From Armatimonadota bacterium (GTDB lineage: Bacteria > Armatimonadota > Fimbriimonadia > Fimbriimonadales > GBS-DC), in assembly GCA_037445735.1 (NCBI GenBank), contig JBBIJY010000024.1, positions 1 through 37,560 on the forward strand: a DNA stretch of 37,560 nucleotides, given 5' to 3'. The notes under the pieces are model-generated. The model was not told where the DNA came from. It saw only the letters and a program-made list of their open reading frames with translations, and ran no database searches. Position numbers and translations under genes: made by a program. Within the stretch, counting starts at the first letter, position 1. Each line of letters starts with the position of its first letter. Positions 1-37,560 of the stretch are shown piece by piece.

Positions 1-100
1 GCGCCTGAGCAAACACAGGGAACAGAATCGCCGCGAGAATCGCGATAATCGCGATAACCACCAGCAGCTCAATCAGTGTAAAGCCGTTCTGTCTATTCAT
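1..100 (-). CDS. Prepilin-type N-terminal cleavage/methylation domain protein (DUF1559-like), 5' part only; runs off the window start
   Basis: Manual translation from the ATG at 100 gives [33 protein letters not shown] (G|FTLIE type IV prepilin motif). SD AAGGAGG at 113-107. Not in the ORF track. Confidence 0.9.
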   Translation of the reverse strand, partial: MNRQNGFTLIELLVVIAIIAILAAILFPVFAQA

Positions 101-249
101 CGCCAGCCTCCTTATCACTGAGTAGCCCTATTATGGAGATAGCGCTGTTAAGGGGGAGTTAAATAATTTTAAATTTTCGTTAAAAATGGGATGGTTTTGC
201 ATGCGCTGTTCGGTGTGTGTCCGTGCCACTGGCACGATTCTCGAACAGA

Positions 250-414
250 GAGGGTGTTCAAAAAATCCAACCAGAGGAAAGGCTGCCCCTCACCCCGACC
301 CGCTTCCCAGCGGGGAGAGGGAGAAACGAAGCCCTTTCCCTCTTTAGGGGAGAGGGTACGGGTGAGGGGGCTTCACTCAGGTCGATAGGATGCCCCGAAT
401 TTTCGAACACCCTC
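250..414. mobile_element. Non-autonomous MITE (165 bp) with 18-bp imperfect TIRs and 9-bp target-site duplication
   Basis: Left TIR GAGGGTGTTCAAAAAATC (250-267) matches the reverse complement of 397-414, GAGGGTGTTCGAAAATTC, at 16/18. Direct repeat TCGAACAGA at 241-249 and 415-423. No transposase inside. Confidence 0.85.
286..370. repeat. Inverted pair of CCCTCTCCC...GGGAGAGGG-type palindromic repeat units inside the MITE
   Basis: Units at 286-321 and 332-370. The second contains GGGGAGAGGGTACGGGTGAG (347-366), identical to 21023-21042 and 26419-26438. Confidence 0.85.
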
Positions 415-455
415 TCGAACAGAAGGGAATTCATCCGCCTAACTGTTCTCCAAAA

Positions 456-482
456 GCAGGAATCGACGGCAGGGTGTTGTAT
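456..482 (+). promoter_or_regulatory. Putative SigH-like promoter of the amidase gene
   Basis: GCAGG-N18-GTAT, followed by SD AAGGAGG at ~499-506 and ATG at 517. The same motif recurs upstream of several genes. Confidence 0.5.
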
Positions 483-516
483 AGGGGGTGATAGCACCAA
501 AGGAGGTTGTTGAACG

Positions 517-1827
517 ATGCGGATTGGTGGCTGGATTGGTATTGTCGGTCTGCTGGCGATTGCGTGCGGGCAACCCGACTATCCATATGCCCGCTGGATT
601 CCCGCCAGCTCGAGCAACTACACCGTGTCGAATCGTCCCAGTACCTACCCGATTCGCTATGTGATTATCCATGTCACGCAAGGGAGCTACAACGGCACCA
701 TCTCCTGGTTTCAGAACCCCAGCGCCCGTGTGAGTGCGCATTATGTGCTGCGCTCCTCTGATGGCGAGATCACACAGATGGTTCGTCATAAGGATATCGC
801 CTGGCACGCGGGCAACTGGACCTACAACACCCAGTCCATCGGATTGGAGCATGAAGGCTGGGTCAACGATCCCAGCTGGTTCACCACGGCGATGTATCGC
901 TCTTCCGCGAATCTGACCCGCTACATCTGCAATCAATACGGCATCCCCAAAACGCGCAGTTATATCATCGGGCATAATGAGGTGCCCGGTGCGACGCACA
1001 CCGACCCCGGTCCGTACTGGGACTGGAACTACTATATGAGTCTGGTGGCGGGTCCGAACGCGAGTTATGCGGGCGCCAGCTTCCCGTCCACTATCCGTCC
1101 GGGTGAACGCCTGGTGGCTGTGATTCGCTTCAACAACACGGGCGGCACTACCTGGAGTCCGAGCGGCACGAACCCTGTGCGGCTGGGCACGGCGAATCCG
1201 CGCGACCGCAGTAGCCCCTTCTATACGCCCGATAACTGGATTTCGGCGAACCGTCCCACGCCTGTCGATGCCACCACCGCCCCTGGCAGCACGGGCAGCT
1301 TCTCGTTCATCCTCACCGGACCGCGGGGCTACGGCACCTACACCGAGAGCTACCAGCTGGTGCAGGAAGGCATCACATGGTTTGGTCCCACCGTGAGCTT
1401 CAATATTCAGGTGGTGCCGTGGGACATCGTGCTGGACAACACCAGCTCGCAGTTCTCGTTATCGGGCAGCTGGACACAGGGCACGATGGCGTCCGACAAA
1501 TATGGCAGCGACTATTACTGGACCAGCACCAGTCCCTCCTCCACCGCGTATGCACGCTGGTTCCTGAACGCGCCGATCGATGGTGCGTATGATGTGTACG
1601 CATGGTGGAGTCAGGGCACGAACCGCACCACGCAGGCACGGTATGAAATTGCGCACGCTTCGGGCACAACCGCTGTGGTGGTGAACCAGCAGACGAATGG
1701 CGGACGCTGGGTCTACCTGGGGCGGTTCCAGTTCCCGCGCGGGGGCGGCAATGTCTACCTGCGTGCCACCGCGCCGTCGGGCTATGTGGTGATCGCGGAC
1801 GCGGTGCGGATTGTGGGTCCGTACTGA
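517..1827 (+). CDS. Secreted N-acetylmuramoyl-L-alanine amidase (Amidase_2) with Ig-like and C-terminal golvesin/xanthan-lyase-like carbohydrate-binding domains
   Basis: VIIHVT, SAHY, AWHAG, SIGLEHEG, IIGH and HTDPG amidase motifs. C-terminal YDVYAWW...VNQQTNGGRWVYLG...ADAVRI. N-terminal signal peptide and good SD. Confidence 0.88.
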   Translation: MRIGGWIGIVGLLAIACGQPDYPYARWIPASSSNYTVSNRPSTYPIRYVIIHVTQGSYNGTISWFQNPSARVSAHYVLRSSDGEITQMVRHKDIAWHAGNWTYNTQSIGLEHEGWVNDPSWFTTAMYRSSANLTRYICNQYGIPKTRSYIIGHNEVPGATHTDPGPYWDWNYYMSLVAGPNASYAGASFPSTIRPGERLVAVIRFNNTGGTTWSPSGTNPVRLGTANPRDRSSPFYTPDNWISANRPTPVDATTAPGSTGSFSFILTGPRGYGTYTESYQLVQEGITWFGPTVSFNIQVVPWDIVLDNTSSQFSLSGSWTQGTMASDKYGSDYYWTSTSPSSTAYARWFLNAPIDGAYDVYAWWSQGTNRTTQARYEIAHASGTTAVVVNQQTNGGRWVYLGRFQFPRGGGNVYLRATAPSGYVVIADAVRIVGPY

Positions 1828-1832
1828 TGCAC

Positions 1833-1860
1833 GGCGGGTGGGAGTGCACCCCCACCCGCC
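1833..1860 (+). terminator. GC-rich hairpin after the amidase stop (possible terminator or processing stem)
   Basis: GGCGGGTGGG (1833-1842) pairs with CCCACCCGCC (1851-1860). No strong U-tract. Confidence 0.4.
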
Positions 1861-1877
1861 TCTATCGAACCTTTGCC

Positions 1878-3716
1878 ATGCGAACTGTGATGCTTGCGGT
1901 GCTGGGTGCTCTCCTGGTGGCGGCGGTTCCCGCGCAGTTGGTCAGCCTGCACACTGTTGCGGGACTGGAGAAGCCGCTCACGATTCGGGCGACGCGCCTG
2001 ACGCTGGCGGATGTCGTGCGTCAGGTGGCAGCGGCGACGGGTGTGCCACTGGGCGTCGCCCGGGAGATCGAGCAGGAGAAGCTCACTGTGTTTGTCTCAG
2101 CGAAGCCCGCATGGCAGTTGCTGCAGCACATCGCTCGCCTGCTCGAACTGGAGTGGCGCGAGGATCGGGAAAAGGGCGGCTACTATCTGGTTCGCCCTGC
2201 AGCCGTGACGGAGAAAGCGCGGCGGGCGCAAGAGGCACAGGCAGCAGAAACGCGCCGACGTATCGAGCAGGCTCTGCACCAGTGGCAACAGCAGGCACAG
2301 ACCGACTTTATCGCCCTGCGCAACCAGCTGGAGCAGCTCGAAAAGCAAACGGCGTCCCTCGAATCGAGCCGTCCGGATGGCTGGCAGGATCAGCTAACGG
2401 CGCTGGCTCACCGACGGGCGCAGATTCTGCCATGCGCCGAATCGCTGCCCGCCTATCTGATTGGCTGGCTCACGGCGCGGTTCGGGCGCGAGCAGTGGAG
2501 CCGTTTCTGGCAGGGGCTCCCCTTCCTGGCAATCTATCCGCAGCGTGGCAGCGCGTTAGAACTGCCATCCGCCACCCTCGCATGGTTTGCTGCCCAGCAA
2601 AGCTCAAAACTGCAGGGAGCGCCGATCCAGTCCGTCAGCCTGCTGTTCTACCTGCGACAGGGCACGCTCCATGCATACCTGATTGCCCGTGCGCCCAGCG
2701 AGCAGTTTGTGCATCCTGCCCGATTCCCGTTCGGTGACGCGCTGGCGCCCACCGCGACAGGCAAAGTGGTGAATGCGCTGCCAGAGCGGAAAATCGAGCG
2801 CAAGCCCGATGAGCCAGAGCTATCGTGCCCCTATTATGGGGGCGTCTGCACTCTGGCGGAATGGTTAGAGTGGCTGGCAGCGCGCTGTGATGTGCCTGTG
2901 GTTGCCGAATCGTTTCGGTTGCCACTGCGCCGAGCGTCATTGCCGCGTGGAACCAATTTAGCCGACTGGCTCCAGCAACTGGCGCAACAGGAGCCGGTGG
3001 AAATTCGCTTCGACGAGGGCTTTCTGGTCATTCGTTATACCGATTCGTGGCGGTGGCGGCTCAGCGAGATTGGTGAATCGGTGCTGGCACCCTTTGAGCG
3101 CCGCGCTGCCGAGCAGGGAGGGTTAAGCCTGGACGACTATGCGGAGCTGGCGAACTTGCTGACACCTGCCCAGCAGGCGCGCCTGGAACAGCCTGGCTGG
3201 ATCGCGCTCCGATTTGACCCGGCACCGCTGCAACAGGGTATCCCCATTCTGCGCTTCTGGGCGAACCTGACCCCCGCCCAGAAGCAAGCGGCACGCGAAC
3301 GCCAGCCCCTGAAATACGAGCAGCTCACCTACACCCAGCAGCGCCTCTTCTGGGACGCACTGGAGTGGGGATTGGTCAATCCGCAACTCCTTGCTCCCCA
3401 GATGCTCGATCGGATCGATGACCTCTACGCACCTGAAGCATCGGCAGCGCTGGCGTTCTTCCTCGACGACTGGAAACAGAACACCTATCGGGTGAGTAAC
3501 GGCGAGTTCACTGCGGTGTTCGACGATGAGGAGAGCTACCGCCAGAGCCTGCCGAACCTGCCAGTGGGCGCCCGCCCCTACACCACCACCGAAGAGTTCC
3601 GCCACACCTATATGTTCCACTTCGGTTTTGATAGCCAGCATGCTATCATCTGTCCCGTTGTGATCGAGGGACGCGCTGCCGCCAGAGCGGTTGCTCCAGC
3701 GTCGGGTGGGCAATAG
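1878..3716 (+). CDS. Secreted hypothetical protein with an N-terminal secretin/TonB short-N-terminal (STN)-like segment
   Basis: Long ORF. ATG 1878 gives signal peptide MRTVMLAVLGALLVAAVPA. LTLADVVRQVAAATGV...LLQHIARLLELEW resembles STN/N0 domains. Confidence 0.7.
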   Translation: MRTVMLAVLGALLVAAVPAQLVSLHTVAGLEKPLTIRATRLTLADVVRQVAAATGVPLGVAREIEQEKLTVFVSAKPAWQLLQHIARLLELEWREDREKGGYYLVRPAAVTEKARRAQEAQAAETRRRIEQALHQWQQQAQTDFIALRNQLEQLEKQTASLESSRPDGWQDQLTALAHRRAQILPCAESLPAYLIGWLTARFGREQWSRFWQGLPFLAIYPQRGSALELPSATLAWFAAQQSSKLQGAPIQSVSLLFYLRQGTLHAYLIARAPSEQFVHPARFPFGDALAPTATGKVVNALPERKIERKPDEPELSCPYYGGVCTLAEWLEWLAARCDVPVVAESFRLPLRRASLPRGTNLADWLQQLAQQEPVEIRFDEGFLVIRYTDSWRWRLSEIGESVLAPFERRAAEQGGLSLDDYAELANLLTPAQQARLEQPGWIALRFDPAPLQQGIPILRFWANLTPAQKQAARERQPLKYEQLTYTQQRLFWDALEWGLVNPQLLAPQMLDRIDDLYAPEASAALAFFLDDWKQNTYRVSNGEFTAVFDDEESYRQSLPNLPVGARPYTTTEEFRHTYMFHFGFDSQHAIICPVVIEGRAAARAVAPASGGQ

Positions 3717-3750
3717 TCTGGAATTTGCAGTGTCGCTGTGTCCCGAACTG

Positions 3751-3778
3751 GCAGGAACTTCGCGCGTGGGGCGCGAAT
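3751..3778 (+). promoter_or_regulatory. Putative SigH-like promoter of deoC (near-leaderless)
   Basis: GCAGGAAC...CGAAT (GCAGG-N19-GAAT), 9 nt before ATG 3788, no SD. Confidence 0.55.
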
Positions 3779-3787
3779 CTAAAAAGT

Positions 3788-4822
3788 ATGCCTGTGGTGC
3801 TGGAGCGTGCAGAATCGGCGGTGCCAGCGCTGGCGTTTCGGGAGCTGGTAGGGGTTGATCTGCGGGATCGGGCGCGGATTCGACGCCTGATTCCGCGTGC
3901 CGGTCAACCGTGGCGCTCGGTGCCGCCCGTGAACGCCTACGAGCTGGAAGCCCGCTGCGAGTGGCTCAGCCGACGCAGTATCAAAAAAGAGAGCAAGCTG
4001 TTCGCCCTGCGACTTGCCGTGTCCATGTGCGATTTGACGACGCTGGAGGGTCAGGACACGGTGGAGAAGGTGCGTCGGCTGTGCGCCCGCGCCGCGAACC
4101 CCTACACCCCGCGCGAGGGCATGCCGCCGCAGGAGGTCGCCTGCGTGCCCCATGTGGCGGCGGTGTGCGTCTATCCGCCCTTTATCGCGGTCGCCAAAGA
4201 GGCGCTGCAGGGCACAGGCGTGAAAGTGGCAGCCGTCGGCACCGCGTTCCCATCGGGACAATACCCCTTCCGCCTGCGCCTTGCCGATGTCAAATGGGCG
4301 ATTCGCGAAGGCGCAGATGAGATCGACATGGTGATCAATCGCGGGCTGTTCCTGCAGGGCGACTATCGGCGCGTGTTCGACGAAATCGCCCGCATCAAGG
4401 ACGCCTGCGGCGAGCGCGTTCACCTGAAGGTGATACTGGAGACGGGCGAGCTGGGCAGCTACGACAACATCCGCAAAGCCGCCCACATCGCGCTGATGGC
4501 AGGCGCTGACTTCATCAAGACCAGCACGGGCAAGGTTCAACCTGCGGCCACACTGCCCGCCACGCTGGTGATGCTGGAAGCCATCCGCGACTTCTATGAT
4601 GCCACTGGACGCGCCGTCGGCATGAAGCCCGCGGGCGGAATCCGCACCGCCAAAGACGCTATCCGCTACCTGGTGCTTCTGCACGAAACGCTCGGAGCCG
4701 ACTGGCTCACGCCCGAACGGTTCCGATTCGGCGCCAGCGCCCTGCTGAACGACCTGCTGGCGCAGATTGTGAAGCAGCTCACAGGCGCCTACCGCGCCGC
4801 CGACGAATTCTCCTGCGACTGA
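3788..4822 (+). CDS. deoC: Deoxyribose-phosphate aldolase
   Basis: DLTTLEG.DT, AAVCVYP, GADEIDMVI, LKVILETGEL, GADFIKTSTGK, KPAGGIR, RFGAS. Start at ATG 3788 preferred over TTG 3725. Confidence 0.95.
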   Translation: MPVVLERAESAVPALAFRELVGVDLRDRARIRRLIPRAGQPWRSVPPVNAYELEARCEWLSRRSIKKESKLFALRLAVSMCDLTTLEGQDTVEKVRRLCARAANPYTPREGMPPQEVACVPHVAAVCVYPPFIAVAKEALQGTGVKVAAVGTAFPSGQYPFRLRLADVKWAIREGADEIDMVINRGLFLQGDYRRVFDEIARIKDACGERVHLKVILETGELGSYDNIRKAAHIALMAGADFIKTSTGKVQPAATLPATLVMLEAIRDFYDATGRAVGMKPAGGIRTAKDAIRYLVLLHETLGADWLTPERFRFGASALLNDLLAQIVKQLTGAYRAADEFSCD

Positions 4823-4846
4823 CCACCAGAGGGCAGGTGAACAACC

Positions 4847-5632
4847 ATGACAGGGAAAACAGGCAAGGTGTTGATAGAGGTTGATCTCTCCGATCTGGTT
4901 CTGCCGCCAACCGATTTGCCTGAGGAGGACGACACCCCGATGGAGACCGCGTGGCATCGCGTGCAAACGGATTTGCTCATCGAGTCGCTGCTTTACTACT
5001 GGCGCAATCGGAACGACTTCTTCGTGGGGGGCAATATGTTTCTCTATTACAGCACGGAGCAGGCGCAGAGCGTGCTGGAGAACCGCCCCACCTACAAGGG
5101 ACCCGACTTCTTCGTGGTGAAGGACATCGACGGCAGCCAGCCGCGCGACAAGTGGATGGTGTGGGCGGAAGGCGGTCGCTACCCCGACCTGATTATCGAG
5201 TTCCTGTCGCCAACCACCGCCGAGCGCGACAAAACCGAGAAGAAACGGCTCTACGAGCAGGTGTTCGGCACCGAGGAGTATTTCTGGTACGACCCGCTCA
5301 CGCGCGAGCTGGCGGGCTTCGAACTGGTGCGCGGGCACTACGAGCCGAAGCAGCCGAACGAGCGCGGCTGGCTCTGGAGCGAGGTGCTGGAGGCGTGGCT
5401 GGGCATCTGGGAAGGCGAGTATCAGCGTCGACAGCTGGCATGGCTGCGGCTGTATGATCGGGAGGGCAACCTTGTGCCCACGCCTGCCGAAGCCGCCCAG
5501 CAGGCAGCCGAACAGGCACGCCAGCAAGCTGAAGCGGAGCGCCAGCGTGCCGAACGCGCCGAAGCCGAACTCCAGCGGCTCAAAACCCTGCTCCAGCAGC
5601 AGGGTATCACCCTCGAGGAACGCAATGACTGA
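4847..5632 (+). CDS. Uma2 family (DUF820) putative restriction endonuclease with coiled-coil tail
   Basis: PMETAWH, GPDFFVV, PDLIIEFLSPTT..D...KK.LY, EYFWYDP, and a C-terminal AEAERQRAERAE tail. Confidence 0.9.
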   Translation: MTGKTGKVLIEVDLSDLVLPPTDLPEEDDTPMETAWHRVQTDLLIESLLYYWRNRNDFFVGGNMFLYYSTEQAQSVLENRPTYKGPDFFVVKDIDGSQPRDKWMVWAEGGRYPDLIIEFLSPTTAERDKTEKKRLYEQVFGTEEYFWYDPLTRELAGFELVRGHYEPKQPNERGWLWSEVLEAWLGIWEGEYQRRQLAWLRLYDREGNLVPTPAEAAQQAAEQARQQAEAERQRAERAEAELQRLKTLLQQQGITLEERND

Positions 5633-5662
5633 CCATCCAGTCAAAAATGCTGGCTCCATCAG

Positions 5663-5692
5663 GCAGGAGCAGCACATTGGGTGGTGTATAAT
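5663..5692 (+). promoter_or_regulatory. Promoter region of the prepilin gene: SigH-like GCAGG-N18-GTAT overlapping a TATAAT -10 hexamer
   Basis: GCAGGAG at 5663, GTAT at 5686-5689, TATAAT at 5687-5692, SD GGAGG at 5700-5704. Confidence 0.55.
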
Positions 5693-5713
5693 AGACTGCG
5701 GAGGTTGACAACG

Positions 5714-6622
5714 ATGAGGCAGAGCAATCAGTGCAAAGGCTTTACTTTGATCGAGCTGCTGGTCGTGATCGCAATCATTGCGATACTGGCAGCGATCCTG
5801 TTCCCGGTGTTTGCACAGGCGCGCGAGAAGGCGCGCCAGACCCAGTGCATGAACAACCTGAAACAGATGGCAACCGCCACGCTGGGCTATATCCAGGACT
5901 ATGACGAGAAGTTCCCGATGGCGGTCTACGCGCCTGCCTACGGTGGGCGCAATGTGCCCGCCAATCAGCCATGCGCCTTCACCCTGTTTGATGCCATCTT
6001 TCCCTATATCAAGAACTACGATATTGTGAAGTGCCCCTCCGAACCCGACGCGCTGTACCTTAACGCGGGCTTTCGAACCGTGATGAACGGCATGCCGACC
6101 TGCAATGTGCCCGATACGGTAAGCTATATGTTCAACTATGATATTATTCCACCGGGTCAAACCCCTCTTGGCTCTGGTTCGATTAGCAAGGGAACCGTCT
6201 CCATCGCCGAGATTCCCTATGTGGCGGAGACCACCATCAATCTGGAAGCCGATATTGGCTTGTCAGGAAGCTGCGCCCTGATGAAGCGCAAACCTACTGA
6301 TAGCGGGATTAACTTCCCGATACCAGTGCGGGCACGCCATAACGAAATGATCCAGGTGAACTACACGGATGGGCATGCGAAAGCGGTCAAGGGGCGCAAG
6401 TATGGAGGCACGGATTGCTATTATCTCTATCCTGGTACCAACGCCAATCCACCATTCATTGCTCGTGACAACCCCAAGCTGTGGTGTGTTGGGTCAGGTC
6501 CCTACTTGCGTCCGTGTGATTATGCGCCGAACTCGAACCCCTACGCTCCCTGCCGCCCGTACATGGAAGGGATTATCGATCAGGATCAGTACGGGCAGTG
6601 CTATCGATACATTCGGCTGTGA
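5714..6622 (+). CDS. Prepilin-type cleavage/methylation, DUF1559 and H-X9-DG domain protein
   Basis: [51 protein letters not shown], and [16 protein letters not shown] (H-X9-DG). Confidence 0.92.
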
Positions 6623-6628
6623 ACCTGC

Positions 6629-7939
6629 ATGACGCTTACGGTTCGCGCGTGGATATTGCTAAGTGTGGGCGGGCTGATTTCCCTGCTGGGGGTCGCCCGC
6701 CCGCCGTTGTTGATGTGGGTCGTGCCATATGATCTGGTGGTGGCGGTGCTGATTGTTGCCGATGCGCTGCTGCTGCCGCGCGCGGCTCGCTTTCGGGTGG
6801 CACGCCTGCATGAGGCGGTGCTGTCGCTGGGCACGGCGAACCGTGTTGAGCTGACGCTGAGCGCGGTGGTATCCCGACCGCTGCGCGTGCGCCTGCGCGA
6901 CGAACCACCCCCTGATTGCACCTTCGACCGTCGTGAGTTCGATCTGGTGCTGTTGCCCGACACGCCCGCGCAGGTCGCCTATCATCTCACGCCGCTCTAT
7001 CGGGGCGAGGCGCGGTTTGAGGATGTGTTCCTGCGCGTGGAGGGTCCGCTGGGGCTGGTGTACGGCTTCTATCGGCTGCCCGCCCGCGAGCGCGTGCCCA
7101 TCTACCCCAACCTGTTGCAGCTGCGCGAGTATGAGCTGCTGCGCCATCGCGGGCTGCTGCGCCAGATGGGATTCCGCCAGACGCGCCTGCGCGGGCTGGG
7201 CACCGAGTTCGAATCGCTGCGCGAATACACCATCGACGACGAGTTCCGCCGCATCGACTGGAAAGCGACCGCGCGACGCGGCAAGCCCATCGTGCGCGAC
7301 TATCAGATCGAGCGCAGCCAGAATGTGATTTTGCTGTTCGATGCGGGGCGCAATATGCTGGCGGAGGTGGAGGGCATGCGCAAGTTCGATGCGGTGCTGA
7401 ACACGGGGCTGATGCTGGCGTATGTGGCGACGCAGATGGACGATAAGGTGGGCGCGCTGGTGTTCGCCGATGAGGTGGAGCGGTTCCTGCCGCCTCAGCG
7501 CGGACGCGCCCAGCTCGCGCAGCTGGTGCATGCCCTGCACGCGGTCCAGCCCCGCATGGTGGAAGCCGATTACTTATATGCCATCACCTATTTAGCCCAG
7601 CGGTGGCGCAAGCGCTCGCTGATGGTCATCTTCACCGATTTGATAGACCCCGACGCCTCGCGCGTGTTATTGCACGCGCTGGCAGGGCTGGCGAAGCAGC
7701 ATCTGTGCGTGTGCGTGACGGTGTCTGACCCGCGCCTGCACGCCTGGAGCCGTCTGACGCCGCAGTCGGCGGATCAGCTCTATCGGCGGGCTATCGCGAC
7801 GCAGGTGCTGACCGATCGGCTGGCGGCAGCCCGCACGCTGGAGCGGATGGGCGTGTCCACCATCGATGCCGAACCCGACACGCTGGTGCCCGCGCTGGTC
7901 AACTTCTACCTGCAGGCGAAGGCGCGGGGCGTGCTATGA
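6629..7939 (+). CDS. DUF58 / VWA-domain membrane protein (MoxR-associated type)
   Basis: GTEFESLREY..DD..RRIDWKATAR, LLFDAGRNM, and two N-terminal TM segments. Confidence 0.9.
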   Translation: MTLTVRAWILLSVGGLISLLGVARPPLLMWVVPYDLVVAVLIVADALLLPRAARFRVARLHEAVLSLGTANRVELTLSAVVSRPLRVRLRDEPPPDCTFDRREFDLVLLPDTPAQVAYHLTPLYRGEARFEDVFLRVEGPLGLVYGFYRLPARERVPIYPNLLQLREYELLRHRGLLRQMGFRQTRLRGLGTEFESLREYTIDDEFRRIDWKATARRGKPIVRDYQIERSQNVILLFDAGRNMLAEVEGMRKFDAVLNTGLMLAYVATQMDDKVGALVFADEVERFLPPQRGRAQLAQLVHALHAVQPRMVEADYLYAITYLAQRWRKRSLMVIFTDLIDPDASRVLLHALAGLAKQHLCVCVTVSDPRLHAWSRLTPQSADQLYRRAIATQVLTDRLAAARTLERMGVSTIDAEPDTLVPALVNFYLQAKARGVL

Positions 7940-8593
7940 GCCGCGAAACACCCGTGCCAGCGCCTTCTCATGTTCGATGGGCGTGAGCGCAATCACGGTG
8001 TCGCCCGGCTGCAAAATCAGGTTGGCAAGCCCCAACGTCAGTTGCCCGTTGCGAATGACCGCTGCCAGCATCGTTCTGGGTGGCAGTTCGATCTCGCCGA
8101 TTGCCCTGCCGGCAACGGGCGATTCGGGTGTGACCTCCGCTTCGATGACCTCAATCTGCCCGCGCATCACCGCGCCGATCGGCAGCACCTCGCCGACCTC
8201 CACCTCCTGCTCCAGCAGGTTGAAGATGAAGCGCGTGCTGCACACCGTTTCATGGATGCCCAGCCGGAAGAAGATGGCTTCGTGGCGCGGGTCGCGCACG
8301 ATCGACAGCACGCGGGGAACCTTGAAGAAGTTTTTGGCGAGCTGGCAGATGATGAGGTTGTCCTCGTCGTCGCCTGTGGCGGCGACCACCACATCGGCGC
8401 GGCGGGCGCCCGCCTCGCTCAACACGCGCACCTCACAGGCATCCCCGTACATCACCCGGTCGGACAGCTCGTCGCTGAGTTCCGCCGCGCGCTTGCGGTT
8501 CTTTTCTATCAGCAACACCTCATAGCCGTGCTGGTGGAGCGCCTTGGTCAGATGGTAGCCGATGTCGCCTCCACCGGCGATAATCACATACAT
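7934..8593 (-). CDS. trkA: TrkA/KtrA family potassium-uptake NAD-binding subunit
   Basis: MYVIIAGGGDIG Rossmann motif, GDA, ATGDDEDNL, C-terminal TrkA-C. Start at ATG 8593 with SD GAGGTG. Confidence 0.88.
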   Translation of the reverse strand: MYVIIAGGGDIGYHLTKALHQHGYEVLLIEKNRKRAAELSDELSDRVMYGDACEVRVLSEAGARRADVVVAATGDDEDNLIICQLAKNFFKVPRVLSIVRDPRHEAIFFRLGIHETVCSTRFIFNLLEQEVEVGEVLPIGAVMRGQIEVIEAEVTPESPVAGRAIGEIELPPRTMLAAVIRNGQLTLGLANLILQPGDTVIALTPIEHEKALARVFRGS

Positions 8594-8614
8594 AGCCGTC
8601 ACCTCGTTGCGCCA

Positions 8615-8638
8615 GTAGCTTGGGCATCCTGCCCAAGC
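8615..8638 (+). repeat. GTAG-type REP palindrome
   Basis: GTAG followed by stem (G)CTTGGGC-ATCCT-GCCCAAG(C). A related copy lies on the minus strand at 23295-23316. Confidence 0.65.
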
Positions 8639-8658
8639 CAATAGTATAGCATGCCGGC

Positions 8659-9378
8659 CTACAGTTCGAAGGTTTCCCCGAAGTAGTATTTGCGGGCGAG
8701 CGGGTTGGCAATCACCTCTTCGGGCGTGCCCTGCGCCACGATGATGCCATCCGCCAGAATGTAGCTGCGGTCGGTGATGCGCAGGGTCGCGCTCACATTA
8801 TGGTCGGTGATGAGGATGCCGATGCCGCGTCGCCGTAGCTCCAGCACAATCTGTTGCAGCTCCTCGATGGTTTTGGGGTCGATGCCGGTGAACGGTTCAT
8901 CGAGCAGCAGGAAGGCGGGTTGCAGGGCGAGTGCGCGGGCGATTTCGACGCGGCGTCGCTCGCCGCCCGACAGCACATTGCCGCGCTGATGGCGCAGGTG
9001 CGCGATATGGAACTCCTCCATCAGCTGCTCGGCGCGGGCGCGTCGCTCGGCGGGCGGCACGCCGTTCATCTCCAGCACCAGATGCAGGTTCTGCTCAACG
9101 GTCAAAAATCGGAACACGGACGGCTCCTGGGGCAGGTAGCCGATTCCAAGCCGTGCGCGCCGATACATTGGCAGGCGTGTGATCTCGCGCTCGCCCAGAA
9201 ACACCCGCCCCCCATTCGGGCGCACCAGCCCCACCATCATATAGAAGGTGGTCGTCTTGCCCGCGCCGTTGGGCCCCAGCAGTCCCACAATCTCGCCGGG
9301 GGCGACCTCCAGCGAGACCTCGCGCACCACCGGCTTCTTGCGGTACGATTTTTTCAGTCGCTCCGCCCGCAGCGTCAT
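8659..9378 (-). CDS. lptB: LPS export ABC transporter ATP-binding protein
   Basis: [68 protein letters not shown]. Confidence 0.95.
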
Positions 9379-9407
9379 TCCGTGTGGAGAAGTGTACCTG
9401 AAAAGTT

Positions 9408-9938
9408 TTAGCGGGTGTGGCTGTAGGGCGCGTTTTTCAGGCGAAGCGTCGTGCGCTTCGCGCCGTTCCGGGCACGCAGCTCCACATCGGCGGGCTTGAC
9501 GCCTTCGGGCAGCCTGATTCGCCAGCGATTACCGCTGATTCGCTCCACCTTCAGCGGCTGGCGCCTGGCGGTGGCTGTCAGACGGGCGTTCGGAGGCGAA
9601 ATCTCGCCTTCCAGCACGCCCGAACGCGCCTCGGTCCACACCACATACGCCTCGCCCCGACTGATCGCCCGCATATAGGCGACCATCGCGCGGACGCCCT
9701 CCTTATTCAGCGTACTGGCTCCTGGCATCGCTTCAACGATTTGCTCCAGATCGGCTGCGGTCGGATACTTCTTTTCGAATCGCGCTTTGAACATCGCGCC
9801 GTCTTTGCCGTGGCAGGCGGAACAGCGACGGTTGAAGAAGCTCACGGTTTCCACAGGTGCCGGACGCAGAGCGCCGGCCACCAGCACGCTGATCACCAGC
9901 AAACCCATCAGCAACAGGCTAACGACCCTCCACATCAT
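9408..9938 (-). CDS. Secreted monoheme c-type cytochrome with an extra C-terminal domain
   Basis: Signal peptide, CSACHG heme-binding motif and a candidate distal Met (AMPG). SD GGAGGT lies in the upstream gene. Confidence 0.75.
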
Positions 9939-11157
9939 TACCTCCTGCCCACGAGATTCGGTAGATACGCCCGGTCATGTCGCAGCTGAACAGCACCGAG
10001 CCGTCGGGCGCCTCGGCGCAGTCCACAGGGCGCGCCAGCACCCGCAAATCGGGCGTGATGGTTTTGACAATTGTCAGGCTTCCGTATGGCTTGCCCGTTA
10101 CATCGTCGAACAGCACCCGCTCAATACGATACCCGTCGGGGACACGGCGGTTCCACGAGCCATGGCAGGCAGCGAACAGGTCGCCCCTGTGGTGCGGGAA
10201 GTGGTCCCGTGTCAGAAAGCAGAAGCCGTTCACCGCCCAGTGCGCCCCAAATGACCACGCAGGCGGCTCCGCACGGTCGGCTAACTCCAGAATGTCTTTG
10301 CGACGCTGATACTCGATTCGGGGCAACTTCGATGCCACGATGAACGGATGCCCGTAGAACTTGCCCTGCTGATAGTGATTGAGTTCATCGGGGGGATTGT
10401 AATCGGTGACGGGCTGGAAGCCGACGCGGTCGCCCAGCGGTCTGCCGTACCAGTCGCTGCCGTGATCCGCGCCCCAGATTTCGGAGGTGCCCGGGCGCAG
10501 GCGCAACTTCTCCGTGTTGCGGATGCCACTCACAAACAGCGTCTTGCCCGTACCATCCTTGTTGAATCGCCAGATTTTCTGGCGTTCGGTGGCGGTCTCG
10601 TCGCTGATATTGCCTGAATCGCCGATGCTGGTGTAGATGTATTGGTCCGTGACGAGAATGGAGCGCCACCAGTGCCCGCCGCCTCCTGGCAGTTTGCCTT
10701 CTGGAATGACGGTTATCACCTCGTCGGCTTTGCCGTCGCCATCGCGGTCGCGGGCTTTATGAATCGCGCCCGTTTGCGTGAACCAGAGCCAGCCGTCGGC
10801 GAACTGCATGCCATGCACCGTCGGATAGCCTTTGACGAAGGTGTTGACCACGCGGTAGCGGTTGCCCTGCGGGCGCAGGGCGAGAATATCGCCCTCCTGC
10901 GGACGGCTCACATAGAGCGTGCCCCGATCATCAAACTCCAGAAAGCGGGCGTTCTCGATGCCATCGGCAACCAGATCGACGCGATAGCCCGGTCGCACCC
11001 AGAACTCGGGCACGCCTGGTCCGCGGATTCCCTGTCTGGCGGGGGCAGGTCGGGTGCTGGGCGATCCGCCACGCGCCGAATTCCGCTGTGCTGTGAGGCA
11101 ACCCGCTATCAGCAATAACCCTGCCATACCAGCACCGATAGCAACATGCTTGCTCAT
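9919..11157 (-). CDS. Glucose/sorbosone (PQQ-dependent) dehydrogenase-like beta-propeller, possible lipoprotein
   Basis: VSGIRN, NPPDELN, FYGHP, AHWA..G, ACHGSWNR, RPVD...PDGS. Start at 11157 gives MSKH...LLLIAGC (lipobox-like). The ORF-track extension to 11490 overlaps the opposite gene. Confidence 0.85.
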   Translation of the reverse strand: MSKHVAIGAGMAGLLLIAGCLTAQRNSARGGSPSTRPAPARQGIRGPGVPEFWVRPGYRVDLVADGIENARFLEFDDRGTLYVSRPQEGDILALRPQGNRYRVVNTFVKGYPTVHGMQFADGWLWFTQTGAIHKARDRDGDGKADEVITVIPEGKLPGGGGHWWRSILVTDQYIYTSIGDSGNISDETATERQKIWRFNKDGTGKTLFVSGIRNTEKLRLRPGTSEIWGADHGSDWYGRPLGDRVGFQPVTDYNPPDELNHYQQGKFYGHPFIVASKLPRIEYQRRKDILELADRAEPPAWSFGAHWAVNGFCFLTRDHFPHHRGDLFAACHGSWNRRVPDGYRIERVLFDDVTGKPYGSLTIVKTITPDLRVLARPVDCAEAPDGSVLFSCDMTGRIYRISWAGGNDVEGR

Positions 11158-11208
11158 CACCGCAGATTCTACTCTCTCAGGCGTCGCGAGGGTATACTTA
11201 ATCCCAGC

Positions 11209-12030
11209 ATGCTCATTATTGACACGGGCAAAATCGCGAAACGGCTTCAGAGCGTGATGGACGCCCACGCCGCGGAAGTGCTGGCTGAGGTGTTCGCGGA
11301 AACCATCCAGCACGCTTTTGAACAGGATATGACCCAGCGACTGGATGCTATCCGGCGCGAGCTGGCAGAACATCGCGCTCAGACCGATCAGCGCTTCGCT
11401 GCTGTGCTGGAGGAGCTGCGCCTGCAGCGCCAGCACACAGAAGAGCAGATTAGCCTGGTACGGGAAGAGGTTGCCGAGCTGCGCCGCCACACCGATGCCC
11501 AGTTAGAGGCTTTACGCCAGCAGACCGAAGCACAGATTAGCCTGGTACGGGAAGAGGTTGCCGAGCTGCGCCGCCACACCGACGCCCAGTTCAGGGATCT
11601 GCGTGAGCAGTTAGGCGGACTTGGAATGACCGTTGGATATGCGCTGGAAGACCTCGCCTACAACTACCTGCCCGACCTGCTGCGGCAAGATTACGGGATC
11701 GAGCTGACGGAGGGGCTGGTACGAACCTTCGTCAGGGATGCTCAGGGCAACTATCTGGAGGTCAATATCTGGGGCGCGGCGCGGCGCAACGGTCAAACGC
11801 TGCAGATTGTTGGAGAAGCCAAATCGCAACTCTCTAAACGAGCGATTGACAATTTTCTCAGGGCACGGGTACAACGATTGAGCCGTGTCTACCCCAATCT
11901 GTTCCCTGTGATGGTTGCCTACATGATCAGCGAACCTGATGTATTTGAGTATGCCCAGCAGAAGGGCGTTGCGCTCTACCTGTCCTACCAGTTCCAGCCG
12001 CGTCGGCATCCCTTCCTGCCGTCTACCTGA
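11209..12030 (+). CDS. Coiled-coil protein with C-terminal PD-(D/E)XK nuclease-like domain (DUF3782-like)
   Basis: Heptad-rich middle region, then LGGLGMTVGYALED...EVNIWG...IVGEAKS. TATACT at 11193-11198 upstream of ATG 11209. Confidence 0.75.
   Translation: MLIIDTGKIAKRLQSVMDAHAAEVLAEVFAETIQHAFEQDMTQRLDAIRRELAEHRAQTDQRFAAVLEELRLQRQHTEEQISLVREEVAELRRHTDAQLEALRQQTEAQISLVREEVAELRRHTDAQFRDLREQLGGLGMTVGYALEDLAYNYLPDLLRQDYGIELTEGLVRTFVRDAQGNYLEVNIWGAARRNGQTLQIVGEAKSQLSKRAIDNFLRARVQRLSRVYPNLFPVMVAYMISEPDVFEYAQQKGVALYLSYQFQPRRHPFLPST
11446..11591 (+). repeat. In-frame tandem duplication, 87-bp (29-aa) period
   Basis: CAGATTAGCCTGGTACGGGAAGAGGTTGCCGAGCTGCGCCGCCACACCGAYGCCCAGTT at 11446 and 11533 (one mismatch). 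Confidence 0.9.
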
Positions 12031-12036
12031 AACGCT

Positions 12037-14289
12037 ATGTTCACTCGAGACCCCGCCATCTGGCGCGAGATGGGACTGAGCGATGCCGAGTACGCTCGCA
12101 TCGTGGCGCTGATGGGGCGCGAGCCGACCGACACCGAGCTGGGCATGTTCGCCGTGATGTGGTCGGAGCATTGCGGCTACAAATATTCCCGACCCGTGCT
12201 GCGTCTGTTCCGCAAATATCGTGAGGCGCTGGAGGACGCTGGCTTCGAGAACGCGGGCATTGTGCCCCTCGATGACCGTCTGGGCATCGCGATGAAGGTG
12301 GAAAGCCACAACCATCCATCGGCGGTGGAACCCCATCAGGGCGCGGCGACAGGCGTCGGGGGCATTATTCGCGACATCTTCACGATGGGTGCCCGCCCGA
12401 TTGCCATTCTCGACTCCCTGCGCTTCGGTCCACCCGACGAGCCACGCAACCGCTACCTGCTGGAGCATGTGGTGGCGGGCATCTCCAGCTATGGCAACTG
12501 CATCGGCGTGCCGACCGTGGCGGGCGAAATCTATTTTCACCCCTGCTATTCGGGCAACCCGCTGGTGAACGCGATGGCGGTTGGCGTTGTGCCGCTCTTG
12601 CGCGTCATTCCCGCCCGCGCCGATGTGCCTGGCAGCGCGGTGATGTATGTCGGCTCCAGCACGGGACGCGACGGCATCCACGGTGCCACCTTCGCCTCCG
12701 AAACGCTCGGCGAGGACCAGCAGGCAAAACGCCCCAATGTGCAGATTGGCGACCCGTTTATGGAGAAGCTGCTCATCGAAGCGACGCTGGAGGCAATCGA
12801 GACGGGCGCGATCCTGGGCATGCAGGATATGGGCGCCGCAGGGCTGACCTGCACCACCTGCGAGCCGACCGCCAAATCAGGCACCGGCGTCGATATCGAT
12901 ATCGCTCTGGTACCCACGCGCGAGCCGAACATGACGCCCTACGAGATTATGCTCTCCGAATCGCAGGAGCGGATGCTGCTCTATGTTCAGGCGGGTCGTG
13001 AAGCGGAGGTGGCGGCGGTCTATCGCAAGTGGGGACTGAACGCGGTGGTCATCGGGCGCGTGACGGACGACGGCATCGTGCGCGTGCGCCATCGGGGCGA
13101 GGTCGTGGCGGAAATCCCCGCTCGCTACCTCACGCACGAGTGCCCCACCTACTACCTGCAAACAGCAGAACCTGCCTCCTTGCGAGAGGTTCAACAGCTA
13201 TCGCTGGACGATGTGCCCCTGCCCGACGACTGGAACGATGGGCTGCTGCGCCTGCTCCGCTCGCCCAGCATCGCGAGCAAGCGGTGGGTCTACGAGCAGT
13301 ATGACTGGCTGGTGGGCACGCAGACGGTGCTGGCGCCGGGCAAAGCGGACGCGGCCGTGTTGCGCCTGCGCGAGAGCGAGAAGGGCATCGCGCTCAAAAT
13401 CGACGGCAACGGGCGCTACTGCTATCTGCATCCCTATCGGGGCGCGCAACTGATTGTGGCGGAAGCCGCCCGCAATGTCGCCTGCACGGGCGCACTGCCA
13501 CGCGCCATCACCGACTGCCTCAACTTCGGCAATCCGCAGCGCCCCGAAATCTTCTATCAGTTCGAGCAGTGCGTGCGCGGGATTGCCGACGCCGCCGAGT
13601 TTTTCGAAACGCCTGTCATCTCTGGCAATGTGAGCTTTTACAACGAGAGCGAGCAGGGGGCGGTGTTCCCGACGCCCACCATCGGCATGCTGGGCGTGCT
13701 GGAGCGGGCAGACGATTGTGTCGGCGCGGGCTTCCCGGAAGCGGGGCTGACGGTGCTGCTCGTGGAGCCGCTTCAGCCCGCGGATGACCCGCTCCAGGGC
13801 CTGGGCGGCAGTGAATATCTATCGGTGATTCACGGTCTGGAACGCGGTGTGCCGCCCGCGCTGAATCTGTCGGCGGAGAAGTCGCTCCATCGGTTTCTGG
13901 TGGAGGTGGCGCGACGGCGACTGATGCGTTCCGCGCACGACATCAGCGAAGGCGGTTTTGCCGTCGCCCTCGCCGAATCGGCGCTGATTGGCGGAGTCGG
14001 CGCATGGGTGCGGATCAATCCAGAGGGTTCAATCCGGCTCGATGCCCTGCTGTTTGGCGAATCGCCCACGCGCGTGATCCTCTCCGCCGAGCCCGATAGG
14101 GTGCCCACACTCCAGCAGTTAGCCGCGAGCTATCAACTCCGCTGCCAGAAGCTGGGCTATACTGGCGGCGACCGCCTCGTCATCACACAGGGCGACCACC
14201 TGCTGATAGACCTGCCCCTCACGCACTGCCAGCAAGCCTACGACGCTTTCCCAACCCAAATTCTTGCTCATGGTGGCGGCAACGGCTGA
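12037..14289 (+). CDS. purL: Phosphoribosylformylglycinamidine synthase subunit PurL (small form)
   Basis: MWSEHC.YK.S, KVESHNHPS, GAATGVGG, QDMGAAGL, LSESQERM, DCLNFGNP, ISGNVSFYN, AHDISEGG. Confidence 0.97.
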   Translation: MFTRDPAIWREMGLSDAEYARIVALMGREPTDTELGMFAVMWSEHCGYKYSRPVLRLFRKYREALEDAGFENAGIVPLDDRLGIAMKVESHNHPSAVEPHQGAATGVGGIIRDIFTMGARPIAILDSLRFGPPDEPRNRYLLEHVVAGISSYGNCIGVPTVAGEIYFHPCYSGNPLVNAMAVGVVPLLRVIPARADVPGSAVMYVGSSTGRDGIHGATFASETLGEDQQAKRPNVQIGDPFMEKLLIEATLEAIETGAILGMQDMGAAGLTCTTCEPTAKSGTGVDIDIALVPTREPNMTPYEIMLSESQERMLLYVQAGREAEVAAVYRKWGLNAVVIGRVTDDGIVRVRHRGEVVAEIPARYLTHECPTYYLQTAEPASLREVQQLSLDDVPLPDDWNDGLLRLLRSPSIASKRWVYEQYDWLVGTQTVLAPGKADAAVLRLRESEKGIALKIDGNGRYCYLHPYRGAQLIVAEAARNVACTGALPRAITDCLNFGNPQRPEIFYQFEQCVRGIADAAEFFETPVISGNVSFYNESEQGAVFPTPTIGMLGVLERADDCVGAGFPEAGLTVLLVEPLQPADDPLQGLGGSEYLSVIHGLERGVPPALNLSAEKSLHRFLVEVARRRLMRSAHDISEGGFAVALAESALIGGVGAWVRINPEGSIRLDALLFGESPTRVILSAEPDRVPTLQQLAASYQLRCQKLGYTGGDRLVITQGDHLLIDLPLTHCQQAYDAFPTQILAHGGGNG

Positions 14290-16322
14290 GGCGCAGGCAG
14301 GGATTGACCCGTCACGCGCGACACATACGCGCTGCCACCCATCTGACAACCGCGCTGGACATCGAGATAGTGCCGCTGAAGGGCGAAGTAGTTGCCCACT
14401 GCGCCCAGATACGCCAGCAAAAAGAGGATGCAACCCGCCCACACCGCCGACCTCAGCGCCAAGAAGCCCTCGCCCGACCGCCGATGCTGAACCAGCGCAA
14501 TCAGCAGCAGCACCACCATCAGCAGCAATACAAAGGTCAGCACGCCCAGCGCCATCTGCAGCGCATGCGGGTTGTCCAGCAGCCACTGGATGAACTGTTG
14601 CTTGCGTGAAGCTGTCGAAGTGGGGGTTGATAGCACGACAAACGCATGCGGATACGGCGAATAAAAGGTCCAGCCTGAGCTTCCCATCAGTTCCTGTCGC
14701 AGGCGGACGAGCGTCTCATGCACGATTCGGGTACCTGCATCGGACAGCACGAGGCTGAACGCGCCCACCGCCCCCAGCGCGAACAGCAGCGTCAGCAGCA
14801 CCGCGTCGGGCATGCGCAGCCAGCGGCTGACGCTGGTCAGCACGGCGCCCAGCAGGGTCAACAGCGCCAGCCACAGGCAGAACGCGCCCACCAGCGCCCA
14901 GCGATGGCTCATCGCCCGCCACCGTTCGCGAAACACCCACCACCATCCTGGATAGCCACTCAGTTGCCTGCCAAACCGCCGAAGCAGTGCCTCTGTCTGC
15001 TGATTGGTGCGCAGCTCCTTTTCGAGCCATTCCGCCTCGCGCGTGAAGCCACGCTCGCGCAGCGTGTTCAGGAAGAAGCCCCAGCGCAACGCGCTCGACG
15101 CATCACACTGCGCTCCCGACATCAGTCGGTAAGCGTACTGGCGCGTGGCTCGATCGGCTTTGTGTTCGGGCGGCGCCGTCTTTCGGGCAGGGAACAGCCC
15201 CACCAGCCGAAAGAGGTCTGCGCTCTGGCTGATCCAGTCGACAGAGCTTTGCTGATGGCGCATCTGGGCGATGGTGCGTGCCAGTGCCATGCGAATGGTC
15301 AGCCCTTTGCGCCACTCGCCACGCTCTTCGTGCGCCGCCGCCAGCCCCACAAACAGGCGGGTCGCCAGCGTATAGCAGAGGGGCAACTCGGTAGCGGTGC
15401 CTGCGAACTGCTCCGAGAACCCCTCTTCAGCGGAGCGCAAAGGATACCCTATCTGGGAATGGGTCATCAGCCTGTATTGAGCCTCGATGAACCATGCGCG
15501 ATGGTCGTTCCAGCGCGGTTTGCGAGCCGCCTCCTGCAACGCCTGAAACGCCTCCGCATCCCGCCCCAGCTCCAGCAGTGCGATTGCCCGCATCCAGGTG
15601 AAGAAGCCATTCTCTGGCTCCAGTCGCTCGCCCTCACGCGCCAGCGCCAGCACGCGCCTGCCCGCCTCCTCATTCCGCCTGTCGCCCAGATTCCAGAACT
15701 TAGCTTCCGCCCGCCCTAACTGATAAAAGAAGAGATTCTGAACCTCTTTGCGTTTCAGCCCCAGCCGATTCGCCTCAGCCAGCAGCAGGAACGCCAGCAA
15801 GCCCTTTTCCGACGGGAACCGCCGATATAACGCCCGAAGGTCAGCGACCACCTTCGGCGACAAAGGCGACCACCGTGGATTATACAAATATGGGTGATCG
15901 ATAATGATGACCAGTTGCGGCAAGGATTCGGCTTCAAAATACACATCTGGACTGGCATATCTCCATTGATTGCTCATCGCATGTTTAAGCAGGATATGGA
16001 GCGTCGCAATCTGCGCGTCGCCGGGGTGCGCCCTGAGCAGTTGTTCACACACCTGCTGGTAGGGATGAGACTCCGCCTGATGGCGCTCGGCGAAGTGCCT
16101 GTAGAAGTACAAACGCTGAGACACGATGGCAGCGATATAGTGGGCAGTAATATAAGTGATATAGTGGCTCGGATCGCGAAATCTTGCATAGAGCTCTTTG
16201 CGCTCGGTGTAGTGAGTGAGCTTCCCGGCTTGCCAGCGCACGAGGAACGCCGTGCCCGGATGCAGTGCCAGAATACCGATGCTCACCAGGAGCACCAGCG
16301 CGACAATATACAGCCAGCGCAT
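14268..16322 (-). CDS. Hypothetical membrane protein (N-terminal anchor, helical/TPR-like soluble domain, ~4 C-terminal TM helices)
   Basis: 684-aa ORF. EPENGFF..MRA...LGRD.EA TPR-like segment and hydrophobic C-terminal stretches. Confidence 0.7.
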   Translation of the reverse strand: MRWLYIVALVLLVSIGILALHPGTAFLVRWQAGKLTHYTERKELYARFRDPSHYITYITAHYIAAIVSQRLYFYRHFAERHQAESHPYQQVCEQLLRAHPGDAQIATLHILLKHAMSNQWRYASPDVYFEAESLPQLVIIIDHPYLYNPRWSPLSPKVVADLRALYRRFPSEKGLLAFLLLAEANRLGLKRKEVQNLFFYQLGRAEAKFWNLGDRRNEEAGRRVLALAREGERLEPENGFFTWMRAIALLELGRDAEAFQALQEAARKPRWNDHRAWFIEAQYRLMTHSQIGYPLRSAEEGFSEQFAGTATELPLCYTLATRLFVGLAAAHEERGEWRKGLTIRMALARTIAQMRHQQSSVDWISQSADLFRLVGLFPARKTAPPEHKADRATRQYAYRLMSGAQCDASSALRWGFFLNTLRERGFTREAEWLEKELRTNQQTEALLRRFGRQLSGYPGWWWVFRERWRAMSHRWALVGAFCLWLALLTLLGAVLTSVSRWLRMPDAVLLTLLFALGAVGAFSLVLSDAGTRIVHETLVRLRQELMGSSGWTFYSPYPHAFVVLSTPTSTASRKQQFIQWLLDNPHALQMALGVLTFVLLLMVVLLLIALVQHRRSGEGFLALRSAVWAGCILFLLAYLGAVGNYFALQRHYLDVQRGCQMGGSAYVSRVTGQSLPAPQPLPPP

Positions 16323-16335
16323 CGTCCACCTCCCG

Positions 16336-17223
16336 CTATTTTCGACGGCTCTGCCGCTGGATCGCGTCTATAAAGAAGCTTACCACCAGCGGGTAGAAGG
16401 CGTCGGGGTTGTCGAAGCGTGCCTGAGTGTGTCCGCTGCCGTCCGCCCACCAGAGCGTGCGGGGTTCGCCCGCCGCACGATAGAGTCGTTCAGCATGGCG
16501 GGGAGTGATCAGCGGGTCGTGCGTGCCGTGAATAATCAGCACGGGTCGCGGCGCGATTTTGCCAATCTGTTCTTCAGGCGCGACGCGATAGGGTGAGCGG
16601 CGCGTGATAAGCATTCCGATCCAGAGGCTCGGTTTCAACAGCCATGCCACACCCGCGCCCAGGCTGCCGCGCCACCAGTCGCGGATCGCGTCGCTCAGGC
16701 GCGCGTAGCCCGAATCGGCAATCACGGCACAAACGCGCTCATCGTCCGCTGCTGCCAGAATCGCTGCCACCGCCCCCATCGACGCGCCATAAACCACCAC
16801 GGGCAGGTCGGGCGCCTTGCCCAGCGCAAAATCGACCGCGCCCCGCACATCGAGCCGCTCCATGTCGCCAATCGTGCAGAGTCGCCCCTCGCTTTTGCCC
16901 GACGCGCGAAAATCGAATACCAGACAGTGAAAACCGTGCGGGTGCAGATGGCGGGCGATTGGCAACGGCTCACAGCGGTTCATCAGGTAGCCATGGCAGA
17001 GGATGGCAATCGCGCGCGGCTCATCAGCAGGTATCCACCAGCCGCGCAGGCGCACACCGTCCCGCGCGGGGAAGCACACCTCCTCATAGGGCAGATCGAG
17101 GTCACGCGGTGACAGGAACAGGGGCGTGCGCGGCGGACGCAACGACGCCTGCACCACCACCCAGTTGCCAATCAGCACCATTCCCAGCGCCACACCGAGC
17201 GCCATCAGCAGCGTGGTCAGCAT
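16336..17223 (-). CDS. Membrane-anchored alpha/beta hydrolase
   Basis: LCHGY, FDFRASG.S, GASMG nucleophile elbow, IHGTHD, GSGH. Confidence 0.9.
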   Translation of the reverse strand: MLTTLLMALGVALGMVLIGNWVVVQASLRPPRTPLFLSPRDLDLPYEEVCFPARDGVRLRGWWIPADEPRAIAILCHGYLMNRCEPLPIARHLHPHGFHCLVFDFRASGKSEGRLCTIGDMERLDVRGAVDFALGKAPDLPVVVYGASMGAVAAILAAADDERVCAVIADSGYARLSDAIRDWWRGSLGAGVAWLLKPSLWIGMLITRRSPYRVAPEEQIGKIAPRPVLIIHGTHDPLITPRHAERLYRAAGEPRTLWWADGSGHTQARFDNPDAFYPLVVSFFIDAIQRQSRRK

Positions 17224-17226
17224 CGC

Positions 17227-18162
17227 TTACCGCACAGTCGCCGATTCTAAGATGGTGAGCTTGCCGCGTTCGGCATCCAGCTCCGCCAGCACGCCGTAGG
17301 GCAGTGTCAGCGGGTCCTGAATGTGCCCCACCGGGAAGCCCGCCACCACCGGCTTGCCCAGCCCGCTGAAATAGTCGTCCAGCACCTCGTCGGGCGTGAG
17401 CGTGGTCTCGCCCTCCTGCACATGCTTGTCCCAGCGGGTGTCCTCACCGAAAGCGATGCCGTTGCACTGATCCCACTTGCCCGCCAGGCGCAGCTGGTTA
17501 ATCATCGAATCGAGGCGATAGGGCGGTTCGTCCACATCCTCGAGGAACACAATCGCGTTGCGCGTGTCGATCTCGTAGGGTGTGCCAAGGGAGCTGGTGA
17601 CCAGGCAGAGGCATCCGCCTGTGAGCGGTCCCTGCGCTCGCCCGCCCGTTAGGATGCGCACGGGCGCGTCCCAGTCGGGCAGCTCGCCCAGCGGTTCGGG
17701 CTGCTCCAGCGCACGCCAGAAGACCGCCATCGCATGCTCGGGGATGGGGCGCGTCATGGTGATGGGCATCGGCGCGTAGAAGCTCACCAGCCCCACATGG
17801 CGCTGGAGCCACAGGTGCAGCACAGTGATGTCGCTGTAGCCGATAAATACTTTCGGGTGCTGGCGGAACAGGTCGGGCTGGAGATACGGAATGAGCCGCG
17901 CCGCGCCGTAGCCCCCACGCGAGCAGAGCACCGCGTCCACATCATCACGCGCGAACATCGCCATCAGGTCGCGGGCGCGTTGCTCGTCGCTGCCCGCCAG
18001 ATAGCCCCGCCGCATTAGCACATGCTCGCCCAGCACAATCTTATAGCCCCGCTGATAGAACGGCTGTAGCCCCTTCTCCAGATCCGATTCACTGATGGGT
18101 CCCGACGGCGAGACCACACCGATGGTCATACCTGGCTCAATCGCTCTCGGCTTGATCAGCAT
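17227..18162 (-). CDS. LD-carboxypeptidase (peptidase S66)
   Basis: VVSPSG, RGGYG, IGYSDIT (catalytic Ser), GGCL, FLEDV.E, PVGH. Start at ATG 18162. Confidence 0.92.
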   Translation of the reverse strand: MLIKPRAIEPGMTIGVVSPSGPISESDLEKGLQPFYQRGYKIVLGEHVLMRRGYLAGSDEQRARDLMAMFARDDVDAVLCSRGGYGAARLIPYLQPDLFRQHPKVFIGYSDITVLHLWLQRHVGLVSFYAPMPITMTRPIPEHAMAVFWRALEQPEPLGELPDWDAPVRILTGGRAQGPLTGGCLCLVTSSLGTPYEIDTRNAIVFLEDVDEPPYRLDSMINQLRLAGKWDQCNGIAFGEDTRWDKHVQEGETTLTPDEVLDDYFSGLGKPVVAGFPVGHIQDPLTLPYGVLAELDAERGKLTILESATVR

Positions 18163-18171
18163 ACAGAGTCG

Positions 18172-18253
18172 ATTCGGGGCGCGAGGCGATTTGCCTGCTA
18201 TTCCGGGCAAGGCGCAGGTGAGCCGGCAGGATTCGCCCGCGCTGACGAGGTAC
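18172..18253. promoter_or_regulatory. Back-to-back SigH-like promoter motifs for the divergent LD-carboxypeptidase and aspartyl protease genes
   Basis: Minus strand 18198-18172: GCAGG-N18-GAAT, 9 nt before ATG 18162. Plus strand 18226-18253: GCAGG-N19-GTAC (weaker, overlaps TACTAT). Confidence 0.5.
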
Positions 18254-18270
18254 TATTATGCCCGGAGGTT

Positions 18271-20220
18271 GTGAAGATGCGCTGGGTTGCTGTCGGGATT
18301 GTGTGGGGATGGCTTCTGGGCTACCTCGCCCATGCAGACCTTGCCACCGCCCGTGCCCGCTTCGAGCAGGCGCTGCAGGTGCATGGCGGCGAGGCGTTTG
18401 CCCAGCTCGCCACGAAGGGCGTGCGCCTGAATGTGGAGGTCACCAGCGAGCGCGGCGGCAAAAGCGATGTGAAAATCACCACCTACCGCAAAGGCGAAAA
18501 GATTCGCACCGAGATCGAGCGCGGCGGCGAAACCGAGATCATCGGCTTCGACGGCACGAAAGGCTGGCGCAAGCAGGGCTATCTGGTCGCCCGCATCGCG
18601 CAGGAAGAGGTGCAGAGCCTGCTCGATGACCGCTACCACGACTTTATGGTGCTGCCCCTGCTCTATAAAGACGCCACGCTCATCGACGGAGGCGAGAGCA
18701 AGCTGCCCGATGGACGCACGGGCTACCGCGTCACCTTCCAGCTGCCTCTGTTGCCGCACCATAACAACCTGCCCAAAAAGCCCGACCGCAAGGTTCACTG
18801 CTACCTCAACGAGAAGGATCAGGTCATCGGGCTGGAGTACCAGATCGTCGATTATGAGACCGATGAGCTGTCGCGCGTGTTCGAGGCGTACCATAACTAT
18901 CGGCAGGTGCCGACACCTGCTGGCGAGGTGCTGGTGCCGTTCGAGACGCGCCTGTTCCTGAACGGCACGCAGGTGCGCAACCAGTTCTTTACCAGTCTGG
19001 ACACGAAGGAGGTGCCCGATACGCTGTTTGAGCGCCCTCCATGCGAGCCGCCGCCGATTGTGCGCGAGAAACTGCCCGCTAAAGTGCCCTTCCAGATGGT
19101 GCGCTTCTCGCTCTATGTGGAGGTCAAAATCAACGACAAGGGACCCTATCTGATTATCTTTGACACAGGGGCGTCGCGCTCGTGGATCGATACCAAAATC
19201 GCGAAGGAGGCGGGGCTGGAACGCATCCCCAAAACCGACCATGTGCTGGCGCTGGTCTACGGGCTGGTGCCTGCCTACGGCGCGAAGGCGAAAAGTGTCA
19301 AGATTGGCGACGCCGAAATCAAAGATGTAATCTTCTCCGTCGGTCCGCTGGACTACACCCCGCTGGGCAGTGATGAGGTGGACGGGCGCAAGGTGATTGG
19401 ACTGCTCGGACGCGAGATTATCTCCGCCTTCCAGATCACCATCGACTTCACCACGCGCACGATGACCTTCGAACCACCCGATGCCGAGATGCCCAGAGGA
19501 GTAGCCATCCCCTTCGAGATGTTCGGCGACCACATTCTGGTGACGATGGGCGTGGGCGAGAAACAGCAGATTCGGATGATTGTGGACACGGGCGCAGCGG
19601 CGAACCTGATGCCCCCCTCATTTGAACCCGACAAATCGTCCTGTGTCTGGATGAAGTTAGCGGACTGGTACAAGCGGATGGGCGAATTTTTTGAGGGCGA
19701 CGAGTACGAGTTCATGACGGGCGATATGCGCGTGATGCGCCTGCATAAGATGACGCTGGGCGAGTTGCGTTTTGGTCCCGTGTTCGCCTTCCAGAAGCCT
19801 GCCAGCACGGTCGCGTCCGATTCGGCGCTGATGCGCAAGGGCAAGCACGGGCTGCTGGGCATCCCGGTGATGCGCCATTACAAGATAACTTTCAACTATT
19901 TCCGTGAGCAGATGGTGTGGCAGCCACACACGGAGCGCGAACGCGCTGCCGATAACGCGGGCTACGGTATCCAGTGGCGGCGACAGGGCAAAGACCTCAT
20001 CATCCGCTGGGTGATGCCCCTCTCCGACGCCGATCTGGCAGGGATCAGGGCGGGCGACCGCATCCTGAAAATCGATGGGCAATCGCCCGCGAACTGGAGC
20101 GAGAAGCAACTGGTTGATCGCCTGCTCAACACAAAACCAGGGCGCCCGCTGAAACTCACTGTCCAGCGCGGACGACAGCAACTGGAGTTCAATCTGGTCG
20201 CGCTCAACTATGAGCTGTAA
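18271..20220 (+). CDS. Secreted tandem retropepsin-like aspartyl protease with C-terminal PDZ domain and N-terminal LolA-like region
   Basis: IIFDTGAS and MIVDTGAA catalytic motifs, each followed by GLLG. PDZ motif AGIRAGDRILKIDG. Signal peptide and SD GGAGG (start GTG 18271 or ATG 18277). Confidence 0.85.
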   Translation: MKMRWVAVGIVWGWLLGYLAHADLATARARFEQALQVHGGEAFAQLATKGVRLNVEVTSERGGKSDVKITTYRKGEKIRTEIERGGETEIIGFDGTKGWRKQGYLVARIAQEEVQSLLDDRYHDFMVLPLLYKDATLIDGGESKLPDGRTGYRVTFQLPLLPHHNNLPKKPDRKVHCYLNEKDQVIGLEYQIVDYETDELSRVFEAYHNYRQVPTPAGEVLVPFETRLFLNGTQVRNQFFTSLDTKEVPDTLFERPPCEPPPIVREKLPAKVPFQMVRFSLYVEVKINDKGPYLIIFDTGASRSWIDTKIAKEAGLERIPKTDHVLALVYGLVPAYGAKAKSVKIGDAEIKDVIFSVGPLDYTPLGSDEVDGRKVIGLLGREIISAFQITIDFTTRTMTFEPPDAEMPRGVAIPFEMFGDHILVTMGVGEKQQIRMIVDTGAAANLMPPSFEPDKSSCVWMKLADWYKRMGEFFEGDEYEFMTGDMRVMRLHKMTLGELRFGPVFAFQKPASTVASDSALMRKGKHGLLGIPVMRHYKITFNYFREQMVWQPHTERERAADNAGYGIQWRRQGKDLIIRWVMPLSDADLAGIRAGDRILKIDGQSPANWSEKQLVDRLLNTKPGRPLKLTVQRGRQQLEFNLVALNYEL

Positions 20221-20248
20221 AAAAAGCGGGGCTGTACCCCGCCTTCTT
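20219..20248. terminator. Bidirectional intrinsic terminator between convergent genes
   Basis: AAAAAAA-GCGGGG-CTGTA-CCCCGC-CTTCTT. Confidence 0.7.
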
Positions 20249-20255
20249 GAAGGGT

Positions 20256-20891
20256 TTACTGCTTGCGGCGACGCAGGAGCAGACCACCCAGCCCCGTCGC
20301 CAGCACCAGCATGCTGGCAGGCTCTGGAACCCAGTCCTGCTCGATGAAGGTGAGCGCCGCCAGCGAAGTGGGTCGACCATCGGTGAACAGCGCGAAGGTC
20401 TCGTACACCGTCACATTGTTAGACGGCGTGCTGAGTGTGGAGGGTAGCACCAGCGTGAACGGACCATCGCTGCCGCCAAAGCCAGAGCCGTTGATAACCC
20501 CGCTCTGCAGGTACAGGATGTTGCTGGTGGTGTTATCAACCACCTTCTTCACCCAGGCAATCTGGGCATTGCCCACGACGGCGCCCGAGATGACGAAGGT
20601 GAACCCTGTCAGTGCAGGCGTCGTGGGTGTCTGGGGCGTGATTTGATAGACACCCGTGAACCCGCCGTTGGTGAACCCCGTGCCGTCGCCCACAAAGATA
20701 GGCGGTGAGCTGGCGGAGGTCAGAAAAGTAACCTGCGGCAGCGGGTTCGAAATCACCACCGTCGGCACCGTCACCGTAACTGCAGGTGGATTAAGGACGC
20801 CCGTGCTGGTGGTGACCGTCACATTATATTGCGCAAACGTGCTTGTCCCGATTGTCAGGGCTGCCAGAGCAGCATACAGGCTTCGCTTCAT
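20256..20891 (-). CDS. PEP-CTERM sorting-domain protein
   Basis: Signal peptide, Thr/Ser/Gly-rich body, C-terminus VPEPASMLVLATGLGGLLLRRRKQ. Confidence 0.93.
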   Translation of the reverse strand: MKRSLYAALAALTIGTSTFAQYNVTVTTSTGVLNPPAVTVTVPTVVISNPLPQVTFLTSASSPPIFVGDGTGFTNGGFTGVYQITPQTPTTPALTGFTFVISGAVVGNAQIAWVKKVVDNTTSNILYLQSGVINGSGFGGSDGPFTLVLPSTLSTPSNNVTVYETFALFTDGRPTSLAALTFIEQDWVPEPASMLVLATGLGGLLLRRRKQ

Positions 20892-20950
20892 TTACATGGA
20901 ACCTCCTTTGCGTTGGTGTTGCGGGCGCATTGCCCGCTGCCTCTATTGGA

Positions 20951-20966
20951 AGCAACTTGCGTGCCA
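20951..20966 (-). promoter_or_regulatory. Sigma-54 (-24/-12) promoter of the PEP-CTERM gene
   Basis: The minus strand reads TGGCACGCAAGTTGCT, an exact match to TGGCACG-N4-TTGCW, 60 nt upstream of the ATG. Confidence 0.8.
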
Positions 20967-21007
20967 GAGGTTCCATGCAGAAGTAAAAACTGGTATTTTT
21001 GCAGTAT

Positions 21008-21046
21008 CCCTCCCCCCTGCAAGGGGAGAGGGTACGGGTGAGAGGG
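21008..21046. repeat. Single CCCTCTCCC...GGGAGAGGG-type palindromic repeat unit
   Basis: CCCTCCCCCCTGCAAGGGGAGAGGGTACGGGTGAGAGGG, 3 nt past the acyl-CoA dehydrogenase stop. Confidence 0.85.
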
Positions 21047-21049
21047 TTC

Positions 21050-22804
21050 CTAAAACGGGTATCCGCCGCGCTGGAGCACGAACTCCGCCAGGTGGTTGCG
21101 GGCGGACACAGCGTCGAGGCGCGGCAGGCTGAGCATGCGCTCTGCCCGTCGGAAGGCGTCAGCTGGTGCACCGAGCGCGTTCAGCACCAGATCGAGCCGT
21201 TCCCGCATCGTGAATGCGCCCTCGCGCGCGAACAGCCCCGCTGCAAGTTCGCCCGCCTCCGCCGCAGACCCGCGCAGCTTAGGCAATCGCGCCACGATGC
21301 TGTCCAGACCATACAGGCAGGCGGTCATCTCCGCGATGGCCGCTGCCACCTCCTGACGCTCTTCGCGCAGATGCTCGCCATACGCCTCGTACGCCAGCCG
21401 AAACGCGAACAGCGTCGCCTGACGGAACTGCTCCACCAGCGCAGCGAGCTGCTCACGCGGGCTGTCGGGCAGGCTCGCCACAGGGCGCGCCTCACGCTCC
21501 CGTGCCGCCTCCAGCAGCGGCAAGCCCGCCCGCTGCATCTGCCGAATCAGATGCTGGGTCAGGTTCAACCGATTGATCTCGTTCGTGCCCTCATAGATGC
21601 GCGGCACGCGCGACTCGCGGAACAGCTTCGCTATCGGGAAATCCTCAGTGTAGCCGTAGCCGCCGTGAATCTGCAGACCCTCGTCGGCACAGAAGTATTG
21701 CACCTCCGTGCCGTAGAACTTGAGCAGGGCGCATTCGCCCGCGTATTCGGATGCCGCGGCGCGATAGCGCAGATGCAAATCGGGATAATCGGGTGGCAGG
21801 GCATGAATCGGTTCGAACCATTCCTGCATGAGCGCGCCTGTGCGATAGAGCATGCTCTCTAATGCGAACAGGCGTGTGGTCATATCTGTTAGTTTCTGGC
21901 GGATCAGCCCGAAGCTGGCGATGGGTCGACCGAACTGCTGGCGCTCCTGCGCGTAGCGGGTGGCAAGCTCCAGCGCGTATTTGCCTGTGCCGAGCGCGCT
22001 CGCCGCCATCTTGTAGCGCCCCAGATTGAGCGTGTTGAGCGCGATATAGTGCGCTTTACCGACCTCGCCCAGCAGGTTCTCGGCGGGCACGAACACATTC
22101 TCGAAGGCGACTCGGCGCGTGCTGGAACCGTGCAAGCCAATCTTATGCTCCTCGCGACCGAGGTTCACCCCGTTGAAGGTGCGCTCCACCAGAAAGGCGG
22201 TGAACTGTTCGCCGTTCAGTTTGGCGAACACGGTGAACAGGTCGGCGAAGCCCGCGTTGGTGACCCACATCTTTTCGCCTGTGAGCCGATAGCCTTTGCC
22301 ATCGGGTGTGGGTATGGCGCGGGTGCGCATCGCGAGCGCGTCGGAGCCGCTGGATGGCTCGCTCAGGCAAAACGAGCCGCACCATTCGCCCGATGCCAGC
22401 TTCGGCAGGTAGCGTTCCTTTTGCGCGGGTGTGCCCTCCAGCACGAGGGGCAAAATCGCCAGTCCTGCATGCGCCTGCAGGGTCAGGCAGGTCGCCGGTT
22501 CGGGTCCCAGCTTCTCCACCAGCAGGGCGACCGTCGGCTTTGGCAGGTCTAACCCGCCGTAGTGAGTGGGCACTTCGGCGGCGGTGAAGCCCAGCTCGCC
22601 CATCTTGCGATCCAGCTCGCGCATCAGCCCTTCATGCGCCCGCTCAATTTCGGGCAGGCGGGGCAGCACCTCGTTGCGGATGAACTCCTCCGCTGTGCGG
22701 GCGATCAGGCGGGCTTCCTGATCGAAATCCTCGGGCGTGAAGGTCGCGCCCGCAGGCACACTCTCTATCAGAAACGCGGCACTGCGTCGGATCGGTTCGC
22801 TCAT
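21050..22804 (-). CDS. Acyl-CoA dehydrogenase (FadE/ACAD9-like, long C-terminus)
   Basis: FCLSEPSSGSDA, GEKMWVTN, KIGLHGSST, TLNLGR, R.QFGRPI..F, QIHGGYG, RIYEGTNEINRL. SD AGGAGG and GGTATAAT (22857-22850) upstream of ATG 22804. Confidence 0.93.
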   Translation of the reverse strand: MSEPIRRSAAFLIESVPAGATFTPEDFDQEARLIARTAEEFIRNEVLPRLPEIERAHEGLMRELDRKMGELGFTAAEVPTHYGGLDLPKPTVALLVEKLGPEPATCLTLQAHAGLAILPLVLEGTPAQKERYLPKLASGEWCGSFCLSEPSSGSDALAMRTRAIPTPDGKGYRLTGEKMWVTNAGFADLFTVFAKLNGEQFTAFLVERTFNGVNLGREEHKIGLHGSSTRRVAFENVFVPAENLLGEVGKAHYIALNTLNLGRYKMAASALGTGKYALELATRYAQERQQFGRPIASFGLIRQKLTDMTTRLFALESMLYRTGALMQEWFEPIHALPPDYPDLHLRYRAAASEYAGECALLKFYGTEVQYFCADEGLQIHGGYGYTEDFPIAKLFRESRVPRIYEGTNEINRLNLTQHLIRQMQRAGLPLLEAAREREARPVASLPDSPREQLAALVEQFRQATLFAFRLAYEAYGEHLREERQEVAAAIAEMTACLYGLDSIVARLPKLRGSAAEAGELAAGLFAREGAFTMRERLDLVLNALGAPADAFRRAERMLSLPRLDAVSARNHLAEFVLQRGGYPF

Positions 22805-22850
22805 CGTTGATCCTCCTGTCCGGTGGTCTGTAGCCCTCTCACCGAGGCGA

Positions 22851-23270
22851 TTATACCGCACTGCCCGCTGGTTCGCCCAGCCCCAGCATGCGGCGCAAGT
22901 CGCTGACGAAGGTCTCAATCAGCGTGCCAGGTGGATAGACCCCGCGCACGCCCATCTGCCGGAGGGTTTCCGCATCGTCTTCCGGGATGGTGCCGCCCGC
23001 AATCACGAGGATATCGTCGGCGTTGCGCTCCTTAAGCAGATTCAGGATGCGCGGGATGAGCGTCATATGCGCCCCCGACAGGATGCTGACGGCAATCACA
23101 TCGGCGTCTTCCTGCAGAGCGATTTCGACCACCTCTTCGGGCGTGCGACGCAGCCCCGTGTAGATGACCTCGAAGCCTGCATCGCGCAAGGCGCGCGCCA
23201 CCACCTTCGCGCCCCGATCGTGCCCATCCAGACCCACTTTGGCAACCACCACACGCGGAATGCGACTCAT
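22851..23270 (-). CDS. Methylmalonyl-CoA mutase family cobalamin-binding (small) subunit
   Basis: [13 protein letters not shown] (DxHxxG), SILSGAH, GGTIP. TACAAT 7 nt upstream of ATG 23270 (leaderless-like). Confidence 0.93.
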
Positions 23271-23294
23271 CAAGTGTATTGTACCATGATGATA

Positions 23295-23316
23295 GTGGGC
23301 GAGACGCCCAAGCTAC
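23295..23316 (-). repeat. GTAG-type REP palindrome (degenerate copy)
   Basis: Minus strand GTAGCTTGGGCGTCTCGCCCAC. Shares GCCAGTAGCTTGGGC with 8611-8625. Confidence 0.6.
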
Positions 23317-23318
23317 TG

Positions 23319-23345
23319 GCAGGATTCGGGCACGGCGGGACGAAT
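23319..23345 (+). promoter_or_regulatory. Putative SigH-like promoter of the epimerase/dehydrogenase pair
   Basis: GCAGGATT...ACGAAT (GCAGG-N18-GAAT), 12 nt before ATG 23358, no SD. Confidence 0.55.
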
Positions 23346-23357
23346 CGCTCTATCACG

Positions 23358-24146
23358 ATGAAACTGGCATGTCAGGAAGGGCTGGTGCCAGGCAATAGCC
23401 TGGCGGAGCGGCTGGAGCGGCTGCAGGCGTGGGGCTTTGAGGGCATCGAGTTCTGGGGCGGTGGGCTGAAGGAGCGGTTGCCCGAAGTGCAGAGCGCGCT
23501 CAAGAACAGCCCCGTTCGCGCCAGCACGGTGTGCGCGGGCTTTCGCGGCAGCCTGCTGGACGCCGACCCGCGCGAGCGCGAACGCGCCTGCCACGACATC
23601 AAAGAGCTGCTCTATGTCGCCGCCGACATCGGCGCGGTCGGACTGATTGTGGTGCCCATCTTCGGCGCTCCGCGCATTCCTGACCTGCGCCCGCTTGCCA
23701 GCCCCGAACAGCTGGAGTTCGACCTGCTCTGCCTGCTGCTGGACGAGCTGGCGCAGACCGCCGAGCAGGCAGGCAGCTATCTGCTGCTCGAACCGCTCAA
23801 CCGCTACGAGACGCACTTCATTCGCCGACTGGAGCAGGCGGTCGCCGTCTGCGAGAAGGTCGCTCGCCCGAACCTGAAGATTATGGCGGACTTCTTCCAC
23901 ATGTCGATCGAGGAAGCCGACACCCCTGCAGCGATTCGAGCCGCAGGGGAGTGGCTCGCCCATGTGCATTTAGCCGACAGCAACCGCATGCTGCCCGGTC
24001 AGGGGCACACCGATTTCCGCAGCGGGTTCGCCGCGCTCAAGCAGATTGGCTACACGGGCTACATGGCGCTGGAGTGTGGCGTGCTGGGCGACCCGCTGGA
24101 GGAGCTGCCGAAAGCCGCCCAGTTCCTCAAGGCGCAGATGGCATGA
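23358..24146 (+). CDS. Sugar phosphate isomerase/epimerase (xylose isomerase-like TIM barrel)
   Basis: GFEGIE, LEPLNRYET, DFFHM.IEE, HVHLADSNR..PG.GH.DF, ALEC. Confidence 0.92.
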   Translation: MKLACQEGLVPGNSLAERLERLQAWGFEGIEFWGGGLKERLPEVQSALKNSPVRASTVCAGFRGSLLDADPRERERACHDIKELLYVAADIGAVGLIVVPIFGAPRIPDLRPLASPEQLEFDLLCLLLDELAQTAEQAGSYLLLEPLNRYETHFIRRLEQAVAVCEKVARPNLKIMADFFHMSIEEADTPAAIRAAGEWLAHVHLADSNRMLPGQGHTDFRSGFAALKQIGYTGYMALECGVLGDPLEELPKAAQFLKAQMA

Positions 24147-25177
24147 AAGCGGTGGTCAACTACGCGTCGGAGCCGTGCAGTGTGGAGCTGCGCGAGATTG
24201 CTGAGCCGGTGCCCCGCGCGGGCGAGGTGCTGGTGCGCGTGCGCGCGGTCGGCGTGTGCGGCTCCGACCTCCATCAGTACCACGGCACGCACTCGTGGCA
24301 GGTGAACTACCCGGTGGTGCTGGGGCACGAGTTCGCGGGTGTAATTGAAGCCGTCGGTGAGGGTGTGGAGGGCTGGCAGGTGGGCGAGCGCGTGGTGTGC
24401 GAGACGGCAGCGGTCATCTGCGGGCAGTGCGCCTATTGCCGTACGGGACGCTATAACCTCTGCCCGCAACGGCTCGGCTTCGGCTACGGCACGCACGGCG
24501 CGATGGCACGCTATGTGCGCGCGCCCGCCCGCATCCTGCACCGCCTGCCCGATAACCTCTCGTTTGAGGACGGCGCACTGACCGAGCCGTGCTGTGTCGC
24601 CGCGCACGCCGTGATCGAACTCTCGCGCCCCAGGCCAGGCGATCTCGTCGTGGTGTTCGGCAGCGGTCCGATTGGATTGCTATGCCTGCAGATGGCGAAG
24701 CTCTTCTCGCCGCGCATGGCGGTGCTAGTCGCCTTAAGCACCGATGGCGAACGGCTGCGCATCGCCGAATCGGTGGGGGTGGACGCCATCCTGTTTGCCG
24801 ACAGGGACGATCTGGAGGGCTTCATACGGCGCGTGGGCGATGGGATGGGCGCCGATCTGGTTATCGACGCGGTGGGCAGCTCAACGGTGCTGGAGCCGTG
24901 CCTGCGACTGGTGCGACCCGACGGGCAGATCACCAAAGTCGGCTGGGGTCCCGAACCGCTCGGCTACAGCCTCGACCCGCTGGTGGGCAAAAATGTGCGG
25001 CTGCAGGGCAGCTTCAGCCACACATGGGGCACCTGGGAGCGCGTGCTGACCCTGATGAGCGCGGGCAAACTGTCGCTCGCGCCCCTGCGCCGAATCTTCT
25101 CGCTCAGCGACTGGCGCGCCGCCTTCCACGCGATGGAGAACCGCCAGACCGTCAAAAGCATGCTGATCCCGGAGTAG
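24143..25177 (+). CDS. Zinc-binding alcohol/sugar dehydrogenase (MDR family)
   Basis: GVCGSDLH, GHEFAG, C..C..C.......C structural zinc site, VFGSGPIG. ATGA overlap with the upstream gene. Confidence 0.93.
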   Translation: MKAVVNYASEPCSVELREIAEPVPRAGEVLVRVRAVGVCGSDLHQYHGTHSWQVNYPVVLGHEFAGVIEAVGEGVEGWQVGERVVCETAAVICGQCAYCRTGRYNLCPQRLGFGYGTHGAMARYVRAPARILHRLPDNLSFEDGALTEPCCVAAHAVIELSRPRPGDLVVVFGSGPIGLLCLQMAKLFSPRMAVLVALSTDGERLRIAESVGVDAILFADRDDLEGFIRRVGDGMGADLVIDAVGSSTVLEPCLRLVRPDGQITKVGWGPEPLGYSLDPLVGKNVRLQGSFSHTWGTWERVLTLMSAGKLSLAPLRRIFSLSDWRAAFHAMENRQTVKSMLIPE

Positions 25178-25227
25178 CGTCGCGCGGGCGGGTATAATTG
25201 ACTGCCTTTTCGCAAGGAGGTGAATCG

Positions 25228-25512
25228 ATGCCGAATACGAAGTCAGCGGAGAAGGCGCTGCGCAAGTCGCGGGCGCGCTATTTGCGGAACCGCTCCACCA
25301 AATCGGCGATTAAGACCTACACGCGGCGCGTGAAGGAGCTGGCGGAGCGGGGCGATCGGGAGGGCGCGCTGAACGCCCTGCGCCGCGCAGTCAGCATTAT
25401 CGATAAGGCGGTCAAGCGTGGCATCCTGCACCGCAACACGGGCGCCCGCAAAAAGTCGCGCCTGATGATCGCGCTCAACAAGCGGCTGACCCAGCAAAAA
25501 GCGAGCGAGTAG
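25228..25512 (+). CDS. rpsT: 30S ribosomal protein S20
   Basis: MPNTKSAEK...N...KS..KT, IDKAVKRGILHRN..ARKKSRL. SD AAGGAGGT; TATAAT at 25193-25198. Confidence 0.97.
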   Translation: MPNTKSAEKALRKSRARYLRNRSTKSAIKTYTRRVKELAERGDREGALNALRRAVSIIDKAVKRGILHRNTGARKKSRLMIALNKRLTQQKASE

Positions 25513-25536
25513 GGGCGCACAGCGGTGTGCCCCACC
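25509..25536 (+). repeat. GTAG-type REP palindrome overlapping the rpsT stop codon
   Basis: GTAG-GGGCGCAC-AGCG-GTGTGCCC(C). The TAG of GTAG is the rpsT stop. Confidence 0.6.
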
Positions 25537-25549
25537 CATCAACAGGGCG

Positions 25550-26296
25550 ATGGTCGAGCTACAGGGCGTAAGCGTGGTGTATGGGGAGAACTACGCGCTG
25601 TGTCGGGTCCACCTGAAGGTGGAGCCAGGCGAGTTCGTGTTTCTGGTGGGCACGACGGGCGCGGGCAAATCGACGCTGCTCAAACTGCTCTATGGCGCAC
25701 TCCGCCCGACCGAAGGGCGCGTGCTGGTCGACGGGCAGGAGGTGAACCGCCTGCGCGAGCGCGACATCCCGTTCCTGCGCCGACGGATGGGCATCATTCC
25801 GCAGGATTACCCGCTGCTGCCCCGCAAAACGGTGTGGGAGAACATCGCCTACGGCTTGCGCGCGATCGGCTATTCCCAGCGGGCGGTGCGCCAGCGCGTG
25901 GCGCAGGTGCTGAACCAGGTCGGCATGAGCGCGCAGGCGAACGCCTATCCGCATCAGCTGTCGGGCGGCGAGGCGCAGCGTGTCGCGATTGCCCGCGCCC
26001 TCGCCAACAACCCGCCCCTGCTATTAGCCGATGAGCCAACCGCCAACCTCGACCCCGAAACCTCGTGGGAGATTATTCAGCTGCTGCTCCAGATTAACCT
26101 GCGCGGCACCACGGTGATCGTGGCGACGCATAACCGCGCGGTGGTGGATCGGGCAAATCGGCGCGTGGTCGCGCTCGATCGGGGACGCATCATCAGCGAT
26201 GTGCCGCGTGGGGGCTACCCCGCCGAGCTGGATCGGCTCTACGCCTCGACCGCCGTCGTGCAGGAGAACCCCTTCCCCCGCTATACCCGCCCATAG
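25550..26296 (+). CDS. ftsE: Cell division ATP-binding protein FtsE
   Basis: GEFVFLVG..GAGKST, IPFLRR..G...QD..LL, LSGGE.QRVAIARA, ADEPT.NLDP.TSWEI, IN.RGTTV..ATH, C-terminal GGY. Confidence 0.9.
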   Translation: MVELQGVSVVYGENYALCRVHLKVEPGEFVFLVGTTGAGKSTLLKLLYGALRPTEGRVLVDGQEVNRLRERDIPFLRRRMGIIPQDYPLLPRKTVWENIAYGLRAIGYSQRAVRQRVAQVLNQVGMSAQANAYPHQLSGGEAQRVAIARALANNPPLLLADEPTANLDPETSWEIIQLLLQINLRGTTVIVATHNRAVVDRANRRVVALDRGRIISDVPRGGYPAELDRLYASTAVVQENPFPRYTRP

Positions 26297-26306
26297 CCTG
26301 GTTCAG

Positions 26307-26478
26307 CCCCTCTCTCGTGCTGCGAGGGAGAGGGTTGGGATGAGGGGTTTCTGAGTCCCTCTCCCCCAGCGAGGGAGAGGGTTGGGATGAGGGGTTTCTG
26401 AGTCCCTCTCCCCCAGCGGGGGAGAGGGTACGGGTGAGGGGCAGACCGCAACCAGAAGCCGATGCAACCCCTCACCCG
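26307..26478. repeat. Tandem array of three palindromic repeat units (47-bp period) plus a partial inverted unit
   Basis: GCGRGGGAGAGGG at 26322, 26369 and 26416, with the identical linker TTTCTGAGT. CGGGTGAGGGG (26431-26441) pairs with CCCCTCACCCG (26468-26478). Confidence 0.9.
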
Positions 26479-26499
26479 AAGCCTCAAAAAGGGAGCGGG

Positions 26500-28026
26500 C
26501 TAACAGCCATTGCCAAAATTGAACAGCACGGTCAGCAGATCGGCGTCGTCGATGATGCCATCGCCGTTCAGGTCGTAGCGCGGATCGTTATTGCCGAAGT
26601 TGAACAGGATGGTCAGCAGGTCGGCGTCATCCACGCAGCCGTTGCCGTCTATATCCCCTGTGGGCAGCGTGGTGGTCTGCAGGCGCAGCTCGTAGCGTTG
26701 CACATCGTTCGTCGAGCCGCTGCCAGAGAACACCCGCACATAGAAGGTGCCGCCCGCAGGATACAGCACGAAGTTGGCTATCTGTTCCGCAATGCCCACG
26801 CCGTTCGCTGTTGCCGATGCCAGAATGGTTCCCGAAGAATTTCTCAGTTCCACCTGAAGGTTCTGGATGGCGCGGGTGTTGATGGTGGTGGGCGTGCCGC
26901 CATCTGGACCCACCTGATAGGTGGAGCCAATCGGGGTCACGGTGATGGTGATTTTTCGGCTGGCGGGCACCTCCAGGCGATAATAGTCCACATCGGCGGT
27001 GCGATCCAGGCTCGCCATCCCGAACACCACCAGATTGGTGTTGGTCAGATCAGCGAGCGTCGCCTGAGAAACGGAGTTATTCAGCTCGTAAGGGTCGCCA
27101 TAGAGCCGCTGACCGCCCCGAATGTCGTCATCCTGCGGACCGTCGAAGTTGGTGTTCAGGAATGGCTCCATCAGTTTGGTGCCGTTTGTGGGTATCACAT
27201 GGAGCAATCCCAGCCCGTGTCCATGTTCGTGCATCACGGTGTTGCGCAGGAAGCGGTAGGTGCCGCTGCTGCTTTGCCAGTTTTCGCTGGTGTCCAGAAC
27301 CATGTCGCCCGTGTTCGGCAGGTAGTTGAAAGCCAGCACGCCACCAGCCCCATCGAGATTGCGCCCGCCGATTCGCACATCGCCGCGCGGTGCGGTCGCG
27401 GAGCCAGGCGAGTTCGGAAAGGCGGCGCCGTCATCGCTCACCTCGGTGTATTCCACCCCTGCAACCTGCGACCAGCGGGCAAAGCTATTTCGAAATTGAT
27501 TTTGCCAGAGGGTGGTGTTGCCGCCGAATTTACTGTTCATGCTGGCAATCAGGTTGCTGGGCGCGCTGCCGCCGCTGATGCCTGGCACAGGCGTGCCATC
27601 AGGCACGAAGCTCCAGCGCAGGCGGATCGGGGTGCCCTGCGAACCAGTGCTGCCATACGAGGTGGAGGACCAGCGCCCTCCAATATCGTAGGTGGGACGA
27701 TAGTCGCCGAAGATCAGGCGGGAGATGTAGTCCACATACCAGTCGGGTGTACCTGGCGCAAAGCACACATGCATCGGCAGCCCCTCGCGATTGATACCCT
27801 CGATGCAGCAGCTCCCCACGCCTTCCACACCGGTAAGCGCAGCTGTTAGAGCGTGGCGAGCCGCCAGAAAATCCGATTGAAACAGCCCGGTCGGCTGCTC
27901 CCAGCCCCAGATCGGTTTCCACCGAACTGAAGGATTCAGGCTCAGCGGCTCGAACAGGTCGGCGCGTGCCATGCCGACCATTAAAACGACCGTCAGAATA
28001 CCCAGAAGCCGTTCGAATCGTCTCAT
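26500..28026 (-). CDS. Secreted matrixin (M10) zinc metalloprotease with PPC-like domain and dockerin-like C-terminal repeat
   Basis: HEHGHGLGLLH, Met-turn KLMEP, DVDYYR PPC-like motif, and two GD.DG.G.(V/I)DDADLL..LFNFG repeats. Signal peptide, SD AAGGAG, GGTATAAT at 28091-28084. Confidence 0.9.
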   Translation of the reverse strand: MRRFERLLGILTVVLMVGMARADLFEPLSLNPSVRWKPIWGWEQPTGLFQSDFLAARHALTAALTGVEGVGSCCIEGINREGLPMHVCFAPGTPDWYVDYISRLIFGDYRPTYDIGGRWSSTSYGSTGSQGTPIRLRWSFVPDGTPVPGISGGSAPSNLIASMNSKFGGNTTLWQNQFRNSFARWSQVAGVEYTEVSDDGAAFPNSPGSATAPRGDVRIGGRNLDGAGGVLAFNYLPNTGDMVLDTSENWQSSSGTYRFLRNTVMHEHGHGLGLLHVIPTNGTKLMEPFLNTNFDGPQDDDIRGGQRLYGDPYELNNSVSQATLADLTNTNLVVFGMASLDRTADVDYYRLEVPASRKITITVTPIGSTYQVGPDGGTPTTINTRAIQNLQVELRNSSGTILASATANGVGIAEQIANFVLYPAGGTFYVRVFSGSGSTNDVQRYELRLQTTTLPTGDIDGNGCVDDADLLTILFNFGNNDPRYDLNGDGIIDDADLLTVLFNFGNGC

Positions 28027-28141
28027 TGAAGTGTCTCCTTCCTTGCGACCTGATGGTGGCTTCACCGCCATCGGGTCTGACCTATTATACCACAGGTGCT
28101 AACCCATCGATTCGGATGGGGTATACTCAACATGAGCGACT

Positions 28142-28885
28142 ATGCGAGCAGATCTGAGACCGGCGGATCGAATGCGGCAGGCGCTGATGGCACATCTGGA
28201 CCATGAGGGTGTGCAGACTCTGATAGAGTCGGCAGCGACCTGCGATGAAGCCAGCGATTATCTGCAAAATGGCGACTACGAGTTTGCTCTTCAGACCGCT
28301 TTGCCCCTGGTGCTGCTGGGTCCACCTGTGATTGCCGAGCGTGCCCGCGAGATTGCCATCGCTGCTCTGGATCATCTGACCGATCGGGCGCTGCAGGGCG
28401 GCATGCCGCAGCGTGCGCTGGAGTACCTCCAGCAGTGGCTGCGTCTGGAGCCGCAGGCGCTCTACCCGATGGTGCGCCGCGCCGAAATCCTGCAGTTCGA
28501 GCTGGGCGACCACGACGCGGCGTGGACCGCCTACCTGCAGGTGCTGCGCCATCATCCGAATAACATCGAGGCGCTGGTCGGGCTGGCGGAGCTGTCGCTG
28601 ATGGAGGGCAATCCTGAACGGGCGTACCCCTATGTGCTGCGGGCATGGCAGGCGCTGGCAAGCTCCCAGTGGGCGTACACACCCTCCGTGCGAACCTTCA
28701 CTGCCCTCTTTGAGGGGCTGTACGATGTGACGGCGGGTGTGTTGGCGTGGCTCGGCGCACCCGAAGAATCGGAACGCCTGCTCGAAGAAGCGATTCGCCG
28801 TCTGGGCGGCAGCGACGCGCTCGCCCGCCGACTCAAAAGCCTGCGCGAACTCCTCTACGACGACGAAAACGACGAAAACCCCTGA
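28142..28885 (+). CDS. Tetratricopeptide repeat protein
   Basis: TPR-like helices (A..YL...L.L.P; A...Y..VL...P.N..AL.GLA). TATACT at 28122-28127. Confidence 0.75.
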   Translation: MRADLRPADRMRQALMAHLDHEGVQTLIESAATCDEASDYLQNGDYEFALQTALPLVLLGPPVIAERAREIAIAALDHLTDRALQGGMPQRALEYLQQWLRLEPQALYPMVRRAEILQFELGDHDAAWTAYLQVLRHHPNNIEALVGLAELSLMEGNPERAYPYVLRAWQALASSQWAYTPSVRTFTALFEGLYDVTAGVLAWLGAPEESERLLEEAIRRLGGSDALARRLKSLRELLYDDENDENP

Positions 28886-29001
28886 TCAAAGAGGCGAAAC
28901 TGGCAATCTTACGGGTGTAAGCGAAAGGGCAACTGGCGTATCATAAAGAGGAGCCATCGGGGGAGATGTTGAACCAGACCCCATGCGCCTCCACACACTG
29001 A

Positions 29002-29838
29002 GTGGACAGGGGGAAGATTCGTTTGCGACTGTTGACGATTGCTTTATCGGCGCTACTGTTGCTGCCGATGACCATCGGGGAGAGTGCGCTCATACCCTCG
29101 AAACCGCGCCCTGCGCCGCGTTCCGTCACGGCATCCTACCGCAAGGTGCTGGGAGTCCCTGTGCGGGTCATCACGGTGGATCTCAATAACCCGCAGGTGC
29201 GGGTAGGCATTGTGACGGCGCAGCGGATAGGCGCGGCGGAACCAATCTGGACCTTGCTGGCACGCGCCCGACCGACCGCTGCCGTCACGGGCACTTACTT
29301 CAGCACGCGCTCCAAGCTCCCTATCGGGGATATTGTGATTGAGGGCGAGCGCGTGCATTTTGGCGGGCTGGGCACCGCCCTCTGCATCACTTATAACAAT
29401 CAGGTGCATTTTATACGCCCGCCCCGCCATCGGCAGGTGAGCTGGCTCGACTATCGGCTGGTGCTGGGCGCAGGACCGCGCCTGCTGCAGAATGGCAGGC
29501 TCGCGCTCTATCCGCGCGGGGAAGGCTTTCGCGACCCGCGTGTGTATGCCGCGGTGCCGCGCACCGCGGTGGGCGTCACACGCCATAACAAGCTGCTCAT
29601 GGTGGTCATTACGCGCCCCGTGCGCCTGCGCACGCTGGCAAAAATCATGCAACGGCTCGGCGCGACGGACGCGATCGCGCTCGATGGCGGCTCATCGACC
29701 AGCTTCTACTATCGGCGGAAGCTCTCGGTGGTGCCCCGGCGCCGGCTCACCAATCTGCTGGTGGTCTACGAGAACAGCGCCGATTATGAGAGCGTGTTAT
29801 CGCGTCTCAAGCCCACGCGCCGCTATGCCAGCCGCTAA
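29002..29838 (+). CDS. Phosphodiester glycosidase (NAGPA/DUF2233) family exported protein
   Basis: GAGPRLL..G, PRTAVG, AIALDGGSST, plus a signal peptide. Confidence 0.85.
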   Translation: MDRGKIRLRLLTIALSALLLLPMTIGESALIPSKPRPAPRSVTASYRKVLGVPVRVITVDLNNPQVRVGIVTAQRIGAAEPIWTLLARARPTAAVTGTYFSTRSKLPIGDIVIEGERVHFGGLGTALCITYNNQVHFIRPPRHRQVSWLDYRLVLGAGPRLLQNGRLALYPRGEGFRDPRVYAAVPRTAVGVTRHNKLLMVVITRPVRLRTLAKIMQRLGATDAIALDGGSSTSFYYRRKLSVVPRRRLTNLLVVYENSADYESVLSRLKPTRRYASR

Positions 29839-31064
29839 GCCCAGCCCGATTGACGATACTGCTGCCACACGCGGCGGTAGACCTCGCGCGTCTGGCGGGC
29901 GATTCGCGCCCAGTTGAACGCGCGTTGCACCACGCGCTGCGCCCGTGCCGCGCGCTGCTGCGCCCCGCGCGGGTCCTGCAACACGCGCAGGATGCCCCAT
30001 GCCAAGCTCTCGGCGTTGCCCGCCCAGGTGATGATCCCCGTGCGCTCGTGCTGAACCACCTCTCTCAGCCCGCCCGTGTCGGACACCACCACAGGCACGC
30101 CCGCCGCCATCGCCTCCAGCGCCACAATCCCGAACGGCTCGTACAAGCTGGGATAGACCGCCACATCCACCACCCGATAGAGACGCAGTAAATCTTCATC
30201 GGGGATAAAACCTGTGAAGTGGACGCTCGGCTCCATGCGCAGGAATCGCACGAACGCCTCCAGATGCGCGCGCGACCCACCGCCTGCAATCACCAGCTTC
30301 GCCTCTGGCACATACGCCTTCACCTGCGGGAACGCCTGCAGCAGCACCTGCACGCCCTTCTCGCGTACCATGCGCCCCACAAAAAAGATAATCGGCTGAT
30401 TCGGTTCGGCGAACCGCGCGCGAAACGCGGCACGCTCCGATTCGGGGAACTCGAACGCGAACTTCTCGGCGCGAATGCCGTTGGGGATTACATCGAGTTT
30501 ATCGGCAGGCACGCTCAATACGCGCTGAACCTCCTCCCGCATGAAGTGGCTGCACACGATCACGCGCCACGCCTCATAGCAGAGCTGCCACTCGTGGTGG
30601 CTGATGGTACGCGATAGCTCGCTGTGGAGTCCGCCGTGCCGCCCATGCTCGGTGGCGTGGATGGTGGCAATCAGTGGCAGTTTGAACTGGTGTTTGAGTG
30701 CGCGGGCAGCGGGTTCCACCAGCCAGTCGTGCGCGTGGATAAGCATGGGTTGTCGGGCGCGTCGCCGTGTCGAACCGCGCCACTCGCGCAGCAGTTGCTC
30801 GCCCCGCGCTGCCATCGCCGCGTTCAGCGCATAGACCCATCCCAGAAAGTCGCTCCCTGCCATCGGCGGCGCATCCACCCGATGCAGATGCACGCCGTTT
30901 TCCACCGATTCAGTTGGCGCGTCGGGATGACCTGCGGTAATGACATGCACCGCCACGCCCAGACCCGTCAGTGCCTCCGACAGCTCCTGCACATGGCGGG
31001 CAATCCCACCCACAATACGCGGCGGATATTCCCATGAAAGCATCAGGATATTCATGGCGATCAT
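29835..31064 (-). CDS. Glycosyltransferase family 4 protein
   Basis: LSWEYPP..VGG, HAHDW, TIHATE.GR, VGR...EKG, PSLYEPFGIVALEAMA. Confidence 0.93.
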   Translation of the reverse strand: MIAMNILMLSWEYPPRIVGGIARHVQELSEALTGLGVAVHVITAGHPDAPTESVENGVHLHRVDAPPMAGSDFLGWVYALNAAMAARGEQLLREWRGSTRRRARQPMLIHAHDWLVEPAARALKHQFKLPLIATIHATEHGRHGGLHSELSRTISHHEWQLCYEAWRVIVCSHFMREEVQRVLSVPADKLDVIPNGIRAEKFAFEFPESERAAFRARFAEPNQPIIFFVGRMVREKGVQVLLQAFPQVKAYVPEAKLVIAGGGSRAHLEAFVRFLRMEPSVHFTGFIPDEDLLRLYRVVDVAVYPSLYEPFGIVALEAMAAGVPVVVSDTGGLREVVQHERTGIITWAGNAESLAWGILRVLQDPRGAQQRAARAQRVVQRAFNWARIARQTREVYRRVWQQYRQSGWA

Positions 31065-31411
31065 TCGGCAAAACGAATCCGAACTCTATCTGGCTCTACC
31101 ATAATCAAGGCAGCTTGCGCCAGCTCCGACTGATATGCTTTCAGGATATGACTGCAAACATGCCCCTGCTCCTGCGCACGAAATCCAACAAGCCGTACGA
31201 TGCCGCAGTGGGGACGCCGATGGACTATAGCCCACTCACCGAAGTCCTTATCCAGCGTTATAAGCACCCGCTTTTCACGGAAGGCATACTCCAGAATGGT
31301 TTCATCACCTGGATCGGTATCCCAGTCGCCCACCCACACCACATCATAACCTTCACGCTGAAGAAACGCTTTTGCACCACCCCAGACACAGGTATCAAGT
31401 AGCACCTTCAT
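31061..31411 (-). CDS. DUF5615 family PIN-like protein (putative toxin)
   Basis: MKVLLD.CV, DP.D..IL..A..E.RVLIT.DKDFG, R.R at the C-terminus. Confidence 0.85.
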   Translation of the reverse strand: MKVLLDTCVWGGAKAFLQREGYDVVWVGDWDTDPGDETILEYAFREKRVLITLDKDFGEWAIVHRRPHCGIVRLVGFRAQEQGHVCSHILKAYQSELAQAALIMVEPDRVRIRFAE

Positions 31412-31673
31412 CGGTTAACTCCAGTTGCAGGGGTTCAACTCGTTCACGCCCGACAAGGCGGCGTGCATAGACCAGGCAGGCGCGAATATCATCGGGTTCC
31501 AGCCACGGATAGCCCTGCAGAATGATTTCGGGCGTATCACCTGCTGCCAGCATCTGCAGCACATGCTCCACTGCCAGTCGCCGTCCCCGAATGATCGGCT
31601 TGCCCCCAAAAATCGCCGGGTTGGTGGTGATGCGTTTCAGGAGCTGCTCCTCGTCGACGCGCGTGATTGCCAT
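31395..31673 (-). CDS. DUF433 protein (putative antitoxin)
   Basis: RI..NP.I.GGKP.IRG.R..VE.VL..LA.G....IL..YP.L...DI.A.L.YA. SD GGAGG 8 nt before ATG 31673. Confidence 0.88.
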   Translation of the reverse strand: MAITRVDEEQLLKRITTNPAIFGGKPIIRGRRLAVEHVLQMLAAGDTPEIILQGYPWLEPDDIRACLVYARRLVGRERVEPLQLELTDEGAT

Positions 31674-31723
31674 CTCCATCGCCTCCGAATCAAGGATACC
31701 CCAATCCGATAGGGCGAGCAGGG

Positions 31724-32686
31724 TCATATCGCCATCATTGTTGCGATTTCCAGCTTGCGGGCGTCGACGGTTCGGGTCGCCATCAGCACATAGTCGATGG
31801 GCACGGTGATGAGGCGTCCGCCCTCGATGCCGACCATCTCGTCGGTGTTGCCCTGCAGCAGGCGCTCGACAGCAAGCACGCCGAACTGGGTCGCCAGCAC
31901 CCTGTCGAACGCCGTGGGCGAGCCGCCCCGCTGCATGTGCCCCAGCACCAGCGCACGGATATGGTAGGGCGTGTGGCTCTCCAGAAACTTCTGCACATCG
32001 GTGGCTCGCACCGCGCCCTCCGCCACCACGATAATGCTGGAGTGCTTGCCGCGCTGATAGCTCTCATCCAGACGCCGAAGCAGGTCTGCCAGATTGTAGG
32101 GCACTTCGGGGATCAGAATCGCCTCCGCGCCGCCTGCCAGCCCCACCTCCAGCGCGATGAAGCCATTATGCCGACCCATCACCTCAATCACGAACACGCG
32201 CTCGTGCGAATAGGCAGTGTCGCGAATCTTGTCGATCGCCTCCAGCGCGGTGTTGACCGCCGTGTCGAAGCCGATGCTGTAGTCGGTGCCGGGGATGTCG
32301 TTATCGATGGTGGCGGGGATACCGATAACCCGGATGTCGGTATGCTGGCGGAGGGCGACCGCGCCGCGAATGGAGCCGTCGCCGCCAATCACCACCAGCC
32401 CGTCGATGCCGTGCTGGGACAATATCTCAGCGGCGCGTTGCAGACCCGCTTCAGTGCGGAACTCTTCACTGCGGGCGGTGCGCAGAATCGTGCCACCCCG
32501 ATTGATGATGCCGCCGACCGACACGCTGCTCATCGGCTCAATCTCGCCTGCGAGCAGCCCTGCATAGCCGCGCCGAATGCCGTACACCTCCAGCCCGTGA
32601 AAGAGCGCGGCGCGCACCACCGCGCGAATGGCGGCGTTCATGCCCGGCGCGTCGCCCCCGCTGGTCAGCACCCCGATGCGTTTCAT
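31724..32686 (-). CDS. pfkA: ATP-dependent 6-phosphofructokinase
   Basis: LTSGGDAPGMNAAIR, GGTIL..AR, IGGDGS, PATIDND, EVMGR, LGH.QRGG.P...DR. Confidence 0.97.
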   Translation of the reverse strand: MKRIGVLTSGGDAPGMNAAIRAVVRAALFHGLEVYGIRRGYAGLLAGEIEPMSSVSVGGIINRGGTILRTARSEEFRTEAGLQRAAEILSQHGIDGLVVIGGDGSIRGAVALRQHTDIRVIGIPATIDNDIPGTDYSIGFDTAVNTALEAIDKIRDTAYSHERVFVIEVMGRHNGFIALEVGLAGGAEAILIPEVPYNLADLLRRLDESYQRGKHSSIIVVAEGAVRATDVQKFLESHTPYHIRALVLGHMQRGGSPTAFDRVLATQFGVLAVERLLQGNTDEMVGIEGGRLITVPIDYVLMATRTVDARKLEIATMMAI

Positions 32687-32703
32687 TCGTGCCGTGCCCT
32701 CCC

Positions 32704-33480
32704 CTACTCGCGGATAGCGAAGTTCGGCTTGCGCTTCTCCAGAAAGGCACGAATGCCCTCCTGACCTTCGGGGCTGACCCGCAGCTCGGCGAGGCGAGCC
32801 ACAGTCAGCGAGCGCAGCTCATCGATGGGTAGGGTCTGCGTGGCGTTCAATAGCATTTTAGCGGACGCCATCGCCTGCGGACCGTTCTGCAGCAAGCCGC
32901 GGATGAACTGCTGCACCGCATCGTCCAGCTGCTCGGCGGGCGCTATGCGGTGAACCAGCCCGATGCGTAGGGCGGTCTCGGCGTCGAACCGCTCGCCCGT
33001 GAGGAACAGAGCGCGCGCGTGCCCGTAGCCGATTTTGCGCACCACATAGGGCGCGATCACGGCGGGGATCAGCCCCAGCTTCACCTCGCTGAAGGCGAAC
33101 CGCGCCTCCGGCGAGGCAATCGCAATATCACACACGGCGACCAGCCCCACGCCGCCGCCCATCGCCGCGCCGTGAACCCGCGCGATCACCGGCTTCGGGC
33201 AGTGGTCGATCACCTCGAACATGCGCGCCAGCGCCCGTGCATCGTCCAGATTCTGCGCATAGGTGTAGTTCGCGATGGCGCCCATCCAGTGGAGGTCGGC
33301 GCCTGCGCAAAACGACGCGCCCTCCGCCCGCAGCACCACCACGCGCACATCGTCCCGCTCGCGCACCTGCTCAAAGGTCTCGGTCAGGCGAGCGATCAGC
33401 TCCGCGTTGAAGGCGTTATGCACTTCGGGGCGGTTCAGCACCACCTGCGCCACCCAGTCGGCTATCTTCAGCTCCAGCAT
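32704..33480 (-). CDS. Enoyl-CoA hydratase/isomerase (methylglutaconyl-CoA hydratase-like)
   Basis: LNRPEVHNAF, FCAGADL, GAAMGGGVGL, SEVKLGLIP, EGQEG..AFLEKRKP. Start at ATG 33480. Confidence 0.92.
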   Translation of the reverse strand: MLELKIADWVAQVVLNRPEVHNAFNAELIARLTETFEQVRERDDVRVVVLRAEGASFCAGADLHWMGAIANYTYAQNLDDARALARMFEVIDHCPKPVIARVHGAAMGGGVGLVAVCDIAIASPEARFAFSEVKLGLIPAVIAPYVVRKIGYGHARALFLTGERFDAETALRIGLVHRIAPAEQLDDAVQQFIRGLLQNGPQAMASAKMLLNATQTLPIDELRSLTVARLAELRVSPEGQEGIRAFLEKRKPNFAIRE

Positions 33481-33492
33481 GCCAGCCGCCAG

Positions 33493-33519
33493 ATTCTCCC
33501 CGATCAGGCGGCTTCCTGC
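33493..33519 (-). promoter_or_regulatory. Putative SigH-like promoter of the enoyl-CoA hydratase-pfkA operon
   Basis: Minus strand GCAGGAAG...GAGAAT (GCAGG-N18-GAAT), 12 nt before ATG 33480, no SD. Confidence 0.55.
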
Positions 33520-33740
33520 AGCGCACTGCACCCAACAGGTACTGCATAATCACCGCTCGCCAGAACCTTTTCTTGTCCATCAGAACCGGAGCCACAAACC
33601 TCCTGACTGACAAAGTCGCTTGTGTAATTCACACTGGTGTCCATAGGAACGGATTTAGCTGTCAAAGATGACTGGCTCGTCGTTTCGGTTATTTACTCAT
33701 TTTCATTGATTATCGCTTAGCTGCTGGCGAAGGCTAATCA

Positions 33741-34670
33741 TCAGCGTTTTTCTGATTGCTCAGCAAAAGTGTAAATCTTTTTAATTACTGTTTTGCCTGT
33801 TATATAATATGAAACTGATAATATTATTGAATATATAATTGCATATAAAACGATTTTGTATACGAAATAATTAATCAATATTGATAAAATAAACAGTGCT
33901 GAAGTTACTAAGAGAATGACAGTATTATCCGGTTTGCCTTTTCGCAATCGTAGCGCAACCTCACTATTTCCTGCAAGTCCTGCAATCGGTAATAGCACGC
34001 CTATGAAAATGTAATTCATAATGGCTACTGCGATCCATAGCTCCAATGGAGCAGCCATCTCTAACAGCTTGGTTGCTATCGCAAGAAAGATAATCAACAC
34101 CCACAAGACGAAACTGACCAGTGGCTTATAGAAAGGATTTTGACAAACATGGACAATCCGGTCATCGTGGTCCATCTGAGTCTCGGAGGATAAGCGTATC
34201 TGATTTTTTCGCATACATAAAGAAGTATCTAAATAAAAATTTTTCCAATTAATTTTGTAGTAAAGTATATCGACTATGTGGAAAATCAAAGAACCAAAAT
34301 ACAACGATAAGAAATGAAATGATATAAAATAATAATATAATAGAAAATAGATAATTAAGTATTCAAAAGATAGATGTAATAACATGTACAATATATCAAT
34401 ACTATTTTTATCTTTGGTTATCAAACTTCGACATGGAAAATAAAACGCCCATGCGCAAGCAAATTGAAAACCACAAATGAGATAAAAAAGAGTTTCAAAT
34501 AGCACATTTTGAATTGGGAAAAAGAATAATTCATATGTTATAAAAGAAAAATATAAAAATAACATGGATAAACCTATAGTCCGAGAATGCCCCCAAGCAG
34601 GGACAACCCTTATCTGTCGTCCCCCAAGCAAAATCCATTCTGGAGGCCAAAATTGCAACTTGTTCATCAT
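33741..34670 (-). CDS. AT-rich multi-pass membrane protein, candidate immunity protein for the upstream Cys-rich tip
   Basis: ATG 34670 overlaps the upstream TGA (ATGA). About 8 hydrophobic segments. Markedly AT-rich relative to the rest of the window. Confidence 0.7.
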   Translation of the reverse strand: MMNKLQFWPPEWILLGGRQIRVVPAWGHSRTIGLSMLFLYFSFITYELFFFPIQNVLFETLFYLICGFQFACAWAFYFPCRSLITKDKNSIDILYMLLHLSFEYLIIYFLLYYYFISFHFLSLYFGSLIFHIVDILYYKINWKNFYLDTSLCMRKNQIRLSSETQMDHDDRIVHVCQNPFYKPLVSFVLWVLIIFLAIATKLLEMAAPLELWIAVAIMNYIFIGVLLPIAGLAGNSEVALRLRKGKPDNTVILLVTSALFILSILINYFVYKIVLYAIIYSIILSVSYYITGKTVIKKIYTFAEQSEKR

Positions 34671-35260
34671 CGAATAGGCATAGGAGGTCCAATCGGCGGG
34701 ATAAATAGCGGGTCGCACTGGTAGCAACCAAGAATGCATCCAGCTATCACAGGCACCCACATAGTGATGCAGGGAATCACACATGCAGCGATAATAGGTA
34801 AGCAATGCCTTCCCGCTTGGCTCAAACATCGTATACAAACAGGGTTGACAATTCCTAATGTTGCACAAACCAATAAACAACCAAGGGCTACTAGACATTT
34901 CAGAATGCCACTTAAACCTGCGCATCTGAATATACACGAAGCGATACCCGCCAAGCCCCATGTGATACATCTGGTAATACACTCAGGATTCCAGCCACAA
35001 CCGGGAGGAGGATAATGAATATACCTTTTTGGAAAGTCAGAAACGCCACATTCGTTATCTTCTAATGCTGAACAGACCATGGTCCTTTGTGGCTGAAAAA
35101 GGCAGGCACAAGGTGTAGGTTGCTCACTCTGCACCGCCAGCCCGTTGCTATCCTGCGGATAATAACCCCACGGATCACCTGATGAACCCATCATCAGTAA
35201 AGTACCCCCACTGTGTGCAAACCGCCAGTTCTCATTATACCCCAGCGCGTTTCCTGTGGG
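34667..35260 (-). CDS. Orphan RHS C-terminal module with a 20-Cys hydrophobic tip (frame open from 35260; first ATG at 35194)
   Basis: 175-aa ORF plus 22 open upstream codons. YPQDSNGLAV parallels LYQDWFGVRV in the upstream RHS. Repeated CxxxC motifs. Confidence 0.65.
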   Translation of the reverse strand, partial: PTGNALGYNENWRFAHSGGTLLMMGSSGDPWGYYPQDSNGLAVQSEQPTPCACLFQPQRTMVCSALEDNECGVSDFPKRYIHYPPPGCGWNPECITRCITWGLAGIASCIFRCAGLSGILKCLVALGCLLVCATLGIVNPVCIRCLSQAGRHCLPIIAACVIPCITMWVPVIAGCILGCYQCDPLFIPPIGPPMPIR

Positions 35261-35268
35261 TCAGTGTT

Positions 35269-35865
35269 TCACTTCCCGCCTTTTGGAGGCGTAAACAGCG
35301 ATGCGGCCACGCGCTGAACTGTCGGCTCTAGTATCTCAAACATCCAGCAGAAGCCCTTCGCCTGATCCTCGAACACTACTTGCCACTTTATCAGCACCAG
35401 ACCACCCTCCAGATTCACCCAGCGCCGATATTCGCGATAGTTCGATCCGCGCCACTCCTGCCACTGAGCCTGTAGATTACCGACCCGTTCCTTCCCCTGA
35501 CGGCTTTGCACCCTGGGCACGGCAAGACCAAGTGCTCTCAACAAAGGCTGTTCTGGTAACGCCCGCGGGAAGGTCTCCTCCTCTTCTTCAGCACGCACGC
35601 GCCCCGTTCGAGGGTCAATCTCGTACTGTTTGCCACCAACATACAAGAAGATGCTATCGCCCGACTCGATGCGCGCGTGCTGGGGTGTAAGCCAGTACTG
35701 CCCAAACTGAGATTCTGGCGCCGGAAGAGAAGACTGTCCCTTGGTCGAGGCTCCGAAAAGATAGCCCCATCCTGTAATCGTCATTAGTTCATCGCCCGAC
35801 GCGTGTTCTACAGGAATATTCTGCGCTCGCTGCAGCCAACGCCAAAGTGCTATGGTTCTCATCAT
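35269..35865 (-). CDS. Hypothetical protein coupled to the RHS gene (candidate immunity/partner; possibly LolA-like beta fold)
   Basis: ATGA overlap with the RHS stop and SD AGGAGG. Beta-strand-rich pattern ending in SLFTPP. Confidence 0.65.
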   Translation of the reverse strand: MMRTIALWRWLQRAQNIPVEHASGDELMTITGWGYLFGASTKGQSSLPAPESQFGQYWLTPQHARIESGDSIFLYVGGKQYEIDPRTGRVRAEEEEETFPRALPEQPLLRALGLAVPRVQSRQGKERVGNLQAQWQEWRGSNYREYRRWVNLEGGLVLIKWQVVFEDQAKGFCWMFEILEPTVQRVAASLFTPPKGGK

Positions 35866-37560
35866 TGCCCTCCTGAAATTTTAGGTGTCTCTGTACCTTT
35901 GGCACAGTCAGGCGGAAGAGTTATTTTCACCCCGCCAGGGCATTCTACGGTTGCGCCAGGTGGAGCACAAGCAGGTGGCTGACCCGGACAAACGAACATG
36001 CAAAGACCTTCAGGACACTTGAATGGCTCCGGTGATGGGTTGGGGGAAGGCGTGGGTTGTGGCGAGGGAGCCGGCTCTGGCTTAGGCTTCTGAGGCGGGG
36101 TGGGGTCAAAAAAGCGTGCACACAACCATTCGCAAAAACCACGAGGACGAAGGAAAGGAGGTAACCATCGCTTGCATTTTCTAACACAGTCTTGGTAATC
36201 CCGCGGTATAAGATCGCCAAGTTTTTTCAGGAGGTCGTCCAAGTCATCGGACGAAAGATACTCCGGCACACGCTTGGGCACACCTGCCGTCTCAAACTCC
36301 CCGCCGACCCGCACGCCGAACCAGTCCTGATACAGCATCGCTCCTGCAGGCGGCGGTGTCAGCCCACTCAGCCAGTGCCCTGCTAACCACCCATAGTCCT
36401 GGGCACTCTCAGCACCTGCACCATACCACACACTGCTCAACCCTGCCATATACTCCTCCAGCGTCTCCCACCTCTCGCTCCCTATCGCCCGATTATACAC
36501 CCGCATCGGCACGCCCCCACACCCTATCCGACACACATACCGATACTCCTGCTGAGCCAGACCATCCCGCTTCCAGACCCGAACACCATCACTATTGTAC
36601 CCGTACTCATACACGACCTGCGTGCTGTTGCCGTAATCCCGCTCTATCCGCGTCAAACGACCCTCCTCATCATACCCGAACACCCGCGTATAACTGTTCG
36701 GCTGATTAGTGCTCCACCGCGCCAGCGTCCCTTCAGGGTTCCACACAAAACTATGCTCCTCGCCACTCCACACATCCAGCACGCTCGCCAACCGACCCGA
36801 CGCCGCGTCATAACTGTACACATCCTAGTGCGTCCCGTTCACCACATCGTCCCACATCACCATCGCCCGACTGCCATCGGGATTGTAGTCATAACTCCGA
36901 TGGTACGCCACCTGACCCGTGCGCACCTCGCTCCCTAACCGACCCGCAGGCGTGTAGCTGTAAACCGTCGTGTCCCCACTCGGACGCTCCACGCTCTGCT
37001 CCACCCGACCCAGCAGGTCATAAGTGTACTCGTACCCGATCAACAAACTCCCATCCCCCCGCTTGTGTTCCACCTTCCACACATGCCCCACCTGCGACGG
37101 ATTGTCCGCGCCATAGTAAGTATACGCCACAAAACTCCCGTTCGGGTAATCCTCTCGCTGCAGCCGCCCCGTGCCCCGCTCATAACTGTACACCACACTG
37201 CCCCGATAATCGCCCACGCTTTGCAGCCGTCCCAGCGCATCATAGGTGTACTCAATCGTGCGCACGACACTCTCGTCCGACCGACGCTCCTTCTCAAACC
37301 GCTTCCTGCCCGCCGCGTCGTACTCCGCCGACACCACCTGCACCTCTATGCCCAACTCGCTCCCACAGCATCCCTGCTGGCGCAACACCCGACCCCACGC
37401 ATCGTAGGTATACTCCCGACGCCCAGCGCCGTCCACAACCCATACCCGACGGTTCTCACCGTCCCAGCCCATACTTACATCGGCACTGCACGGATAGTCT
37501 ATCCTCCGCAACCGACCCCACGCGTCATAAATATAGGTCGTCACCTCGCTCCCGCTCGCC
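35862..37560 (-). pseudogene. RHS/YD-repeat protein, 3' part, interrupted by a single in-frame TAG; continues beyond the window end
   Basis: Many Y.YD..GR repeats. ORFs 36825-37544 and 35862-36821 share a frame and are separated by CAC-TAG-GAT-GTG (TAG at 36827-36825). The frame stays open to the window edge. Confidence 0.8.

Follow-up and report, generated by a model that had tools for sequence, protein, structure and literature searches.

Results

Organization of the locus

The window, that is the whole stretch of 37,560 nucleotides that was analysed, ends with a series of minus-strand genes: an RHS gene running off the contig end, a 198-aa ORF, a Cys-rich ORF (the tip ORF) and, downstream of it, a gene for a multi-TM protein hereafter called the partner (Table 1). 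The tip frame is open from stop to stop (35260 to 34670), with its stop codon at 34667-34669, and reads from N to C terminus as a core-end motif, a linker, a predicted hairpin tip and a Pro-rich tail. An overlapping 413-aa frame (33741-34982) was rejected as an artefact, since homology, Cys conservation and pN values far below pS all favour the tip frame.

Table 1. Features at the orphan cassette and its surroundings, in window coordinates
Feature	Position	Strand	Description
Partner C-domain and stop codon	33741-34235	-	residues 146-309; further TM-like segments
Partner N-domain	34236-34670	-	residues 1-145 of the 309-aa multi-TM protein; proposed cognate immunity determinant
Tip ORF	34667-35194	-	175 aa from the first ATG (35194); 20 Cys; almost certainly an orphan RHS C-terminal cassette
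Pro-rich C-terminal tail	34670-34714	-	residues 161-175; low pLDDT in both AlphaFold2 runs
Hairpin arm 2	34730-34843	-	residues 118-155; predicted helix; Cys 120, 123, 131, 138, 142, 153
Hairpin turn	34844-34855	-	residues 114-117; arm 2 starts within the invariant N117-P118 pair
Hairpin arm 1	34856-34987	-	residues 70-113; predicted helix; Cys 72, 76, 87, 91, 100, 106, 110
Linker	35000-35137	-	residues 20-65; 4 Cys (29, 31, 41, 49); predicted disordered, pLDDT <40
Core end	35138-35194	-	residues 1-19; YYPxDSNG(L/V) motif, invariant in the 9-row alignment A3
Core remnant	35195-35260	-	in frame, 22 codons, no start codon; RHS-core homology
198-aa ORF	35269-35865	-	separates the orphan from the RHS tip upstream; lacks strong hydrophobic (TM-like) segments
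Upstream RHS gene	35862-37559	-	runs off the contig end; YD repeats and a Cys-rich tip of its own

The upstream RHS gene is interrupted by an in-frame TAG (36825-36827), where its paralogues carry TGG (contig C3) or Arg (contig C4). We ruled out that this TAG is read as a sense codon, as no suppressor occurs among the 44 tRNAs found. The 198-aa ORF has no family in Pfam, NCBIfam, PADLOC or PHROGs and, given its position, is presumed to be the immunity gene of the upstream RHS tip. A scan for promoters and terminators returned no more of them than in shuffled sequences. At the scale of the genome (99.2% complete), no T6SS sheath gene was found. Two Omp85 proteins and a VKOR-thioredoxin-like fusion protein are also encoded, so that the genome is that of a diderm with envelope disulfide oxidation.

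An RHS tip separated from its shell

The preliminary description of this DNA had presented the tip ORF as an orphan RHS tip, and several observations bear this out. First, RHS-core homology begins immediately after the stop codon that closes the frame (35261-35263), which is the stop codon of the upstream gene, and the resulting core remnant aligns to the RHS core both in the closest relative (P0005) and over residues 961-1027 of a 1189-aa RHS open frame. Second, relatives carry the tip in frame behind a YD-repeat core: this is the case in P0005 and in locus L003, where the tip follows about 430 residues of core that match residues 571-1057 of the 1189-aa frame and where the frame matches PF05593 at 2.8e-18. 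The search for tip-RHS fusions thus succeeded as far as the core is concerned, and no complete RHS gene carrying the hairpin tip was recovered among the relatives found. Third, the same genome holds a second orphan on contig C3 that has the 5' block in common and a different tip, its segment C3:126974-127105 being 91.7% identical to a 132-nt block of our cassette (35123-35254). Moreover, in contigs of three other runs the core breaks off at about 36467-36494 and continues without interruption at 35232-35251, and run X1, the likely source, has the same core-to-block join with a slightly different junction; judging by these assemblies, such contigs are RHS copies with the core running straight into the block.

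In Salmonella, the accessible text of the relevant reports describes orphan rhs loci as toxin and immunity modules without the Rhs delivery part, located downstream of a full rhs gene and retaining core homology (PMC3967940, PMC7043789). The present ORF, which has neither an N-terminal delivery part nor an RHS shell and lies downstream of another rhs tip and immunity pair, has the same organization, although phylum, RHS core-end motif and tip are all unlike those of Salmonella. Together, these data indicate that the 34667-35194 ORF is almost certainly an orphan RHS cassette.

RHS tips are canonically demarcated by a self-cleavage motif, PxxxxDPxGL. This motif is absent here, and YYPxDSNG(L/V) stands at the equivalent boundary, where tips begin to diverge; it is also found within long RHS open frames and may be the counterpart of the DPxGL self-cleavage site. 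The RHS family with this core end was found almost only in Armatimonadota MAGs. The linker that follows can be regarded as a pre-toxin module because the same linker stands before many unrelated tips. Of the 14 sister tips that follow the same motif and reach 100 aa or more, 12 contain 18-20 Cys. Weak matches below threshold relate some sister tips to phospholipase A2-like and scorpion-toxin-like domains, two classic disulfide-rich secreted folds.

A mirror-like cysteine pattern

The Cys of the tip ORF are residues 29, 31, 41, 49, 66, 72, 76, 87, 91, 100, 106, 110, 120, 123, 131, 138, 142, 153, 157 and 160, and the 16 core Cys are separated by 5,3,10,3,8,5,3,[9],2,7,6,3,10,3,2 residues. By recounting them, we reproduced exactly the 20 Cys and the gap series claimed earlier. 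The 3-10-3 spacing that recurs in each arm, the pair of 14-residue spans and the central loop at 111-119 were likewise recovered. The position sums i+j of the eight mirror pairs are 226, 229, 229, 229, 229, 231, 229 and 230, and the CX3C motifs (72/76, 87/91, 106/110, 138/142 and 153/157) fall as mirror pairs.

We then expressed the mirror asymmetry as the sum of |gap k - mirror gap| over the core Cys gaps, which gives 8 for the tip. Shuffling the same 15 gaps 200,000 times gave a value of 8 or less in 0.49% of cases, and placing the 14 interior Cys at random, again 200,000 times, did so in 0.026%. It is thus unlikely that the pattern arose by chance (P about 0.005 to 0.0003).

Predicted hairpin and cysteine geometry

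The long antiparallel helical hairpin that had been proposed from the spacing was obtained in two AlphaFold2 runs and in an ESMFold2 complex with the partner, where the tip again forms one single long hairpin. With 4 rows, AlphaFold2 gave a mean pLDDT of 80.2 (80-93 per 10-residue block in the hairpin), and with 8 rows it gave the same elements at 86-93 per 10-residue block in the hairpin, values to be read with the shallowness of both alignments in mind and with the fact that predictors readily give helical hairpins for hydrophobic sequence. In model numbering, the helices span 10-53 and 58-95 with a beta-bridge between 6-8 and 98-100 in the 4-row run, and arm 1 corresponds to 51-94 in the 8-row run. 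C157 and C160 lie after arm 2, and the short predicted beta-bridge pairs residues 66-68 with 158-160.

In the predicted register, mirror Cys stand at the same level and each helix carries one Cys stripe. In agreement with this, the ESMFold2 complex places partner residue 45 in contact with both C76 and C153, and partner residue 37 with both C87 and C142. The helical phase of the Cys is strongly concentrated on arm 2 (R = 0.92 at 3.72 residues per turn, P = 0.0002) and less so on arm 1 (R = 0.74, P = 0.027), where C100 lies about 170 degrees off the stripe of the other six Cys; without C100, R rises to 0.98. Register and phase, on which the proposed ladder rests, incline us slightly towards the view that most of the nested disulfides would form.

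The tip is strongly hydrophobic and cationic

The Kyte-Doolittle means of the tip over 19 residues reach 2.4 (residues 95-116) and 2.3 (138-149), and remain at least 2.0 when Cys is set to 0. In the hairpin of the 34667-35194 copy, K/R/H are the only charges. The same is true for residues 72-158 across eight sequences, except for one Asp in one of them, and K/R99 and R/K129 are present in all eight. Hydrophobicity, cationic charge and the membrane partner described below together suggest that the tip inserts into the membrane, which is probably its target. The arms are 44 and 38 residues long, which, given the rise of a helix, is roughly twice the hydrophobic thickness of a bilayer. Thus, a simple transmembrane hairpin would fit only with tilt, partial insertion or oligomerization.

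A coupled membrane protein as candidate immunity partner

The ATG of the partner gene overlaps the stop codon of the tip (ATGA), and the gene is translationally coupled to it. The partner gene is AT-rich, with a GC content of 26-40% against about 62% in the genome. Homologues of its N-domain (33-38% identity) directly follow the tip in all five subtype-A loci (L001-L005), and in the three subtype-B loci a different multi-TM ORF occupies this place. The C-domain was found only in the long form of the protein, in the 33741-34670 gene and in L005. The 309-aa partner has no family in Pfam, NCBIfam, PADLOC or PHROGs (0 at E up to 0.05), and in the ESM Atlas it matched unnamed clusters only (0.83).

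By predicting the tip-partner complex with ESMFold2, we obtained a score of 0.66, compared to 0.00 for the best of three controls. These controls are unrelated natural proteins of no established membrane nature, and TM helices that pack together unspecifically could raise such a score. A mark of 0.66 is reached by 58 of 80 solved complexes and by 2 of 110 mismatched pairs, counts that hold roughly here, where our own alignments were used. The complex runs agree in at least 91% of contacts, with a partner pLDDT of at least 74. Being conserved next to the tip and predicted to bind it, the downstream gene fits a cognate membrane partner of the tip, and the two genes very probably form a toxin-immunity pair.

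Conservation, subtypes and decay

P0005 is 66% identical to the tip, aligns to it without gaps and keeps 20 out of 20 Cys. All 16 core Cys are invariant in a 4-sequence alignment reaching down to 39% identity. In the 8-row alignment, 14 of the 16 columns are invariant and the remaining two have Cys in seven of the eight rows, the exceptions being Tyr at position 160 in L001 and at position 131 in L008. Subtype B has the core Cys gaps 5,3,10,3,8,6,3,[11],2,7,5,3,10,3,2, and its asymmetry is also 8. Nevertheless, three loop-proximal mirror sums are off by 2-3 and its indels are without arm-for-arm compensation. Hence, as far as the aligned sequences tell, the mirror pattern is not strictly conserved between subtypes. 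The Pro-rich tail is longer in the other subtype-A members.

In the tip ORF, pN was far below pS in all 21 pairs of relatives, and dN/dS ranged from 0.14 to 0.36 in the seven pairs for which it could be estimated; among relatives, the partner N-domain gave 0.16-0.36. These values point to purifying selection on both tip and partner genes across relatives. At the same time, some relatives are decaying, with a stop inside the tip in L004 and inside the partner gene in L002 and L003. Wherever the 5' boundary of a copy can be seen, the copy is truncated on that side (the 34667-35194 ORF, L002, L003, L004, L005 and L008), and in P0005 and three other loci the 5' side runs off contig ends.

The tip is rarely encountered. 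A phmmer search against 1.84 billion cluster representatives returned two matches. A word-based search among proteins of near length returned four, whose common part is the N-terminal block only, and with the partner N-domain it yielded 0 of 19 candidates. Scanning genome contigs with the tip alignment matched 20 pattern stretches and no relatives. Among 401 sampled genomes of the phylum, only the tip's own genome gave matches extending into the tip part of the model, and those in 27 other genomes were confined to the RHS-core or linker part.

Comparison with known families and folds

The claim that the tip belongs to no described toxin family is consistent with all database searches performed. 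The tip ORF matched no Pfam family at E up to 0.1, no family in NCBIfam or PADLOC and none in PHROGs at E up to 0.05. A profile from the 8 rows matched no PDB sequence at E up to 1. The tip model had no Foldseek match in the PDB at E up to 0.001, the best being ExbB at E 1.8, and no usable match to the tip came from the ESM Atlas. Compared with 48,161 chains by VIA-align, the model reached a Z of 7.6 at best, with an rmsd of 6.2-11.9 Å among the best 50 matches listed; such matches to long hairpins are unspecific and fall short of the noise level stated for helical models. We also rejected a colicin-type pore-forming domain (no Pfam match; colicin Ia at Z 7.4 and 10.8 Å rmsd, within the long-helix noise), a glycine-zipper membrane toxin (no Pfam match; visual inspection shows mainly Cys and Ala as small residues, and few Gly) and a phage holin or other phage membrane protein (no PHROG family for tip or partner at E up to 0.05). 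Neither Tse5-CT nor the CDI ionophore CT family surfaced in profile or fold searches of the tip. Finally, no Cys-rich or disulfide-laddered RHS tip was found in the literature search, as far as the accessible parts of the sources go.

Some systems are nevertheless comparable in plan. Pore-forming colicins insert a hydrophobic helical hairpin, and their immunity proteins, with 3-4 TM helices, recognise this hairpin in the membrane. An inserting helical hairpin and a membrane immunity protein would thus be common to colicins and our pair, whereas the hairpin of colicins is free of disulfides and lies hidden inside a soluble bundle of ten helices. Twin-CX3C small Tim proteins, glycocins and sactipeptide hairpins are helical hairpins with nested C1-C4 and C2-C3 bridges, and several of them are membrane-active bacteriocins. 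They would resemble the tip in this nested-bridge plan but have two to four bridges, are small, and are either soluble or post-translationally modified, unlike the RHS-borne tip with its 16 core Cys. To our knowledge none of them is an RHS tip, and the tip had no Pfam match to zf-Tim10_DDP.

Among polymorphic toxins, Tse5 (RhsP1) of Pseudomonas aeruginosa is a T6SS-delivered Rhs protein whose CT forms pores, and its immunity protein Tsi5 is a membrane protein with two predicted TM regions (PMC9637101, accessible text, also for what follows on Tse5). Like our tip, the C-terminal tip of Tse5 is carried by RHS, lacks an enzymatic domain, has predicted helical membrane-inserting segments and is encoded next to an integral membrane immunity protein. 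In contrast, cysteine is mentioned 0 times in the accessible text of PMC9637101, while the tip has 16 core Cys and one very long hairpin, and delivery of Tse5 relies on a T6SS, of which we found no sheath gene in the tip's genome. As described in the accessible part of PMC11630599, the CDI ionophore toxins (CdiA-CT EC93 family) are also polymorphic-toxin CTs with highly divergent, toxin-specific integral-membrane CdiI proteins; they stand behind a conserved demarcation motif and dissipate the membrane potential. Unlike the tip, they are predicted five-helix bundles, carried on CdiA filaments behind VENN, and no Cys ladder is described there.

Plant alpha-hairpinins share with the tip a helix-loop-helix with CX3C motifs, which they connect by nested disulfides and which the tip has as mirrored pairs, but they are short soluble peptides with 4-6 Cys, against 16 Cys and membrane-like helices in the tip (PMC11591084, accessible text). 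The definition given there is C1X3C2-Xn-C3X3C4 with n of 4-20, or a 6C form, and excludes three or more extra Cys outside the motif. The resemblance noted earlier therefore holds for the predicted helix-loop-helix and the mirrored CX3C and does not extend to membership: with 16 core Cys, n of 46 and 76 in its two true CX3C/CX3C shells and an innermost shell CX3C-X9-CX2C, the tip is an analogue of alpha-hairpinins.

Discussion

We lean towards a model in which the cassette encodes a disulfide-laddered, membrane-attacking hairpin toxin together with its membrane immunity protein, with a mode of action like that of Tse5 or colicins and a new structure. In this model, the cassette would be the displaced C-terminal module of an atypical RHS polymorphic-toxin family, made up of the last about 40 residues of the RHS core, the 4-Cys linker, an effector of 95 residues and the Pro-rich tail. 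The Cys stripe on each hairpin arm would face the opposite arm. Once an oxidising compartment is reached, most or all of the 16 Cys would pair as nested inter-helix disulfides, forming three stacked units of CX3C/CX3C type and single rungs, and the product would be a rigid, stapled and greasy rod. This rod would enter the cytoplasmic membrane of the target from the periplasmic side and kill through loss of membrane integrity or potential, probably as an oligomer. Inside the membrane, the 4-TM-like N-domain of the partner would bind the hairpin by its proximal half and block its action. Having no RHS shell of its own, the cassette would be a reserve module in this genome, which recombination at the 132-nt block of homology could join to a full RHS gene, and the immunity gene would guard against kin deploying the same tip. 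Cleavage, recombination, disulfide formation and membrane action of the tip are steps that we infer.

Most of what is known about RHS and other polymorphic toxins concerns nucleases, deaminases and ADP-ribosyltransferases, together with a few pore formers that are poorly resolved. A wider reading, which we put forward tentatively and which may well go too far, is that the tip represents a new structural class of toxin, a hydrophobic and cationic hairpin of ~60 Å with up to eight nested disulfides that is carried by RHS and enters membranes as a rigid rod stapled beforehand, and that Armatimonadota RHS proteins form a T6SS-free 'venom cabinet' of interchangeable tips, nearly all of them small and disulfide-rich. 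These tips would be phospholipase-A2-like, scorpion-toxin/defensin-like, alpha-hairpinin-like and metalloprotease-like, either convergent with or related to eukaryotic cysteine-rich defence peptides. If this were true, a Cys-laddered membrane-like hairpin would be a new solution to membrane attack and would show a way for the RHS shell to carry insoluble cargo. It would also provide a compact and probably very stable scaffold from MAGs of a little-studied phylum, and its two toxin subtypes with two unrelated membrane immunity proteins would suit studies of recognition within the membrane. More broadly, the RHS family would suggest that disulfide-rich, venom-like modules take part in warfare in a diderm phylum lacking T6SS, the sheath gene being the component looked for in this genome.

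The proposed ladder could be questioned if the Cys stay reduced and serve, as small hydrophobic residues, for tight helix packing in the membrane or, through the CX3C and CX2C pairs, for metal binding, the tip then being an ordinary two-helix membrane hairpin toxin with the same immunity logic. The position of C100 off the stripe, the imperfect symmetry of subtype B and the two natural variants with Tyr at one Cys position would be compatible with this. Also, CX2C and CX3C spacings occur in metal sites. However, 14 of the 16 core columns stay invariant for Cys even at about 40% identity, a conservation far above that of neighbouring small residues, and the mirror register fits the predicted antiparallel hairpin. 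Moreover, the sister tips are similarly Cys-rich, including those with the weak phospholipase A2-like and scorpion-toxin-like matches, and the machinery for envelope oxidation is encoded. We thus consider reduced Cys unlikely.

It is quite unlikely, in our view, that a stapled hairpin acts by blocking one particular target in the envelope, for instance a membrane protein complex or a lipid-linked precursor, with the immunity protein mimicking or shielding that target. The excess length of the hairpin over the bilayer and the predicted direct binding of the immunity protein to the hairpin would be in line with such a mechanism, and one pore-forming T6SS toxin has been reported to need a specific target membrane complex (PMC12718326, accessible text). 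Yet the tip has no enzymatic or binding domain besides the hairpin. Extreme hydrophobicity and a purely basic charge, as seen in the tip, are typical of membrane-active peptides. Direct binding by immunity proteins within the membrane is also the rule for pore formers such as colicins. Membrane immunity proteins are described in the accessible text of PMC11630599 and PMC9637101.

That the cassette is a silent, decaying relic without present function, in which only the immunity gene or neither gene matters, is very unlikely: the lack of a start codon upstream of the core remnant and of an RHS shell, the TAG in the upstream RHS gene, the stops and Cys-to-Tyr changes among relatives and the coverage of tip and partner (33600-35081) only by contigs of the probable source run would fit it, but the 34667-35194 copy is intact and keeps its 20 Cys, as is the partner gene coupled to it, both genes show pN far below pS across the family, and orphan rhs cassettes are known, from the accessible text of PMC3967940, to be reactivated by recombination with the main gene.

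The 175-aa ORF is an orphan RHS cassette

The genome of the window comprises 2.78 Mb in 59 contigs, with ~62% GC and an estimated completeness of 99.2%, and the window is the whole of its contig C24 (37,560 bp). On the minus strand of C24, a frame is open from 35260 to a stop at 34667–34669, with a first ATG at 35194 that yields 175 aa. The 22 codons 5' of this ATG, devoid of a start codon, read as RHS core; this core remnant is immediately preceded by a stop, and a 198-aa ORF (35269–35865) ends a few bases further upstream. The neighboring RHS gene ends in its own Cys-rich tip, distinct from the orphan tip, and is broken by an in-frame TAG (36825–36827) where its paralogues on two other contigs of the genome have TGG (C3) or Arg (C4).

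Features of the orphan cassette and its neighbors
Feature	Position	Strand	Remarks
RHS gene	35862–37559	-	YD repeats, PF05593 at 3.1e-15; runs off the contig
RHS core end	residues 1–19	-	invariant YYPxDSNG(L/V)
Linker	residues 20–65	-	four Cys; predicted disordered
16-Cys core (tip)	residues 66–160	-	Cys counted by script
Tail	residues 161–175	-	Pro-rich
Partner gene	33741–34670	-	ATG overlaps the tip stop; several TM-like segments

The canonical RHS cleavage site is a DPxGL motif, for which YYPxDSNG(L/V) would be a putative stand-in, judging from sequence. The four-Cys linker also precedes many different tips.

By scanning metagenome contigs, we found 8 loci carrying the tip (L001–L008). The same tip stands in frame behind a YD-repeat core in P0005, a 309-aa metagenomic protein with 66% identity to the ORF over 189 residues, no gaps in the tip and 20 of 20 Cys kept. 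In L003, a 613-aa open frame runs through ~430 residues of RHS core into the tip and matches residues 571–1057 of a 1189-aa RHS frame. Every copy with a visible 5' boundary (the window, L002, L003, L004, L005 and L008) is truncated at the 5' side, to a varying extent, and the others (L001, L006, L007 and P0005) reach a contig end. Hence, in-frame fusion of the tip to an RHS core is established by P0005 and L003, but the complete RHS gene that the preliminary description had proposed to look for is not among these copies. Together with the core remnant after the stop, these fusions bear out the proposal of an orphan RHS tip.

A second orphan in this genome (C3:126962–127492) has in common with the window cassette its first 66 residues (51% identity) and a 132-nt block at 91.7% identity, after which follows an unrelated Cys-rich tip. 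More orphan cassettes come after the tip's partner gene in L001 and L005. In the same study, three other runs yielded contigs that connect the core at ~36467–36494 directly to 35243–35251, and a contig of X1, the likely source run, does much the same (35251 to 36484). In these RHS copies, the core passes straight into the block, with no tip or 198-aa ORF in between; they diverge again near 35125–35150, where the tips start. Orphan rhs modules of the same architecture appear in the parts consulted of two published papers (PMC3967940, PMC7043789).

The cysteines are mirror-spaced along a predicted helical hairpin

A script count gave 20 Cys in the ORF, 16 of them in the core with gaps of 5,3,10,3,8,5,3,[9],2,7,6,3,10,3,2, which agrees in every detail with what had been read from the sequence. 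These gaps have a mirror asymmetry of 8. Shuffling them 200,000 times gave a value this low in 0.49% of cases, and placing Cys at random 200,000 times did so in 0.026%; the eight mirror pairs have position sums of 226–231. The mirror spacing is not a chance pattern.

With a 4-row alignment, AlphaFold2 predicted helices at tip residues 10–53 and 58–95 and a beta-bridge of 6–8 with 98–100 (mean pLDDT 80.2, pTM 0.59); with 8 rows and the whole post-motif protein, the same elements came back with a hairpin pLDDT of 86–93. In ORF numbering, the arms span 70–113 and 118–155 with a turn at the invariant N117-P118, and the bridge draws C66 and C160 together. In an independent ESMFold2 complex, residue 45 of the proposed immunity protein contacts C76 and C153 and residue 37 contacts C87 and C142, which in this model is the register demanded by the mirror pattern. 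The predictions thus uphold the long antiparallel helical hairpin initially suggested. Cys lie on one helical face per arm at ~3.7–3.8 residues per turn, with a clustering R of 0.92 in arm 2 (P = 0.0002) and 0.74 in arm 1 (P = 0.027), the latter rising to 0.98 without C100, which is off the stripe. Given this register and the single Cys face, the modeled pattern reads as three stacked units, CX3C against CX3C (or CX2C), together with single rungs. In subtype B tips, the three loop-proximal mirror pairs are shifted by 2–3 residues.

The tip is rare and under purifying selection

A phmmer search run in full against 1.84 billion cluster representatives returned 2 tip relatives, and scanning genome contigs with the tip alignment returned none. 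When 401 genomes of the phylum were sampled, matches to the tip part of the model came from the genome of the window and no other. Known tips fall into subtype A (the window and L001–L005, 52–68% identity) and subtype B (L006–L008 and P0007, ~40% identity). For both tip and partner, every pair has a pN far lower than its pS, with a dN/dS of 0.14–0.36 where estimable, pointing to purifying selection on both.

Four independent in-frame stops occur in the RHS family, all TGG to TAG at positions with Trp in relatives (the window at 36825–36827, the L004 tip, the partner gene of L002 and L003, and L015), and Cys-to-Tyr changes in L001 and L008 are likewise G-to-A (TGT to TAC or TAT). No suppressor tRNA was found among 44 tRNAs in the genome. 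At position 36826, other X1 contigs read a Trp codon, the depth there including paralogues. Recurrent cassette inactivation, mutational bias or assembly noise are possible sources of these changes.

The tip and its partner are candidates for a membrane toxin–immunity pair

Mean hydropathy over 19 residues reaches 2.4 in one arm and 2.3 in the other, and is at least 2.0 with Cys as neutral. Charged residues within 72–158 are all K, R or H, except for one Asp in one of eight sequences, and K/R99 and R/K129 are present in all eight. Given the rise per residue of an alpha-helix, each arm has about double the length needed to cross the bilayer core, so picturing the tip as a plain transmembrane hairpin would oversimplify it.

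In all 5 subtype-A loci, homologues of the partner's N-domain (residues 1–145; 33–38% identity) directly follow the tip, being ~140–150 aa long in L001–L004 (short form) and two-domain in L005 and the window (long form), and a different multi-TM ORF follows it in 3 of 3 subtype-B loci. GC content is 26–40% in the partner gene and 46–48% in the tip (33550–34750), compared with the genome's ~62%; most related loci also have lower GC over both genes. The predicted complex of the N-domain with the tip scored 0.66 against 0.00 for the best of 3 controls, these being unrelated natural proteins not known as membrane proteins, so that generic helix packing may add to the score. Of 80 solved complexes, 58 reach this mark, as do 2 of 110 mismatched pairs; these counts hold only roughly here since the complex was built from custom alignments. 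Contacts agree between runs to 91% or more, the partner has a pLDDT of 74 or higher, and the tip is predicted to be engaged along the proximal half of each arm.

The best-supported reading, drawn from these models, is that tip and partner would be a toxin–immunity pair acting in the membrane. Once exported or delivered, the tip would be oxidized into a stapled, cationic, hydrophobic rod, which would insert into the cytoplasmic membrane of the target and break down its barrier or potential. Within the membrane, this rod would be bound by the immunity protein, and the window cassette would serve as a reserve module. The parts consulted of two papers offer precedents: Tse5, an Rhs pore former that has a membrane immunity protein (PMC9637101), and CDI ionophores with membrane CdiI proteins (PMC11630599). 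Less well supported is a reading of the mirror-spaced, one-faced Cys as reduced or metal-binding. Another rival would give the hydrophobic, cationic hairpin a specific envelope target and not general membrane damage. The last alternative is a silent relic.

We take the tip to resemble twin-CX3C and glycocin or sactipeptide hairpins in principle only. Searches of Pfam, NCBIfam, PADLOC, PHROGs, PDB sequences, Foldseek, VIA-align and ESM Atlas placed it in no known family, in keeping with the earlier remark that it was not recognized as a described RHS toxin family. A 16-Cys laddered membrane hairpin was not found as an RHS tip in the literature searched, which covered papers on pore-forming effectors in part. 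As given in the part consulted of PMC11591084, alpha-hairpinins follow C1X3C2-Xn-C3X3C4 with n of 4–20 and have 4–6 Cys; the tip falls outside this definition, so the likeness proposed for its CX3C motifs stands in principle but not as family membership. By analogy, the tip would functionally belong with membrane-targeting polymorphic toxins.

Cys-rich tips in the wider RHS family and its host

Scanning genome contigs with the shared core-end block gave 23 loci. Record titles point to Armatimonadota, Armatimonadetes or Fimbriimonadales MAGs for 15 of them; 6 more belong to a single 'Bacterium' MAG, one lies on a contig assigned to an archaeon, and one is a weak, unrelated-looking Flavobacterium match. 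Leaving out this last match, block identity is 50–80% in 22 loci, which suggests that the organism of the window is a member of Armatimonadota. Among 14 tips of at least 100 aa behind the motif, 12 have 18–20 Cys. Some sister tips bear motifs of the kind known from secreted phospholipase A2 or cysteine-stabilized alpha-beta toxins, with Pfam support that stays below threshold (PF08398, E 0.021; PF00537, E 0.0044).

The former, a CCxxHDxCY-type motif that we take as typical of secreted phospholipase A2, occurs in C4:122762–124672, L010, L027 and P0002 (the PF08398 match); downstream of the C4 copy lie a 329-aa ORF and a further orphan fragment. A second orphan array (C3:124636–127860) holds a 5'-truncated 552-aa RHS fragment with a Cys-rich tip, a 232-aa ORF, a 177-aa orphan with the window cassette's 5' block and a 128-aa ORF. 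The 177-aa orphan's tip has two tandem CX3C...CXC modules, presumably resembling cysteine-stabilized alpha-beta toxins, and its relative L013 matches Toxin_3 below threshold only (E 0.0044). The tips of L014, L015 and P0004, with 18–20 Cys, carry a HEMAH motif that we assume may indicate a zinc metalloprotease; a Pfam search with P0004 gave no family. Three other unrelated tips behind the same motif (L018, L019 and L024) are hydrophobic and Gly- and Cys-rich, and L024 has CX3CX3C-X15-CX3CX3C, the literal 6-Cys alpha-hairpinin motif, inside membrane-like sequence. Judging from these sequences, Cys-braced hydrophobic helices may be a recurrent theme in this RHS family. L019, a 3,715-bp contig binned as a Desulfurococcaceae archaeon, has a bacterial RHS core-end block and a 19-Cys tip and is probably mis-binned.

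The window's genome encodes two Omp85 proteins and, in a single 382-aa open frame (C20:22352–23356), matches to VKOR (3.6e-17) and Thioredoxin_4 (6.3e-24), which together indicate a diderm producer with envelope disulfide oxidation; a fused system of this kind is in line with the many Cys-rich proteins that the proteome exports. No T6SS sheath gene was found in this genome (99.2% complete by estimate), so the producer's RHS proteins are probably not T6SS cargo. A distinct, more canonical RHS gene (C5:30871–33889; 888-aa frame with YD repeats) seems to shift frame shortly before a canonical-looking DPxG region, perhaps through a genuine frameshift or through misassembly. In the window, the RHS array adjoins housekeeping genes for enoyl-CoA hydratase (32704–33531) and phosphofructokinase (31724–32686). 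Small overlapping ORFs at 31061–31727 match DUF5615 (1.8e-17) and DUF433 (1.4e-21), a pair that we take to be a toxin–antitoxin-like module.
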